Numbered from the stretch's first letter, positions 1-64,000 are shown. The stretch: 64,000 bases of DNA from Treponemataceae bacterium (GCA_963677895.2 CAXXGJ010000038.1:544001-608000); one strand, 5' to 3'. The notes: generated by a model from the sequence alone, not told the origin. Translations and numbers: made by a program.

Positions 1-1505
1 GCGCAGAGCATCTCGTAGATGCGCGTGAAGTTGCCCACGGATTCCTCGATCTGTCCCTTGGCGAAAGAACTCGACTGCCCCGAACGGAGCAGGAGGGGCC
101 AGTCTGAGGCCATGGTGAGGAGAGCCTCCCGGGCTCCCTGGTTCAAGATGCGCTCCCGCAAGCCCGATTCGTTAGGAAAGCGCTCCGCCAGCTCCATCAT
201 CCGCTCGATGGCCTGGTGACTGTGTCGGTGCACCCAGTCGTTGGAGCCGTCCAGCCAGACTTCGGCGTAGCCGCCCTCCCCCCAGGAGGAGAATTCGGGT
301 TCGGAGACGGGGTTTTCGGGGAAATTGCGATCGTATTCGCTCAGGGTGACAAATTCGAGATCGTCGTCACCGTGCTTCCTGGCCGCGGTCTTGAAAAGGG
401 CTTCCAGGAACTGAGGTCCCTCGAACCACCAATGTCCGAAAAGTTCCGCGTCGTAGGGGCAGACGATGAGGGGCTGGCGGTCTTTCATCCAGAAGGAGGC
501 CGCCCTGGCCGCCGCTTTCCTTTCGGCCAGGAATGCGTGGGCATGCTCTATGACCTTTGCCGCCGCGGAGAGCGGTTCGTAGGGACGCTTTTGGTCGGTA
601 TGGCCAGTCACCGCCCAGTACTTGAAGCCGGTGACGCCATGATCGATGCCCTCGCCGAGGAAGGGTCCCACGTAGGAGGTGTCGAGGTCGTAGCCTATAT
701 CCCGGTAGAAATCGCGATAGACCGGATCGGCGGGATAGCCTTCGGTTTCGGACCATACGGCTTTCGTGGCCCCGGCGTCCCTGATGAAGACCGTGAGGCC
801 GGAGGGGCTCGTGACGGGCGAAAATGAGCCGTAGAAGGGAGTGGGATGCCCGAGAAGAGCTCCCCTGGTCGTGACGATCGTGTACTTGATGTTGTAGTCG
901 TGCAGGAGCTCGCCGAGCCCGGGATACCAGCCGAACTGGGGAAGCCAGAATCCCTGCGGGTTCTTCCCGAATACCGAGCGGTGGGTGACTATGGCGGTTT
1001 CCACCTGGGCGTGGATGGCTTGGGGAGCGTCCTGGAAGAGGGGAAGGAAGGCGTGGGTGGCGCCGCTCGTGAGCACTTCGATCTTGCCTTTCTTGTAGAA
1101 GTAATCGAAGGCGGTGAGGATATTCTTCAGATAGAGATTATCAAAATCGTCTTTGTTGCGCTTGTACAGCGTATGATAAAGCTGCGCGATCGGAGCGAAT
1201 ACCGAATCGCCGGAGAGTCTTTTCTTTTCCTGCGCCGCCAGCTCCAGCTGCAGGTCGAGATAACGCGAATAGCGATCGCAGAGAATCTTGTCGGAGAGCA
1301 TGGCCAGCAAGGTGGGAGAAATCGCGATGCTCAGCTTGAAAGGGATGTTTTCGGTTTCGAGTTTCCTGAAAAGCCTCAGGAGCGGGAGGTATGTCTCCGA
1401 AATCGCCTCGAACAGCCAGCGTTCCTCGAAGAACGGGTCAATTTCAGGTTTCCTGACGAAGGGAAGATGGGCATTGAGCACCAGTGCGAGGCAGGGCTTT
1501 TTCAT
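1..1505 (-). CDS. GH57 1,4-alpha-glucan branching enzyme (DUF1957), 3'-truncated by window edge
   Basis: Not in the ORF track; translated by hand from ATG at 1505: MKKPCLALVLNAHLPFVR...ERWLFEAISETYLPLL...ATHAFLPL...GFWLP...PYDAELFGHWWFEGP...ASDWP, which are GH57 branching-enzyme motifs; frame open to the window edge. Confidence 0.9.
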   Translation of the reverse strand, partial: MKKPCLALVLNAHLPFVRKPEIDPFFEERWLFEAISETYLPLLRLFRKLETENIPFKLSIAISPTLLAMLSDKILCDRYSRYLDLQLELAAQEKKRLSGDSVFAPIAQLYHTLYKRNKDDFDNLYLKNILTAFDYFYKKGKIEVLTSGATHAFLPLFQDAPQAIHAQVETAIVTHRSVFGKNPQGFWLPQFGWYPGLGELLHDYNIKYTIVTTRGALLGHPTPFYGSFSPVTSPSGLTVFIRDAGATKAVWSETEGYPADPVYRDFYRDIGYDLDTSYVGPFLGEGIDHGVTGFKYWAVTGHTDQKRPYEPLSAAAKVIEHAHAFLAERKAAARAASFWMKDRQPLIVCPYDAELFGHWWFEGPQFLEALFKTAARKHGDDDLEFVTLSEYDRNFPENPVSEPEFSSWGEGGYAEVWLDGSNDWVHRHSHQAIERMMELAERFPNESGLRERILNQGAREALLTMASDWPLLLRSGQSSSFAKGQIEESVGNFTRIYEMLC

Positions 1506-1514
1506 CTTCTTCCT

Positions 1515-2210
1515 TTACTCTCCATCAGCCATCAGTATCCTGTTTGGATTATCGTCCCTCGGTTCGGTCAAATGTAATCCTTCAATACCGGAGAGAATCA
1601 GCAGGCTCTTCGTAATTTGGGGCATTTGCTGCGCTCGATGCATATAGTAAACCGGCATGCGCACTTCGTTGGAACGCGCGAGCGCCCTGATCTTATCACT
1701 TTTGTGCAGGCACAAGTCAACCCGATAGGTGGAGCCGGGCTGGGGGATATTGATATACCATTTCCAGTCGTCCGGGCTGATGCCTATATCGAAGAAGCTA
1801 TTCCTGCGCTCGCTCTGCGGATTCAGTTCGATGACCCGCAGGAACAAGCCGGCCGTGGACTGCTCTTCGGTGAAGGAAGTTCTTTTCTGCTCCGAAATAT
1901 CCCAATACGCGTAGATCCATGAAGGATCGCGGGGGAGAGCGCGTATCATCGTCTCGTTATAGCGTTCCGGAATGCCTGAATGGTCGTGCGAAGGATAGGG
2001 GGCATAGGATCCGCCGGAGAGCTTTTTTTCCTCGACATGGCCGGTCCCGTCATGGCTGAACACTCTCTCCCTGTCGTCGTCCTCCAGCGCCGAGATTATT
2101 TCCTCGATGATGAAGGGCCGGTCCAAACCGTCAGGGATATAGATACCCATACGTTCAGCCAGAAGCATCAGCTCCTGATCGGAAAGCAGCGAAAGCTTTT
2201 CGGGGTTCAC
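1515..2210 (-). CDS. DUF4912 domain protein
   Basis: PERYNETMIRALPRDPSWIYAYWDI...WYINI...ARSN signature; usual position upstream of GH57. Confidence 0.85.
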   Translation of the reverse strand: MNPEKLSLLSDQELMLLAERMGIYIPDGLDRPFIIEEIISALEDDDRERVFSHDGTGHVEEKKLSGGSYAPYPSHDHSGIPERYNETMIRALPRDPSWIYAYWDISEQKRTSFTEEQSTAGLFLRVIELNPQSERRNSFFDIGISPDDWKWYINIPQPGSTYRVDLCLHKSDKIRALARSNEVRMPVYYMHRAQQMPQITKSLLILSGIEGLHLTEPRDDNPNRILMADGE

Positions 2211-2260
2211 GCCCTTATAGTGAAAAATGCGAGCGTGCTTGTCAAGTATGAAGGGAAGCT

Positions 2261-3421
2261 TTAGGGCGATACCGAGGGCAACTCGGCTCTTTTCCCCGAA
2301 GGCCTTCGCCTTCTTCTCGTCTTCTGCGGCTTTTGCAGGGGGGAGAGGCCTGAAGTCCTGAATATCATGAGGATGGCGGCTTCCAGCTCCACGCGAGGGG
2401 GATTCAGGGGCTGGATGAATGATCGGGCCGAGAGAAGAGCAGTACGGAAGGCTTCGCTGGAATCTTCGAACGTGCCCCCTTCGGGTACGATCCAGGATTT
2501 CAGGAACCAGGAAAGGATCACCGAGAGTTTTTGCTGCCCCCTGGACGCGGAATCCGCGTCGGTCTCCTCGATATCACTGTCGCTTACCTCTATCCGCAGG
2601 GCGTCGAGGGCTTGGAGGTCGGCGAAAAGTTTCTGCGAGTAACCGAGGTCAGTCTGGATTTTCGCCCATACGGAGGGCACGAAATATTCCAGAAGCCTGA
2701 ATTCGCTTAATATTCGGAAGATGCGCTCCGATTTCCCCGAAGCCAGAATCTTGAAGAATTCTTCCGTCATCCTCGAGCTGCTTACGTCGGCCAATAGATG
2801 GGCGTCTTTCTTTATGGCGTGCTTCAGCGCGAAAGGAATCTTGAAATCCGCCAGAGCCCCGTATTTAACCCCGCGTATGATTCGCACAGGGTCTTCCTTG
2901 AAGATCCGGTTGAGGGGGATGATCGGCTTGATCCTTCCGGCCTTGAGATCCTTGAATCCCCCCACGAAGTCGACGAGGGTCTGGTCTGTGGGGTCGTAGT
3001 ACAGCGCGTTGAACGTGAAATCCCGGCGAAGCACGTCCTCGTCGATGCTGCCGAATTCGTTGCCCACCGATCCGTTCTTGATGGATCTGAACGTGCTCAC
3101 TTCGAATATCTCGCCGCCGGCCATGATATGGACGAGACGGAATCGTTTGCCGATGATGCGGGCGTTGCGGAAAAGCTTTCTGATCTTGGTGGGCAAAGCG
3201 TCGGTGACCAGATCGAAATCCTTGGGTTTCCTGTCCTGCACAAGGTCGCGCACGGCGCCGCCCACGATATATGCCTGATGGCCAGCACCCTTGAGACGCT
3301 CGATGATCCTGACAGCCTCCGGATCGATCATGGTCTTCTTAATGCCATGTTCTTGTTCCGTATAGATCAGCGCTTGTTCGACAGGTTTGCCTTTTTTGTC
3401 TCTACGATATCGGATGAACAC
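2261..3421 (-). CDS. pcnB: poly(A) polymerase / polynucleotide adenylyltransferase
   Basis: YIVGGAVRD, KPKDFD, IIGKRFRLVH (PAP-specific), RRDFTFNALYY, EDPVRIIR. Confidence 0.9.
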   Translation of the reverse strand: MFIRYRRDKKGKPVEQALIYTEQEHGIKKTMIDPEAVRIIERLKGAGHQAYIVGGAVRDLVQDRKPKDFDLVTDALPTKIRKLFRNARIIGKRFRLVHIMAGGEIFEVSTFRSIKNGSVGNEFGSIDEDVLRRDFTFNALYYDPTDQTLVDFVGGFKDLKAGRIKPIIPLNRIFKEDPVRIIRGVKYGALADFKIPFALKHAIKKDAHLLADVSSSRMTEEFFKILASGKSERIFRILSEFRLLEYFVPSVWAKIQTDLGYSQKLFADLQALDALRIEVSDSDIEETDADSASRGQQKLSVILSWFLKSWIVPEGGTFEDSSEAFRTALLSARSFIQPLNPPRVELEAAILMIFRTSGLSPLQKPQKTRRRRRPSGKRAELPSVSP

Positions 3422-3516
3422 AGAAAAGCCTCACTCGTTCAACATAATGCGAACCCCGAATCCTGCTTGGATTTGCCGCTTGAAAACCGGATCAATTATG
3501 CGATTATACGCCGCGT

Positions 3517-4446
3517 TTATGCAATATGCCGCAAAAACCAGTCGGTGATATCGGACAGGACCTCGTCCTTGTTCAATTCGTTGATGCTCTCGTGCCTGCC
3601 GCCCTCGTAACATTTCGATTCGAAATCGACAAGCCCCAATCCCCTGAAGGTGCGCGATATCATTTCGAATCCAGCTTTCATCCCGGCGACGGGATCCTCC
3701 GATCCGCCGATCAAGTATATCGGAAGATTCGTCGGGATGCTGTCCAGGAAACTTTCGGAATAGACTTGTTCGAGACCATGCATCAGGTCGCCGTAGAAAC
3801 CGAAGGAGCAGATGAAATTGCATTTGGGGTCGGCGATGTATTTATCGACGTGTTCCGGGTCCCTGCTGATCCAGTCCGATCCTGTCCTCCTGTTCTTGAC
3901 GGTCTTGGCATAATTGCCGAAGGTCATCGAGCGGAGAATCCTCGCCGGAGCGTGTCCGCCTTTGAACAGCTTGCCGATCTTCACGACGAACTTTCCGGCG
4001 AGAGCCAGGAAGGGCGTCGGTTTCTCGGGCAGTCCCGATAGAATCACGCCATCCATATACTTGCCGTATATGCCGCTGAGAGCGAGACAAAGAATTGCCC
4101 CGAAGGAATGCCCGAAATAATAGAGAGGAAGACCTCCCTGCTCCTTCGCGGCGAAGTCGCCCAGCTCCATAAGATCCTCGACGACTCTCTCAAACCCGTT
4201 CGAATCGGCGAGATAGCCTCGATTCGCGCCGTCGTCGGTATCTCCATGACCGCGGAGATCGGGTATGTAAACGGCTAGGCCGGTATCGGCCAGGGCTTCC
4301 GCCAGATGGGAGTAGCGGCCCCCGTGTTCATTCATGCCATGCCCGATCACGACAACGGCTTTAGCCTGCGTGGAGGGAATCACTTTTTGATACGCGATCA
4401 ACTTTCCATCGGATGCGGGAAATCTCAAACCACTTTTTGTCACCAC
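3517..4446 (-). CDS. alpha/beta hydrolase (lysophospholipase-like)
   Basis: HGMNEHGGRY, DLRGHG, GHSFG nucleophile elbow, EDPV, RHES. Confidence 0.85.
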   Translation of the reverse strand: MVTKSGLRFPASDGKLIAYQKVIPSTQAKAVVVIGHGMNEHGGRYSHLAEALADTGLAVYIPDLRGHGDTDDGANRGYLADSNGFERVVEDLMELGDFAAKEQGGLPLYYFGHSFGAILCLALSGIYGKYMDGVILSGLPEKPTPFLALAGKFVVKIGKLFKGGHAPARILRSMTFGNYAKTVKNRRTGSDWISRDPEHVDKYIADPKCNFICSFGFYGDLMHGLEQVYSESFLDSIPTNLPIYLIGGSEDPVAGMKAGFEMISRTFRGLGLVDFESKCYEGGRHESINELNKDEVLSDITDWFLRHIA

Positions 4447-4633
4447 AATCCTCCATAGGAACCCAGGTCATTACAGGACATATATAATCAGATCTCCCCA
4501 GTACGGGTCTGCTTTATTCTCGGTATATTCGCGGGAATAATTTACCATGGATTGGGCAGAAATCCCAAGGCCTCTGAAATGGTGCTGGCGCAAGATCGGT
4601 CCATGGCGGTATACTCGTGCCGCGGAGAAAATT

Positions 4634-5074
4634 CTGAAGACATTCATATCACATGGCAGGGAAGAGACGCTCGCGTTAGGGGAACTCATAGGAAAATCGG
4701 TTCCCGGCGGTGCCGTCATCGTCTACAGGGGCGATCTCGGCGCCGGCAAAACCACCATGAGCAAGGGCATCGCGAAAGGTCTCGGGATAACCGAGGAAGT
4801 GACCTCCCCTACCTACACGATCGTATCCGAATATAAAGGCAGACTCACGCTCTACCATATCGACGCTTACCGGCTTTCGGGAGAAGCCGACTTTTTCGAA
4901 ATCGGCGGGCTGGAAATGCTTGAGGAACCCGGCAGCCTCTGCCTTATCGAATGGGGCGAAAGGCTGCCCGAAATAGTGAACGAAAGAACGGCCATCATAG
5001 AAATACAATTCGAAAAAGACGACAACCGCCGGATTTCCCTCCAGGGAGCCTGGCTGGAGGCATTGCTGCCATGA
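4634..5074 (+). CDS. tsaE: tRNA t6A biosynthesis ATPase TsaE (start uncertain; ORF track starts at 4547)
   Basis: GDLGAGKTT Walker A, VTSPTYTI, HIDAYRL, IEWGE; adjacent to tsaB. Confidence 0.9.
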   Translation: MKTFISHGREETLALGELIGKSVPGGAVIVYRGDLGAGKTTMSKGIAKGLGITEEVTSPTYTIVSEYKGRLTLYHIDAYRLSGEADFFEIGGLEMLEEPGSLCLIEWGERLPEIVNERTAIIEIQFEKDDNRRISLQGAWLEALLP

Positions 5075-5715
5075 ATATTCTCGTATTCGATACGTCCACC
5101 GATATGCTCGCCGTGGGCGTAAAAATCGACGGGAGCATAAAAACGAGCGTGGAAAGCGGGTTCAGACATTCGGAAACCCTGCTGCCCACCATCGAGCGTT
5201 GCCTGGCCGACGCCTCGATCGGCTTGAAGGATATCGATCTCATCGCCTGCACAAGCGGCCCCGGTTCATTCACGGGTCTGCGCATAGGCATGTCCACGGC
5301 CAAGGGCCTCGCGCTGGCGCTGGGCCTGCCCTGGGTCGGCGTCCCCACCCTCGACTGTATGGCTTTCGGCCGGGAAAAGCCGGGGCGGACCGTGGTTCCC
5401 GTCATGGACGCGCGGAAAAACAGGATCTACGCCGCGCTCTATCAGGGCGGGCAAAGGCTGAGCGAATATCTCGACCTGTCCCTGTCCGCCCTGCTCGCCG
5501 CGGTGGACGGCGAGGCCGAGGTTTCTTTCGTCGGCCCCGACGCCGATCTCCTCTCGGACTATGCCCTCGAAAGACCGGGGTTCAGCATCGAAAAGGACGA
5601 TCCAGCAGGGCGGCTTGCGGGACTGGCCGCCCTCGCCGAAATCCAATTCAGGGAAAAAGGCGGCGCCGGTGAAATGGAAGGCCCGCTCTATCTGCGCGAA
5701 CCGGAGATAGGCTGA
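5071..5715 (+). CDS. tsaB: tRNA t6A biosynthesis protein TsaB
   Basis: MNILVFDTST, HSETL, GPGSFTGLRIG, DARKNRIY, PLYLR; ATGA overlap with tsaE. Confidence 0.92.
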   Translation: MNILVFDTSTDMLAVGVKIDGSIKTSVESGFRHSETLLPTIERCLADASIGLKDIDLIACTSGPGSFTGLRIGMSTAKGLALALGLPWVGVPTLDCMAFGREKPGRTVVPVMDARKNRIYAALYQGGQRLSEYLDLSLSALLAAVDGEAEVSFVGPDADLLSDYALERPGFSIEKDDPAGRLAGLAALAEIQFREKGGAGEMEGPLYLREPEIG

Positions 5716-5743
5716 AATTACCGGCCGGGCAATGCCAGGCGAT

Positions 5744-6871
5744 TTACAGCAGCTTGATGTAGACTCTCCTGCGCTTGTGTTGCCTTCTGGGATAGTTCTT
5801 CCAAAGTCCCTGTACCGCTATATTCGTTTCCAGCTCCGGATTCGTCTCCGAAAACTTGATGCCGGCCTCTATCGCGCTTTGGTTGAGGGTGGTCATCATG
5901 AGCGCCACGATGCCTCTCTGGAGATATTCCTTGCGGACCGCGATCAGCATCATATCGATAGTCTTGGGGTGCTTTAGCGCCCAGAGGAGTCTGGCCCAGC
6001 CGAGGGGGAACAATCTGCCCCTCGATTTGTAGAGGGCCTCCGAAAGGCTCGGTATCGTAATGGCAAAGCCGACCAGCTTGTCGTCCTTATCCACCATTAC
6101 TTTCGTGAAACGCGGATCGACGAAGCCCAGATACTGATCGATATAGGCTTCCACCTGCCTGCGCGAAAGCGGCGTCGTGCCGTAAAGCCCCGCGTAGGCT
6201 TCGTCGAGGAGATCGAAAATCTGATCGGCGTAGTCCGCGATGAGCTTTTTCTTGCTCTTCCAGTCAAGCAGCTTCACGCCGGAACGTTTGGCCAGGATTT
6301 CGTTCACCCGCAGTATTTTTTCGGGAATGGCGTCGGGCGTCTGGATCTGGAACTCCAGCCAATCGACATCCTTGGCATAGCCGAGCTTTTCCATGTAGAC
6401 GGAATAATACGGATGATTGTAGATCGTGGCGAAGGTGGCCCGCTCGTTGAATCCTTCCACGAGCATCCCCTCCCTGTCGAGATCGGTGAAGCCGAGAGGA
6501 CCGTGCACGCCTTCCATTCCCTTCGAGCGCGCCCATTTTTCCACGGTCTGGACCAGAGCCTCGGCCACTTCGAAATCTTCGATGAAGTCGATCCATCCGA
6601 ATCTGGCGTATTTTTTTCCCCATTTTTCGACATAGCGGTGGTTGATGATGCCGGCGATTCTGCCGACCATCACGCCGTCTTTCCAGGCTGTCCAGTATTC
6701 GGCTTCGCAGAATTCAAAGGCGGGATTCTTCTTTCTGTTGAGGGTGTTCATATCGTCAAACAGAAAGGCCGGCACCCAGTTGGGCTCGTCGCCATAGATA
6801 GTTTCAGGGAACGCCACGAAGGCCTTAAGCTCGGCTTTGGAGGCTACTGGTCTTATTTCGATGCTCATCAT
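5744..6871 (-). CDS. YghO-like GNAT-fold N-acetyltransferase
   Basis: FVAFPETIY...NWVP, NPAF, GRIA, GPLGFTD, YNHPYY, ELETN. Confidence 0.7.
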   Translation of the reverse strand: MMSIEIRPVASKAELKAFVAFPETIYGDEPNWVPAFLFDDMNTLNRKKNPAFEFCEAEYWTAWKDGVMVGRIAGIINHRYVEKWGKKYARFGWIDFIEDFEVAEALVQTVEKWARSKGMEGVHGPLGFTDLDREGMLVEGFNERATFATIYNHPYYSVYMEKLGYAKDVDWLEFQIQTPDAIPEKILRVNEILAKRSGVKLLDWKSKKKLIADYADQIFDLLDEAYAGLYGTTPLSRRQVEAYIDQYLGFVDPRFTKVMVDKDDKLVGFAITIPSLSEALYKSRGRLFPLGWARLLWALKHPKTIDMMLIAVRKEYLQRGIVALMMTTLNQSAIEAGIKFSETNPELETNIAVQGLWKNYPRRQHKRRRVYIKLL

Positions 6872-7140
6872 CGCTCCTGCTTATTCTCTGCTGACTTCAA
6901 TTCCGCCGCCCATTCGAAGATGAAATGCTCGTATGCGGCGATCGTCGCGGATGAGACGATATCGCCCAGTTCTCCTCTGCCCAGCCAGTCGTTCCCCTCG
7001 AGGACATACTGATGTTCAAGGGCGGCCCTCGCGTCCTCGAGCGTGAATCCGGGATCGACGCGCCTGTGGTTTTCCAGCCCCTTGAGCGTGCTTTCAAACA
7101 ATTCTTCTTTTTTCTCTTCACGCCAATCAGTCGATGACAT
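6868..7140 (-). CDS. hypothetical protein (90 aa)
   Basis: ATG at 7140 after GGAG; stop overlaps the start of the GNAT gene. Confidence 0.6.
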   Translation of the reverse strand: MSSTDWREEKKEELFESTLKGLENHRRVDPGFTLEDARAALEHQYVLEGNDWLGRGELGDIVSSATIAAYEHFIFEWAAELKSAENKQER

Positions 7141-7268
7141 CGATGCTCCGGAAAACCAGGATTTATGGAAGAAGCCGGCATCCCCGAAGAATGCGTCCTT
7201 CCTCTTTTTCTCGCGGAAGTATAGCGGCGCGTTCATCAATTGTAAAGCAGAGCAGGATTCAAAAGGCC

Positions 7269-7298
7269 TTGACTAAGTCCCGCGCGAGCAGGTATAAA
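7269..7298 (+). promoter_or_regulatory. sigma70-type promoter for tRNA-Met
   Basis: TTGACT-18-TATAAA, 12 nt before the tRNA. Confidence 0.6.
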
Positions 7299-7310
7299 TC
7301 TTCCGTCCAT

Positions 7311-7383
7311 GGCGAGGTAGCTCAGTTGGCAGAGCAAGCGGCTCATATCCGCTGGGTCGTGGGTTCAATCCCCTCCCTCGCTA
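7311..7383 (+). tRNA. tRNA-Met (CAT), non-initiator type
   Basis: Cloverleaf: acceptor GGCGAGG/CCTCGCT, anticodon arm AGCGG-CTCATAT-CCGCT, T loop TTCAATC; paired position 1-72 and no GGG/CCC initiator signature; Ile2 not excluded. Confidence 0.9.
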
Positions 7384-7392
7384 CCTATATTC

Positions 7393-7422
7393 AAGGTCCT
7401 CATTGTGAGGGCCTTTTTTTTT
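7393..7422 (+). terminator. rho-independent terminator
   Basis: AAGGTCCTCA-TTG-TGAGGGCCTT followed by a T tract. Confidence 0.8.
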
Positions 7423-7438
7423 GTATATACTCCCCCGC

Positions 7439-8305
7439 ATGGAATCTTCCAGAATCAAGCCAAAACCGGAATGGATCAAAGTCAGACTCCCCGCCGGCAA
7501 TGAATGGAAAAAAGTCGACGATATCTTGGCCAAGCATGGCCTCCATACCGTCTGCGATGAAGCGCGCTGCCCGAACAAGGGCGAATGCTGGGGCTGCGGA
7601 ACCGCGACCTTCATGGTGCTGGGCGACATCTGCACGAGAGGATGCCGGTTCTGTGCGGTGGAAACGGCCAGAAACGGCAGACCGCTGAGATCCGACGAAC
7701 CCGAGGCCCTCGCCCGGGCGGTGAGCGAGATGGGCCTCTCCTATGCCGTGATCACCTCGGTGGACAGGGACGACCTTCCCGACCGGGGCGCGGCTCACTT
7801 TGCCCTGTGCATCGACGCCATCCGAAGAACGGCGGCCGCTGCCAGGATAGAGGTGCTCATTCCCGACTTCATCGATCAGGAACTAACCGTGATAGCGGCT
7901 TCGCGGCCTGATGTGCTCGCCCACAACGTGGAGACGGTTCGGAGGCTCCAGCATGTCAGGGATGGCCGGGCCAGCTTCGACAGAAGTCTTAAAACCCTAA
8001 GGCAGGCCAAGGAATCAGGTGTCCAGGCGACGAAATCCAGCATTCTTCTCGGCCTAGGGGAAACCAGGGATGAGCTCAAGACGACCTATGCCGAACTGAG
8101 GGATGCGGGAGTGGATATCCTCGTCATGGGACAGTACCTCCAGCCCTCAGCGCGGCAGATTCCCGTGGCCGAATACCTGCATCCCGACACCTTCGCCCTC
8201 TATGCCGAAGACGCGCGGGCCGCCGGTTTCTCGACTGTCGTGGCCGCCCCCTTCGCCAGGACGAGCTACCATGCCTACGACGCGTGGAAGGCGAAGCTCG
8301 GATGA
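7439..8305 (+). CDS. lipA: lipoyl synthase
   Basis: CDEARCPNKGEC (CX4CX5C), CTRGCRFC radical SAM motif, ITSVDRDDL, HNVETV, RTSY. Confidence 0.95.
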   Translation: MESSRIKPKPEWIKVRLPAGNEWKKVDDILAKHGLHTVCDEARCPNKGECWGCGTATFMVLGDICTRGCRFCAVETARNGRPLRSDEPEALARAVSEMGLSYAVITSVDRDDLPDRGAAHFALCIDAIRRTAAAARIEVLIPDFIDQELTVIAASRPDVLAHNVETVRRLQHVRDGRASFDRSLKTLRQAKESGVQATKSSILLGLGETRDELKTTYAELRDAGVDILVMGQYLQPSARQIPVAEYLHPDTFALYAEDARAAGFSTVVAAPFARTSYHAYDAWKAKLG

Positions 8306-8622
8306 AAATTGAAGCAGTGGGCAAACCGGCAGGCTGTAAGCTGCTGAGGATATCAGCCGAATTGACGGAGCCGGTGAATGACGACTGCGTCGTGAGAGCC
8401 ATCTCCATACGCGGCGATTTTTTCGCGATTCCGGAAGAAAAATTCGAAATTGCGGAATCGCGGCTTCGCGGAACGGCATTGGGAAAAATCGGCGATGTCT
8501 TCGACGCGGAAATCCGGAATTTGGGCATTCAGGTCATGGGCATTTCCGGTCAGGGCATTCTGGCGACCATAAGAGGCGCAATCGATGAAACATCCATTCA
8601 GAATACTGCAAACAGGGCTTAA
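8302..8622 (+). CDS. stand-alone lipoate ligase accessory domain (LplB-like)
   Basis: KPAGCKLLR...ISIRGDFFAIPEE...LRG resembles the LplA C-terminal domain; overlaps lipA and the ligase gene. Confidence 0.65.
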   Translation: MKIEAVGKPAGCKLLRISAELTEPVNDDCVVRAISIRGDFFAIPEEKFEIAESRLRGTALGKIGDVFDAEIRNLGIQVMGISGQGILATIRGAIDETSIQNTANRA

Positions 8623-9349
8623 CGACGCGTTTTTCAATATGGGACTCGACGAGGCGATACTGGGATCCGTCGCGGACTCCGCCGCCATACCCACGCTCAG
8701 ACTATACGGCTGGAAACCCTCCGCCATTTCGCTCGGCTATTTCCAGGGCATAGCCGATGAGATCGACATAGAAGCCTGCGAGAGACAAAACGTCGACATC
8801 GTGCGCCGCATCACCGGGGGCGGCGCCGTCTTCCATGACGCCGAAGTGACCTACAGCATAGTAATTCCTGAGGGGCATCCCTTGGCCCCCTCCTCCATCC
8901 TCGATTCCTATTCCATCATCTGCTCGGGCATTATCCAAGGCCTAAGGGAGCTTGGCATTGAAGCGGAATTCGCGCCCATCAACGATATCGTGAGCGGCGG
9001 CAGGAAAATTTCCGGCAACGCGCAGACGCGAAAGCGCGGCTGCCTCCTTCAGCATGGCACCGTGCTGCTCCAGGTCGACGTGGACAACATGTTTACCCTC
9101 TTGAAAGTGCCCAAAGAAAAAGCTTTGGGCAAAATGATCGAAGACGTGAAAGCCAGGGTCACGTCGGTATCGGCCATCCTTCGCAGGGAAATTTCTTTCG
9201 AGGAAGCGGCGGAGGCGATGCGGACCGGCTTTCTGCGCGCCCTCGACATGGATGCGCGGGAAGAAGAACCCAGACCGGAGGAATTGGCCAAGGCGGCGGA
9301 ACTGTCCGCGACAAAATTCCGTGCCAGGGAATGGATCTATAAACGGTGA
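8585..9349 (+). CDS. lplA: lipoate-protein ligase / octanoyltransferase catalytic domain
   Basis: NMGLDEA, TLRLYGW, RRITGGGAVFHD, KISGNAQ, LQHGT. Confidence 0.85.
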   Translation: MKHPFRILQTGLNDAFFNMGLDEAILGSVADSAAIPTLRLYGWKPSAISLGYFQGIADEIDIEACERQNVDIVRRITGGGAVFHDAEVTYSIVIPEGHPLAPSSILDSYSIICSGIIQGLRELGIEAEFAPINDIVSGGRKISGNAQTRKRGCLLQHGTVLLQVDVDNMFTLLKVPKEKALGKMIEDVKARVTSVSAILRREISFEEAAEAMRTGFLRALDMDAREEEPRPEELAKAAELSATKFRAREWIYKR

Positions 9350-10005
9350 TGCCGATGAAATGTTCGATCTGCGGCGAGCCGATGAAGGTTTTTTCCCTGT
9401 CGACGAAAAAATCCACGCTCGCCTACCATCGCTGCGAGCGCTGCGGTTTTATATGTCTAGGAAAACAACACCTCGTCACCCAAGCTGAGGAGAAAGCGCG
9501 TTATCTGCTTCACCGGAACGACATGTCCAATCCGGGGTACGTGGCGTTTCTGCGTTCTTTCATCATGAAAGCGATCGCTCCTTTCAAGGCTCCGGGCCGC
9601 CTTGTCCTGGATTTCGGTTCGGGACCGGCTCCCGTCCTTGCCCGCATGCTCGAAGAAGCGGGCTATCGCTGCGACGTGCACGATCCAGTCTTCGCGAAAA
9701 CAAGATTGTGGAAAAAGCGTCGTTACGACGCGATTTTGCTCCACGAGGTGGCGGAGCATATGCGAAGCCCAGGAACCACGCTCGCCTTCCTCACGACCCT
9801 TGTCGATGAAGGCGGCATAATCGCCATCCGCACCCGCTTCCTGCCGGAATCCATGGAAGACTTCGGCCCGTGGTGGTACCGGATGGATCCGACGCACGTG
9901 AGTTTTTATACGGTTCGCTGCCTTGTGGATTTTTTCGCGGCGCGGGGATTCTCCGTTCTCAGTCTGTCCGCGCCCGACATCATCGTTTTCCAGATGGTCA
10001 ATTGA
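9346..10005 (+). CDS. class I SAM-dependent methyltransferase with N-terminal zinc ribbon
   Basis: CxxC...CxxC, LDFGSGP, EVAEH, WWYRMDPTHVSFY. Confidence 0.8.
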   Translation: MMPMKCSICGEPMKVFSLSTKKSTLAYHRCERCGFICLGKQHLVTQAEEKARYLLHRNDMSNPGYVAFLRSFIMKAIAPFKAPGRLVLDFGSGPAPVLARMLEEAGYRCDVHDPVFAKTRLWKKRRYDAILLHEVAEHMRSPGTTLAFLTTLVDEGGIIAIRTRFLPESMEDFGPWWYRMDPTHVSFYTVRCLVDFFAARGFSVLSLSAPDIIVFQMVN

Positions 10006-10081
10006 CTTCGGAATTCTTTCTGCTACAATTAGTCCGTTCTTCGTTCCGCGCCGAGAATCGCTGAACGCCCAAAGGAACAGT

Positions 10082-11770
10082 ATGGCGATTTCGATCCTCC
10101 AGAATATATCCCTCATTATTTCCATCGCCGTCATCTATCACCTCATAGCGCGAAAACTCCGCGGCAAGCGGGTAATTGTATCACTGCTCAATGGTTTGCT
10201 CTTCAGTTTCGCCACGATCATAACGATGCTCGTTTCCTTTCGCTTCGCCCAAGGCATCATCTACGATGGACGAACGATCCTGCTGACGATCGCCGGTCTT
10301 TTTGGCGGTCCGATCGTCCTGGGATTCGCGACGCTGACTTCTGTCATATTCCGTTTTTTCATCATAGGGGGGAGCGGCCGCGTCGTCGGGGTCCTTACCA
10401 TCGTCATTGCGTCAGGCATAGGCCTCTGCGCCTACATCTGGAGAAAACAGATCCGAAAACCCTTGAATGCCTGGAGAATCATGGCGATCGGCTATTCGGT
10501 CCACCTGCTTATGCTCTTCGCTCAGCTATTGCTGCCCGATCAGCGCTGGAAAGAAATCATCCCCGCGATCGCCCTTCCGGTTCTTCTCTTTTATCCTCTC
10601 GCTTTTTTCCTGATCTGCCAACTCTTCATCGAAAACGAGGAGCGCGAGAAGAACCAGGCGATGCTCGAGGAATCCGAGGCCCGCTATAAGCTTCTGTTCC
10701 AGAACCATCGGTCGATCATGCTGCTGATCGACCATGAAACCGGACGGATTGTCGACGCGAACCCCGCCGCCGAGGCTTTCTATGGCTGGACGAGACAGGT
10801 ACTTCTCTCGAAAAACATCGCCGAAATTAACACCCTGCCAGCCGATCAGCTTCGCGACAGGCTGAACCAGGCGCTTGAGCGAAACGATAACGCTTTCATT
10901 TTCAAACACCGAAGAGCTTCGGGAGACATCAGGGATGTCGAAGTCTTCGCGGGACCCATCGAGTATTCCGGCAAGAAGCTCTTATATTCCATCGTGCATG
11001 ACGCCACGGCCAGAATAAAAGCGGAGAACGAGGTGAGGGAGCTGAATCAGTCGCTGGAAAACCAGGTCGCCAGACGCACCGAGCAGCTTCAGGAAGCCAA
11101 TGGGGAACTGGAAGCCTTTGTCTATTCGGTTTCCCACGATCTTCGGGCTCCCCTGCGCGCGATGGAAGGTTTCGGGGTCTTATTGGGAGAAGATACGGAG
11201 AGCCGGCTTTCGGAAACCTCGAAGCACTATATCGACAGGATACGATACAACGTCAAGAAAATGAGCCAGCTCATCGACGATCTGCTTCGTCTGTCGAGAA
11301 TCGCCCGCCAAACGCTGACATACTCTAGCGTCGACCTTACGCGGCTCGCGAGGGAAAGCGTGGAGGAAATGTCGGTTCGTTTTCCGGGCAGGAAGCTATT
11401 TGTATCCATTCAGGAAGGTCTGTCGGTCAAGGCCGACAAAGCCCTCATGGAATTGATGCTTCTCAATCTTTTCGAGAACGCGTGGAAATTCACATCCGCC
11501 GTCCCCGAGGCCGCCGTCGTCTTCGGCGCCGCTGACATCGACGATGAGCGAGTCTATTCAATACGGGATAATGGCATCGGATTCGATATGGCCTACGCTG
11601 ACAAACTCTTCACGCCCTTTCAGCGGCTGCATTCCGAACAGGAGTACGGCGGATCGGGCATCGGGCTCAGTATCGCGCGAAGGATCGTCACCAGGCATGG
11701 AGGCAGGATATGGGTCGAGGCGGCACCCGATAAGGGCGCGACATTCTATTTCACCCTTGGAGACAGATGA
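10082..11770 (+). CDS. sensor histidine kinase (5TM LytS-type input, PAS, HisKA, HATPase)
   Basis: Hydrophobic N-terminus with YDGR..GLFGGP, PAS (DANPAA), H box SHDLRAPL, ENAWKF, DNGIGF, GSGIGL. Confidence 0.9.
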   Translation: MAISILQNISLIISIAVIYHLIARKLRGKRVIVSLLNGLLFSFATIITMLVSFRFAQGIIYDGRTILLTIAGLFGGPIVLGFATLTSVIFRFFIIGGSGRVVGVLTIVIASGIGLCAYIWRKQIRKPLNAWRIMAIGYSVHLLMLFAQLLLPDQRWKEIIPAIALPVLLFYPLAFFLICQLFIENEEREKNQAMLEESEARYKLLFQNHRSIMLLIDHETGRIVDANPAAEAFYGWTRQVLLSKNIAEINTLPADQLRDRLNQALERNDNAFIFKHRRASGDIRDVEVFAGPIEYSGKKLLYSIVHDATARIKAENEVRELNQSLENQVARRTEQLQEANGELEAFVYSVSHDLRAPLRAMEGFGVLLGEDTESRLSETSKHYIDRIRYNVKKMSQLIDDLLRLSRIARQTLTYSSVDLTRLARESVEEMSVRFPGRKLFVSIQEGLSVKADKALMELMLLNLFENAWKFTSAVPEAAVVFGAADIDDERVYSIRDNGIGFDMAYADKLFTPFQRLHSEQEYGGSGIGLSIARRIVTRHGGRIWVEAAPDKGATFYFTLGDR

Positions 11771-14001
11771 TGCCTTCCAATAATCAACATGACAGATCCT
11801 TCCGAATACTTGTCATCGAAGACAATCCCGATGACGCTTTTCTCGTCCTGCATACCTTGAAAGCCAATTTCCCAAGCGCGGAATGCTTCCACGTGCAGGG
11901 CCGTAAAGAGCTGGAGACGTTTTTAGCCCTTCCCCAAAAGCCCGACATCATCCTCTCGGATTGGTCTCTTCCGCAGTTCAATGGCTTGGCCGCCCTGGAG
12001 ATGGTCAAACGAAGAGGCATCGATGTTCCCTTCATCATCGTATCGGGTAAAATCGGGGAAGAAGCCGCGATTTTGGCCATCAAGCAGGGCGTGTACGATT
12101 ATGTCCTTAAGGACAATCTCGCGAGGCTTCCCACGGCGATACATCATGCCCTCGATTATCATCAGAACGAGAAAAAAGCCAAAATCGTCAACGCGCTCAT
12201 AACCCTCCAGGCGACAGCGTTGAAGGTTGCCCCGGCCGCCATAGCGGTCTTCAGCGCGGCGGGCACGATCGAATGGATCAACCCGGCTTTCGAGGAACTG
12301 ACCGGCTATACCAGCGATGATCTGCTGGGCAGTGCTTTTTGCACAACCTGCAGCGCTCTTGGCTACCAGCGGCTGGAATCCATACGCGACAATCCCTTCG
12401 ATATGAAAGAACAGGTGGTCTGCAGCGTCAACAAAAAGAAAAACGGAGAGTTTTATTTCGAGGAAGAAAAATTCTGCCCGGTTTTCGATCAGGACGGAAA
12501 GCTCTCTCATATCGTCGTCATCAAGAAAGATATATCGGCCTCGGAACAGAAGAAAAAGGAAATGGAACAGGATCTGTGGCTATCCACTTCCCTGGGGCAG
12601 TCCAAGAGCCTCGAAGGAATTTGCCAGAACGCGGCGGCTTATTTGAAGGAACAATATTCCGACATTCAGTCCGGCATCTGTCTCTGCGCCGACGGGAATT
12701 CCGGCAAGGGGAAATGGTTCGGCGAGAAGCCGGAAGATTCACGCTCCGCGGGATCCGGAACCTTCAGCCGCCTTATGACCATGGGAGAAGAAAAGATAGG
12801 ACAGATCCTGATCCGCTATCCAATAGATTCCCCTCTGGATATGGAAAAACTTTTCGATTCCCTGGCCAGACAACTGGAAGTCGCGCTGCAAAGCGTGCTG
12901 GCTCAGCAGAAAATATCGGCGCAGATAAGGAATATATCCTTCCTGAAGCTTATCAGCCGCACGATCAGCAGCGATATGGACTTCGAAATGGTCATGGAAC
13001 CGTTACTCCGACAAACACAGAAATTCCTGGACAGCGACGCCGTCGCTCTTTATCTGAACGACAAGGAAAGCGGCCTTTTGATATGTCGGGCACAGAGCGG
13101 ATTCCGGACCGGCCTCATCGAAAACGCCAAAGTCCGCTATGGCCAGCCTTATGTCGGGATAGCCGCCGAGGAACAGCGAATCGTATCGATTTCCCACCTG
13201 GAGAGTCTCAACGGCCAAAAAGAATTCGATGCCCTCATCCGTGCCGAAGCCTTTGAATCCCAACAATGCGCTCCAATCATCATCGCCGGGAAAACAACCG
13301 GCGTCCTTGAGACTTTCCAGCGAAAACCCTTCAACGCAAGTCCCGAATGGATGATTCTTTTCGACGCCATCGCGACGCAGACCGGTCTTGCGCTGGATTA
13401 CAATTCGATCTACGCGGATCTGCAGCATGCCTATCTGGATCTGGAGCTTTCCTACGAAGCGACCATCGAAGGCTGGTCGGCCGCCATGGATTACCGGGAT
13501 CAGGAGACCGAAGGACATTCGAAACGCGTCACTTCGCTGGCGCTCTCCCTGGCCGCACGTCTGGGCATTCCGGAAGAGGAGATCGCCACCATCAGCCGCG
13601 GCGCCCTGCTTCACGATGTCGGGAAAATTGGCATTCCCGACAGCATCCTGAAAAAGCCCGGCCAGCTGGATGAGGAAGAATGGAAGCTCATGAAAACGCA
13701 TCCGCTCATCGCCTACAATATGCTGTCGCGAATCCCCTATCTGAAGGAAAGCCTCGTCATACCGCTCTACCATCATGAAAAATGGGACGGCAGCGGGTAT
13801 CCCGAGGGTCTGAAGGGCGAGAGGATACCCCTAGCCGCCCGGATATTCTCCGTGATAGACGTATTCGACGCGCTGACCAGCGACAGGCCGTACCGAAAGG
13901 CATGGAGCAAAGAGAAAACGATGGACTATATACGAGAGCAAGCCGGCCGGCATTTCGATCCCGCTATAGTCAATGCGTTCGTCTCCATGCTGGATGGCTG
14001 A
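11767..14001 (+). CDS. response regulator REC-PAS-GAF-HD-GYP c-di-GMP phosphodiesterase
   Basis: IEDNPDD and SDWSLP receiver, PAS, GAF, HSKRV, LHDVGKIG, HHEKWDGSGYP. Confidence 0.9.
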   Translation: MMPSNNQHDRSFRILVIEDNPDDAFLVLHTLKANFPSAECFHVQGRKELETFLALPQKPDIILSDWSLPQFNGLAALEMVKRRGIDVPFIIVSGKIGEEAAILAIKQGVYDYVLKDNLARLPTAIHHALDYHQNEKKAKIVNALITLQATALKVAPAAIAVFSAAGTIEWINPAFEELTGYTSDDLLGSAFCTTCSALGYQRLESIRDNPFDMKEQVVCSVNKKKNGEFYFEEEKFCPVFDQDGKLSHIVVIKKDISASEQKKKEMEQDLWLSTSLGQSKSLEGICQNAAAYLKEQYSDIQSGICLCADGNSGKGKWFGEKPEDSRSAGSGTFSRLMTMGEEKIGQILIRYPIDSPLDMEKLFDSLARQLEVALQSVLAQQKISAQIRNISFLKLISRTISSDMDFEMVMEPLLRQTQKFLDSDAVALYLNDKESGLLICRAQSGFRTGLIENAKVRYGQPYVGIAAEEQRIVSISHLESLNGQKEFDALIRAEAFESQQCAPIIIAGKTTGVLETFQRKPFNASPEWMILFDAIATQTGLALDYNSIYADLQHAYLDLELSYEATIEGWSAAMDYRDQETEGHSKRVTSLALSLAARLGIPEEEIATISRGALLHDVGKIGIPDSILKKPGQLDEEEWKLMKTHPLIAYNMLSRIPYLKESLVIPLYHHEKWDGSGYPEGLKGERIPLAARIFSVIDVFDALTSDRPYRKAWSKEKTMDYIREQAGRHFDPAIVNAFVSMLDG

Positions 14002-14026
14002 ATTCTCCGCTTCAAAGAAGGAAAAG

Positions 14027-14713
14027 ATGAAAGACCCTCTCACCAAGGATAAAATCACCACAGCGACGCCAGCGTTCATTTTTCTGGCCATTTTCTATGC
14101 CGCCCTGCTGATCATCTCGAACATCACGGTGGTCAAGCTCGTCCGCGTCGGTCCGTTTTTACTGACCGCCGCCTTCTTCACCTACCCCCTTGTCTATGTC
14201 ATTTCCGATATCATGACGGAAATCTACGGCTATCATTTATCGATGAAGGCGATCTGGGCGAATTTCTCGGCGCAGGCGTTGATCGCCATCATCTTGTCGC
14301 TGACGATTCGGCTCCGCGGCATCGACGATTCGATCCAGAACGCGATGACAGTCCTTTTTTCGACGACGTGGCGGATCGCCGCTGGATCGTTGGTGGCGTA
14401 CTGGGTCGGGGATTGGCTGAATTCCCTTGTCCTTTCAAAAATGAAGGTCGCGCAGAAAGGCCGGCACTTTTTTTTGCGGGCGATGGCTTCGAGCCTCCCC
14501 GCCCACATGATCGATACGGCGCTCTTCAATATCCTGGCTTTTTCCGGCGTTTGGACCCCCGGCCAGATACTGCAGAACACGCTCTCCGAATCGTCCCTGG
14601 CCTCCGCCTATGAGCTTTTGATCTTCCCGATCACCTTCGTCGTGGTTCGCTGGTGGAAAAAAATCGAAAAGACTGACGTCTATGACGATGGGATCAGCTA
14701 TCGGCCTTTCTAA
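14027..14713 (+). CDS. queuosine precursor transporter (YhhQ/Vut_1 family)
   Basis: ISNI..VK, FTYPLVYVISDIMTEIYG, RIAAGSLVAY, DTALF. Confidence 0.85.
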   Translation: MKDPLTKDKITTATPAFIFLAIFYAALLIISNITVVKLVRVGPFLLTAAFFTYPLVYVISDIMTEIYGYHLSMKAIWANFSAQALIAIILSLTIRLRGIDDSIQNAMTVLFSTTWRIAAGSLVAYWVGDWLNSLVLSKMKVAQKGRHFFLRAMASSLPAHMIDTALFNILAFSGVWTPGQILQNTLSESSLASAYELLIFPITFVVVRWWKKIEKTDVYDDGISYRPF

Positions 14714-14731
14714 GGTCAAAAAGACAACAAA

Positions 14732-14809
14732 TTCAGGTAAATCGACGAACCGGTAGGTTCGTCGCCGTCCATTTCAGGTAAATCGACGAACCGAAGGTTC
14801 GTCGCCGTC
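14732..14809. repeat. tandem duplication of a ~38 nt palindromic (REP-like) unit
   Basis: TTCAGGTAAATCGACGAACC(GGTA/GAA)GGTTCGTCGCCGTC at 14732-14769 and 14773-14809. Confidence 0.85.
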
Positions 14810-14853
14810 AAATAAAAAGGGCCACCCTGTCGGGTGACCCTTTTTATTTGACG
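14806..14853. terminator. bidirectional terminator
   Basis: CGTCAAATAAAAAGGG...CCCTTTTTATTTGACG perfect 16 bp arms around a CACCC/GGGTG stem, between convergent transporter gene and tRNA-Asn. Confidence 0.8.
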
Positions 14854-14926
14854 CTCCCCCGCCCGGGTTCGAACCAGGGACCCAGTGGTTAACAGCCACT
14901 TGCTCTGCCAGCTGAGCTACAGGGGA
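14854..14926 (-). tRNA. tRNA-Asn (GTT)
   Basis: Reverse complement TCCCCTGTAGCTCAGCTGGCAGAGCAAGTGGCTGTTAACCACTGGGTCCCTGGTTCGAACCCGGGCGGGGGAG. Confidence 0.95.
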
Positions 14927-14994
14927 AAGCTGTTGGATACTCTCCAAAAGCGAGTGAAATTTAACGCCTTCTCATGGCTTTGTCAATAGGAATC

Positions 14995-17184
14995 TCATTT
15001 CGGCTTTTTCTTTTCCTCGTCGCCCTGCTCGGCTTTCTTTCTCGCCAGGGCGGCCAGCAATCCATGCGGGCGCTCTTCGGCAGGCTTAGGCGTCTCCCGT
15101 TTTTTCCGGGCAGGTTTCGGGTTGACCGACTTCGTTGGCGCCGCCGGCTTTGCCGATACTGTCGTTTTCGCCGATACCGCTGGCTTTGCTGGTACCACCG
15201 TCTTCGCGTCGCCCTCCAGGCTGAAGTCGGCTTCGGGGATCAGCTCGGGCTCGTTCGGCCCCGTGGGCTTTACCCGCCTGGCCGAAGAAACGGCTTCCAG
15301 GACTTCCCTGGTGGCGAGGCGCTGACCGGCCGATTTCATGCCTTTGCGCATATAATTCTTCGTCTTGAACGTCTCTTCGTTCTTTTTGGTGCGGGGTTTC
15401 TTGGCATAGCTGAGCGTGAACTCGAAATCCTTCTCCGTCGAGAAAAGGAGCATCTGGGCGCCTTCGGGAATGAGGGAGTAATCCTTGCCGATGATCCAGG
15501 TTTCGATCGAACTCCGCTTGATGTACGGGAAGCCAGTCCCCGCGGCGCGATAGATAATCGTGAGCGGGGTGGAACTGATCTCTTCCTTGTTGGCGACGGC
15601 CACCCATTGAAGCCCCTGATCGACGAAGAGTTTTTCAGGAACGGGCACCACCGAGTACATGCCGCTGTGCCGGACTACGAGGATGCGGTCGAATGCGGAT
15701 ACTTCGAGCAGTTTTTCTCCCGAGGAGACGGCCATCCCCAAATAGCCCGACTGCTCGTCGTAGCGGAGCGCGACGTCGCGGCGCGCCGCTTCCTTGACGT
15801 CGATCTTGGAGAAGCTCTGGATGGCGGTGCGCCGCGGCCACGAGGATTCAAGCTTCTTGGCCATGCCCTTGAGGAAGTCCACGGCATAGGCCACAAGGCC
15901 GCGAAGATGCGCCTCGATTTCCTTGAGGCGATCGCCGAGCCGGCGCATCTCGTCCTTCGCCTTTTCTATATCGTACAACGATATTCGGCGAATCGGTATT
16001 TTAAGCAGGCGTTCAATATCCTCGGGAGTCACCGCCCTGCCTATCTCCTTGGCGAAGGGCTCGAGCCCTTCGAGCACGGCGAGATTGACCGTTTCCTGCG
16101 TCTTTTTGTTCTCGATGCGCTTGTAGACGCGCTCCTCGATGAAAATGCGCTCGAGAGTCCTGGCATGCAGCTCGTCCAGCAGTTCGTCGCGGATTATCTC
16201 CAGTTCCTTCTTCAGGACGGCGAGAAGCTTGTCGGCATGGTGGCGGACGATCTCTGCGGGCGTCGTGATCTCCGGTTTCTGGTCGTGGATGACGAGGCAG
16301 TTGCAGGAAATGCTCTGCTCGCACTCGGTAAAGGCGTAGAGAGCGTCGATCACTTCCTGGGTGTACACCCCGCGCTGGAGGCGTATCTCGATCTCCACCT
16401 TGTCAGTGGTAAAATCGGAGATCGAGGCTATCTTGAGCTGGCCCGAGCGGGATGCCGCCTCGATGCTCGCGATGAGGCTTTCCGTCGTCGAGGAATAGGG
16501 AATCTCCCTGATCACGATCTTCTTGGGGTCGGAGATGTCGAGTTTGGCCCGTACGAGAACCTTACCGTTGCCCTCCCTGTAGTCCGAAAGGTCCATCGAT
16601 CCGCCCGTCGGGAAATCCGGGTAGACCTCGAATTTCTTGCCCTGAAGACAGGCTATTTCGGCCTTGATCACCTCCACCGGATTATGGGGCAGGATCTTCG
16701 TGCTCATCCCCACCGCGATGCCCTCGGCGCCCATGAGAAGGACGACGGGGAGTTTGGCGGGGAAATGCCTGGGTTCCTTGTTCCGCCCGTCGTAGGAATC
16801 GACGTAGGCGGTCGTCTTGGGATTGTAAAAGACTTCCTTGGCGAAGGCCGAAGCCCGGCATTCGATGTATCGCGCGGCCGATGCCTCGTCGCCCGTGAAA
16901 ATGTTGCCGAAGTTGCCCTGCTTGTCTATGAAAAGTTCCTTGTTCGCCAGGACGACGAGGGCCGAACCTATCGACTGGTCCCCGTGGGGATGGTACTTCA
17001 TGCAGTGGCCTATCGCGTTGGCCACCTTATGGAACTTGCCGTCATCCATCTCGAAGAGGGAGTGGAGAATGCGCCGCTGTACGGGCTTGAGGCCGTCCTC
17101 GAGATCGGGGATGGCGCGGTCCTTGATGACGTAGGAGGCGTAGTAGAGGAAATTATCGTTGAAAAGCTTCTTCAGGTATGCCAT
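14995..17184 (-). CDS. parC: DNA topoisomerase IV subunit A
   Basis: DGLKPVQRRIL, YHPHGD, AARYIE catalytic Tyr, EGIAVGMST; low-complexity Lys/Pro/Ala tail. Confidence 0.9.
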   Translation of the reverse strand: MAYLKKLFNDNFLYYASYVIKDRAIPDLEDGLKPVQRRILHSLFEMDDGKFHKVANAIGHCMKYHPHGDQSIGSALVVLANKELFIDKQGNFGNIFTGDEASAARYIECRASAFAKEVFYNPKTTAYVDSYDGRNKEPRHFPAKLPVVLLMGAEGIAVGMSTKILPHNPVEVIKAEIACLQGKKFEVYPDFPTGGSMDLSDYREGNGKVLVRAKLDISDPKKIVIREIPYSSTTESLIASIEAASRSGQLKIASISDFTTDKVEIEIRLQRGVYTQEVIDALYAFTECEQSISCNCLVIHDQKPEITTPAEIVRHHADKLLAVLKKELEIIRDELLDELHARTLERIFIEERVYKRIENKKTQETVNLAVLEGLEPFAKEIGRAVTPEDIERLLKIPIRRISLYDIEKAKDEMRRLGDRLKEIEAHLRGLVAYAVDFLKGMAKKLESSWPRRTAIQSFSKIDVKEAARRDVALRYDEQSGYLGMAVSSGEKLLEVSAFDRILVVRHSGMYSVVPVPEKLFVDQGLQWVAVANKEEISSTPLTIIYRAAGTGFPYIKRSSIETWIIGKDYSLIPEGAQMLLFSTEKDFEFTLSYAKKPRTKKNEETFKTKNYMRKGMKSAGQRLATREVLEAVSSARRVKPTGPNEPELIPEADFSLEGDAKTVVPAKPAVSAKTTVSAKPAAPTKSVNPKPARKKRETPKPAEERPHGLLAALARKKAEQGDEEKKKPK

Positions 17185-17193
17185 GGCTGCTTC

Positions 17194-19014
17194 CTAGAGG
17201 TCCGCGATGAGATTCTGCATGATGTATTCCCTGCGATCGGGCGTGTTCTTGCCCATATAGAATTCGAGGAGCTCGGGCACCGAGGCTAGGGTCTGTATGT
17301 CCACCTTCACGATGCGCAGATCCTTTCCGATGAACTGACCGAATTCATCCGGGCTGATCTCCCCCAGGCCCTTGAACCGCGTCGTCTCGCTGCCCGGGCC
17401 GAGGGCTTTGATGGCTTCGTCCCGCTCCCTCGCGCTGTAGCAGTATCGCGTCTCCTTCTTGGTCCTGACCCTGAAGAGGGGCGTCTCGAGGATGTACACC
17501 CTGCCTTGCGTCACTAGTTCCTCGAAATAGGTGAGGAAAAAGGTGAGAAGGAGATTGCGGATGTGGAAGCCGTCGTAGTCGGCGTCGGTGGCCATGATGA
17601 TCTTGCCGTAGCGCAGGTTTTCCAGCTCGTTCTCTATGCCCAGGGCCATCATGAGATTGTAGAGTTCCTCGTTCTTGTAGATGGCGGTCTGGCGCCTGCC
17701 GAACATGTTTTCCGGCTTGCCCCTGAGGGAGAAGATGGCCTGGGTGTAGACATCGCGTGAGCTGACCATCGATCCGGCCGCCGACTGTCCCTCGGTGATG
17801 AAGATCATCGATCCATCGCCCTTCTCCCCGTCGCCCAGGTGGTACTTGCAGTCCTTGAGCTTGGGGATCTTGAGTTCGATCTTTTTCGCCGCTTCCTTGG
17901 CTTCTTTCTTGACCACATTGAGTTCGGTGCGCAGCTTTTCGCTGGAGAGTATCTTTTCCTGGAGCTTTTTGGCCGCCACGGGATTGCGCCTCAGGAATTC
18001 GTCGACGCCCCGCTTCACTTCCTGCTGTATCCAGGGGCGGATTTCTGCGTTGCCGAGCTTGTTCTTGGTCTGACTCTCGAAAAGAGGGTTCTGGAGCTTG
18101 ACCGCCACTGCCGCCGCCACTCCCTCGCGTATGTCCTCGCCCTTCCAGGAAGCCTGGTAGAACTCGTTGACCGCCTTGAGGAAGCCCTCGCGGAAGGCCG
18201 AAAGATGGGTGCCGCCGTCCGAGGTATACTGGCCGTTGACGAAGGAGAAATGTTCCTCGCCGTAGTTGTTGGTATGGGTGAAGGAGAACTCGATCTTGTC
18301 GCCCACGTACCAGCCTATGTCATAGAGGGCGGAACCGTTGACCTCCGAGTCGAGAAGGTCGAGCAGCCCATTCTGGGCCTTGAATTCCTTGCCGTTGAGG
18401 ATGATGGTGAGGCCTGTATTGAGGCAGGCGTAGGCCCACATGCGCTTTTCCAGGAACTCCATGTTATAGCTGTACTCGGGGAATATTTCCGTGTCGGGGG
18501 TGAATTCCACGAGGAGGCCGTTTTTCTCCCTGCCCGCCGAATCCTCGCGGGAGCTCTTCAGCACTCCCCGCTCGAAGGTCGCCTCGAAGAGACGGCCGTC
18601 GCGGTAGGAGACGACGTGGAAATTCTTCGAAAGGGCGTTGACCGCCTTGGTTCCAACCCCGTTCAGGCCGACCGAAAACTGGAAGACGTCGTCGTTGTAC
18701 TTGGCGCCCGTATTGATGATCGAAACGCAGTCGATCACCTTGCCGAGGGGTATGCCGCGCCCGTAGTCCCTCACGCGGATCCTGTCGCCGGCGACGGTCA
18801 CCGCGATGCGGTTTCCGGCCCCCATGATGAACTCGTCCACCGAGTTGTCAATTACTTCTTTTATAAGGACATAGATTCCGTCGTCGATATTCGAGCCGTC
18901 GCCCAGCCTGCCGATGTACATGCCCGTCCGAAGACGGATATGCTCAAGGGAAGACAGCGTCTTGATCTTCGATTCGTCGTATATTGGCTTGTTGTTTTGT
19001 TTGGATTGTGCCAC
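17194..19014 (-). CDS. parE: DNA topoisomerase IV subunit B
   Basis: EHIRLRTGMYIG, EVIDNSVDE, GLNGVG, ITEGQSA, TDADYDG, RFKGLGE. Confidence 0.9.
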   Translation of the reverse strand: MAQSKQNNKPIYDESKIKTLSSLEHIRLRTGMYIGRLGDGSNIDDGIYVLIKEVIDNSVDEFIMGAGNRIAVTVAGDRIRVRDYGRGIPLGKVIDCVSIINTGAKYNDDVFQFSVGLNGVGTKAVNALSKNFHVVSYRDGRLFEATFERGVLKSSREDSAGREKNGLLVEFTPDTEIFPEYSYNMEFLEKRMWAYACLNTGLTIILNGKEFKAQNGLLDLLDSEVNGSALYDIGWYVGDKIEFSFTHTNNYGEEHFSFVNGQYTSDGGTHLSAFREGFLKAVNEFYQASWKGEDIREGVAAAVAVKLQNPLFESQTKNKLGNAEIRPWIQQEVKRGVDEFLRRNPVAAKKLQEKILSSEKLRTELNVVKKEAKEAAKKIELKIPKLKDCKYHLGDGEKGDGSMIFITEGQSAAGSMVSSRDVYTQAIFSLRGKPENMFGRRQTAIYKNEELYNLMMALGIENELENLRYGKIIMATDADYDGFHIRNLLLTFFLTYFEELVTQGRVYILETPLFRVRTKKETRYCYSARERDEAIKALGPGSETTRFKGLGEISPDEFGQFIGKDLRIVKVDIQTLASVPELLEFYMGKNTPDRREYIMQNLIADL

Positions 19015-19072
19015 GTAACTATAGTACCACAGGGGCGACTTCGGGTACAGTCCAAGCGATACTCTTTGCGTA

Positions 19073-19102
19073 TTGACTATTAGATACTAATTTATATATA
19101 AT
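19073..19102 (+). promoter_or_regulatory. sigma70-type promoter of hydrogenase operon
   Basis: TTGACT-18-TATAAT in AT-rich intergenic region, 10 nt before ATG. Confidence 0.6.
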
Positions 19103-19112
19103 ATTTTATCTT

Positions 19113-19421
19113 ATGAAACCCCAAAAAACCATCACCATCTGCATGGGCAGTTCCTGCTACGCCAGAGGGAACGCCTTCAATGTCGAAGCGATACAGACAT
19201 GGCTCAGAAACCATCGAATGGATGCCCAAATAGACCTGGGCGGCACCCTCTGCGAGGGACGATGCCGGGAGGGTCCCATACTGAAGATCGGATCGGCGAT
19301 CTATACGAAAGTGAATTCCGCGAGCGTGAGCGACATTCTCGAACATGAATTCCCGGCGGGGGAAAACGCGGAAAATGCGGAAGACGCTGAAGATTCGGGA
19401 TTTCCGGGAGCGTCGGCATGA
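19113..19421 (+). CDS. thioredoxin-like [2Fe-2S] ferredoxin (HfsA-like)
   Basis: CMGSSC...LCEGRC..GP NuoE-type motif. Confidence 0.8.
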   Translation: MKPQKTITICMGSSCYARGNAFNVEAIQTWLRNHRMDAQIDLGGTLCEGRCREGPILKIGSAIYTKVNSASVSDILEHEFPAGENAENAEDAEDSGFPGASA

Positions 19422-21196
19422 ATAAGGCTCAAGCCATCTATACCGAGCTGACGGCCTGCCAGGATTGCTACAAATGCCTGAGGGAATGCCCCGTGAAGGC
19501 GATCCGCATCTCGGAAAACCACGCCAAGGTCATGGGAGAGCTATGCATCAACTGCGGGCACTGCGTCGAAGTCTGTCCCCAGAAAGCGAAAAAAGTGAGG
19601 AGCGACCTGGAGCGGGCCAAGATACTGGTCCGGCTCAGGGCTAAGTCCGTGCTTTCCATAGCGCCTTCCTTCGCCGCCGAATTTCCCGGCCTGCCTATGG
19701 AAAACGTCGTCGCCGCGATCAAGGCTTTGGGTTTCCATGCCGTCTCGGAAACATCCTTCGGCGCCGACCTCGTATCGGCCGAGCTTTGCCGTTCCATGAA
19801 AAAGAATAAACCCGGGATCCTCATCTCCTCGGCCTGCCCTTCCGTCGTTCAATACATCCATAAGTACCTGCCGGCGTTTTCGGGCTATATCGCCGATGTC
19901 TGTTCGCCCATGGTCGCCCACGGAAGGTACCTGAAGAACATGCTCGGACAGGATACGGCGGTCATCTTCGCCGGCCCCTGCATAGCGAAAAAGACCGAAG
20001 CAGACGGTTCGGAAGGCGCGATCGACGTCGCGCTGACCTTCTGCGAGCTGCGCGCGTGGCTGGAAGAGGAAAAAATCGACATAAAGACCATTCAGCCCAC
20101 GAACGACGACCACCTATTCCCCAAAAGATCCTTCCACGGGGCGCTCTACCCTATCGAAGGGGGCATGATCGCCTCGCTCAAGCATGCCGGGCTCCAGGAC
20201 GCGCATTGCATGACCTTCTCCGGGATCAGGCAGATCAGGGAGGCGATACAGGGCGGAGCGTTCGCTCTCGACGCCGACTTCCCCGCTGCCGGTGATAAAA
20301 CGCTTTTCATCGAACTGCTAGCTTGCGAAGGAGGCTGCATCAACGGCCCCAAATCCGCCCGCGGCTCCGGGACGATCGCCAAGAGGCTGCGTGTCCTGAC
20401 CTACGCCGACGCGCGGAAATATGAGGCTCCAGCCCTCTCGGGAGCGGGGATGCTCCTCCAGCCCCGCTCGCTCATGGAAGCGCCGGTGAAGGAGGAAGCC
20501 GTCTCCGACGAGAACCTGAGGCTGGCCCTGGCCTCGATCGGGAAATACGGCCATAAGGACGAACTGAACTGTTCGGGCTGCGGCTATGACTCCTGCCGGG
20601 CTTTCGCCAGGGCGATGCTGCTGGACAAGGCAGAAAAGACCATGTGCGTTTCCTACATGAGAAACCTGGCGCAGAAAAAGGCCAACGCTCTCCTCAAAGC
20701 CATGCCTTCGGCTGCTGTCGTCGTGGACGCATCGATGCGCGTGGTGGAGTCCAATAAGCCCTTCGCCGAGCTGCTCGGCGCCGAGGCGATGGCCATTTTC
20801 GAGGTCAGGCCGGCCATGGAACAGGCCGACATCAAGAAACTCGTGCCCTTCTGGCAAGCGTTTCAGGACGTGCTCACGGCCGGCCACGCCGATAGCCTCA
20901 CGTCGGACTTCCGCATAAAGGACAGGGTCATCCACGGCACCGTATTCAGCATAGAAAAGGGCCTCCTCGCCGGCGGATTGTTCCAGGACATAACCGCTCC
21001 CTGGATACAGAAGGACAGGGTCATCCACCAAGCGCGGACCGTCATGCGCCAGAACCTCAAGACGGTGCAGAAGATCGCCTATCTGCTGGGCGAAAACGCC
21101 GCCGACGCCGAATCGGCGCTCACGTCCATCATCGAATCCTTCCAGGCGCAGGGGCCGGGCGATTCCTACGACGATTCCGAAAGGACATCGCCTTGA
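19418..21196 (+). CDS. sensory [FeFe]-hydrogenase with PAS domain (HfsB/HydS-like, group C)
   Basis: Two 4Fe-4S motifs, H-cluster motifs SSACPS / GPCIAKKTE / ELLACEGGCINGP, FeS domain CSGCGYDSC, C-terminal PAS. Confidence 0.88.
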   Translation: MNKAQAIYTELTACQDCYKCLRECPVKAIRISENHAKVMGELCINCGHCVEVCPQKAKKVRSDLERAKILVRLRAKSVLSIAPSFAAEFPGLPMENVVAAIKALGFHAVSETSFGADLVSAELCRSMKKNKPGILISSACPSVVQYIHKYLPAFSGYIADVCSPMVAHGRYLKNMLGQDTAVIFAGPCIAKKTEADGSEGAIDVALTFCELRAWLEEEKIDIKTIQPTNDDHLFPKRSFHGALYPIEGGMIASLKHAGLQDAHCMTFSGIRQIREAIQGGAFALDADFPAAGDKTLFIELLACEGGCINGPKSARGSGTIAKRLRVLTYADARKYEAPALSGAGMLLQPRSLMEAPVKEEAVSDENLRLALASIGKYGHKDELNCSGCGYDSCRAFARAMLLDKAEKTMCVSYMRNLAQKKANALLKAMPSAAVVVDASMRVVESNKPFAELLGAEAMAIFEVRPAMEQADIKKLVPFWQAFQDVLTAGHADSLTSDFRIKDRVIHGTVFSIEKGLLAGGLFQDITAPWIQKDRVIHQARTVMRQNLKTVQKIAYLLGENAADAESALTSIIESFQAQGPGDSYDDSERTSP

Positions 21197-22389
21197 TCCG
21201 GAACTTCGTAGAGATCGGCAACTATCAGCTGGCGAAACAGGGCGAACTGGCCGCCGGCGACGTATTCATGTCGAGAAAGCTTCACGATTCCGACAGGATA
21301 ATCTCGGTTCTGTCCGACGGTCTCGGCTCAGGCATAAAGGCCGGCGTGCTGGCTACGCTCACCGCCACCCTCGCCACGGGCTGCATCGCCTCCGACATGC
21401 CCATCAGGAAGACCGCCAGGCTCATCATGAAATCCCTGCCCGTGTGTTCCGAACGGAAGATAAGCTACTCGACCTTCACGATCGTGGACATTGAGAAGGG
21501 GACGGAGGTCAGGATCATCGAATACGACAATCCTCCCTATCTTCTGATCAGGGAGGGCGTGGACCTGGAGCCGATTAAGGTCGACATCGCGGTCACGAAC
21601 AAGGAAAGCATAGGCCGACATCCAAAAAAACCCGTCCTTCATTGGTCCACGTTCAAGGCTCAATTCGGGGACAGGCTCATATTTTTCTCGGACGGCGTCA
21701 CGCAGGCGGGGATGGGTACCAAGGCCATGCCCCTGGGTTGGGGGCTGAAAGGAGTCCGCGATTTCACGAATGACTTGATCCGCTCCCGATCCGACATTTC
21801 GGCGAGGGAAATCGCCCGCGCCATCGCCCTCAGGGCGGCATACTATGACGGGGGAGAACCCAAGGACGACATCACCTGCACCACGGCCTATTTCAGGCAG
21901 GCGAGGCGCCTGCTGCTCGCGTCGGGGCCGCCCATCCATCCCGAGGATGACGGCGAGCTCGCGGCGAGCTTTTCCGCCTTCGAGGGAAAGAAGATCATCT
22001 GTGGAGGGACGACCGCCAACATCATCGCCCGGGAACTGAAAAAGCGCATCCGGGTGTCGCTCAAGGCTTCCGACCCCCTCATCCCTCCGCCATCGGCCAT
22101 GGAAGGCGCCGACCTCATAACCGAAGGGATTCTCACCCTCGGCAAGGTAATAGAGTACATCGAGCAGGACTCCAAGCCGGAAAGCCTCGACGAAAACGCC
22201 GCGGCGATGATCCTCCAGCTGCTCGTCGATTCCGACGAGATCGAATTCCTCGTCGGCACGAAGATAAACGAGGCCCACCAGGACCCGACCATGCCGGTCG
22301 AACTGGAGATACGAAGAAATGTCATCAAGCGACTGGCCGCCCTCCTCGAGGAGAAATACCTCAAGGAAGTCGCGGTACGGTTCATCTAA
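21193..22389 (+). CDS. SpoIIE/PP2C-family Ser/Thr phosphatase (HfsC-like)
   Basis: LSDGLGSGIKA, YSTFTI, FSDGVTQAG, KDDIT, CGGTTA. Confidence 0.88.
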   Translation: MIRNFVEIGNYQLAKQGELAAGDVFMSRKLHDSDRIISVLSDGLGSGIKAGVLATLTATLATGCIASDMPIRKTARLIMKSLPVCSERKISYSTFTIVDIEKGTEVRIIEYDNPPYLLIREGVDLEPIKVDIAVTNKESIGRHPKKPVLHWSTFKAQFGDRLIFFSDGVTQAGMGTKAMPLGWGLKGVRDFTNDLIRSRSDISAREIARAIALRAAYYDGGEPKDDITCTTAYFRQARRLLLASGPPIHPEDDGELAASFSAFEGKKIICGGTTANIIARELKKRIRVSLKASDPLIPPPSAMEGADLITEGILTLGKVIEYIEQDSKPESLDENAAAMILQLLVDSDEIEFLVGTKINEAHQDPTMPVELEIRRNVIKRLAALLEEKYLKEVAVRFI

Positions 22390-22408
22390 ATAGAAGCGGA
22401 GATGCATC

Positions 22409-22684
22409 ATGCGAAAAGCGAAAGTGACGATCTGCGTCGGCACGGCCTGCTATGTCCTCGGCGGAGCGGAAATCCTGAGCCAGCTCGAGGAGCTGAAAGC
22501 CGCCTTTGGCGACAAGGTGGAATGGGACGGCGCGCCATGCCTGGGTCTCTGCAAGTGCGGCAAGGAAAACAAGGCGCCTTTCGCAACGGTAAACGGCAAG
22601 GTCGTCGAGAAAGCGACCTTAGCGGCGCTTGAAGCTTCCATTCGCGAAGCGCTGGCAGGCGACGAAGATGGCCAGGGAAAATAA
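22409..22684 (+). CDS. thioredoxin-like [2Fe-2S] protein
   Basis: CVGTAC...CLGLC..AP..VNG. Confidence 0.75.
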   Translation: MRKAKVTICVGTACYVLGGAEILSQLEELKAAFGDKVEWDGAPCLGLCKCGKENKAPFATVNGKVVEKATLAALEASIREALAGDEDGQGK

Positions 22685-24164
22685 CGCCGTCAAGCTCAGG
22701 CGCGAGCTGCTGTTCAGGATCGCCAGGCTCATGCTGGAAAACAGGCTGGAAGCCGACATAGACGGCATTCCCTTCGAGACAACCAGGGATGGCTGGGAAA
22801 TCATCCGCTGCTGCGTCCATCACGACAGGGCGCTGATTCGCCTCAGGCTTCTGGGCATGCTCGGTTTCTCGGCGGAAAAAATGTCCGACGTGGAACGGCC
22901 CCTGAGGGAATATGCCGCCGAGGCGATGAAAGCGGGGCGCCAGGAAGCCTTCCCGCTGACGATGATAACCGAGGCCTGCAATTCCTGCGCCAAGACGCGC
23001 TACCTCGTCACCGATGCCTGCCAGGGCTGTTTCGCCCGCCCATGCAAGACAGGCTGCCCCAGGAACGCGGTCAGCGTCGAGGGGGACCGATCCCGTATCG
23101 ATCCCGAACGCTGCGTGAACTGCGGGCTCTGCGAAAAAGCCTGTCCCTTCCACGCCATCATAAAGGTGCCCGTCCCCTGCGAGGAAACCTGTCCTGTGGG
23201 GGCGATCAGGAAAGGCGATGATGGCACGGCCGCCATCGATGAGGAAAAATGCATTCTCTGCGGAAGATGCGTGAACTCATGTCCTTTCGGCGCTCCCGTA
23301 GAGAAATCGGAGCTCGTGCGCGTCATGGCGGCGATTAGCGAGAAAAAATACGTGACCGCCATCGTCGCCCCCGCGGCTATGGCGCAGTTCCCCTTCTCCG
23401 CGGGGCAGTTCGCGGCTTCCCTCCTCCGCCTCGGTTTTGCCGAGGTGATGGAAGCGGCCGAGGCGGCCGATCTCGTGGCCGCGGAGGAAGCGAAAGAGCT
23501 GGCGGAGCGATTCTCCAAGGGAGACGGTTTTCTCGCGACTTCATGCTGCCCGTCATGGACAAGGGCCGCGCGAAGCATCCCGGCGGTGGCTCAGTATGTC
23601 TCCACTACGCCAAGTCCGATGATCGTGGCCGGGAGGCTCGCGAAAAAGCGAAAAGCCGAGACTTTTACGGTTTTTATCGGTCCCTGCGTCGCCAAGAAGT
23701 GGGAAGCCCGGAACAGCGCCATAAACGCGATCGACGCGAACGGGATCAGTGCCAACGCGATCGACGCGGTCCTTAGCTCCGAGGAAGTGGGAACCATGCT
23801 CATCGCGGCATCGATCCAGGTCAACGAGGAAAAGGAAATCGTTCTTTCCGGCGCTTCGCCCCTGGGAAGGGGTTTTGGGGCGTCAGGCGGCGTGGCGGCC
23901 GCGGTTACCAGGGAACTGGCGAAGCTGGCGGAAGGAGGCTTCTGTGTACCCGATGTCGAGGCTGTGGCAGTCTCGGGGCTCACGAAAGAAAACTTGACTG
24001 CAATAGCCGCCATGAAGCCGCAGCCGAAGGGAAAAGCCAAGCTGCTCGAGGTGATGGCCTGCGACGGAGGCTGCGTCAACGGCCCCTGCTCCATCGCCAA
24101 CGCCAAATCCGCGAAAGTTTTTCTCGAAAAATACAAGTTCAGCGGGACCGGACCGGCGAGCTAG
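22668..24164 (+). CDS. monomeric [FeFe]-hydrogenase (HfsD-like)
   Basis: RCCVH, several 4Fe-4S motifs, H-cluster TSCCPSW / GPCVAKKWE / EVMACDGGCVNGP. Confidence 0.88.
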   Translation: MARENNAVKLRRELLFRIARLMLENRLEADIDGIPFETTRDGWEIIRCCVHHDRALIRLRLLGMLGFSAEKMSDVERPLREYAAEAMKAGRQEAFPLTMITEACNSCAKTRYLVTDACQGCFARPCKTGCPRNAVSVEGDRSRIDPERCVNCGLCEKACPFHAIIKVPVPCEETCPVGAIRKGDDGTAAIDEEKCILCGRCVNSCPFGAPVEKSELVRVMAAISEKKYVTAIVAPAAMAQFPFSAGQFAASLLRLGFAEVMEAAEAADLVAAEEAKELAERFSKGDGFLATSCCPSWTRAARSIPAVAQYVSTTPSPMIVAGRLAKKRKAETFTVFIGPCVAKKWEARNSAINAIDANGISANAIDAVLSSEEVGTMLIAASIQVNEEKEIVLSGASPLGRGFGASGGVAAAVTRELAKLAEGGFCVPDVEAVAVSGLTKENLTAIAAMKPQPKGKAKLLEVMACDGGCVNGPCSIANAKSAKVFLEKYKFSGTGPAS

Positions 24165-25001
24165 TTAGACGGGAAGTGACTTTTTCGCGATGGAAGCGAG
24201 TCCCTCCATCACGAGGTTGGGGACGAAGCTGCCCCTGCCCGACCTCTTCAGGAATTCGCGCCCAATCTCGTCGCCCGTTCCATATACGACGACGGCGCCC
24301 GCGCCAAGCGCCTGCATCTCTTCCGTCATCGTTTCCAGCATATGAAGGATGAGGCCTTCGTATCCCAGAAGAATACCGGAACGCACGGATTCGCCCGTCG
24401 AACGGCCTATCGAGCGCGAGGGAAATTCCAGCTTCACCTCGGGAATCTGGACAGCCTGAAGCCTCAAGGTTTCGGCGCAGGTCTCGGGTCCGGGAACGAT
24501 CGCGGCGCCGAGGAATTCGCCTGCCTGATTCACGGCTGAGAAGGTGATCGCCACGCCGAAATCGACGACGATGAAAGCCGAGCTCGTCAGGTCACGGCCG
24601 GCGGCCGCGGCGCAGACAAGATCGCTCCCCAGTTCGGAGGGCAGGTCGGTCCGGATCTTGATGCCGGTCTTGACGCCCGGACCGACGACATGAACCTCGC
24701 AGCCGAATACTTCCTTGGCCGAAGCGGTCAGCAGGGGTGTGAGCGAAGGCACGACACTGGAGATCCAGACCGAATCCGCCTTGGCGGCGGGAGCAGTCGC
24801 GCTGAAAGCGGCGGAGGCTGCCTTACTAAAAGACGCCTTGCCGGATTCCAGGATTTCCTGCAGAAAATGCCGGAAGAGCATGGAATATTCGTCGGAGGTT
24901 CTCTGATAGAGCGCTCCGATTCTGCGGATCGCCCTCCAGGCTCCATTTTCATGGAAACCCACGGAAATGACCTTATTCCGGATATCGATCGTTACCAGCA
25001 T
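24165..25001 (-). CDS. coaX: type III pantothenate kinase
   Basis: LVTIDIRN, ISSVVP, ELGSD, VVDFG, GAAIVPG, IGRST..SVRSG; next to pantothenate-type ECF genes. Confidence 0.82.
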   Translation of the reverse strand: MLVTIDIRNKVISVGFHENGAWRAIRRIGALYQRTSDEYSMLFRHFLQEILESGKASFSKAASAAFSATAPAAKADSVWISSVVPSLTPLLTASAKEVFGCEVHVVGPGVKTGIKIRTDLPSELGSDLVCAAAAGRDLTSSAFIVVDFGVAITFSAVNQAGEFLGAAIVPGPETCAETLRLQAVQIPEVKLEFPSRSIGRSTGESVRSGILLGYEGLILHMLETMTEEMQALGAGAVVVYGTGDEIGREFLKRSGRGSFVPNLVMEGLASIAKKSLPV

Positions 25002-25023
25002 TCTGTCCTCCGCTCAAACCTAG

Positions 25024-25626
25024 CTATTTCTTCTCCTCGTCCGCGAGACGAGCCTTGCCGCTCTTGGAACCAATGCCCCGCCATGCCGCGACCACGGCGA
25101 CCGTCAGCACGGCGGCCAGGGCCGCCTCGACAAAGCTGTTGGCTACGAACACCGAAGCCGCCGCGGCGAGTGGCAACGCGCCGAGTAGGACCAGGGCGCC
25201 CAGGACGAAGAGCGAGTTGGCGAGCGAGCCGACAATGGCCGCCGCCGCGGCGCCCAGCACCACTTTCTTCCTGCCGATAGCCTTGAAAGCCACCCAGGCC
25301 AACAGCCCGACGAGGATGCGCGGCACCACGGAAACGAGGGGATTCGTGAAAAAGACGTCGATAGGCCCCTGGGGAGCCGTGGCCGCCTTTATGAGGCTCG
25401 TGACGCCGAAAATGCCGCCGATTATGGCCCCCGCCACCGGTCCTTCCAGCACGGCGCCCAGAATGGCGGGAACATGCATGACCGTCAGCGAAGCCCCCGC
25501 CACCCATGGAATGTAGCCGAAAGGCGTGAGAAAAAGCGCGATGGAGACGGCGCTCAAGGCTCCCGTCACGATGGTCGTGCGAATCAGGGAATTAGTTCCC
25601 CTGGTTTCGCCTTTGGATTCAGACAT
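25024..25626 (-). CDS. ECF transporter S component (PanT-like)
   Basis: TPFGYIP, TVMHVPAILGAVLEGP, FTNPLVSVVPRIL. Confidence 0.85.
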   Translation of the reverse strand: MSESKGETRGTNSLIRTTIVTGALSAVSIALFLTPFGYIPWVAGASLTVMHVPAILGAVLEGPVAGAIIGGIFGVTSLIKAATAPQGPIDVFFTNPLVSVVPRILVGLLAWVAFKAIGRKKVVLGAAAAAIVGSLANSLFVLGALVLLGALPLAAAASVFVANSFVEAALAAVLTVAVVAAWRGIGSKSGKARLADEEKK

Positions 25627-25651
25627 ATCGTCCTCCCTGCCTGGTAGCCGC

Positions 25652-26506
25652 CTAGAAAGGTCGAATCCAGGCTTTTATATAGACATTGTCCGCAATCAGG
25701 ACAATGATCGAAAAACCGACGACCAAAACCGCGGAAAGCGCGTCGCCCCGAACGGCGGGCCGACGGGGAGGAAGGGTCCTGCCCTCCCCCGTATAGCAGC
25801 GCGCCTCCATGGCCTCTGCCAGAAGCTCGGCCCGCTCCAGCGCCCGGATCGTCACCGGCACGAAAAGCGGCGCGTAGGCCTTCGCCTTAGCGATGATGTT
25901 CTTTCTGCCGGAACCGAAATCGGCGCCCCTGGACGCCTGCGCTTTCACGATTTCCTCCAGCTCGCCTGCCACGATCGGAACGAAGCGGATGGACGTGGCT
26001 GCGGCGAGGGACAGGCGATGGACGAAGGCAACCTTGCCGCTCAAGCGGCGCAGGATGTCCTCGATGCCCCGCGCCGCGTCGGATTCGGTCGTAACCGAGG
26101 TGAACCATCCGACGATGATCATCATGCCGGAAGATCGCAGCAGGATGAGGGATACGATCCAGAGTTCGTGCATCGTGAAGGAAAGAGGCCCGATGGAGAG
26201 AAGGGAAACGGAAAGATCGCCGGGCCAGCGGAAGAGGAATTGAAGGACCGCGGTCAGGATCAACACGGGGAAGATGGGTTTCAGCGTCCGAAGCAGGAAC
26301 GGCACGGGTATCCTAGAGGCCGCGGCGAGGCCGAGCGACAAAAATATGACCAAGGCCACCGCGAGCGGTGTCGGCGCGGCTATCGCGACCGCGGAGAGGG
26401 CCAGCAGGAATACGTATTTCGTCGAGGGACGTAGGCCGTGAAACCACGAACCCGAGTCGATATATTGGCCGATGCCGATATTCCTGAAAAATTCCAGATT
26501 CTTCAT
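25652..26506 (-). CDS. ecfT: ECF transporter T component
   Basis: IRFVP...AQASRGADF and LAEAMEARCY motifs. Confidence 0.88.
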   Translation of the reverse strand: MKNLEFFRNIGIGQYIDSGSWFHGLRPSTKYVFLLALSAVAIAAPTPLAVALVIFLSLGLAAASRIPVPFLLRTLKPIFPVLILTAVLQFLFRWPGDLSVSLLSIGPLSFTMHELWIVSLILLRSSGMMIIVGWFTSVTTESDAARGIEDILRRLSGKVAFVHRLSLAAATSIRFVPIVAGELEEIVKAQASRGADFGSGRKNIIAKAKAYAPLFVPVTIRALERAELLAEAMEARCYTGEGRTLPPRRPAVRGDALSAVLVVGFSIIVLIADNVYIKAWIRPF

Positions 26507-28305
26507 GCCGGGCCTCCGCTCAAGGGTGCGGCGACGGCTTGCCCCGGGACCGACGAGAGCCCCAGCGCATCGCGCAGAGCTTCCAGGGTCAAAGGATGCC
26601 CGTCGATATGGACGCCGAAGTCTTCCAGCCGCTTCGCGAGCTCGACGGCAAAGGGTAGCGCTATGCCCCAGCCCGGTTCGTAGCGATCGTAGAAGATATC
26701 CCGCGGCGAACCGAAATCGGCGAGCCGCCCGTCGCGGAAAACGGCGACCATATCGGCCAACGCCGCTTCCTCCATGGAGTGCGTGGCGAAAACCACCGTC
26801 CTCCCTTGCCGGGAAACCTGTTCAAGGAGGCCGAATACCGCCTTTTGCGAGGAGGGATCCAGAGCCGCGGTGGGTTCGTCGAGAAGGACTGCCTCGGATT
26901 CAAGGGCGAAGACGCCCGCGAGGGCGAGCTTTCGCTTTTCGCCCCCCGAAAGTCCGCGCGTCATCCGGTCGCGGAATGTGTCATAAGGAATGCCAGCCGA
27001 ATCCATCCACTTTCGCACCCTGTCGACGAGGGACGCCCCGGATATTCCCAGATTCCGGGGGCCGAAGGCGACGTCGTCGGCGGCGTAGATTTCGAAAAGC
27101 GCCGACTCGGGACGCTGGATCGATAGCGGGGCGGTGATTCTCAGTTTGCGGGCATCGAGCGAGGCGGATTTCGTATCCTGCCCGAAGCTGATGACGGAGC
27201 CCTGGGAGGGCTGGATCAATGAGTTGAAAAGCTGGAGCGCGGTGGACTTGCCGGAACCCGTCTTGCCCACCAGCGCGACTCGCCAGCCCCTCCGGACGGC
27301 GAAGGAAACATTTTCCAATGCCCTCACTTCTCCGGCTGTGCCACGCAGGTAGGAAAAGGATACATCCCTGAAGGAAAACACGGGCTCGGAGGCGGCTTCA
27401 TTTCGTACATCCGAGGCAGGCGAAGGCGCTGTTTCGGGGCTTGGATCTCGCGCCGACGCGATCCGCCCGGCCAGTGTTTCGATGTCCTCGTCGAGGGAAG
27501 GCCGCAAGCCGAACAATCCGGCCGCGGCGATGGTTTTTGGAAGATCGAAACCCATGGAAAGGGCGGCGATTCCGCCTCCGGCAGGGGTCGCCGGCGGATC
27601 GTCATCCGTCAAATTCGGAAGGTCCAGAAAAAACCGGGCAGAACTTCCGTCGTAAGCGATCCGCCCCGCCTCGAGGGCGATGATTCTTCCGGCGCGGGCG
27701 GCGTCATCCATATCGTGAGTCACGTGAACGACGGTCATCCCCTGGGTGACGAGCTCTTCCATGAGCCCGAGGACGGTCTGCTTGGTCTTCGGATCGAGCA
27801 TGGAGGTAGCCTCGTCGAAAACGAGGCATTCGGGATTCATCGCCAGAGCCCCGGCGATGGCGAGCTTCTGCTGCTGGCCGCCCGAGAGGGAGCGCGTAGG
27901 CCGCCCGCGCAGCTCGGTCATGCCCACCTTGTCGAGGGCCGCGGTAACTCGCCTTTCTATTTCCTCGTTGGGAAGCCCCAGATTGGAAGGACCGAAGGCC
28001 ACATCTTCCTCGACGCAGCTGGATACGATCTGATCCACGGGGGATTGAAAAACGAGAGCGACGGCGGAACGCACCGCGAACAAGGAGCCGCGGAGCGCGG
28101 GATCGAGCCCTTTCACGAGCACGCTGCCCGAATCGGAGGTCCGAAGTCCGTTGAACAGACGTACCAGCGTGCTCTTGCCCGAACCATTGTTGCCGACGAT
28201 GGCGACATATTCGCCCTTGTCGATGGAGAGGGAGACATCCTTCAATGCCTGGGTTCGGGAATCGGGATATTTGAAACTGACGGAATCGAGCTTTATCAGC
28301 GGCAT
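26503..28305 (-). CDS. ECF transporter fused ATPase (EcfA-EcfA')
   Basis: Two ABC domains: GNNGSGKST / LSGGQQQ / DE and GKTGSGKST / LSGGEKR / DEPT. Confidence 0.9.
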   Translation of the reverse strand: MPLIKLDSVSFKYPDSRTQALKDVSLSIDKGEYVAIVGNNGSGKSTLVRLFNGLRTSDSGSVLVKGLDPALRGSLFAVRSAVALVFQSPVDQIVSSCVEEDVAFGPSNLGLPNEEIERRVTAALDKVGMTELRGRPTRSLSGGQQQKLAIAGALAMNPECLVFDEATSMLDPKTKQTVLGLMEELVTQGMTVVHVTHDMDDAARAGRIIALEAGRIAYDGSSARFFLDLPNLTDDDPPATPAGGGIAALSMGFDLPKTIAAAGLFGLRPSLDEDIETLAGRIASARDPSPETAPSPASDVRNEAASEPVFSFRDVSFSYLRGTAGEVRALENVSFAVRRGWRVALVGKTGSGKSTALQLFNSLIQPSQGSVISFGQDTKSASLDARKLRITAPLSIQRPESALFEIYAADDVAFGPRNLGISGASLVDRVRKWMDSAGIPYDTFRDRMTRGLSGGEKRKLALAGVFALESEAVLLDEPTAALDPSSQKAVFGLLEQVSRQGRTVVFATHSMEEAALADMVAVFRDGRLADFGSPRDIFYDRYEPGWGIALPFAVELAKRLEDFGVHIDGHPLTLEALRDALGLSSVPGQAVAAPLSGGPA

Positions 28306-28453
28306 CTGGCCTTCCCTTGCAGAGGGGGCCGCGCGTTAATGTTCAAGGTTCACCTCACGTCTCGGCGACTTCGCGTCCAAGCGTATATCGCAATAATGCC
28401 GCTAGGCGCCGCGGGAGTCAAGTCGGGGAGCCGCGTGAAGCCTCCGGATGGGT

Positions 28454-28972
28454 CTAGGACAGGGCGCCTGGGCGGAAGAACAGACCATCGGTCACAAAAT
28501 GAATCCTTTCCTTCCAGGCTCCTTCGATCGCCTCGGCATGGAGGGTGTCGCCCATGACGATCGCCGAAGTGCCCTCCAGGACCAGACCGGAAAGGGAACA
28601 TTCCATCCATCCGACGACTCCGGCCGGAATTTTCACGTCGACGCGTTTGCCGTGAAAAGCTTCTATGCCCAATTCATCGTATTTATCGACATCCTTGCCC
28701 GAGATCGATCCGGATCGGTTCACCAGGTCTTTTTGATCGACGCCCGGCAGGGCGATGGCGAACACTTTCGAAACTTCCAGATCCTTGAAGGTTCTGTGGC
28801 TTATATCAAGAACGCAGATAAACCGAGAAATAGGATCGTAGTCCAGGGGACAACACCAGGCTACTGGGGCGAGATCGTATCGGCCATCTTGGCCTTTCGT
28901 GCAGATGAGAACTATTCCCCCGGCATTTTGAAGCGTATAAGCTTCCTTCGGCGCGACAACCCTGTATTCCAT
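28454..28972 (-). CDS. flavin reductase family protein
   Basis: DLAPVAW, SGSISGKDVDK, WMEC; ATG at 28972 after GGAGG. Confidence 0.75.
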   Translation of the reverse strand: MEYRVVAPKEAYTLQNAGGIVLICTKGQDGRYDLAPVAWCCPLDYDPISRFICVLDISHRTFKDLEVSKVFAIALPGVDQKDLVNRSGSISGKDVDKYDELGIEAFHGKRVDVKIPAGVVGWMECSLSGLVLEGTSAIVMGDTLHAEAIEGAWKERIHFVTDGLFFRPGALS

Positions 28973-29061
28973 TCCGGACCTCCCTGCCTTCGCGTTTCCG
29001 TGCCTTTCAAATCTATCACACGGTGATGGACAGAAAGAAGCGCCGCGGGGATAATCCATGC

Positions 29062-30432
29062 ATGGAACTTCTTTCCCCTGCCGGCAGCATCGAAAAACTG
29101 ATCTACGCCTACCGATATGGCGCCGACGCGGCGTATATCGGCCTCCCCTACTTCAGCCTCCGCGCCCAGGCCGAAAACATCGACGATGCGGATGGCATGG
29201 CTCCGGACAGGATCCGCGAGATAAAGGAATCCTTCGGGCGACCTGGCGGCCTGCCGGAGCGGCTCAGTGTCTCGCCGGATCGGCCGCCGCCGGGCAAGAA
29301 ACTCTACTGCGCCGCCAACATTTTCTTCCACAACGACGATCTGGACGCCCTCGAAAAAGCGCTGCCGAGGATCGCGGAATATCCCTTCGACGGATTTCTC
29401 GTGAGCGACCTCGGCGCCTATGAAATGCTGAGAAAAGCCTTTCCCGACAGGGAATTCCACCTCAGCACCCAGGCGAACTGCACCAATTGGCGGGCGGCGA
29501 AGCTCTATCGGGATATGGGCTTCAGCCGCATCGTTCCGGCGCGCGAACTTTCCCTCGACGCCATCAAGGCCATAAAGGACCATGTGCCGGGGCTGGAGGT
29601 GGAAGCCTTCGTGCACGGCGCCATGTGCATGGCCTATTCGGGCAGATGTTTCATCTCCTCCTGGCTGGCGGGAAGGTCGGCCAACAAGGGCGACTGCACG
29701 CATTCCTGCCGCTGGCACTATAAAGTCTATATCGAAGAGGAAAAGCGCCATGGTCAGCTCCTGCCCGTAGAGACGGGCGAGACGAGCCACGGCGGCTACA
29801 CCCTCCTCATGTCCTCCCGCGATCTTTGCATGATCGACCACCTCCAGGACCTGAAGGCGGCGGGCGTCGACAGCCTCAAGCTGGAAGGCAGGATGAAAAG
29901 CATCTACTATGTCGCCCTCGTCACCCGCGCCTACCGGTACGCGCTCGATCATCCGGGGGAAGAGAATCCCTTCCGCGAGGATCTCTTCGCCGTCAGCCAC
30001 AGGGAGTACGACACGGGCTTTTTCTATGGCCGCGAGGGGATGGACCTGTCGGCCGTCACGTCCTACCGGCAGACCCACCTTTTCGCGGGAAGCCTCGAGG
30101 ATATGCCGGCCATAGAGGATGGAGCCGCCCAGAACCTCGATGCCGGCGCGGAGAGGACTTCGCTGTTTTCGCGATTTGAAGACGAAGCCTGGACCATTCC
30201 CGTCTATGCCGAACTGAAGAACAGCATCCCGGCCGGCGAAGCCATAGAGGTCATTCCCCCCGAAGGGAAGGCCATCAGGCTCGAGGCGGAGGATTACAGA
30301 TTTTTCGACGTTGAGGGCTGCTCCGGAGGAAAAATCCGGCACGGCAAGCCATGGTTCCTGCAGATCAGAAAAGAAAGGCTGGGCGGGCTGATCCCTCAAG
30401 CCTCGTGGCTGCTCCGGATGGCCAGCGCTTAA
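29062..30432 (+). CDS. peptidase U32 family Fe-S protein (TrhP-like)
   Basis: MELLSPAG, GADAAYIG, HLSTQAN, FVHGAMCMAYSGRC, CTHSCRW, SLKLEGRMKS. Confidence 0.88.
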   Translation: MELLSPAGSIEKLIYAYRYGADAAYIGLPYFSLRAQAENIDDADGMAPDRIREIKESFGRPGGLPERLSVSPDRPPPGKKLYCAANIFFHNDDLDALEKALPRIAEYPFDGFLVSDLGAYEMLRKAFPDREFHLSTQANCTNWRAAKLYRDMGFSRIVPARELSLDAIKAIKDHVPGLEVEAFVHGAMCMAYSGRCFISSWLAGRSANKGDCTHSCRWHYKVYIEEEKRHGQLLPVETGETSHGGYTLLMSSRDLCMIDHLQDLKAAGVDSLKLEGRMKSIYYVALVTRAYRYALDHPGEENPFREDLFAVSHREYDTGFFYGREGMDLSAVTSYRQTHLFAGSLEDMPAIEDGAAQNLDAGAERTSLFSRFEDEAWTIPVYAELKNSIPAGEAIEVIPPEGKAIRLEAEDYRFFDVEGCSGGKIRHGKPWFLQIRKERLGGLIPQASWLLRMASA

Positions 30433-31301
30433 GCCTTCAGCACCCCGCAGATCAGGTTGAACAGCCTCACGCAGTCGGAGGGTTTCGTGGCATAGCCCGT
30501 CCCCGAAGTCTCCTGCCTCACGACGATGCTGCCATAGGCGTCGTCGCCGCCGGCCTCTATTTCGTAGCCGCTCGCGCGCAGATCCTCGAACCTGCTGTAG
30601 CTGGCGCCCTTCCCCTTCGTGAGAATGACGGCGTAGAGATAGGGCACCTCGGCGCTCGGCCCCTTGTTGATGGCCGCCTGGACCTGGACGCCCACGAAAT
30701 CGTCGGCTTTGCGCTTGGGCTCGATCATGAGGCGGATATCCTCCGGCACGTCGCCCCCATTCTTGTCCTTGTCGAAGCGGAGATAGGGCGTGACGACGAC
30801 GTGCTCGGGAATCCGCTCGGCGAACAGCGCCTGGAAGCAGGGCATTTTCAGCGAAAGGACATGGGGCACGAAGGCCTTCACCCTTCCGAAAAACATGGCG
30901 GGGACGGCGAAAAGCAGTCCGTCGGCCAGAATCAGCGACAGATCGGGGCTGAAGGCGAGCGAAACCCCCGCGGCGATCGCCACGGCGCTTGCCAGCATGA
31001 CCATGAGGACGCTGCCGCCGATGGACTTGCCGAAAATCGCCTTCGATTCGCGCAGGGTATCGGCCAGCTTGTCGATCTCGGCCATCGAGACGGGACGCCA
31101 TTCCTCGAGCCCCTGGTCGGCCGGCTTGTTCGTGATCGGCTTGAGGCGGAGGGGAATGTAGCCGAGGACAATGGCGATCAAGCCGGGCAGCAGCCCCCAG
31201 CCGAAGAGGACCTGGAGGAGGGCTCCGGCGGAAAAAAGCCCTGCCGCGAGGGCCAACCTTGCGGAGAGACTCAGTTTCATGGAAGAAAATTCGTAGTCCA
31301 T
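30429..31301 (-). CDS. hypothetical membrane protein (about 4 TM plus soluble C-terminal domain), last gene of radical SAM cassette
   Basis: Hydrophobic segments; GAGGT RBS; starts 4 nt after the rSAM stop. Confidence 0.7.
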   Translation of the reverse strand: MDYEFSSMKLSLSARLALAAGLFSAGALLQVLFGWGLLPGLIAIVLGYIPLRLKPITNKPADQGLEEWRPVSMAEIDKLADTLRESKAIFGKSIGGSVLMVMLASAVAIAAGVSLAFSPDLSLILADGLLFAVPAMFFGRVKAFVPHVLSLKMPCFQALFAERIPEHVVVTPYLRFDKDKNGGDVPEDIRLMIEPKRKADDFVGVQVQAAINKGPSAEVPYLYAVILTKGKGASYSRFEDLRASGYEIEAGGDDAYGSIVVRQETSGTGYATKPSDCVRLFNLICGVLKA

Positions 31302-31305
31302 CGCT

Positions 31306-32727
31306 TTACCTCTTTTCGTCGGCCGCGGAAACCGCGGGCCGCGACATCGCGCGATTATCGCCGCCTGCCCTTGTTGCCATCGTTTTTCCGGCGCTCTCGA
31401 GCTCGCCGTACCCAGCGTAGTCCCAATACAGGGGGCAGGCGGCCTGGCAGGCGGTGAAGGAACCGCAGCTTGCGCAGGATTCGGGAGCGTAGCGTTTATT
31501 CTTGAAGTGGGCGGCGCGTTCCGAGAACCAGATATCCGAAAAATCCTTCTTCAGAATGTTGCCGAGCGATTCGGGATAGGAGGAACAGGGCAGGATATCG
31601 CCGGCGGGATTCACGCTCAGGAGACCGTCGGCGGCGGCGCAGCTCTTGTTGCCCAAGCCCCTGGCGACGGGATTGTAGATGCAGAGCGGCGTCGGCGAAT
31701 ACCAGAAAAAGGTGAGCCCTTCCCTGAAGGCTTGCCTGCGGATTTCGTCGACGAAGGCTCCCGTTTCCGAATAGGCCACGAAGAGCTCGGGCGCCCGCTC
31801 AGAATTGGCCGCCGGGATGTAGAGGTTCATCGAAAAGCGCTCGACGCCGAGGCTCTTCAGGTAGGCGGGCATCGAGAGAAGGCTTTCCCTATTGGGCCGG
31901 GTAAGGGTCGAGTTGGTCTGCACGCGGATTCCCGCGGCGGCGAGCGCTTCGATGCCCGCCAAGGTGCGCTCGTGCGCGCCCGGGGCGCCGCAGAGGCGAT
32001 CGTGGATCGCGGCGTCGGGGCTTTCAAGGCTCACCTGGGCTGTCCTCAAGCCCGCCTTGTAGAGGGACCGGGCGCGCTCGGGGCTCGCCAGCGTACCGTT
32101 CGTGATCAAATTGACGCGAAGATGTATTCCGTCGGCATAGGCGATGAGCTCCTCGAGGTCAGCCCTGAGCAGCGGCTCCCCTCCGGTGAAGGAGAAAAAG
32201 GGAATTTTGGCCTTTTCCCTGAAAATGTCGATGACGCGCTTGATTTCCCGCGTATCCATCTCTTCCGACGCCATGCCGGAAGGAAAGGCTTGCCCGGATC
32301 CGCAGCTCCCGCCGCTTCCGCAGCCCGCGTAGCAGAAAAGGCAGCGATTGTTGCAGCGGTAGGTGACGGCTATCTCGCCCAGGATGGGGAGCCGGGTGAA
32401 GTCAAAGCCGTAGGCGACCTGCTCGGTCGTCACCTGGCGGCCATCGCAGATATCTTTGATGTCCGAAAGAAAGCCGGCTATGTCGCGCAGCTTCGCCGCG
32501 TCCATTCCCGGCAGCTTCTCGATTTTCTGGCCCGAATCGAGCGCCGCGAGGATCTTCACGCCCGTTTCATTGGTCTTGTAGACCATGTTGGGCGGAAGAA
32601 TGACGACGTTGTCCTCCTCGCGCACGAACACGTAATCGCGTACGGATTTCCAGAATCCCGGCACCCAGGAGAGATCTGGTCGGTCGCCTTGGTTCCTTGT
32701 GCGCGCGTTCTGATTGCCGCCGATCAA
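31306..32727 (-). CDS. radical SAM/SPASM protein with RRE-like N-terminus
   Basis: CNNRCLFC, FTGGEPLL, TNG; SPASM Cys CAAA...GDILPC...CASC.....C...C; TTG start overlaps upstream TGA, with GGAGG RBS. Confidence 0.88.
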   Translation of the reverse strand: MIGGNQNARTRNQGDRPDLSWVPGFWKSVRDYVFVREEDNVVILPPNMVYKTNETGVKILAALDSGQKIEKLPGMDAAKLRDIAGFLSDIKDICDGRQVTTEQVAYGFDFTRLPILGEIAVTYRCNNRCLFCYAGCGSGGSCGSGQAFPSGMASEEMDTREIKRVIDIFREKAKIPFFSFTGGEPLLRADLEELIAYADGIHLRVNLITNGTLASPERARSLYKAGLRTAQVSLESPDAAIHDRLCGAPGAHERTLAGIEALAAAGIRVQTNSTLTRPNRESLLSMPAYLKSLGVERFSMNLYIPAANSERAPELFVAYSETGAFVDEIRRQAFREGLTFFWYSPTPLCIYNPVARGLGNKSCAAADGLLSVNPAGDILPCSSYPESLGNILKKDFSDIWFSERAAHFKNKRYAPESCASCGSFTACQAACPLYWDYAGYGELESAGKTMATRAGGDNRAMSRPAVSAADEKR

Positions 32728-32843
32728 TGACCGCCTCCGGATACGCAGGCCGAATGGCAGGCGGAGTGGCACGCCGAATGGCAGGCTGAATGACAAGCCG
32801 AATGGCAGGCGTCGTGGCAAGCGTTGTGGCAGGCCGAATAGCA
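32724..32843 (-). repeat. 12 nt / 4 aa coding repeat (CHSA)
   Basis: TGC/TGT-CAY-TCN-GCN units with synonymous variation. Confidence 0.9.
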
Positions 32844-34451
32844 GGCCCCCGCCTGGCCTTCCTTGCCGGGCGTGAAGCAACCTGAGAAGCAGGCCGAGGA
32901 GCGCATGAAATCGCTGTAACCCGTCGAGAGCGCCTCGGGAAGTCCCAGCCCCGAGAAGCGCGTGGGATGGGAATGGACATAGCAGTAGCCATGCCAGTAG
33001 TACCAGTAATGGTTCCGGGCGCGCCAGGCAAGCCGGCGCTCTTCGTCCATAAGCGCTTCGCCGCTTTTTCGCTCAGACTCCATCGTCTCGGCCTCGGCCA
33101 GCAGCGCCCGGTAATGAGCCTTCGTCGCTTCCATATCGCAGTCCCAGAGCTTTTCCTGGAGCCCTCGGATCGTCGCCTCGAAGAAGTCCATCATCAGGCC
33201 GGACAGCACCCTGCCCTCTGCGTCGAAGCAGGCGAGGAAACTTTCCTCGATCGCGTCCTTCGCCTCATTCCGGCTCAGGATGGAAATCCTCAAGGGATTT
33301 TCCTCCGCGATCTCGATGATTCCCTGACTGCGCAGCCCTTCCAGCATGAGGGCGACGACCCTGGCGAGGGGGAACTCGAAGAGAAGCGCCACTTCGGCGG
33401 GATGCAAATCCTCGGCCACCTTGCCCGGAACCTGGTAGGTTCCGGTGAACAGCTTGGGCGGCACCCAGGAATCGCCGGCCCAGGCGATTCCCTTCACGAG
33501 CGCGGCGCGCTTTCCGTAGCGGCGAAGGTTCAGCATGTAAAGGTAAAGCGCCAGCGCGATGAGCGCCGCGAAGGCCGGAACCGCGACGAGGGGATTCGCC
33601 AGCAGCCTGAGGCCGCGCAGGCTTTCTCCGTCACCGCCCGATCCTTCGGCGGCGCCCGGCCGCGCCATTGCCCCAGGTTGCCCAACGGCCCCAGGTTGCC
33701 CCGTAGCCCCCGCCTGCCCGGCCGCCTCATCGAAGACCGCCGACATGGGCAGATAGCCTTCGGGGAAATACAGCCGCAGGCGCTGGGTTTGCCGCGCCGC
33801 AAGCTTTTCCTGGAAAAACCTCAGCGTCAGGTAATACGAGCCGTCGTCGCCCTTCGATCCGTAGTAATCGATCTTGTTCTCGGCATTCACCGATTTTTCG
33901 GTTTTGAGAGGAACGCCTGAGCGCTCGGTTTCGGTGAGCGACTCGCCGCCTACCTTCATGGGGAGCACGAGCCTCACCGTCCGCGACGCCATGCCCGTAT
34001 CCCACTCGACAGGAGCCCAGTCGAAGTAGAAAAGATCCCCGAACTCCTGGCTGGTTGTCCTGCCGATGAGGCCGGCGCGGGCGAAATCCCCCGCATAGTG
34101 CAGGAAGTAGTAGGCGCTGCCGGAAAAGCCCTTGCCGCCCGCGAGGATGACATCGAATTTTCCCGAACCCATGGGCTTGATGGAAAGTGGCTGGCGGAGA
34201 CCGCCGGGGATATCGGCGTAGCAGCCGTTCATGTCCCAGACGGGCTCGAAGGTCTCGCCCTGGAAATAGAAACCGTGCATCTGGCCGCCCGAGGCTTCCC
34301 ATTTGAGGCTGTAGTACAGATCCGCTTTGCCGTCGGTCCGCAAAACCACCGTGATGTCGGCCGAATCCAGCGATGTCGAAAGAGCGGAAAGGCCGCCCAC
34401 GAGAGCGAAAAGCGCGATGGCGAGCATCGCCCCGAAACGCGTTCGTTTCAT
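32724..34451 (-). CDS. membrane protein (DUF2207-like architecture) with C-terminal Cys/His CxxxC-repeat tail
   Basis: Signal peptide, exported domain, GQPGA linker, TM helix followed by RRYGKR, HPAEVALL, tail CYSACHNACHDAC(HSAC)5VSGGGH. Confidence 0.8.
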   Translation of the reverse strand: MKRTRFGAMLAIALFALVGGLSALSTSLDSADITVVLRTDGKADLYYSLKWEASGGQMHGFYFQGETFEPVWDMNGCYADIPGGLRQPLSIKPMGSGKFDVILAGGKGFSGSAYYFLHYAGDFARAGLIGRTTSQEFGDLFYFDWAPVEWDTGMASRTVRLVLPMKVGGESLTETERSGVPLKTEKSVNAENKIDYYGSKGDDGSYYLTLRFFQEKLAARQTQRLRLYFPEGYLPMSAVFDEAAGQAGATGQPGAVGQPGAMARPGAAEGSGGDGESLRGLRLLANPLVAVPAFAALIALALYLYMLNLRRYGKRAALVKGIAWAGDSWVPPKLFTGTYQVPGKVAEDLHPAEVALLFEFPLARVVALMLEGLRSQGIIEIAEENPLRISILSRNEAKDAIEESFLACFDAEGRVLSGLMMDFFEATIRGLQEKLWDCDMEATKAHYRALLAEAETMESERKSGEALMDEERRLAWRARNHYWYYWHGYCYVHSHPTRFSGLGLPEALSTGYSDFMRSSACFSGCFTPGKEGQAGACYSACHNACHDACHSACHSACHSACHSACHSACVSGGGH

Positions 34452-35068
34452 TCAATCTCCTCCCTGACCGACATGCGGCCGGACGCGGGCAAGCCGCCGT
34501 CTATCTGTATCCGCCGCTCCCGCAGAAGCCCCGCTTTTTCGCGCAGCGCCGCGGCGACGCGGCTTTCCGCGTCCGCGAAGGGGTCCGCGTCCTCCAGGCC
34601 GAAGCGTTTCTCGGTAGCGGCTTCGTCCTTTTCCTTCTGAAAAATGTCGACGATATCGAGCGCCTCGTCCAGCGCGGCGTCGGCTAGTGGATCGTCCTTG
34701 CCTTCCCGCCCGCAGGCATCCAGATACTCGCCCGCGGCCAGCGCGACGAGGCGGACGGCATCGGCCGCTGGCCCCTCGGCGATCCTGATCCGCGCCAATT
34801 TCTCCCTCGAGGCGGCGGCATGGCTCAGCTTCTTCGCCCTATCGCGCCCGAGCGCCGCGTCCCTGGCGGCGATGGCTGATTTAGGTCCAGCCCCGACTAA
34901 AAGAAAAATTAACCCGGCCGAAATTACGATGGCCGATCCTATCAAGAGCGCGAAGCCCGCCGGAAATCCGCCGGCGAGGCCCGCGAGCGCTGCGGCCAGT
35001 CCCGCGAAGCCGCTGCCGATCCCCAGCGGAGAGCGCGCGTACCATTTCAGATAATCCTTGGGAAGCAT
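34448..35068 (-). CDS. hypothetical membrane-anchored helical protein, first gene of radical SAM cassette
   Basis: Two N-terminal TM segments, Ala-rich helical body; ATGA overlap with the next gene. Confidence 0.7.
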   Translation of the reverse strand: MLPKDYLKWYARSPLGIGSGFAGLAAALAGLAGGFPAGFALLIGSAIVISAGLIFLLVGAGPKSAIAARDAALGRDRAKKLSHAAASREKLARIRIAEGPAADAVRLVALAAGEYLDACGREGKDDPLADAALDEALDIVDIFQKEKDEAATEKRFGLEDADPFADAESRVAAALREKAGLLRERRIQIDGGLPASGRMSVREEIE

Positions 35069-35234
35069 GTTAAGACTCTACTATTACGGCCCCCCTCGTG
35101 CAAGGAGCCCGCCATGCCGCTTTCGATTGCCCCGCTGCGGGAAACGGCGCTCCAGAAAGTCCGGCGCGGCGAAAAACTTGACAATCGCCTCCGGCTCCTC
35201 TAGGGTTGTATCGTACGAGTGAAGGGAGGCTACC

Positions 35235-35867
35235 ATGAAAAGTATCCGGACTAGTTTCTCCAGGCTCAGGCGCGGCGCCTTCCTGTCGGGCGCGGCGCTC
35301 GCCCTCGCCATGATCGCCGCGTCCTGCGCGACCACGCAGCCTGTCGTCTACAAACTGGACATCATTCCCGAGGCGAAGGCCAGGACCGAAATCGTGATGC
35401 CTCTTCTCACGACGTTGCGCGATTTCGGCAACAACATGGCGGCCCTCATGCTCACCGATTATCGCTTCGCGGAAATGAAGGAAACCGGCGGGGGCGCGTA
35501 TCTCTATCGTTTCGATAGAACGAACCAGAAACTTCCGCGCCACGCCTACATCGTATTCCGCCTCGAGGGGAGTCCGGCCATAACGACCAACCTCGGCGAA
35601 AAGAACTACATTCTCCTGGACGGCGGCTCCATAGGTCTCGTGCCCGCCGACGAACCGGCCGTCGTCGCCAACGGGAAATTCACTCTGCAGTTCACGAAGA
35701 GCGACTTCCGCGAGGCCTTCAATCCCTGGGTCATCGGCGAAAAAGGCAGCTACCCCGAACAGCTTCTCCTCTGGCTCAAGAACCCTGCCAGCAAGGAGGC
35801 GGACATGAAAAACCTGGCCTCGCTGCTGACGAGCGCCTTTCCGAGGATAGTCTACAAGATGAATTGA
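35235..35867 (+). CDS. putative lipoprotein
   Basis: GGAGG RBS; basic N-terminus, hydrophobic core, lipobox IAASC. Confidence 0.7.
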   Translation: MKSIRTSFSRLRRGAFLSGAALALAMIAASCATTQPVVYKLDIIPEAKARTEIVMPLLTTLRDFGNNMAALMLTDYRFAEMKETGGGAYLYRFDRTNQKLPRHAYIVFRLEGSPAITTNLGEKNYILLDGGSIGLVPADEPAVVANGKFTLQFTKSDFREAFNPWVIGEKGSYPEQLLLWLKNPASKEADMKNLASLLTSAFPRIVYKMN

Positions 35868-35873
35868 GTGGGG

Positions 35874-36341
35874 CTATTTCTGCCTGCGTTTGGCCGACAT
35901 TCGAGAGAGCCAGTCGGGAAATTCCTTCTCGACGAATTCGAAGATGTCGTGCGCTTCCTCGATCCGCACCTTCAGGGCTGGATCTGAGCCCTTTTTGAGC
36001 GCGAGCCCCCGGTCGGCAATCTCGTGGAGGCCGGCGAGGATCTCCATGCGGGAACGCATGAAGGTGAGCCAGCCGCCCGACTTGAAGCGAAAGTAGTCCC
36101 TGCGGGGCACGGGCGAGTGCGCCGGTTCGAGTATGCCTTCGGCGACGAGATGCTTGGCCGCGACGGAGACGGCGCTTTTCGAGGCTCCCAGCGTGTCGCA
36201 TATATCATTGAGAGAAAGGCTGATCTCATCGGAAATGAGTATGGTGCCCAGGACGCGGCCGTTCATCCGCGGCATTCCCAACTGCTCGAAGAAGAGTCCC
36301 AGATCTTCTATGAAATGCATCTCTTCTATGTTATGGATCAC
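35874..36341 (-). CDS. GbsR/MarR-family transcriptional regulator
   Basis: GMPRMNGRVLG, LSLNDI..LGASKSAVS, RRDYF. Confidence 0.82.
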   Translation of the reverse strand: MIHNIEEMHFIEDLGLFFEQLGMPRMNGRVLGTILISDEISLSLNDICDTLGASKSAVSVAAKHLVAEGILEPAHSPVPRRDYFRFKSGGWLTFMRSRMEILAGLHEIADRGLALKKGSDPALKVRIEEAHDIFEFVEKEFPDWLSRMSAKRRQK

Positions 36342-36422
36342 GAATGCCCTCCGGATGGTTCGAGTATAGAGACCGGCCGGCCGGCTGTCAACGAAGACTA
36401 TTTGTAGTACCTTAACTTTCTC

Positions 36423-36446
36423 AACTTTCTGTATTTACAAAAAGTT
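36423..36446. promoter_or_regulatory. putative operator palindrome
   Basis: AACTTTcTGTA-TT-TACAaAAAGTT between divergent regulator and ATPase genes. Confidence 0.5.
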
Positions 36447-36509
36447 TATATCGTTCTATGATTGCTTCTTTACGCCGGACGCCATTCGCGCGAGCGGAGA
36501 GGAGCATGC

Positions 36510-39077
36510 ATGAACGATGATTTCCAGCCCGAATCCCTGCAGGGGCTTTCCGATCAGGAAGTGATGGAGCGCCTTGCCCGCGACGGCTACAACGAACTGC
36601 CCTCGTCCAAGAAACGCTCGATTTTCCTCATACTATGGAGCGTGGTCAGGGAACCTATGTTCATCCTCCTCATCGCTTGCGGCGCGCTTTATCTCCTCCT
36701 CGGCGACCGCGACGAAGCCCTGATGCTCATGGGCTTTGTCGTCGTGGTGATCGGCATAACCCTCTACCAAGAAAACAAGACCGAAAAAGCCCTCGACGCC
36801 CTCCGCGACCTCTCGAGCCCGCGAGCCCTCGTCATCCGCAATGGGCAACAGATACGCATCGCGGGACGCGATGTCGTGGCCGACGACATCGTCCTCCTGG
36901 CCGAAGGCGACAGGGTGCCCGCCGATGCCGTCGTCCTTCGGTCCACCAACCTCTCTGCTGATGAATCGCTGCTGACGGGCGAATCGGTGCCCGTGCGCAA
37001 AAGCGGCTGGAACGGCGTGGAAGCCATCGGCAGGCCCGGCGGCGACGACCAGCCTTTCGTCTACTCGGGTTCCATGATAGTTCAGGGACAGGGCATAGCG
37101 CGCGTGCTCGGCACCGGCCTCAACACGGAAATCGGCAAGATCGGCAAGGCGCTCCAGACTCTCGAGGAGGGCGAAGGCCACGAAGGCGATCTCCAGCATC
37201 AGACCGCCACCATCGTCAAGACCTTCTCTCTCGTCGGCGTGAGCCTCTGCCTCCTCGTCGTCGTCATCTTCGGGCTCACGAGAGGGGACTGGCTCCGAGG
37301 CATCCTCGCGGGCATTTCCCTGGCCATGGCCACCCTGCCCGAGGAATTCCCCGTCGTCATGACTATTTTCCTGGCGCTCGGCGCCTGGCGCATATCCAAA
37401 CGCAACGTCCTCGCGCGCAAGACCCACGCGATCGAAACCCTCGGATCGGCCACCGTCCTCTGCACCGACAAGACCGGCACGCTCACCCTAAACAAAATGA
37501 CCGTCGCCCGGCTCTGCTCCCGAGGCCGCGTATGCGAAGTGTCGGGCAAGGCCGCCTCGCTGCCCGACGAGTTCCACGAAATCGTGGAATATTCCATTCT
37601 GGCGAGCCCCGCCGATCCTTTCGAACCCATGGAAAAGGCGATGAGGGAGTTGGGAGCCCGCACGCTGCACAATACGGAGCATCTGCACGAAGACTGGTCC
37701 CTCGTGCGCGAATACCCTCTGTCAGCGGAGCTTCTCGCCATGAGCAGGGTCTGGGAATCCAAGGACGGCCTAAACTACATCATCGCGGCCAAGGGAGCGC
37801 CCGAGGCGATAGCCGACCTCTGCCACATGAAGGCGGAGGAACGAAAATCTCTCGACATCGACATCGACGGAATGGCGGACGACGGCCTCAGGGTCATCGG
37901 CGTCGCCTGCGCCTCCTTCTCGAAGACGAATCTGCCTGAAATCCAGCACGATTTCGATTTCCGCTTCCTGGGTCTCCTGGGGCTTTTGGATCCGGTACGC
38001 CCTATGGTCCCGGCCGCCGTCGCCGAATGCAAGACGGCGGGCATCCGCGTCATCATGATAACAGGCGACTATTCAGGCACCGCGAAAAACATAGCCAGGA
38101 CCATAGGCCTCTCGAATCCCGACAAAGTCATAACCGGTCCCGAAATGGACGGGATGAGCGACGCCGACCTCGCCATGCGCATCGGCGAAGTGAGCATATT
38201 CGCCCGCGCCGTGCCCGAACAGAAGCTCAGGATCGTCCAGGCGCTCAAGAGCAACGGCGAGGTGGTGGCCATGACGGGCGACGGCGTCAACGATTCGCCC
38301 GCCCTCAAGGCCGCCGACATCGGCATCGCCATGGGCGGCAGGGGCACCGACGTCGCCCGGGAATCGGCCGGCCTCGTCCTTCTCGACGACGATTTCTCCT
38401 CCATCGTGGCCGCCATCAGGCTGGGAAGAAGAATTTACGACAACCTGCAGAAGGCCATGACCTTCATTTTTTCCGTCCACCTGCCCATCGCCGGGATGTC
38501 CCTCCTCCCCGTCCTTTTCGGCTGGCCTCTGGCGCTCCTCCCGGTCCATATCATGTTCCTGGAGCTCATCATCGATCCGGCCTGTTCCATCGTCTTCGAA
38601 ATGGAGGAGGAAGAGGACGACATCATGAAGCGCAGGCCGCGCAGCAAGAAGGAAAAACTCTTCGGGCCGAGGATGATATTTACCGGTCTCTGCCAGGGGC
38701 TCGTCGTGTTCGCCATCGTGGCGGGCATCTACGCCTGGGGTTTGGGACAAGGTTTCGGCGAAGGCGAGGCCCGCGCCATTTCCTTCGTCACGCTCGTCTT
38801 CGGCAACATCGGCATGATTTTCGCCAACCGCTCATGGTCGCGAAGCATCTTCCAGAGCCTGAAAGTGCCCAACAAGGCGCTGTGGTGGGTATGCCTGGCG
38901 GCCGTGACTTTCCTCGGCATCGCCATCTTCGTGCCTGCGGTCAACGAGAAGATATTCAGCTTCTCGCCGCTTCATCCCTGGGAGATAGCCTTCTGCGCGG
39001 TGACGAGCCTGGTGGCGATCCTTGCGAACGAAATAGCGAAGCTGCCCGTCTTTACGAGGCTATTCGAGAAGACATGA
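36510..39077 (+). CDS. cation-transporting P-type ATPase (type II, Ca2+-like)
   Basis: TGES, LPEEF, DKTGTLT, KGAPE, TGD, GDGVNDSPAL. Confidence 0.92.
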   Translation: MNDDFQPESLQGLSDQEVMERLARDGYNELPSSKKRSIFLILWSVVREPMFILLIACGALYLLLGDRDEALMLMGFVVVVIGITLYQENKTEKALDALRDLSSPRALVIRNGQQIRIAGRDVVADDIVLLAEGDRVPADAVVLRSTNLSADESLLTGESVPVRKSGWNGVEAIGRPGGDDQPFVYSGSMIVQGQGIARVLGTGLNTEIGKIGKALQTLEEGEGHEGDLQHQTATIVKTFSLVGVSLCLLVVVIFGLTRGDWLRGILAGISLAMATLPEEFPVVMTIFLALGAWRISKRNVLARKTHAIETLGSATVLCTDKTGTLTLNKMTVARLCSRGRVCEVSGKAASLPDEFHEIVEYSILASPADPFEPMEKAMRELGARTLHNTEHLHEDWSLVREYPLSAELLAMSRVWESKDGLNYIIAAKGAPEAIADLCHMKAEERKSLDIDIDGMADDGLRVIGVACASFSKTNLPEIQHDFDFRFLGLLGLLDPVRPMVPAAVAECKTAGIRVIMITGDYSGTAKNIARTIGLSNPDKVITGPEMDGMSDADLAMRIGEVSIFARAVPEQKLRIVQALKSNGEVVAMTGDGVNDSPALKAADIGIAMGGRGTDVARESAGLVLLDDDFSSIVAAIRLGRRIYDNLQKAMTFIFSVHLPIAGMSLLPVLFGWPLALLPVHIMFLELIIDPACSIVFEMEEEEDDIMKRRPRSKKEKLFGPRMIFTGLCQGLVVFAIVAGIYAWGLGQGFGEGEARAISFVTLVFGNIGMIFANRSWSRSIFQSLKVPNKALWWVCLAAVTFLGIAIFVPAVNEKIFSFSPLHPWEIAFCAVTSLVAILANEIAKLPVFTRLFEKT

Positions 39078-39298
39078 AAAACGCCTAAACCATGTTTCAC
39101 CGATTAAAATAATGCGCGAAAAGCATTGCGTCAAAGCGCATAAACGTTAGGCGATATCGTAATTATCGCGATCATTTTCCTCTCGGAACGCATATAAATC
39201 CACAATTCTTCTGATAGAAACAATTTCAACCTGTAACAAGAATTAACTATGTTTCACAAAATTCTGGTGTACATATTCGAATTAGCGAGCAAGCCGCC

Positions 39299-39326
39299 TT
39301 GACAACCCACTAACCTGTTATAGAAT
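39299..39326 (+). promoter_or_regulatory. sigma70-type promoter of DUF6305 cluster
   Basis: TTGACA-16-TAGAAT in 345 nt AT-rich intergenic region. Confidence 0.55.
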
Positions 39327-39422
39327 GTGGCCATCTCGATCGACTGACTGAAATCAGCCAACGCAATTAATCATCTATAAAATTCATATATAGAGAATTA
39401 TTGAGAAAAAGGAGATACACAA

Positions 39423-40025
39423 ATGCGTAAAGGAACGACTCTGCTCTTGGCGCTCGCGGCACTGTTTGTCATGACGCCGGGATTCGTCTTCGCCGCCAGT
39501 TCGGGAGATCCCATCAAGCAATACGGGCTTCCGATGCTCATCACCAACGCGGGTCAGGGACCTGGAGGAAAGATGGCGCGGCTCCTCGTGTCGCAGACCA
39601 AGATCATCGTGCTGGATCAGGATTTCTGGTACAAATCGGAGCCGGTCGAGACGGACATCAAGGAAAGGCCCTACAAGGCGCTGATGGTCATCATCGGTTC
39701 CTCCGACAAGGGCTTGGGCGCGTCGGGCATCACCATCGACCAGGAAATAGCCAGGCTCCAGAAAATGGTGAAGACGGCCAAGGACGGCAAGCTGCCGATC
39801 ATCGCCGTGCTGCTCGAGAAGGACAAGCGTTCCACCATCGCCACGAACCCCAACGAGCGCTGCATCGACACCATCTGCCCGAGCGCGGACTGGATGATCG
39901 TCATCAAGGGCGGCAACACCGACCAGCGTTTCGACAAGCTCAAGGCGAAATACAAGATTCCGCTCACCGTCATAGACAACGCCATCGACTTCACCGAGCT
40001 GTGCAAGAAAATATTCATCAAATAG
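39423..40025 (+). CDS. exported DUF6305-like protein
   Basis: Signal peptide; PMLITNAGQGPG, IIGSSDKGLGASGI..EIAR. Confidence 0.7.
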   Translation: MRKGTTLLLALAALFVMTPGFVFAASSGDPIKQYGLPMLITNAGQGPGGKMARLLVSQTKIIVLDQDFWYKSEPVETDIKERPYKALMVIIGSSDKGLGASGITIDQEIARLQKMVKTAKDGKLPIIAVLLEKDKRSTIATNPNERCIDTICPSADWMIVIKGGNTDQRFDKLKAKYKIPLTVIDNAIDFTELCKKIFIK

Positions 40026-40085
40026 AAGAAATGGGCGCGGGCGTTGCCTGAACGCCGCGCCCGTCACTAAGCGTAAGGGGTATGT

Positions 40086-41372
40086 ATGTATCTTAAAACG
40101 TCGATAGTGCTCGTCGCGATGGTCGCGAGCTTCGTCATTTCGAGTTGGAAGCTCAAGTCGCCCGAAATTTCGATGGTGATAGCGGCGGTCGTGGGCGCGG
40201 TCGCGGCGGGTCTTGGCTTTCCCGTGCGGATTCTGGTGGAAGGACTCTTCACCAACCTCGATCTCGCCATCCTCTTTGTCTGCGCCTCCCTCTTCGTCAA
40301 CATCTATTCCTACTCGGGAGCCATGAACGTCGTGACGAGAAAGCTCGTCCAGAGCATCGACAGCAAATGGCTTCTCCTCATCTGCATGGCCGTCTTCATG
40401 CTGATTCCGGGAGCCCTGACGGGCGCCGGTTCCGTATCGATCTTCGTGGTGGGCGGACTCGTGTCGACGGTCGTGCGTTACATGGGCCTTTCCGACAAGA
40501 AAACCACCGCCTTCGTGTTCATCTTCGCCATTCTCTCCGCCGCGGCTCCGCCCATCAATCTCTGGGTCATGCTGATGACGGCGCAGGCGAATATGCCCTA
40601 CGTCGGCTTTTCTAAGCTTCTTCTCCTGCCCATCATCATCGTCGGCACCTTCACCATCGTCTATCTGGGCTGGGGCGCCAAGAGGGAGAGCAAGGAAAAA
40701 ATCCTCGCCGAACTGCCGGAAGGACAAGCCAACATGGGCTGGTTCCGGATTCTCTGCCCCCTCGTCCTGCTCGTGGGGCTCATCCTCCTCTCGCTATACG
40801 CGCCATTCTCCACCCCGGTCTTCGGCCTTCCCCTCATGTTCGTCCTCGCCACCCTGGCCGCCGTCCTCTGCAATCCGAGGAAGTCAACGCCCGCGGACTA
40901 CTACGGAGTGATGAAGAAGACCATGGAGCAGGTCTTCCCCCTCCTCGCGACGGTCATAAGCGTCGGAGCCCTGGTGAATGTCATGGCGGCCACCGGCGTA
41001 AGGGGTCTCTTGAGTATCACCTTCGTGACCCTGCCGATGATCTGGATCCTGCTTACGGTGCTCTTTTTCTGTCCCATCGCGCAGGGCAGCCTGAGCTACG
41101 GAAGCGCCATCATATTCGGCACGCCTCTCATTTTTATGTTCAACGCGGCGGGCATGAACACGACGGTCGTCTGCGCGGCTCTGAGCCTCATCTTCCCCAT
41201 CGGGGACTGCCTGCCGCCGTCGAGAATCGTGGGACGCATTTCCTGCGAGACGGTGGGCTACAAAGGCAGCTACATGTCCTTCCTGAAGCAGATATTCCTG
41301 CCCGTCCTCCTTTTGGGAGCGCTGGCGCTTGTCATGCTTATCATCCCGAACAAATTCGCCTTTCTGAAATAA
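40086..41372 (+). CDS. IT-superfamily permease (TRAP large subunit / citrate transporter-like)
   Basis: About 11-12 TM; MLIPGALTG, AAPPINL, GDCLPPS. Confidence 0.75.
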   Translation: MYLKTSIVLVAMVASFVISSWKLKSPEISMVIAAVVGAVAAGLGFPVRILVEGLFTNLDLAILFVCASLFVNIYSYSGAMNVVTRKLVQSIDSKWLLLICMAVFMLIPGALTGAGSVSIFVVGGLVSTVVRYMGLSDKKTTAFVFIFAILSAAAPPINLWVMLMTAQANMPYVGFSKLLLLPIIIVGTFTIVYLGWGAKRESKEKILAELPEGQANMGWFRILCPLVLLVGLILLSLYAPFSTPVFGLPLMFVLATLAAVLCNPRKSTPADYYGVMKKTMEQVFPLLATVISVGALVNVMAATGVRGLLSITFVTLPMIWILLTVLFFCPIAQGSLSYGSAIIFGTPLIFMFNAAGMNTTVVCAALSLIFPIGDCLPPSRIVGRISCETVGYKGSYMSFLKQIFLPVLLLGALALVMLIIPNKFAFLK

Positions 41373-41382
41373 GGGGGATCGC

Positions 41383-41556
41383 ATGGTGCTTTTCGAACAG
41401 ATCATCCACGTCATCTATTTCATCATAGCCGGGATAATCGGGTTTTTCCTCCTGCGGAATTTCTTCAAGCGCGCGGCCAGGCCCGGCATCGTGTACGACA
41501 TCGTCTACGCATACTGTTTCATACCCTTCCTTCTGCGTGTGCTGGGCATAAAGTGA
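41383..41556 (+). CDS. small 2-TM membrane protein (57 aa)
   Basis: Below ORF-track cutoff; AGGGGG RBS; MVLFEQIIHVIYFIIAGIIGFFLLRNFFKRAARPGIVYDIVYAYCFIPFLLRVLGIK fills the gap between permease and deacylase. Confidence 0.7.
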   Translation: MVLFEQIIHVIYFIIAGIIGFFLLRNFFKRAARPGIVYDIVYAYCFIPFLLRVLGIK

Positions 41557-41570
41557 CAGGAGAACGAAAA

Positions 41571-42758
41571 ATGGAAACTAAAAAAGCCCCCGCGAGAGGA
41601 ACGGCGAGACTCTATCTCAAGATTTTCTTCCTCGCGGCCGCCCTCGCCCTCGCCTTCATGGGCGGCAGGGAATTCTACGAGCTGAGACATTACAAGGAAA
41701 CCGTCGTATCGGCGTCCGGGCTGACCGAAGTGAAGATGTTGAGCGACTACCTGGCGAACATCAAGGGCACCTGGATGGACACGCCCATATTCGTGTACGA
41801 CTCCGGGGTTCCCGGTGGATCCGTCCTCTACATGGCGAACGTGCACCCCTACGAGCCCGCCACCAGCCTTTCGGCCTACATCATGATGGAGAACATAAAG
41901 GTGTCCAAGGGCAAGGTCTTCGTCATCCCCCAGGGCAACCGCTCGGGCTCGACCACGGGCATGCTGGGCAACGCCTATCCGAAGTTCTTCACCGTGAAGA
42001 CGGAATTCGGCGGCAAGAAATTCCGAATAGGCGACCGCGGGACGAATCCCCTGGACCAGTGGCCCGATCCTTTCACCTACGTCAACTATCCTTCCAGGCA
42101 GAGTCTTGCCTACCAGGATATCAGGAACATGAACCGCACCTATCCCGGGCGCAAGGACGGGACGCTCACCGAGCGCGCCTCCTACGCGATCATGGAGCTC
42201 ATCAGGCGGGAAAAGATCGATCTGTCGATCGATTCGCACGAAGCCTCGCTGATGTACCCCGTGGTGGGCACCTATGTCGCCCACGAAAGGTCCTTTGACC
42301 TCGCGATGATGGCGGCCATGAACCTGAGCGCGGGCACCTTCGACATGAAGTGCGAATCCTCGCCCAAGGGGCTGCGCGGTCTCTCGCACCGCGAATGGGG
42401 CGACTACAGCGACACCCTGGCCATCCTCATGGAAACTCCCGAGCCCTTCATCGACCGCGTGGTGGGACCGATGACGGAGAAACTCTTCACCGAGGGCAAG
42501 GACGAGTTCCTGGCCACGGCGGCGAAACACGGCCTTACCTACGTGCCCTACAACCTGGAATTCGGCTCGCCGCTCTGGTACCGCTGCGGAAGGCACCTCA
42601 CGGGCACCCTCGAGGCCATCAACTGGATGAACCAGTTCCAGCCGGAGAAGGAAGTGATCGTCGAATGGCCGACCTATCAGGATCTCCAGGCGAACGATTG
42701 CGGGTATTACCTCCACGACCCCAAAACGGCCGCCAAGGAACTGGTGTTCGAGATTTGA
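41571..42758 (+). CDS. M14-type zinc deacylase/carboxypeptidase (succinylglutamate desuccinylase/aspartoacylase family)
   Basis: N-terminal anchor; NVHPYEP (HxxE), NMNRTYPG, DSHEAS. Confidence 0.8.
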   Translation: METKKAPARGTARLYLKIFFLAAALALAFMGGREFYELRHYKETVVSASGLTEVKMLSDYLANIKGTWMDTPIFVYDSGVPGGSVLYMANVHPYEPATSLSAYIMMENIKVSKGKVFVIPQGNRSGSTTGMLGNAYPKFFTVKTEFGGKKFRIGDRGTNPLDQWPDPFTYVNYPSRQSLAYQDIRNMNRTYPGRKDGTLTERASYAIMELIRREKIDLSIDSHEASLMYPVVGTYVAHERSFDLAMMAAMNLSAGTFDMKCESSPKGLRGLSHREWGDYSDTLAILMETPEPFIDRVVGPMTEKLFTEGKDEFLATAAKHGLTYVPYNLEFGSPLWYRCGRHLTGTLEAINWMNQFQPEKEVIVEWPTYQDLQANDCGYYLHDPKTAAKELVFEI

Positions 42759-42822
42759 AATCGCGCGTTTTGCGGCCTTTGGCCGCTTGAATAGAGGGGA
42801 GTTTCCCCGAAAAGGAGTGCTT

Positions 42823-44445
42823 ATGAAAAAAGGCATGAGAAGAACGATGGCTGTCCTGCTGATAGTGGCGGCTGCATTGTTCATGAACGCCCAGTCGGCC
42901 TTCGCCTGCACGATTGTCGGCGTCGGCACGGAGGCCATGGCCGATGGTTCCACCGTCGTCACCCACAACGACGACTCTTCCGGAGCGGACTTCCGCCTCT
43001 GGATCACCCCGGGCGGGAAACAAGCCCCTGGCGCCACGCGCGATCTCGTCATCGATTCGCACAACTATGGCGATTTCGGCCAGTATCCCAAGGTAAAGGA
43101 CTATGGAAACGGCACGCTCGTGGCCGAGATCCCCGAAGCCGCCCAGACTTACGCCTACTTCCATTCGCGCTATTCCTTCATCAATGAGAAGGGCGTGTCG
43201 ATGGGAGAAAGCACCTTCAACTTCGACAAGTCCACGCCCTTGGCCAAGAAAGCCTACGATCTCATCTACGGCAAGAACCTCGGACTCATCGACTGCTGGA
43301 ACGCCCAGGACATAGCCCTCGAGCGCGCGGCGACCGCCAAGGAAGCGGTGCTCGTCATGGGAGACCTCGTCGAGAAGTACGGCTGGAAAGACCCGGGCGA
43401 AACCATGGATATCGCCGACGGCACCGATGTCTGGATCGCCGAGTTCTATGGACTCGACCTCTGGGCGGCCCGCCGCATTCCGAAAAACGCCTTCTTTGTC
43501 GCCGCCAACCGCGCGCGCATCGACTCCATCGACTTCAACGATCACGAAAACTACCTGTATTCGCCGAACATCAAGAGTTTCGCGGTCGAGAACGGCCTCT
43601 GGTCCGAAGCCTCCGGCGTTCCCTTCTCCCCCGCCCGAACCTACGCACCCTTCGACGGAGCTTACAGCACCCGCCGCGAGTGGAGGGCCTTCGACCTCGT
43701 CGCTCCCTCGCTCAAGCTCGACCCGAACGCCACCAGGTTCCCCTTCTATGTCGTCCCCGAGAAGAAGCTTACCGTCCAGGACGTCCTGGAGATCAAGGCC
43801 GACTACTATCAGGGCACCGAGTATGACCTTTCCCGCGCGCCCGACGCCGGTCCCTACGGCGACCCGATCGTTCCCTACCACAAGGAACGCTCGATCAACC
43901 TGTTCAGGACCTGCTACGTGATGATAGCGAACGTGAAAGCATGGCTGCCCGACGAAGCCAAGTGCCTCGTGTGGTACGGCTACGGCGCTCCCGACACCAC
44001 CTATATCACGCCCCTGTGGCCGACCATGACGAAGCTGCCTTCCCTCTACACGACCGGCAACCGCTACGAAGAATTCCGCCGCGATTCCGGCTGGTGGACC
44101 AATTCCTATGTCCAGCAGATCGCCAGGATCAACTACCAGAGCGCGGTCCAGGACATCCACGCCTTCCGTCAGCCCAGGATGGACGCCCAGTACAAGATCG
44201 TGGACGAGATCCAGAACACCGCCGCCAACTTGATCAACCAAGGCAAGAAGGCAGAGGCCATCGATCTGCTCACTTCCTATGCCTACACCAACGCCGAAAT
44301 GTGGCACACGGACTGGCTCGCCCTCGGCGACCAGCTGCTTGGCACCTACATGTGGGGCAACAAGAAAATGAAGACCCAGATGCCCAACAAGTGGTGGAGC
44401 GAAATCATGTCCAAAGCGCCCATCAAGCCAGTGGAAAAAAAGTAA
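42823..44445 (+). CDS. exported peptidase family C69 (dipeptidase, Ntn hydrolase)
   Basis: Signal peptide ending AFA then CTIVGVG nucleophile; HNDD, INEKGVSMGEST, IALERA, ANRARI. Confidence 0.85.
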   Translation: MKKGMRRTMAVLLIVAAALFMNAQSAFACTIVGVGTEAMADGSTVVTHNDDSSGADFRLWITPGGKQAPGATRDLVIDSHNYGDFGQYPKVKDYGNGTLVAEIPEAAQTYAYFHSRYSFINEKGVSMGESTFNFDKSTPLAKKAYDLIYGKNLGLIDCWNAQDIALERAATAKEAVLVMGDLVEKYGWKDPGETMDIADGTDVWIAEFYGLDLWAARRIPKNAFFVAANRARIDSIDFNDHENYLYSPNIKSFAVENGLWSEASGVPFSPARTYAPFDGAYSTRREWRAFDLVAPSLKLDPNATRFPFYVVPEKKLTVQDVLEIKADYYQGTEYDLSRAPDAGPYGDPIVPYHKERSINLFRTCYVMIANVKAWLPDEAKCLVWYGYGAPDTTYITPLWPTMTKLPSLYTTGNRYEEFRRDSGWWTNSYVQQIARINYQSAVQDIHAFRQPRMDAQYKIVDEIQNTAANLINQGKKAEAIDLLTSYAYTNAEMWHTDWLALGDQLLGTYMWGNKKMKTQMPNKWWSEIMSKAPIKPVEKK

Positions 44446-44460
44446 GCCTGTTGTATACTT

Positions 44461-44495
44461 CCGGCACGGCACAAAGCCGTGCCGGTTTTATTTAT
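44461..44495 (+). terminator. rho-independent terminator
   Basis: CCGGCACGGC-ACAAA-GCCGTGCCGG followed by TTTTATTTATT. Confidence 0.7.
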
Positions 44496-44539
44496 TGGGA
44501 CTCCTCCCGCGGGAGGGCGGCCCGCAACGGGAGCATCGC

Positions 44540-45730
44540 GTGCAGCTTGTCATCGTTTTCGGCCTGGCGCTTTTCGCCTTGGGCTTGGCGGAAAACTTCT
44601 TCCATCGGAAAAACCTGCGCTCAATACCGATACGCATCCTCGTCAATGGAACCCGGGGCAAATCCAGCGTAACGCGACTCATCGCGGGCGCGCTGCGGGA
44701 GGCGGGGTACCGGACGATAGCCAAGACGACGGGTTCCGAAGCCCGAATCATCCTCGAAGACGGGAGCGAGACGCCGGTCAGGCGCCCCTTGGGGGCCAGG
44801 ATTACCGAACAGAAGGCCCTCGCGAGGCTGGCGGCGCTGCAAAAAGCCGATGCCCTCGTCGTAGAGTGCATGGCCGTGAGGCCCGAGTCGCAGATGCTGA
44901 TGCGAAGCCAGCTCGTCAGGCCCACCATCACCGTCATCACGAACGCGCGCGTGGATCACGTGGAGGAAATGGGGCCCACCATCGCGGACACGGAAGCCGC
45001 CCTTTCCTTCTCTATCGCCCCCGACGGCACGCTCGTCACCGCCGATCCTCGCTTTTCAGGCGCGAGCCATGCCAAGGCGGCTCGCCGCATCGTCGTCGCG
45101 AATTCGTCCGACCTTTCCGAGGAAATACTGGGACGGTTTTCCTATCCCGTCTTCCCGGAAAACCTGTCCATCGCCCTCCAGGTCGCCTCGGAGCTTGGCA
45201 TCGACAGGGAAAGGGCCATCATGGGAATGATCAAAGCCGAGCCCGATGTCGGCGTGCTTCGCCTCTTCGCCGTTAAGGCGCCGGGCTACAGCATGATTTT
45301 CATCAACGGTTTCGCCGCGAACGATATCCTTTCCACGGAAATGGTGTGGAAGGAAGCTTCCAAGCGTCTGCCCCCCGGACTGCCCCTCATTTTCCTCTAC
45401 AACAATCGCGCCGACCGCGAATATCGAATCCCGGAATTCCTGCGATTGCCCGGCAGAATAGGGAACATCAGGCTGCTCGTCGCCATGGGCGAACATAGGC
45501 AAAAAGTGGCGCGGAGCTTCGAGAATTCCGGCCTCGAGACCATGACCTGCGAAACCGGAACGGACTTCGGAGCCCTGTTCTCAGAGCTGGCGGCGCGCGT
45601 CGGCGAATCTTTCCTGCTTTTTGGCGTGGGCAACATTCACGGCATGGGCAGTGCGCTGATGACCTATTGTATGGAACACGGTCGCGCTTATGAAAAGAAT
45701 AAGGAGGGGGAATGCTTCAGGAATCGATAG
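44540..45730 (+). CDS. pgsB: poly-gamma-glutamate synthase PgsB/CapB
   Basis: VNGTRGKSSVTRL, AKTTG, ECMAVRP, TNARVDH, FINGFAAND, NNRADR, GNIHG. Confidence 0.92.
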   Translation: MQLVIVFGLALFALGLAENFFHRKNLRSIPIRILVNGTRGKSSVTRLIAGALREAGYRTIAKTTGSEARIILEDGSETPVRRPLGARITEQKALARLAALQKADALVVECMAVRPESQMLMRSQLVRPTITVITNARVDHVEEMGPTIADTEAALSFSIAPDGTLVTADPRFSGASHAKAARRIVVANSSDLSEEILGRFSYPVFPENLSIALQVASELGIDRERAIMGMIKAEPDVGVLRLFAVKAPGYSMIFINGFAANDILSTEMVWKEASKRLPPGLPLIFLYNNRADREYRIPEFLRLPGRIGNIRLLVAMGEHRQKVARSFENSGLETMTCETGTDFGALFSELAARVGESFLLFGVGNIHGMGSALMTYCMEHGRAYEKNKEGECFRNR

Positions 45731-46146
45731 GCTTGAGCGTCATTCTGGGATTTCTCTCCAGCGAATTCCTGGGCATTTCCGCCGGAGGGCTTGTCTCCCC
45801 GGGCTATCTGGCTTTCTATCTGGAGCAACCGCTGCGCCTGCTTTCCACCATGGTCCTCGCGATCCTCATATTCCTGCTTATCCGCCTTCTGCAGCGTTTC
45901 ATGATAATTTTCGGAAGGCGGCGTTTCATGGCGGCCGTACTGCTCAGCCTCGCCGGCACGTGGATCTTCGAACAGGCTTTCTTCTATGTCGACTGGCTCA
46001 GCCAGGACATCCGGATCATAGGCTATATCGTCCCGGGCCTTATCGCCAACGACATGCTCAAACAGGGCGTGGCGAAGACCATAGCCATGGTCCTCCTCGT
46101 GGCGATCGTCATCCGCCTCGTCATGATGGTGGTTGTCTTCCGATGA
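45712..46146 (+). CDS. pgsC: poly-gamma-glutamate biosynthesis protein PgsC/CapC
   Basis: GISAGGLVSPGYLA, IFGRRRF, IGYIVPGLIAN..KQG. Confidence 0.92.
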   Translation: MLQESIGLSVILGFLSSEFLGISAGGLVSPGYLAFYLEQPLRLLSTMVLAILIFLLIRLLQRFMIIFGRRRFMAAVLLSLAGTWIFEQAFFYVDWLSQDIRIIGYIVPGLIANDMLKQGVAKTIAMVLLVAIVIRLVMMVVVFR

Positions 46147-47252
46147 AAGGAAGAGAGGCCTATTTCCAGCGTTCGCGGATAAGCGCGGGATATCTCGCCG
46201 GCGCCTTGGCGGCGGCCTGCCTCGGTTTCGTTCTGCTTCAGGCGACGAAGACCGCCGTTCCCTACCCCCTCTACGAAATCCAGCTGGACGCGGCGAAGAG
46301 GATGGAAAAATCGGAGCGGATCCTGAAAAACGCCCTCCTCTCCGATGGCCAGTCCATTGAAACCGACCTCGACCCCAACGGGACCGGCTTGATCGGACCC
46401 GAATGGACAGCCTTGACGACGACGCTCGGGGATCTGGAAGCCAAAAGGAGCACACTCAATCCCAACTTCGCGGCGCTCATGGTCCGCTATTTTCACGAGG
46501 CCGGGCTCGAAAAGGGAGATTTGATCGCGGTGGGCGCCAGCGGATCCTTTCCGGGCATGACCATAGCGACGCTCTGCGCGGCTGAGGAAATGGGGCTCGA
46601 GGCGCTGACCATAGCTTCCTTCGGCTCGTCGATGTACGGGGCGACGAGACCCGAATTCACCACGCCCAGGATGATCCGCATCCTATCCGACGCGTCGATG
46701 ATCCCCTATTCGCTGATAGCCGTCTCCCCCGGGGCCGACGGCGACCACGGCGAAAACCCTCTCTTCGAGGATTCGCGCGAGATCATCACCGGACTGGCAG
46801 CGGAAACCGGCGTCGAGTTCATCGATTTTACCCCACCCAACCTCGAAGCCAGCATCGCGCGACGCCTTGAGCTTTTCGAAGAGGTTTCGGCGGGGAAAAA
46901 AATCGAATGCTTCGTGAATATCGGCGGCGCCAGCTCCAACAGCGGCGCGTCCTCCTATACCCTCGACTTTCCCCAGGGCCTCGTGATGGACCCGCCGCGC
47001 ATCCCCCCATCGGCCGACCGCGGCCTCATCTATGAGTATGCCGCTCGGGGAATACCGGTGATCAATCTCCTGAACATCAGGTCCCTCGCGGCGAAAAACG
47101 GACTCCCCTACGACCCTATTCCCCTTCCCCTCCCGGGAGAAGGCGATGTCTATAAAAACGTGCGCTACAGCAAACCCCTCGCCCTCGCCGCCTTGGCTGC
47201 CGCGATCGGCCTGCTGGCGGCGGCCCTCATCCGGCGGAGGAAAGATCGATGA
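46143..47252 (+). CDS. pgsW: poly-gamma-glutamate system protein PgsW
   Basis: DPNGTGLIG..TTTLGDLEAKR, SGSFPG, SSMYGA, FVNIGG, GIPVINLLNI; directly after pgsC. Confidence 0.82.
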   Translation: MKGREAYFQRSRISAGYLAGALAAACLGFVLLQATKTAVPYPLYEIQLDAAKRMEKSERILKNALLSDGQSIETDLDPNGTGLIGPEWTALTTTLGDLEAKRSTLNPNFAALMVRYFHEAGLEKGDLIAVGASGSFPGMTIATLCAAEEMGLEALTIASFGSSMYGATRPEFTTPRMIRILSDASMIPYSLIAVSPGADGDHGENPLFEDSREIITGLAAETGVEFIDFTPPNLEASIARRLELFEEVSAGKKIECFVNIGGASSNSGASSYTLDFPQGLVMDPPRIPPSADRGLIYEYAARGIPVINLLNIRSLAAKNGLPYDPIPLPLPGEGDVYKNVRYSKPLALAALAAAIGLLAAALIRRRKDR

Positions 47253-48538
47253 AGGAAGAAATCCGCGGCAATCGCATAGACGCAGTTCGCCCCGACGCGC
47301 CCGACCTGGCGCCATTCGGGGCCTTGCCCGTGGGGGTGAAAACCGTCGTCTTCACGAACCAGGGACAGGTGGACGTGGCCAGGACCGAGACCGGCAAGCC
47401 AGCCCCGCTCTATGACAGGCCGCTTAAAGCCGAAATCTGGTATCCCGCCAAGAGGGAATCCGGTCGGCCTTCCTCCGGCGAGTATGAGAATGTCATGACG
47501 CGCGACGGCAAGACCCTTGTCTCGCTCTGGGGACAGGCGGTCAGGAACGCCGAACCCGCGAGGGAAGCCGGGCCCTGCCCGCTCGTGATCCTGTCGCATG
47601 GATATCCAGGCAACCGGTTCATAATGTGCCATTTCGGGGAAAACCTCGCCAGCAAGGGCTATATCGTGGTTTCGATGGACCATTTCGAGAGCACCTACGA
47701 CAATCTGGGGGCCTTCTCATCCACCCTTTACAACCGCCCCCTCGATCAACTTTTCATCCTGAACGCCATGGCCCGGCTCAACGGCGAGGACGTGGGCGTT
47801 GGAGGGACGGGCACGGACGCCGGCGTCGGTGTAGGCGCCGGCCTCGCGGGCATGATAGACGCCGACAGGACGGCCATCCTCGGCTATTCCATGGGCGGTT
47901 ATGGCTTGATCAACACGATCGGCGGCGGTTTCTGCCCGGCTATAATAAAAGCCCCGCTGGCGCCGCCCAACATGCTCCTGGCCGCGAGACAGGCGGGCAA
48001 CCCCCAGTATGAGGCGAGTCTGGATTCCAGGATCAAGGCCGCCGTAGCGATAGCCCCCTGGGGCTGGACCCATGGATTCTGGGACAAATCGGGCCTGGCA
48101 GGCGTCAGGACTCCGCTGCTCTTCCTCGCCGGCGGCGTCGATACGACGGTGGGCTACGACCCTGGCGTGCGGAATATTTTCGGGAATTGCGTCCACGCGG
48201 AACGATATCTGCTGACCTTCGAGAACGCCGGCCACAACGCCATGGCTCCCATACCGGCGCCGAGTGAGGTCTGCATGTCGCCCGGACCCGAAGCCAGATA
48301 CTGGAAACACTACCAGGACCCGGTCTGGGACGGCGTTCGGGGCAACAATATAGCCCAGCACTTCGTCACCGCCTTCCTCGCGAAATATCTGATGAAGGAT
48401 CCGGCGGCCGACGCCTATCTCGACCTGCCCGAGCGTTCGAAAGAATCCACGGCGGGGAGCGATACCTCCTGGAAAGGCTTTAGCGTCAGGAACGCGTCGG
48501 GCCTGAGGTTCGAACGCCGCGGGCCGGCGGGACAATGA
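47249..48538 (+). CDS. alpha/beta hydrolase (dienelactone hydrolase / PAF-AH-like)
   Basis: IWYPA, SHGYPGNR, NRPLDQ, GYSMGG, AGHN. Confidence 0.8.
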   Translation: MKEEIRGNRIDAVRPDAPDLAPFGALPVGVKTVVFTNQGQVDVARTETGKPAPLYDRPLKAEIWYPAKRESGRPSSGEYENVMTRDGKTLVSLWGQAVRNAEPAREAGPCPLVILSHGYPGNRFIMCHFGENLASKGYIVVSMDHFESTYDNLGAFSSTLYNRPLDQLFILNAMARLNGEDVGVGGTGTDAGVGVGAGLAGMIDADRTAILGYSMGGYGLINTIGGGFCPAIIKAPLAPPNMLLAARQAGNPQYEASLDSRIKAAVAIAPWGWTHGFWDKSGLAGVRTPLLFLAGGVDTTVGYDPGVRNIFGNCVHAERYLLTFENAGHNAMAPIPAPSEVCMSPGPEARYWKHYQDPVWDGVRGNNIAQHFVTAFLAKYLMKDPAADAYLDLPERSKESTAGSDTSWKGFSVRNASGLRFERRGPAGQ

Positions 48539-48556
48539 CATGAAAAAGGAGCCGTC

Positions 48557-49543
48557 ATGAACGCAATCGAGAAAAACGTCGACAGGATCAGGTTCGCGCA
48601 CCTTCCGACGCCGATCGAGGAGATGAAGCGGCTTTCGGCCGGGCTGGGCGGACCCCGCCTTTTCGTGAAAAGGGACGACGCGACGGGGCTTGCCCTGGGC
48701 GGCAACAAGACGCGCAAGCTGGAGTTTCTCGTAGCCGACGCGCTGGCAAAGGGAGCCAGGACTCTCGTGACGGCGGGAGCCGCCCAGTCCAACCATTGCA
48801 GACAGACGGCCGCGGCCGCGGCTAAATTCGGCATGGGCTGCGTCCTCGTGCTGGACGGGCGCGAACCCGACGAGCCAAGCGCGAATCTCCTCCTGGACAA
48901 GCTTTTCGGCGCCCACATCGTCTGGGTAGCCGACAGGAAGGACAGGGAAAGCACGCAAAGGGAGACCTTCGGGAAACTGGACGCCGCGGGAGAAAAGCCC
49001 TATTTCGTCCCCTACGGCGGATCGAGCCCGATAGGGGCTATGGGCTATACCTTCGCGGTCGAGGAGGTCCTGGCCTAGGGCATAGACGCCGACTGGTTCG
49101 TGTTCGGCACCTCATCGGGCGGAACCCACGCGGGGCTCGCCCTGGGAGCGCGCCTCTTCGGTTATCGCGGAAAGGTCCTGGGAATCAGCATCGACGAATC
49201 AGAGGCCTGGCTGAAGGCGCGCGTCTCGGCGCTCGCCTCAGACGCCTCCGAGCTTCTGGGCTGGCGCGTCGAGATAAGGCCGGAGGAGATTCTCGCGAAC
49301 GATTCCTATTGTTCGGCCGGCTATGGCGTGCTCACCGGCGCCGAAAGAGAAGCGGTGACGTTATTCGCGCGGACCGAAGGGCTGCTGCTCGATCCCGTCT
49401 ATACGGGAAGGGCCGCGGCTGGCCTCGTCGATCTCATACGAAAGGGTTGTTTCAGGAAGGACGAGTCGGTGCTTTTCTGGAATACGGGAGGCCAGCCGGC
49501 TCTCTTCGCGGAGAAGTACCTAGACATTCTGGACCGGGCTTAA
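48557..49543 (+). pseudogene. D-cysteine desulfhydrase / ACC deaminase family gene interrupted by in-frame TAG at 49076-49078
   Basis: PTPI, KRDD..GGNKTRKLE, QSNH before the stop; same frame continues GIDADW..SSGGTHAG..EGLLLDPVYTG..NTGG. Confidence 0.8.
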
Positions 49544-50445
49544 TCGCCCGCGACGCAGCGGTTCCGGCCGGAATTCTTGGCTTCGTAGAGGCGTTTATCG
49601 GCCCTTGTCACGATGGATTCGAGCGTGTCGCCCTTGGCGGCCCTCGCCGTTCCGATGGAGACGGTGACCGCCAGTATTTCCCGCTCGTCCAGATGAATCC
49701 AGCTGTTTTCAACCATCAATCGAAGGCGTTCGCCTATTTCGCCCATTTTTCCGGCGGGAACAGTGGGACAGAGGAGAATGAACTCCTCGCCGCCCCAGCG
49801 TACGGCGGCATCGAGGGGGCGCACGGCCGAACTCAAGGTCGACGCAACCATCTTCAGCGCCCGGTCGCCGACGGCATGCCCATGCTTGTCGTTCACTTGT
49901 TTAAAATTATCTATATCCGCCATGAAAACCCCGAAGCCGGCGCCGCCCTCCTCCACCGCCTTGAAGCGGGACTCCGCGATTATCTGGAGATACCTCCTGT
50001 TCCCGAGGCCGGTGAGAGGATCGGTCAGGACCTCATGTCTCAACGCTTCGAGCTTGGCGAGAAGCATCGAACGCTCCCGGCGATCGGAGAACATCTCGAT
50101 GGCGCCGATCGTGGCTCCCGATTCATCGGTGAGCGGCGCCGCCCACACCATGATGGGCACTCTGTTGCCGTCGCTGTGGTGCATGTAGACTTCAGCCTCG
50201 CGCACTTCCCCATCCGCCATAGTGGCGCAGAGGGGACAGCCGTGGAGGCAGAGCTGCGTTCCATCCGCCGTTATGTGTCGCAGCAAGTTATCCGAGCAGC
50301 GGGTTCCAAGCGCCCTCTCCCTCGAATATCCCGTGAGAAGCTCCGCGGCGCGGTTCCAGAAAGTCACTTTCCTTTCGAGGTTCAGGAAATAAACGCCGCT
50401 GTCCAATCTGGACATGAAATCTTCGAGGCTTTTATCATGTTTCAT
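49540..50445 (-). CDS. PAS-domain diguanylate cyclase
   Basis: PAS (WNRAAE), DPLTGLGNRR, DIDNFK, RWGGEEF. Confidence 0.88.
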   Translation of the reverse strand: MKHDKSLEDFMSRLDSGVYFLNLERKVTFWNRAAELLTGYSRERALGTRCSDNLLRHITADGTQLCLHGCPLCATMADGEVREAEVYMHHSDGNRVPIMVWAAPLTDESGATIGAIEMFSDRRERSMLLAKLEALRHEVLTDPLTGLGNRRYLQIIAESRFKAVEEGGAGFGVFMADIDNFKQVNDKHGHAVGDRALKMVASTLSSAVRPLDAAVRWGGEEFILLCPTVPAGKMGEIGERLRLMVENSWIHLDEREILAVTVSIGTARAAKGDTLESIVTRADKRLYEAKNSGRNRCVAGD

Positions 50446-50547
50446 GCGATATCTCCGGTACAAAAATTTCTCGCGGGGAGAAGGTCATCATGATCATGAT
50501 AGACTAAAAGCCGGCTTTTTTCGATAACAGAGTAAAAAAACAGCTTC

Positions 50548-51892
50548 CTACAAGTCCAGAATGTATCGGTTGACGATGTTTTCGAGGCGCTCCTGTTTCC
50601 CCGAGGTGATACCCGCGGCGCCGTAGTCGCCCGCGAGCCCGGCCAGTTCCTCGAGACCGAGGGAACCACGCTCAAAGGCGGCGCCTTTTCCCGCGTCGAA
50701 CGAAGAGTATCGCTCCGCCACGAAGGACGAAAGCGCCTTATCGTCGATGATGCGCTGCGCGGCCACGAGGCCGGCGGCGAAGGCGTCCATGCCGCCTATG
50801 TGGGCCTCGAAGAGATCGCTGGGGTCGACGGAGTTGCGGCGTATCTTTGCGTCGAAGTTGAGGCCGCCGGTGACGAAGCCGCCCGCCTTCAAGGATGGCG
50901 AGCATGGCCAGCGTTGTCTCCTGGAGACTCGAGGGGAACTGGTCGGTGTCCCAGCCGTTGCGCGGATCGCCGCGGTTCGCGTCCACGGAGCCGAAGAAGC
51001 CCATCGACGCGGCGGTCTCCAGCTCATGGTAGAAATCGTGGCCCGCCAGCTCCGCGTGATTGGCCTCGATGTTGATGCGGAAATCCTTCTCCAGGCCGTA
51101 GGCGCGCAGAAACCCCGCGACGGTTTCCACGTCGAAGTCGTACTGATGCTTCATGGGTTCCATGGGTTTCGGCTCGATGTAGAACATGCCCTTGAATCCC
51201 TGTTTCCTGCCGTAGTCGCGCGCCATGGTCAGGAATCGGGCGAGATGTTCTTTCTCGCGCTTCATGTCCGTGTTGAGGAGGCTCATGTAGCCCTCGCGAC
51301 CTCCCCAGAAGGTATAGCCCCGCCCGTCCAAGGCTATCGTCGCGTCGATCGCCGCCTTGACCTGGGCGGCGGCATGGGCGACGACGGGGAATTCGGGATT
51401 GGTAGCCGCCCCGTTCATGAAGCGCGGGTTGAAAAACATGTTGGCGGTCGCCCAGAGGAGCTTGACTCCCGTGGCCGCCTGGCGTTCGCCCGCGAGCTCC
51501 ACTATGTGCCGGAGATTCTTCTCGCTTTCGGCGGGCGTAGAGCCTTCGGGCGCCATGTCGCGGTCGTGGAAGCAATAGTACTCGGCGCCCAGCTTGGTGA
51601 AGAACTCGAAGGCCGCGTCGAGTTTCCGCTCGGCGGCTTGCAGGGGCGTGGCTGGCGGCTCGTTCCAGGGATAGAAGTGCGTCGGGGAACCGAAGGGATC
51701 CAGGCCGTCGCCGCAGAAGCTGTGCCAGTAGGCGACGGCGAAGCGAAGCTGTTCCTTCATCGTCTTGCCGCCGACCTTCCGCTCCGGATTGTAGTACTTG
51801 AAGGCGAGCGGGTTGTCGCTCTTCGGGCCCTCAAAGGGTATGCGGCCGATGCCCGGAAAGTATTCCTTCGTCCCGACGAAATAGTCAGTCAT
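50548..51892 (-). pseudogene. xylA: xylose isomerase with +1 frameshift near 50891
   Basis: [43 protein letters not shown] in one frame; [19 protein letters not shown] in the next. Confidence 0.85.
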
Positions 51893-51902
51893 GGCGTTCT
51901 CC

Positions 51903-53390
51903 TTATCGATAAAGGGGGCTTAAGGCCCCGAGATACTTCGAGTATTCGGCGTAAGCCGCTTCCCAGCGCTTCGACTCCGCGGGATCGGGTTCGACGGCGC
52001 TTTTCACGTCCATGGCGACATGATCGTCGACCAGCGCTTCCAGACTGGCCGGCCTTCCGGCGGCGCGCTCGCCGCAGTACAGCGCCTGCAAGGCCGCGCC
52101 CATCGCGGCAGCTTCCTCGCCCGCCGGAATGCGGACCGGAAGGTCCGTTACGTTGGCGACCATGGACCTCCAGAGCGCGCTCTTGGCCCCGCCGCCTATG
52201 AGGCGTATTTCCCTGGCTTCGAAACCGAGCGAGCGGAAGGAATCGAGGCCGATTTTCATGCCGAAGATCGCCGATTCCATGGCCGCCCGCGAAAGATTTT
52301 CCTTCGTGAAGTTGGTCGCCGTGGCGCCGTTGACGCTTGCCCTGCCTTCGGGAAGGTTGGGGATGCGTTCGCCGTTGAAAAACGGCAGTACGACGAGGCC
52401 TTCGGCGCCGATGGGAGCTTTTTCCGCCAGCGCGTTTAACTCGGCGAGGCTAAGGCCGAGCAAAGTCCTGATTTTTTCGCTCGCGACGGTGCAGTTCATC
52501 GTGCAGAGAAGAGGCAGCCAGCCGCCCGTCGAGGAGCAGAAGGCCGCGAGATTGCCCTTCGGATCGATGATGGGCGCGGCTGAGTATCCGTAAAGAGTCC
52601 CCGAGGTGCCGAGGCTCATCGTGAGGAAGCCGTCGCGCACCGTGCCGGTGCCGAGAGCGCCCATCATGTTGTCGCCGCCGCCCGCCGCCACGATCGCCCC
52701 TTCCGGCAGGTCGAATTCGCGGGCGGCGGCCGCCCCGACCCGCCCCGCCGGCTCTTCCGGCCGAAGCAGGCGCGGGAGACAGGCCTCGATGCGCCTATCC
52801 ACGAGCGCGCAGATAGGCGCCGACCATTTCCGCGCCCTCACGTCGAAAAGCGCCGTGCCCGAAGCGTCGCCGAACTCGGCCGCGTACTCGCCGGTGAGGA
52901 GGAAATTCACGTAATCGTGGGGGAGAAGTATATGGGCGAGGCGGGCGAAGGCCTCGGGTTCGCGCTTTTTCAGCCAGAGAATCTTGGGAGCCGTATAGCC
53001 GGGGAGCATGAGCATCCCCGTCCGGGCGAGAAGGGCTCCCTCCCCTCCCGCGGCCTCGGTGAGTTCGGCGCATTCCGCGACGGTCGACGTGTCGCACCAA
53101 AGCTTGACGGGTCGGATCGGCAGTCCTCGGTCATCCAGCGCCACGAATCCGTGCTGCTGGCCGGAGACGCCGATCCCCGCGATCGTGGCCCTTAGCGCGG
53201 GATCGATCGCCGCGAAACAAGCCTTGAGCGCCTCCCGATACCAGGAAGCCTCCTGTTCGCGCGTGCCGTCGTTCCGGGCGATCATCTCCAGGGGAGACTG
53301 GCTAAGAGCCGCTATCCTCCGCCCTTCGAAGTCGTAGACGAGGACTTTGCAGCTTTGGGTCCCTAGATCGATTCCGCAGACTGTCTTCAT
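51903..53390 (-). CDS. xylB: xylulokinase
   Basis: [37 protein letters not shown]; upstream of xylA. Confidence 0.9.
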
Positions 53391-53532
53391 GTGCCACTCC
53401 CTGGAGCTTGGTTACATCTAGAAGACTAGATCGCGATGAGCATATAGGCAATGCGGAATATTGACAAAACATATCCGTTATTGACTTTTCCCATCCACGC
53501 GGGACGGGAAAAGCCTCCCGGAGCAAATCGCC

Positions 53533-54321
53533 TTATTTTTTTGAAGCCTGGTCGGCGCAGGGCTTCCTACCCTTGACCCAGTAGGCGCTCCCGTCGGGTT
53601 CCCGCTCCAGAAAGCGATAGTCGATGAGATAGCGCCGGAGCGCCGCGTAGTCCGCGTCGGCTTGTATTAAAATGGCGTCGACTTCCTTCTGGCCGTAGAG
53701 ACGATCGGCCGCAAAGCGCTCGGCGATCCTGCGGAGAATGACGAGTTTTTCCTTTTCCTTGCGCGGAATCCGCAGCAGGCTCCCGTCAGCCTTCAGGTAT
53801 TTGGTTTCTATCGCCAGGGCTTCCTCCTCGGTCACCACGGCGCGGTCATCCTGCATGGGCATCGAAGCCGGGTAGGCTATAAAACGGCCCACGCGCTTCC
53901 CGGACTGGTCCAGGAGCTTCATGAGGGCGAGGAAAATCTTGGCTTCCGTCTCGCGCCTGCGCAGGGCGCGGCGCTGGTTCCTCACCGTGGAAGGCGCCTT
54001 GCCGCCCAACATGGTCGCGATTTCCTTGTCGGCGTTCCCCTTATGGAGAAGACGCAGCACTTCAGCCATCGCGTCGGGAATCCCCGTCGCATCCTTTCCC
54101 ATATCGAGAATTTCATCGAAGAGATTGCCATGGTCGGCCGCGACATGTTCCTTCATCGCGCGCTCGGCCGCGGAAAAGCCGCCGGCCGAGGGATACACGC
54201 GACCTTTCTCGAAGAGGGCGTCACAACGGAGACAGTGGAAGGAGGATCCATCTTTGCCGCGGTAGTACCCGCGCGCCAGGTCATTGCTCGACCTGGATTC
54301 TATAAGTTTTTCGTCTATCAT
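53533..54321 (-). CDS. DUF2087 domain protein with Zn-finger and HTH (probable regulator)
   Basis: CLRC...HVAADH, DKEIA..STVRN, PRKEKEK, DYAALRRYLIDYRFLER..DGSAYW. Confidence 0.8.
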   Translation of the reverse strand: MIDEKLIESRSSNDLARGYYRGKDGSSFHCLRCDALFEKGRVYPSAGGFSAAERAMKEHVAADHGNLFDEILDMGKDATGIPDAMAEVLRLLHKGNADKEIATMLGGKAPSTVRNQRRALRRRETEAKIFLALMKLLDQSGKRVGRFIAYPASMPMQDDRAVVTEEEALAIETKYLKADGSLLRIPRKEKEKLVILRRIAERFAADRLYGQKEVDAILIQADADYAALRRYLIDYRFLEREPDGSAYWVKGRKPCADQASKK

Positions 54322-54541
54322 GGGATGTATAGTATCAACTATTTGTCTATTATTCAATAGGCCTATTAGCCACTTTGTCTATATTTCAATTCATGACTCT
54401 CATTTGCGGCGACGCATGAATCGGCCGCTTCCTGCGCCGCGCAGCCGAAAGATTGATGTATTTTCTTGATCCGCCTTGTTTTCCGGTCAATAATATTTGA
54501 AGGTTTTATTTTCCTGCACTACAATGCACTAGGAGGCTCTC

Positions 54542-54949
54542 ATGAAAAAAATCGTATCATTTATAATCGTGATCGGGTGTATCGTGTCGCTGACCGGCTG
54601 CGCTTCCATGCTTAAATCCATGGGCGGCGTCTCCAAGTCGGAACTCGCCGCCTATACGACGGCCACGGACGAAAAACTGAATTCCATGAACGCCGCCTTG
54701 ACCAACGCGGAGAACGCCATAAAGGAAATCGAGACAATCAGGACGCTCGTTGCCCAGCTTACGGCCGATCTGGAAGCCGCAAAGCTTTCGGCCAGCGAAC
54801 TGGAAGCCGCCCTGGCCACCGTGGAAGAATTGAAATCGAAGGTTGACACCCTGTCGGACGATACGCTGCTGAGGCTGTCCAAGCTCATCCAGGACGCTCT
54901 GGCGACCAATACGGCGACGGCGGCGACAACGGCAACGGAATCGAAATAG
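54542..54949 (+). CDS. coiled-coil lipoprotein
   Basis: AGGAGG RBS; MKK, hydrophobic core, lipobox LTGC; heptad helical body. Confidence 0.75.
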   Translation: MKKIVSFIIVIGCIVSLTGCASMLKSMGGVSKSELAAYTTATDEKLNSMNAALTNAENAIKEIETIRTLVAQLTADLEAAKLSASELEAALATVEELKSKVDTLSDDTLLRLSKLIQDALATNTATAATTATESK

Positions 54950-55029
54950 ACCCCGACCATTCACACTCGTACTAGAACCTGCGACCACCTGCGGGATAGG
55001 ATAGAAAGATCGAAGCTAGGAGACGTCAG

Positions 55030-55929
55030 GTGGTCCTGGAAAAAATTCTATCGATTTTCGTCATCATGGCGATTGGTTTTGCCGCCAAGAAATTCAAAGT
55101 AGTCGATGCGGTATTCCTGCGCGGTCTCTCGTCGTTCATGGTGAATATCGCGCTCCCCTTCGCGTTCCTGGTCAGCCTCGATCGCGGCATCCCGAAATCG
55201 GTGCTGCCTGAACTGGGAATAATGGCCCTTTGGGCTTTCGCAATCCACGGAGCCTCGATCGGCCTCGCGTCCTTCGCCTACCGGCGCTTTCCGGACAATC
55301 AGCGCAAGGTGCTGTCTTTCATCACCGTGTTCACGAATTCCGCCTTCATGGGTTTGCCCGTGGCGCAGAGCATAGCCGGAACCAAAGGCATGATGTTCGC
55401 CTCGATCTACAACGTCGCGTACATGGTTTTAATCTACACCTACGGTCTTTCGCTTTTCCAGGAAAAGGCGGAGAAGGGACGGCTTAAAAAAATCCTTCTG
55501 AACCCGGGTATCATCGCGATCACCATTGGCATCATCCTCTGGTTCCTGCCCTTCTCCCTTCCAAACTTCCTGCTCGAATCGGTGGGGTTGATGGCAAAAC
55601 TGCAGACGCCGCTCGCGATGTTCATCGTCGGCGCCAATATCGCCAATATCCGCGTGGAGAGGATTCTTCCCGAAAAAGCGCTGCTGGTGGCGATCGCGGT
55701 GAGGCTCGTCTGTATCCCGCTCGCCGTGTACGGCGTCATAAAGCTCACCGGCTCGACGGGGCTTGCCCCGGGCATCGCGCTCATCATGACGGCCATGCCC
55801 GCCGGCGCCCAGACCGTCGTCGTCGCGGAATCGGTCGGAGCCGATTCGTCTTTCGCCTCGGAAGTCGTCTTCGCCACGACTATCCTATCGGTTTTCACCA
55901 TCCCGATTTTCGCCAGTCTGATGGCTTAG
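55030..55929 (+). CDS. AEC (auxin efflux carrier) family transporter
   Basis: NSAFMGLP, NPGII, PLAMFIVGA, AMPAG; about 10 TM. Confidence 0.85.
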   Translation: MVLEKILSIFVIMAIGFAAKKFKVVDAVFLRGLSSFMVNIALPFAFLVSLDRGIPKSVLPELGIMALWAFAIHGASIGLASFAYRRFPDNQRKVLSFITVFTNSAFMGLPVAQSIAGTKGMMFASIYNVAYMVLIYTYGLSLFQEKAEKGRLKKILLNPGIIAITIGIILWFLPFSLPNFLLESVGLMAKLQTPLAMFIVGANIANIRVERILPEKALLVAIAVRLVCIPLAVYGVIKLTGSTGLAPGIALIMTAMPAGAQTVVVAESVGADSSFASEVVFATTILSVFTIPIFASLMA

Positions 55930-55965
55930 GGCAGGGTCGAAGTCCAGAAGCTTAGGCGGATCCGC

Positions 55966-56700
55966 CTAAGCCAGTTCGCTGAGGCCTATGGTGTAGTCGA
56001 TCATCTTGAGGATCGCGTTCCTGCACTTCACGAAATCCTTGTCGCGGATGGCCTCGAAGATCATCCTATGCTGGGAACAGGCTTTGGCTATAAGCTCGCG
56101 ATTCCCTATGGAACTCTTGTGTCTCTGGGTGACGATCATCTGCAGATAGCGGAATATCGGTTCCCTGGCCACCTCGAACGAGTATCTATATAGAATGTTT
56201 TTCGAAAGTTTCACGATCTCATAATGAAACTCGAGATCCCGTTCTATCAGTTCATGCAGCAGCTCCGAATTCCAGTCGGCGATGGCGAACACCCTTAGAT
56301 TGGTCGCGTCGTAGCGGTCGCAGACAGCGCCGAGCGCCTCAACCTCCTCGGGGGAGGCGCGTTCGATGGCGAGCCTGGCGCACTCCACTTCCAGCAGCTG
56401 TCTGTATTCGCACACGTTATCGATCATCTCGGGCATGAGGTAGAAGTCTGAAACCTCGCCGATATAGTTGCTGAAGCTGAAATCCTTGACATAAGTACCT
56501 TCGCCAACGCGGGTTTCGACGATGCCCTGCGAATTCAGCTTCTGCAGCGCCATGCGGATGGTCAGGCGGTTTACGCCGAACATTTCGGAGAGTTCGTTCT
56601 CGGAAGGCAGTTTTTCCTGAAGCTTCCACTCCCCATTCTTTATCGATGCCTTGATACTGTCGCAGATTTCATCGGGCAAGGAAGTTTTTTTAATTTTCAT
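55966..56700 (-). CDS. GntR/FadR-family regulator
   Basis: KLPSENEL..FGVNRLTIR..GEGTYV; FCD domain with DLEFH. Confidence 0.88.
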   Translation of the reverse strand: MKIKKTSLPDEICDSIKASIKNGEWKLQEKLPSENELSEMFGVNRLTIRMALQKLNSQGIVETRVGEGTYVKDFSFSNYIGEVSDFYLMPEMIDNVCEYRQLLEVECARLAIERASPEEVEALGAVCDRYDATNLRVFAIADWNSELLHELIERDLEFHYEIVKLSKNILYRYSFEVAREPIFRYLQMIVTQRHKSSIGNRELIAKACSQHRMIFEAIRDKDFVKCRNAILKMIDYTIGLSELA

Positions 56701-56840
56701 TCGAATCCTTCGGCTTTTCGACATCAAAATCGAGGTCGCGGCGTTTGCGCCGGAAAAACCGTTTTTCATTGAATCGTCATTCGACCTTGAAGTCAATAAT
56801 GCGAGGCTTCTCTCCTGCTCAAAGAAATTTCAAAAAAAAG

Positions 56841-56869
56841 TTGACAGAATTAAAAACTAACCCTATTCT
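56841..56869 (+). promoter_or_regulatory. sigma70-type promoter
   Basis: TTGACA-17-TATTCT. Confidence 0.6.
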
Positions 56870-56938
56870 GCACCTAGCGAACAACCGGACAGCAAACAGT
56901 TCGTCAGTCGATCAGTCAAACAAGGGGAATTCGAAACA

Positions 56939-57676
56939 ATGGAAGGTTATAGGAAGATCGAGAGAACAAGCGTCCCCGACCAGATTTTCGAGGAACTTAA
57001 GAAGTCGATCATCGCGGGGAAGTGGGAGCCCGGAGAATCCCTTCCCTCGGAGATCCAGCTAGCCTCCGAATTCGGCGTGAGCAGGATGTCGGTGAGAGCG
57101 GCCATCAAGAAGCTGGAAACCTTCGGGCTCGTCGAGGTCAGGATGGGCGAAGGCACCTACGTCATAGAGTTCAACCCGGCCGTCTTCCTGAAAGGTTTGA
57201 GCTCGATTTTTTCAAAACCCAAAAACGCCCTCGAAATTCTGGAATTCCGCAAGGCTCTGGAAATCGAATGCCTGAAGCTGGGGATAAAAAAGGCCGACGC
57301 GAGCGACATCGAAGCGCTTGAAAGCATTTTCGGCGAGTACTGGAACGCGCTTTGCGCGGAGGACTACAAGAAGACCGTCAGCTACGACTACAGGTTCCAT
57401 CACCAGGTTTTCCTGATGTCGAAAAACAGCCTGTTCATAGAAATCTACGAATCCATGTCCGAGCTTTTCTTCCTCCACCTCGGAGAAAACGAACAGCACT
57501 ATAGGGAGGCTTATGGCATCCCCACGCTGGCCGCGGGCTTGGACCATCACGGGAAAGTCCTGGAAGCCTTCAAGAACCGAGACCAGCGAGCCGCGGTGGA
57601 AGCCTTCACGAAAATGATAGAAGAGCTTGTTGTCGTCTACGAGCAAAAAATCGGCGTCGACCAGGTCTCCCCCTGA
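56939..57676 (+). CDS. GntR/FadR-family regulator
   Basis: LPSEIQL..FGVSRMSVR..GEGTYV; DYRFH. Confidence 0.88.
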   Translation: MEGYRKIERTSVPDQIFEELKKSIIAGKWEPGESLPSEIQLASEFGVSRMSVRAAIKKLETFGLVEVRMGEGTYVIEFNPAVFLKGLSSIFSKPKNALEILEFRKALEIECLKLGIKKADASDIEALESIFGEYWNALCAEDYKKTVSYDYRFHHQVFLMSKNSLFIEIYESMSELFFLHLGENEQHYREAYGIPTLAAGLDHHGKVLEAFKNRDQRAAVEAFTKMIEELVVVYEQKIGVDQVSP

Positions 57677-57749
57677 CCTCGTCCCGCTGGTCGCCGAAGA
57701 AAGAGAATTTTTATATATGGCTATCCAATCGACAAGGAGGAGAGAAGCA

Positions 57750-58952
57750 ATGAAGATCACAAGCGTGGATGTCATCAAGGTCCTGATAGGCCAGCCCAGC
57801 GTAAAGGGAACACCCTGGAATCCCATCTGCGTACGCGTCAACACCGACGAGGGAATCAGCGGTTTCGGCGAGGCTGGACTCTGCTATGGCAACGCGAACA
57901 ACGCGGCCTTCGGCATATGCAAGGATTTCGCCGAACTCATCATCGGCATGGATCCGATGAACATCGAGAAAGTCTGGAACAAGCTGCATCGCTCGACATT
58001 CTGGGGAATGGGCGGCGGCGGAGTAATCTTCTCGGGGATCAGCGCGATCGATATCGCGCTGTGGGACATAAAAGGAAAGGCGCTCGGCGTGCCCGTCTAT
58101 CAGCTCCTCGGTGGAAAGACGAACGATAAGCTCCGCGCCTACGCCAGCCAGATCCAGTTCGACTGGGGCAAGGAATGCCACGCGCTCTCCAAACCCGAAC
58201 AGTACGGCGACGCGGCTAGGAAGGCCATCGCCGACGGCTACAACTGCGTCAAAGTGGACCCGGTCGGCTTCGACCTCAAGGGCCGCTGGATGGGCTGGAG
58301 CAACTATGGAATCCTGGAATACGACCAGCTGAAGATCGCGGTCGATCGCGTGGCGGCGATCCGCGAAGCCGGCGGCCCCGCCCTCGACATCATCATCGAG
58401 CTCCACTCCCTCACCGACAAAAAGACGGCCATCCAGCTCGGCCGCGAGCTCGAGAAGTTCCGCTGCTTCTATTATGAGGAGCCGACGCAGCCGCTGAACC
58501 AGACCCTGTTCCGCGAGATCGCCGACAACGTTAAGATCCCGATGGCCACCGGCGAAAGATCCTACTCCCGCTGGGGCTTCCGCGAATTCTTCGAACAGGG
58601 TTCGGTCGGCATCATCCAGCCCGATCTCTGCAACACTGGCGGCATCTCCGAAGGCAAGAAAATCTGCGACATGGCCCACGTCTACGACGTCGGTGTCCAG
58701 ATCCACATCTGCGGCGGCCCGATCTCCACGGCCGCGGCGCTCCAGGTCGAGGCGGTCATCCCCAACTTCGTCATCCACGAACACCACGAAGCCGCCCTTC
58801 TCGACGCGAACATCAATCTCTGCAAGTACGATTACCAGCCCGTCAACGGCTACTTCAGCGTCCCCGAAAGACCTGGAATAGGCAACGAGCTGACGGACGA
58901 GACGATCGCGGCCAGTGAAGTGGTGACCATCAAGGCCAATCGCTGGGCTTGA
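57750..58952 (+). CDS. mandelate racemase/MLE family enolase-superfamily dehydratase
   Basis: TDEGISGFGE, SAIDIALWDIKGK, KVD, ELH, EEP, GER, QPD. Confidence 0.88.
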   Translation: MKITSVDVIKVLIGQPSVKGTPWNPICVRVNTDEGISGFGEAGLCYGNANNAAFGICKDFAELIIGMDPMNIEKVWNKLHRSTFWGMGGGGVIFSGISAIDIALWDIKGKALGVPVYQLLGGKTNDKLRAYASQIQFDWGKECHALSKPEQYGDAARKAIADGYNCVKVDPVGFDLKGRWMGWSNYGILEYDQLKIAVDRVAAIREAGGPALDIIIELHSLTDKKTAIQLGRELEKFRCFYYEEPTQPLNQTLFREIADNVKIPMATGERSYSRWGFREFFEQGSVGIIQPDLCNTGGISEGKKICDMAHVYDVGVQIHICGGPISTAAALQVEAVIPNFVIHEHHEAALLDANINLCKYDYQPVNGYFSVPERPGIGNELTDETIAASEVVTIKANRWA

Positions 58953-58978
58953 ATGGCGAAGACCACAAAGGAAATAGC

Positions 58979-60169
58979 ATGAAAATCACGAAAGTCGACG
59001 TGCTTCTTGTGGACGCTCCGGGGAATCCCATCTGGCACCCTATCCTCTGCCGCATCTACACCGACTCAGGCATCTACGGAGACGGCGAGGCTGCCGTAGC
59101 CTATGTCTCCGGCCAGACCGCGGCCTTCGGAATGATCCAGGATCTCTCGAAGATCATCATCGGCATGGATCCCCTCAAGAACGAAGTGATCTGGGACAAG
59201 ATGTACAAGACCACCTTCTGGGGACAGAACGGCGGTCCGATCGTCTTCTCCGGCATCAGCGCCATCGATATCGCCCTCTGGGACATCAAGGGCAAGTTCT
59301 TCAACCAGCCCCTCCATGTCCTCCTGGGCGGAAAGCGCAGGGACAAACTCAGGACCTATGCCTCCCAGCTCCAGTTCGGCTGGGACTGGAACGCCCAGAC
59401 TGGGATGGGCAAGCCCTCGCTCACGACCGAGGACTACGCCAATGTCTGCGTGAAGGCGATGGGCGAAGGCTACGACTCCGTTAAGATCGATTTCTTCACC
59501 TTCGGCCCGAACGGCGAGGCCTTCGGCGAGGACGAGCGCACCCGGATCATCCTTCCCAAATACATGCACATGATCGAGGACAGGCTCAAGGCGATCCGCG
59601 AGAAGTGCGGCTGGGACCTGGACATCATCATCGAGAACCACTCTTTCCTCGATGCCCAGGGCGCCGTCCAGGTTGGCCAGATGGCCGAGAAATACCGGAT
59701 CCTTTACTTTGAAGAGCCCAACACCCCCTCGCCCTACATGCAGAAATACATCGCCGAAAAGGTGAACATCCCCCAGGCATCCGGCGAGCGCATCTACTCG
59801 AGGTGGCAGTACGCGCCGTACTTCGAGAACAAGTCGCTGCAGGTGATCCAGCCGGACATCGGCAACTGCGGCGGGCTTACCGAGGCCAAGAAAATCTGCG
59901 ACATGGCCTACACCTACGACGTGAACGTCCAGGCGCATGTCTGCGCGAGCCCCCTGTCCACGAACGTGGCGCTCCACCTCGAGTCCGTGATCCCCAATTT
60001 CCTCATCCACGAGCACCACATCGCCAACCGCTGCGCGTGGAACGCCTGTCTTTCGAAGTACAATCCCCAGCCGGTCGACGGGTACTTCGAAGTGCCGAAC
60101 GAGCCTGGCATCGGCAACGAAATCTCGGAGCAGGCCTACAGGCAGGCCAAGGTCGTCACGATCAAATGA
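58979..60169 (+). CDS. mandelate racemase/MLE family enolase-superfamily dehydratase (paralogue)
   Basis: TDSGIYGDGE, SAIDIALWDIKGK, KID, ENH, EEP, GER, QPD. Confidence 0.88.
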   Translation: MKITKVDVLLVDAPGNPIWHPILCRIYTDSGIYGDGEAAVAYVSGQTAAFGMIQDLSKIIIGMDPLKNEVIWDKMYKTTFWGQNGGPIVFSGISAIDIALWDIKGKFFNQPLHVLLGGKRRDKLRTYASQLQFGWDWNAQTGMGKPSLTTEDYANVCVKAMGEGYDSVKIDFFTFGPNGEAFGEDERTRIILPKYMHMIEDRLKAIREKCGWDLDIIIENHSFLDAQGAVQVGQMAEKYRILYFEEPNTPSPYMQKYIAEKVNIPQASGERIYSRWQYAPYFENKSLQVIQPDIGNCGGLTEAKKICDMAYTYDVNVQAHVCASPLSTNVALHLESVIPNFLIHEHHIANRCAWNACLSKYNPQPVDGYFEVPNEPGIGNEISEQAYRQAKVVTIK

Positions 60170-60219
60170 TCTTTCAGGATGTCCCTTGCGGGCATCAATG
60201 TCGAAATCAGGAGGAATAT

Positions 60220-61341
60220 ATGAAGACTGGAACCAGAATCACCGCCATCGCGCTGGTGACCTTCTTGGCCCTCACGGGACTCGTGTCCAACGTCGCTGCC
60301 CAGAAACTAGATGTAACGGCCTTCGCGCTGTCCATCGCCACCCCCCTTTCAGCGGCCGATGAAGCCATCTGGAAAACGGTGGATGCAAAATCCACCAATC
60401 CCCAAAAAGTAATCTGGCGCCATGGCAACGTCACCGGAAACATGCTCGATTCGCCGAGCGTGCGCGGAGACAGGCAGTTCTTTCTCGAGATGAAAAGACG
60501 GCTCGGGGATAAGGTGGAATTCCAGTTCTACATGAATGGAAGCCTCGGCACGAGCGCCGACCAGATTCTCGGCGGCCTCCAGAGCAGGAATTTCGAGAGC
60601 AGCTCCTATAACATCGGAGCTTTCGCCGAATACACCAAAGCCTTCATGCCCCTCAATGTGATGTTCCTGGTTCCGAACCTCGATGCCGGCATAGCCATCG
60701 TCTCGGGTGAGCCCGGAAAGCTGATGAACGAAAAATGCATCAAGGACACGGGTTTGAATGTCCTGACTATGGGCTCGATCGGCATGCGCCACATCACCAA
60801 CAGCAAAAGGCCCATCGACCAGGTATCCGACATCAAAGGCCTGAAGATCCGCACACAGAACAACCCCCTCCACATCCTCGCCATGAACAAGCTCGGCGCC
60901 GCGGCCACTCCTATCGCTTACTCCGAGCTCTTCACCAGCCTCCAGCAGAAAGTGGTCGACGGCCAGGAGAACCCGATCGCCAACATCTTTGCCCAGAATT
61001 ACGCCGAAGTTCAGAAGTACCTGACCTTCACCAACCACCTCTACACCGCCGGCGCCCTCGTTGTGAACGACAAGTGGATCAAATCATTGAGCCCGGAATT
61101 CCAGAAGGCCATCGCCGAATCCGCGAAGATCGCCCAGGATTATTCCGGTCCCGAACTCAAAAAAACCGAAACGAAGATGATCGAGAAACTCAAGGAAAGA
61201 ATGACGATGAACGAGCTCAGCGCTGAAGAATTCGGAAAATTCAGGAAGCTGTCCATGGACACCTGGACCGAAGCGGCGAAGAGAATAGGCGTCGATTATT
61301 TCAATTCGATCAAGGACGCAGTCGCGAAGATGGGATACTGA
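60220..61341 (+). CDS. dctP: TRAP transporter substrate-binding protein
   Basis: Signal peptide; GMRHITNSKRPI, GLKIRT, ELFTSLQQKVVDGQENP. Confidence 0.9.
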   Translation: MKTGTRITAIALVTFLALTGLVSNVAAQKLDVTAFALSIATPLSAADEAIWKTVDAKSTNPQKVIWRHGNVTGNMLDSPSVRGDRQFFLEMKRRLGDKVEFQFYMNGSLGTSADQILGGLQSRNFESSSYNIGAFAEYTKAFMPLNVMFLVPNLDAGIAIVSGEPGKLMNEKCIKDTGLNVLTMGSIGMRHITNSKRPIDQVSDIKGLKIRTQNNPLHILAMNKLGAAATPIAYSELFTSLQQKVVDGQENPIANIFAQNYAEVQKYLTFTNHLYTAGALVVNDKWIKSLSPEFQKAIAESAKIAQDYSGPELKKTETKMIEKLKERMTMNELSAEEFGKFRKLSMDTWTEAAKRIGVDYFNSIKDAVAKMGY

Positions 61342-61465
61342 TCAACCTGCCGAACGTGAACCCGTACATGCTCGGGTTCACGGATCGCGGCGTTGAAGTT
61401 TGAAGCGATGAACGACAGGCGGCTGGCTGACAGTCAGATCGCCGCCTGCCGTCCGCTATAGGAAG

Positions 61466-61981
61466 GTGGCAATGACCGTCAAGAAATTCCTCAACGAATT
61501 CGAATTGTATACTGGCGCCGTGATATCCGGCGCCATGTTCGTGGTCCTGGGAATGCAGGTTGTCTCCAGATATGTTTTCAACCAATCGTTTTCCTGGTCG
61601 GAAGAACTCGCCCTCATTTTATTCGTATGGTCGATTTATTTCGGCGCCGTGGCCGCCGTAAAAAGACACCAGCACCTTCGCCTCGAAATCCTCGTCGACA
61701 AGCTGAATCCAAAAGCCCGCTTGGTCTTCGATCTTATCGCCAATTTCTTTTTCGCTCTTTTTTCCTGCGTCGTGATTGTTGGTGTGATGCCCATAGTCCA
61801 ACGACTGTTCAGAAGCGGAACCGCCACCGCCGTATTGAGCATCCCCAAATGGATCAACTACTCCGTGTTACCTGTGATGTTCGCCCTGATGTTCTTCAGG
61901 CTGATCCAGGACAGTATCGCGAGGGTAAAAAACTACAAGGCGGGACTAAACGCCGCCGGCAGCGCCAAACAAGGCAATTGA
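61466..61981 (+). CDS. dctQ: TRAP transporter small permease
   Basis: QVVSRY, WSEELA, HLR; 4 TM. Confidence 0.88.
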   Translation: MAMTVKKFLNEFELYTGAVISGAMFVVLGMQVVSRYVFNQSFSWSEELALILFVWSIYFGAVAAVKRHQHLRLEILVDKLNPKARLVFDLIANFFFALFSCVVIVGVMPIVQRLFRSGTATAVLSIPKWINYSVLPVMFALMFFRLIQDSIARVKNYKAGLNAAGSAKQGN

Positions 61982-61991
61982 GGAGCAAGGT

Positions 61992-63275
61992 ATGGCACCA
62001 TTAGTATTAGCGTTAGTCGCCGCCGGACTCCTTTTCATAGGCGTACCGGTCGGCATTTCCCTGGGACTCGGCATGATAGCCGTCGCGCTGGGTTTCGGCA
62101 CGACGAATCTCACCTTCCTGGCTCAGGGCATGTATTCCGGTTTCGAATCCCTGCCTTTGACAGCCATCCCCTGCTTCATGCTCGCCGGCGCCGTGATGGA
62201 GACGGGCGGCTTGTCGAAGCGGCTCGTCAATGTGGCGGACAAGGCCTTCGGGCATAACATCGGCGGTCTCGGAACCGTCACCGTCGTCGCCTGCCTCTTC
62301 TTCGGCGCCATCTCCGGATCGGGTCCCGCCACCGTCGCCGCCATCGGCGGAATCATGATTCCCTACATGGTGAAAGCCAAGTACGACAGGACCTACGCCA
62401 CCGGCCTTTCGGCCGTCGCGGGCGGTCTGGGCGTCATAATGCCGCCCAGCATACCGCTGGTTGTCTACGGCGTCGCCACCAACACCTCCATCGGCGACCT
62501 CTTCCTGGCGGGTATCGTGCCGGCTTTCATCGTCGCCTTCTGCCTGATAGTAGTGAACGTTTTCCTCTCCAAGAAGGCGGGCTACCTTGGAAATGGGACA
62601 CCCTTCAGCTTCAAAGAGCTGCTCAAGGCCACCTGGGACGCAAAATGGGCGCTCTTCATGCCGATCATCATCCTGGGCGGCATCTACGGCGGTATCTTCA
62701 CGCCGACTGAAGCCGCCGTCGTCGCCACGGTGTACGGCATCATCATCGGGCTGTTCGTCTACAAGGAACTGTCGCTCAAGGCCTGCTGGAAAATGCTGGT
62801 CGACAACACCTCGTTCGTGGGCGGCATCATGCTGACCTTCGCTCCAGCCGCCGCCATGGGCGCGGTATTGTCGCTGCTCGGCGTGCCGCAGTCGATCACC
62901 GCCTTCCTGTTTGGGATTTCCAGCAACAAGATCGTCATTCTCCTCATCGTGAACGTTTTCCTCCTCTTCGTCGGCATGGTCATGGATACCACATCGGCGA
63001 ACATCATCTTCTCGCCGATTCTCCTGGCCGCGCTTCTGCCGTACGGAGTGGACCCAGTTCACTTCGGCCTCCTGATGACGGTCAACCTGGCCATCGGTTT
63101 CGTGACGCCTCCCGTCGCCGCCAACCTCTTCGTGGCTTCGGGCATGACGGGCATACCGCTCGACAAGATTGTGCGGAAGGCATGGCCCTTCATCGCGGCG
63201 ATGTTCGTCGCCTTGATGGTGCTTACGTACATACCGGCGACCAGCATAGGGTTGTTGAAGTTGATGGGAAAATAA
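61992..63275 (+). CDS. dctM: TRAP transporter large permease
   Basis: AIPCFMLAG, GAISGS, MPPSIP, GIFTPTEAA, GVDPVHFG, TPPVA. Confidence 0.92.
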   Translation: MAPLVLALVAAGLLFIGVPVGISLGLGMIAVALGFGTTNLTFLAQGMYSGFESLPLTAIPCFMLAGAVMETGGLSKRLVNVADKAFGHNIGGLGTVTVVACLFFGAISGSGPATVAAIGGIMIPYMVKAKYDRTYATGLSAVAGGLGVIMPPSIPLVVYGVATNTSIGDLFLAGIVPAFIVAFCLIVVNVFLSKKAGYLGNGTPFSFKELLKATWDAKWALFMPIIILGGIYGGIFTPTEAAVVATVYGIIIGLFVYKELSLKACWKMLVDNTSFVGGIMLTFAPAAAMGAVLSLLGVPQSITAFLFGISSNKIVILLIVNVFLLFVGMVMDTTSANIIFSPILLAALLPYGVDPVHFGLLMTVNLAIGFVTPPVAANLFVASGMTGIPLDKIVRKAWPFIAAMFVALMVLTYIPATSIGLLKLMGK

Positions 63276-63296
63276 TCCAGGGGAAAATAGAGAATA

Positions 63297-63343
63297 GGGA
63301 AGCGATCCGATGGCAAGACTGCCGGATTGCTTCCCTTTTTTTT
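63297..63343 (+). terminator. rho-independent terminator
   Basis: GGGAAGCGATCCG...CGGATTGCTTCCC followed by a T tract. Confidence 0.75.
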
Positions 63344-63463
63344 ATACATACCTCCGCCGCGCTACACCTAGCCCTGCTCCTCTCGATTGACTAGCCTGCA
63401 CACCCTTCGGATTCCGATAAAATCGCCGATCGCCTCAATAAGATATAAAAAAATAAAAAAAGG

Positions 63464-63534
63464 TTGACATATACAAAAACCCAGTCTACTGTTCATCAAT
63501 CATGCATGATGCATCATATATTTTATGATGCATC
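63464..63534 (+). promoter_or_regulatory. promoter plus palindromic operator
   Basis: TTGACA-17-TACTGT, then GATGCATCATA-5-TATGATGCATC. Confidence 0.6.
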
Positions 63535-63551
63535 TAGAATAGGAGGATCTT

Positions 63552-64000
63552 ATGAAAAAGCTCTCTCGAAAGGTTTTCGTAGGCTTGATTCTGCTCATCC
63601 TCATAAACGGCAACGTTTGGGGACAGGGAAAAATCGACCCATCGAAGCCGATTAAAATTGCTCTCAGCGCCCCGTTCACAGGGCTGGGGTCGATCCTGGG
63701 CGACTACATCAAGCAGGGCGCTTTGCTCGCCATAGACGAGATCAACGCGGCCGGCGGAGTCGCTGGCGCGAAGTTCGACCTCGTGGTCTATGACGACCAG
63801 GCGAACGCGAGCACGGCGGCTACGGTCGTTCGCAGGGCGCTCTTCGACGACAGAGCAGTGGCAATATTCGGCCCGAACATGAGCGCGGCGGTCATCGGCG
63901 TACATACCCTCGCCCAGCAGGCCAAGAAACCCATGCTCGTGGGAGCCACCTCCCCTTCCTTCCGCTTCGACAAGGTAAAGAACGACTATCTATTCAGACT
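63552..64000 (+). CDS. ABC transporter substrate-binding protein, branched-chain amino acid (LivJ/K) family, partial
   Basis: Not in the ORF track; AGGAGG RBS; MKKLSRK...IKIALSAPFTG..G..LAIDEINAAGGVAG..YDD..YLFR, open to the window end. Confidence 0.85.
   Translation, partial: MKKLSRKVFVGLILLILINGNVWGQGKIDPSKPIKIALSAPFTGLGSILGDYIKQGALLAIDEINAAGGVAGAKFDLVVYDDQANASTAATVVRRALFDDRAVAIFGPNMSAAVIGVHTLAQQAKKPMLVGATSPSFRFDKVKNDYLFR

Follow-up and report, generated by a model that had tools for sequence, protein, structure and literature searches.

To our knowledge, nearly all work on radical SAM maturases of the RiPP type has dealt with short peptides that are exported. The substrates of the sactipeptide and ranthipeptide enzymes are free leader peptides of ~40-60 aa, often exported, and the cores of SCIFF and PapA are Cys-rich, some with in-line repeats and evenly spaced Cys. 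In quinohemoprotein amine dehydrogenase (QHNDH), QhpD makes Cys thioethers in the gamma subunit, QhpC, which is small, soluble and periplasmic and carries Cys-to-Asp/Glu links. NCBIfam also holds the 'Cys-Xaa-Xaa-Xaa repeat radical SAM target' families (TIGR04117, TIGR04114 and TIGR04118, with the maturase TIGR04115), small peptides or proteins by their names and profile lengths (46-98 positions), which as far as we know are predictions without experiments. Members of DUF2207 (PF09972/PF20990) combine a signal peptide, an extracytoplasmic beta-sandwich, a transmembrane (TM) helix, a cytoplasmic part and a low-complexity C-terminal tail; in the canonical members known to us this tail is Gly-rich, and we know of no radical SAM partner for them.

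A protein-sized substrate was shown in 2026, CrpC of Methanococcus voltae installing thioethers on the whole 28.8-kDa protein CrpA (Dieter et al. 2026, PMC13692751). In that paper, which also names QHNDH, the rings are described as thioethers of the ranthionine type in C-x-x-acceptor form, and the SPASM region of CrpC as having seven Cys, three of them predicted to hold AuxI, in which one iron is left free and could bind a substrate Cys. Concerning membrane proteins, PMC12452194 proposes TIGR04222 proteins with C-terminal Cys tails as MNIO substrates; these tails are Ser/Gly-rich and predicted periplasmic, and a third of the genomes have no MNIO.

The 64,000-nt stretch of Treponemataceae bacterium DNA analysed here (the window) carries four coupled genes on the minus strand, in the order A, B, C, D (30429-35068, Table 1), and comparison with related loci confirmed this cassette as a real, conserved spirochaete system. 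The tight coupling is as the earlier note had claimed: from the ORF coordinates, A and B share an ATGA overlap (34448-34451) and C and D are separated by a gap of 4 nt (31302-31305). Gene B ends in ...GGA GGC GGT CAT TGA, and the TTG start of gene C (32727-32725) overlaps its TGA stop (32726-32724); the open frame of gene C spans 31306-32880, its 473 aa being counted from this TTG. A GGAGG lies 6 nt 5' of the TTG, where Ser-Gly-Gly of the tail is encoded, and may have a role in the translational coupling of B and C.

Table 1. Features of the cassette, in positions of the window; residue numbers are those of the gene product named.
Feature	Position	Strand	Basis
Gene A, 206 aa	34448..35068	-	ORF; hydropathy
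Gene B, DUF2207-like single-pass membrane protein, 575 aa, carries Cys tail	32724..34451	-	ORF
Extracytoplasmic beta-sandwich domain (predicted), B residues 25-235	33747..34379	-	AF2 pLDDT 94-98
Single TM helix, B residues 287-309, then LNLRRYGKR	33525..33593	-	KD 2.27; AF2 helix 287-325
Cytoplasmic winged-helix and helical domain (predicted), B residues 330-500	32952..33464	-	AF2 pLDDT about 89-97
Conserved box P..Y..FM.S..CF.GCF.P, B residues 505-528	32868..32939	-	79-sequence alignment
Repeat core, B residues 537-575	32727..32843	-	DNA read
Shine-Dalgarno-like GGAGG for the radical SAM gene	32734..32738	-	Read directly from DNA
Gene C, radical SAM/SPASM enzyme with N-terminal RRE-like domain, 473 aa	31306..32727	-	PF04055, PF13186
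RRE-like (PqqD-like) domain, C residues 20-95	32443..32670	-	AF2 fold; weak PqqD match
CX3CX2C radical SAM cluster motif, C residues 125-132	32332..32355	-	Invariant Cys
SPASM region, C residues 349-431	31435..31683	-	PF13186 and conservation
Gene D, 290 aa	30429..31301	-	ORF; hydropathy

The flanks of the cassette differ among related loci. Two genes close by, for a peptidase U32 (29023-30432, + strand) and for an ECF-type ABC ATPase (26503-28305), slightly qualify the earlier statement that no protease or ABC exporter is near; they accompany the cassette in only 3/107 and 12/107 related loci, respectively, and the statement therefore holds in substance. The neighbouring metal-transport genes (a P-type ATPase and the ECF module) are likewise not kept alongside the cassette in related loci. 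No MNIO-like family was found among the cassette or flanking proteins, and no qhp genes are present here.

Gene B encodes the carrier of the tail. A Kyte-Doolittle scan places a signal-like segment at its N-terminus (residues 6-24) and a single strong TM at residues 288-306 (score 2.27), with five Lys/Arg in the 15 residues that follow and two before. For the beta-sandwich of the AF2 model (mean pLDDT 81.9), structural likeness was found to Ost1/ribophorin I in its luminal domain (6c26_1: Z 15.4, rmsd 2.9, 184 aligned) and to M1 aminopeptidases in their N-domain (3qnf_A: Z 13.8). The winged-helix and helical domain, with the motifs WAGDxWxPP and QEKxWDCD invariant in the homologue alignment, has only a faint resemblance to Vps74/GOLPH3 (Z 5.3), to be taken as a lead at most. 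The signal peptide, the single TM and the positive-inside rule, as read from hydropathy and charge, predict that the tail faces the cytoplasm. The topology first proposed from the signal peptide, one TM and the following RRYGKR, with a large domain facing outward, hence agrees with hydropathy, charge and the AF2 model, in which residues 25-235 are the predicted outward domain.

As to its family, a search returned 23 homologues of gene B, some of them named DUF2207, and the layout is that of DUF2207, from signal peptide and beta-sandwich to the low-complexity C-terminal tail. The window gene B itself has no Pfam match, neither as a whole protein (E<=0.01) nor as separate domains (E<=5). Its relatives do match PF09972 (P0008, by precomputed assignment), and a more distant carrier from a second clade scores 27.6 bits with PF09972 (cut-off 24.4) and 18.1 with PF20990 (cut-off 33). 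Gene B is thus a remote member of DUF2207 at best, and it gives no match to TIGR04222 even at E<=10.

The DNA of the Cys-rich tail of this 575-aa protein reads as first described. After CFSGCF and a 10-residue linker comes the repeat core, in which three residues separate each of the nine Cys from the next; it consists of [12 protein letters not shown], then CHSA five times, and CVSGGGH at the C-terminus, and can also be written as (C-x-x-A)8-CVSGGGH. In 81/81 sequences the last five CHSA units do not differ at all, His, Ser and Ala being as invariant there as Cys, while the codons vary: third-codon positions have a median identity to the window of only 57%, and Ser is encoded by both TCN and AGY. 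Strong purifying selection hence acts on the tail, whose synonymous sites are saturated. The longest C-x3 run has nine Cys in 74/80 complete relatives. The early units vary, with Y, Q, V or P at position 2 and N, D, Q or H at position 3, and nothing is as constant across all tail subtypes as Cys and its spacing. Upstream of the repeat, P505, Y512, F515, M516, S518, C521, G524, C525 and P528 are nearly invariant among 79 sequences, and comparable [YF]xxF.x[ST]xxC boxes precede the tail in other subfamilies, which makes residues 505-528 a candidate recognition ('leader-like') segment. TIGR04117 is the sole family to match the tail at E<0.01, scoring 16.3-16.6 bits there, below its cut-off of 50, and 7.3 bits when the whole protein is used.

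Pfam finds only two families over the four cassette proteins, both in gene C: Radical_SAM (PF04055, residues 121-275, E 6.4e-27) and SPASM (PF13186, residues 363-421, E 1.4e-10). Across 84 sequences C125, C129 and C132 do not vary, and the SPASM region keeps seven Cys (C349, C363, C381, C418, C421, C427 and C431), a number also found in CteB and within the seven or eight with which such domains hold two auxiliary clusters; the gene had indeed been read as a CxxxCxxC radical SAM enzyme with SPASM cysteines. Its N-terminus matches PqqD at E 0.019 (15.7 bits, below the cut-off of 23.4), and the AF2 model (pLDDT 87, pTM 0.87) shows the corresponding RRE-like elements (H22-29, E34-36, E41-44, E48-51, H54-64, H77-94); R36, D39, I43 and P46 are invariant. 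The best structural match is SuiB (Z 26.6, rmsd 3.5, 377 aligned), the alignment running from model residues 25-447 to chain residues 2-439 and hence through the N-terminal part of SuiB, which we take to be its RRE domain. SkfB (Z 26.3), anSME (4k38_A: Z 25.4, rmsd 3.3, 307 aligned), CteB (5why, Z 23.4) and the epimerase EpeE (Z 16.9) also match. These models support that gene C is built like an RRE-bearing RiPP maturase such as SuiB or SkfB.

By sequence gene C is remote from the solved enzymes (E 1e-8 to 1e-13). It matches 68 NCBIfam families, and none of the 25 listed reaches its cut-off; the best scores are of a generic kind, AhbD (TIGR04545) being highest with 138.9 bits against 500, followed by NirJ2, and the PapB model NF047865 gives 54.3 bits against 340. 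The families listed below cut-off include AhbD, NirJ, PqqE, mycofactocin, GeoRSP and ACGX, as well as ScmE/F, StsB, WgkB and PapB. Judged by these sequence comparisons, gene C belongs to no characterised enzyme family. Two specific candidates were rejected, namely TIGR04463 (rSAM_vs_C_rich, the CrpC family), which scores 33.7 bits against a cut-off of 525, and the CXXX-repeat maturase TIGR04115 (cut-off 350), with no match in the genome at E<=10.

Genes A and D gave no family at all in Pfam, NCBIfam and PADLOC searches (E<=0.01 for gene A). Hydropathy yields one TM hairpin in A (about residues 25-58), followed by a long helical, predicted cytoplasmic C-terminal part, and two in D (about 16-53 and 98-141), followed by a predicted cytoplasmic domain of ~150 aa, matching the two and about four TM segments expected from the earlier note. 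Their Atlas matches are hypothetical clusters, in the case of gene A with an additional 0.87 lead to PF10112. We propose accessory roles for A and D, both anchored in the membrane.

The association of tail and enzyme was followed from three sides, on loci that come mostly from one phylum and on related genomes, which are non-independent samples. Starting from the protein, relatives of gene B occur in 192 species genomes, of which the best 80 were kept for locus counts. The tail ends all 77/77 relatives whose ORF reaches a stop (the other 3/80 run off the contig), and where at least 300 nt lie downstream of the tailed gene the radical SAM gene follows in 74/74 informative loci. A D-like gene comes after it in 64/64, and an A-like gene precedes the tailed gene in 67/71. 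Since the arrangement recurs in 74/74 related loci, it is not a chance pattern.

Starting from the enzyme, 28/401 Spirochaetota genomes contain the radical SAM gene (E<=1e-40), and 24 of these match gene B (E<=1e-5) on the same contig, adjoining it; none of the 401 has a gene B match outside the 28. In two more genomes (G283 and G287) a tail adjoins the enzyme too, giving 26/28. One of the remaining two has its radical SAM gene at a contig end, and the other, G322, is a true exception: no tail lies upstream and no repeat pattern occurs anywhere in this 94%-complete genome, whose homologue is the weakest full-length match (284 bits, 38%). The enzymes of the second clade are 36-44% identical and their carriers only ~25% identical (920-1080 aa), still ending in ACHS repeats, with zinc-ribbon and coiled-coil proteins in place of A and D.

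Starting from the tail, 80 metagenome loci were retrieved by the repeat alone. The repeat is a C-terminal tail in 76/80, and all 50/50 N-complete carriers match the profile of the DUF2207-like gene B; no free short precursor peptide was seen, in line with what had been noticed at this locus. Where 1500 nt or more follow the tail (57 loci), the family enzyme is adjacent in 48 and elsewhere in the locus in 4 (1.6-4.6 kb away), and 5 have none in the available DNA; loci with a distant or absent enzyme mostly carry other tail subtypes. The search for joint occurrence among homologues suggested in the earlier note hence gives the pair in 74/74 loci, 26/28 genomes and 52/57 metagenome loci, and the co-occurrence is near-obligate.

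Compared with the systems described above, gene C shares its architecture with CteB/SCIFF, PapB/PapA, SkfB and SuiB, but it is paired with a tail on a membrane protein of 575 aa and not with a free leader peptide, and no protease or exporter is conserved with it. The C-x-x-x run and the neighbouring radical SAM gene recall the CXXX-repeat families, which are small and unlike the DUF2207-like carrier. With QhpD/QhpC (QHNDH) the cassette has in common a radical SAM/SPASM enzyme and a substrate, putative here, retained in a larger assembly, the thioethers being those of QhpD; unlike in QhpC, the target is a repeat tail on a membrane protein. Like CrpC/CrpA, the cassette pairs an enzyme with radical SAM and seven-Cys SPASM parts, preceded by an RRE in CrpC and an RRE-like domain here, with the Cys-rich C-terminal repeat of a real protein, yet the CrpA repeat has 17 residues and ours four, on a DUF2207-like membrane protein, and the CrpC thioethers are demonstrated whereas gene B and gene C are known from genes and models. 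The TIGR04222 proteins are integral membrane proteins with a low-complexity Cys tail and a neighbouring RiPP-type enzyme as proposed modifier; they differ in that here the enzyme is a radical SAM protein, the tail is predicted cytoplasmic and the pairing is near-obligate rather than loose. These last two precedents narrow the gap to known systems. No NCBIfam or Pfam model covers the tail-enzyme pair, and literature searches found no paper on this pair or arrangement, in agreement with the earlier note, which knew of no characterised system of the kind.

Our main reading, to which we give a probability of about 0.6, is that the four genes form a RiPP-like maturation system in which an integral membrane protein supplies the core peptide, as its cytoplasmic C-terminal tail. 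That the core is fused to such a protein was the central suggestion of the earlier note, and those parts of it that computation can address were all borne out: the co-occurrence, the carriers, the topology and the maturase-type build of the enzyme speak for it. The sensor or scaffold role also suggested there may be taken as a hypothesis. Against our reading stand the low AF2 confidence for the tail (pLDDT below 50), the loci without an adjacent partner, G322 among them, and the lack of a match of gene C to any characterised family. Gene B would be exported via its signal peptide, with the Ost1/M1-aminopeptidase-like beta-sandwich outside the cell, one helix crossing the membrane, and the winged-helix/helical domain and tail remaining inside. 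Gene C, which would be translated from the start overlapping the gene B stop, would bind B by means of its RRE-like domain, with the conserved box ahead of the repeat as the probable docking site, and then use 5'-deoxyadenosyl radical chemistry on the repeat units, one after another. From sequence and models, it is probable that gene C chemically modifies the tail. The chemistry we infer only by analogy with the thioethers of CteB/SCIFF, PapB and CrpC/CrpA, from which the most likely product would be consecutive short rings, each closed within the molecule by a Cys-S-to-carbon thioether; the near-invariant Ala at i+3 is one guess for the acceptor, after the C-x-x-acceptor rings of CrpA. The tail would thereby become a rigid rod lined with His on the inner side of the membrane, and metal binding by the tail may be considered because the His is invariant. 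More tentatively still, a ladder of small rings, e.g. from Cys-S to Ala-C-beta, lanthionine-like and made by radical chemistry, might form a rod that binds metal or clusters and couples the extracellular domain to a cytoplasmic readout.

Gene C could also modify the tail by a chemistry other than Cys thioethers, through a crosslink or C-C cyclophane on the invariant His (triceptide-like), an anSME-like oxidation that turns Cys into formylglycine or dehydroalanine, or an epimerisation, with a possibly metal-chelating product. We regard this as unlikely, although several observations lean towards it. A simple Cys-to-carbon crosslink needs no invariant His, Ser or Ala, so that their invariance along with Cys in the last five units fits metal binding or His chemistry equally well or better; anSME (Z 25.4) and EpeE (Z 16.9) are among the structural matches, and gene C passes the cut-off of no thioether-synthase model. 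On the other hand, anSME substrates carry a sulfatase recognition motif, which is absent from the tail, and it is Cys and its spacing that stay most constant across subtypes while positions 2 and 3 vary in the early units. Dieter et al. (PMC13692751) bear on both sides: metal binding is raised there as a possible role of modified CrpA, and the SPASM Cys of CrpC are, as here, seven and not eight.

It is more doubtful that the tail is an unmodified metal- or iron-sulfur-binding module, with a stripe of Cys and a stripe of His along a helix, the enzyme having another substrate with B as anchor or regulator, or the tail acting as a cluster or electron donor. The strict CH pairing with (i, i+4) spacing would put Cys and His on one helix face, and AF2 draws a helix at 534-568, though with pLDDT below 50. 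The five metagenome loci without enzyme in the available DNA (5/57) point the same way, as does the statement in PMC13692751 that many Cys-rich proteins beside RS enzymes bind metal. Against it, an RRE-like, SuiB/SkfB-built enzyme is kept beside the tail in 74/74 loci and stays adjacent even where the carrier is only ~25% identical, its start overlaps the stop codon of the tail, and related loci do not keep the P-type ATPase and ECF module beside the cassette. Finally, a functionally meaningless association, arising from co-inheritance of a low-complexity tail in one lineage, appears highly improbable. The origin of most loci in one phylum, with genomes that are not independent, would favour it, but the pair persists where A and D are replaced, the flanking genes differ between loci, purifying selection on the tail is strong and its synonymous sites are saturated, and all 24 genomes matching gene B fall among the 28 with the enzyme.

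If the maturation of a membrane-bound tail is true, RiPP-type radical SAM chemistry would extend to membrane proteins in place, with the modification of a whole integral membrane protein without cleavage or export. A crosslinked or metal-binding structure of a new sort would then be expected on the inside of the membrane and, if the tail is indeed stapled into rings, a novel class of post-translationally built structure, widespread among uncultured anaerobes. Relatives of gene B reach 192 species genomes, and the tail-enzyme pair is found in many metagenome contigs. It would also provide the first biochemical handle on the large DUF2207 superfamily.

The four coupled minus-strand genes of the cassette, namely A (2-TM protein), B (DUF2207-like protein), C (radical SAM/SPASM, or rSAM, enzyme) and D (4-TM protein), were recovered by ORF listing at exactly the positions that the earlier note had assigned to them. 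The stop codon of A overlaps the ATG of B, 4 nt separate the stop of C from the start of D, and the 3' end of B reads ...GGA GGC GGT CAT TGA, with the TTG start of C overlapping the B stop and a GGAGG placed 6 nt 5' of this TTG, within the Ser-Gly-Gly codons of the B tail. This Cys-rich C-terminal tail comprises CFSGCF, a 10-residue linker and nine Cys at three-residue spacing, the nine-Cys run consisting of [12 protein letters not shown], five CHSA and then CVSGGGH. Pfam domains are found in C alone among the four proteins (Radical_SAM, E 6.4e-27, and SPASM, E 1.4e-10), and none of A, B, C or D reaches an NCBIfam cut-off, the best match being AhbD with 138.9 bits vs 500. A promoter and terminator scan of 30200-35400 was uninformative, yielding 1 promoter-like and 6 terminator-like sites vs 0.8 and 5.5 expected from shuffles.

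Coordinates of the cassette genes, their neighbours and the second-clade loci
Feature	Position	Strand	Description
A	34448-35068	minus	206 aa, ORF
B	32724-34451	minus	575 aa, ORF
C (rSAM)	frame 31306-32880	minus	473 aa counted from TTG at 32727
D	30429-31301	minus	290 aa, ORF
Neighbours	25652-30432 and 35235-40025		ECF transporter T component and fused double ATPase; flavin reductase-like protein; peptidase U32; 210-aa protein without family; MarR-type regulator; P-type cation ATPase; DUF6305 protein
Second-clade loci	L118-L135, e.g. L128:3391-9355	minus	

The rSAM frame has no stop in the 51 codons that precede the TTG (window 32727-32880, minus strand), crossing the tail out of frame as LPFG-like repeats, so that gene callers can lengthen the rSAM; many rSAM relatives are listed at 480-540 aa. 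The tail is read in a shifted frame in the database entries P0011 and P0020, and a 937-aa B-rSAM "fusion" (P0016), which jumps mid-protein into the rSAM without the tail, was discarded as most likely a frameshift or assembly artefact; all three entries look like artefacts of this kind arising at the repeat.

Association between tail and enzyme was assessed from several starting points. Starting from B, a scan over one genome per species detected relatives in 192 genomes, of which the best 80 were retained. Within these best 80 of 192, the tail ends the ORF in all 77 relatives that reach a stop (the other 3 run off the contig). Wherever 300 nt or more are available downstream, B is followed by the rSAM (74/74 loci), and wherever 1900 nt or more are available, the rSAM is in turn followed by a D-like gene (64/64). 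Of the 71 loci with 700 nt or more upstream, 67 have an A-like gene ahead of B, L039, L067, L076 and L079 being the loci where it was not found. The longest C-x3 run of 80 complete relatives holds 9 Cys in 74, 8 in 3 and 10 in 3. Starting from the enzyme, the rSAM is detected at E<=1e-40 in 28 of 401 Spirochaetota genomes, and a B match (E<=1e-5) is present in 24 Spirochaetota genomes, all within the 28, on the same contig and adjoining the enzyme. Genome G283 has a B-like carrier (as we call any tail-bearing protein) with the tail, the contig of G287 opens with the tail immediately 5' of the rSAM, and in G051 the rSAM lies at the contig end, hence this genome is uninformative. Overall, the tail adjoins the enzyme in 26/28 genomes, with one uninformative case and one real exception, G322 (locus L136), which has the weakest full-length rSAM match (284 bits, 36-38% identity), no tail ORF upstream of the rSAM and no repeat pattern anywhere in a 94%-complete genome. 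This orphan rSAM belongs to an AT-rich genome, with 37% GC locally, and its downstream side runs off the contig. The earlier note, made from the sequence alone, had proposed the tail as a RiPP-like substrate of the rSAM; the co-occurrence of both elements holds protein-first and enzyme-first, and the proposal stands on every computational test run.

The same association was found tail-first. A degenerate DNA pattern for (CHSA)3-C retrieved more than 120 metagenome stretches, 80 of them with flanking DNA, and the repeat forms the C-terminal end of the ORF in 76 of these 80 loci, the odd four being L156, L176, L191 and L194. All 50 N-complete metagenome carriers match the B profile, at lengths of 140-1064 aa (median 575), and the tail-first metagenome loci contain no free short-peptide version. 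Where at least 1500 nt are available downstream (57 loci), the family rSAM is adjacent in 48, of which 42 satisfy the distance rule and 6 have a stop-to-stop frame that simply begins upstream of the tail stop; it lies elsewhere in the locus in 4 (1.6-2.9 kb downstream in 3 and 4.6 kb upstream in 1) and was not seen in 5 (L146, L169, L181, L182 and L216). Adjacency of the rSAM is not obligatory in other tail subtypes. In the subtype ending ...[19 protein letters not shown] (L201, L203, L208, L182 and L216) the rSAM is not adjacent: a 531-aa ORF stands between the tail gene and the rSAM in L201, and none was detected within 5.0 and 2.3 kb downstream in L182 and L216, respectively.

Searching 1.84 billion representatives with a profile built from the last 110 residues yielded 79 matches at E<=1e-3; these include additional carrier architectures as well as short proteins with a signal peptide that end in (CHxx)n-GSRGWR. 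Three proteins of 117-229 aa (P0160, P0180 and P0183) all end in a (C-H/Y-x-x)n run followed by ...GSRGWR; the N-terminal segment of P0160 and P0183 is hydrophobic, and P0180 starts with an Arg run followed by a weakly hydrophobic stretch. These three may represent a smaller relative of the tail that is possibly exported.

Concerning conservation within the tail, the last five CHSA units and the following CVSG are identical in 81/81 sequences. Every codon position shows several synonymous codons, Ser being encoded by both TCN and AGY, and third-position identity to the window has a median of 0.57. Identical residues written with varied codons indicate that the repeat is kept residue by residue, and that recent expansion or gene conversion is not the explanation; all four repeat positions are constrained, not Cys alone.

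Protein B shows a signal-like N-terminus and one strong TM segment (288-306), with 2 K/R ahead of it and 5 in the 15 residues that follow. In the AF2 model, built from 79 sequences (mean pLDDT 81.9), residues 25-230 form a beta-sandwich and residues from about 340 to 500 a winged-helix plus helical domain, both predicted with confidence; between them lie a disordered linker (244-284) and the TM helix (287-325), and the tail is of low confidence. The ectodomain dominates the matches of the fold search; it is similar both to the Ost1/ribophorin I luminal domain (Z 15.4, rmsd 2.9, 184 aligned) and to the M1 aminopeptidase N-domain (Z 13.8). The cytoplasmic domain (residues 330-500, window 32952-33464), which carries the invariant motifs WAGDxWxPP and QEKxWDCD, matches Vps74/GOLPH3 at Z 5.1-5.3, too weak to use. 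Sources name the B relatives "DUF2207 domain-containing"; a distant relative passes PF09972 (27.6 bits vs a threshold of 24.4), and the B of the window does not. In a crude count over 47 metagenome carriers, 31 have exactly one TM-like segment past residue 45 and the remaining ones are ambiguous owing to double-counted windows, threshold misses and uncertain starts, which makes the count too noisy as a topology test.

The AF2 model of C (84 sequences, pLDDT 87, pTM 0.87) has three short strands plus helices at 22-94, ahead of the rSAM barrel and the SPASM region, and the CX3CX2C motif plus seven SPASM Cys are conserved. Its top structural match is SuiB (Z 26.6, rmsd 3.5, 377 aligned, model 25-447 vs chain 2-439), followed by SkfB (Z 26.3) and then by anSME, viperins, ChlB, MoaA and CteB. 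The alignment spans the N-terminal part of SuiB, which is the RRE domain of that enzyme; by sequence, an RRE in C is merely hinted at (PqqD, E 0.019). PADLOC returned generic viperin-like similarity of the rSAM core alone, with no defence-system link. A complex predicted for the rSAM, the C-terminal 110 residues of B, SAM and three 4Fe-4S clusters scored 0.02 vs a mark of 0.32, which speaks neither for nor against binding.

Enzymes that combine RRE, rSAM and SPASM beside Cys-rich cores make Cys-to-carbon thioethers, as is the case of CteB, SkfB and PapB. The most economical reading is that C would modify the B tail in the cytoplasm, through a reaction whose type is suggested by these relatives. 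We give a probability of about 0.6 to covalent modification of the tail by the enzyme, with thioethers as the most likely product; thioether formation taken alone is more tentative, its odds falling slightly short of even. In a 2026 report, the rSAM/SPASM enzyme CrpC installs ranthionine-type C-x-x-acceptor rings on CrpA, a Cys-rich protein of 28.8 kDa; three of the seven Cys in the CrpC SPASM domain are predicted AuxI ligands, which would leave one iron free and potentially able to bind a substrate Cys (PMC13692751). Seven SPASM Cys are common to CrpC and C. Each unit of the tail has a near-invariant Ala at i+3 from Cys, which leads us to guess that this Ala is the acceptor residue.

Thioether formation does not explain why His is invariant in the repeat, and this residue keeps alive both a different chemistry on the tail and a tail that serves as a metal or cluster site. 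Attachment of c-type haem was also considered, because CHSAC units resemble a CX3CH motif and the best NCBIfam match is AhbD, and it was rejected because the motifs overlap one another in a tail that lies in the cytoplasm, and because AhbD scores far under its cut-off.

Regarding known families, C does not belong to TIGR04463, the family of CrpC (33.7 bits vs 525), nor to any other curated NCBIfam rSAM family; TIGR04115 gave no match, and similarity of C to solved enzymes is remote. The tail bears a weak likeness to TIGR04117, "Cys-Xaa-Xaa-Xaa repeat radical SAM target" (about 16 bits vs 50). A membrane-protein tail has already been proposed as a RiPP-like substrate for TIGR04222 proteins and MNIO enzymes; that case differs in its enzyme class, its periplasmic tail and its loose association (PMC12452194). 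Neither a DUF2207-like carrier paired with an rSAM nor this repeat was met in the literature searched. Overall, this is a genuine feature, strongly conserved and as yet without a name.

The accessory proteins are built on TM hairpins, one in A and two in D, and by charge distribution all their soluble parts are cytoplasmic. No family was found for either in Pfam, NCBIfam or PADLOC, and Protein Atlas places them in "hypothetical protein" clusters. Protein Atlas also gives a lead from A to PF10112 (0.87), and matches D to a cluster with Thorarchaeota as the commonest named phylum. Flanking genes are not kept with the cassette; the U32 peptidase occurs in 3/107 loci and the ECF ATPase in 12/107; the neighbours on both sides are ordinary.

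The majority of the rSAM-bearing Spirochaetota genomes of the enzyme-first scan belong to a second clade, whose enzyme is 36-44% identical and whose DUF2207-positive carrier, of 920-1080 aa and about 25% identical, has ACHS repeats interrupted by Val and closing in ...CVSSF. In place of A and D, these loci encode a coiled-coil/zinc-ribbon protein (423-478 aa) and a 2-TM zinc-ribbon protein (177-184 aa). What this clade retains is tail and enzyme, without A and D, so those two make up the conserved core of the system. We class the system as a RiPP-type rSAM/SPASM maturase with an integral membrane protein as its putative substrate, which would be modified at the tail.
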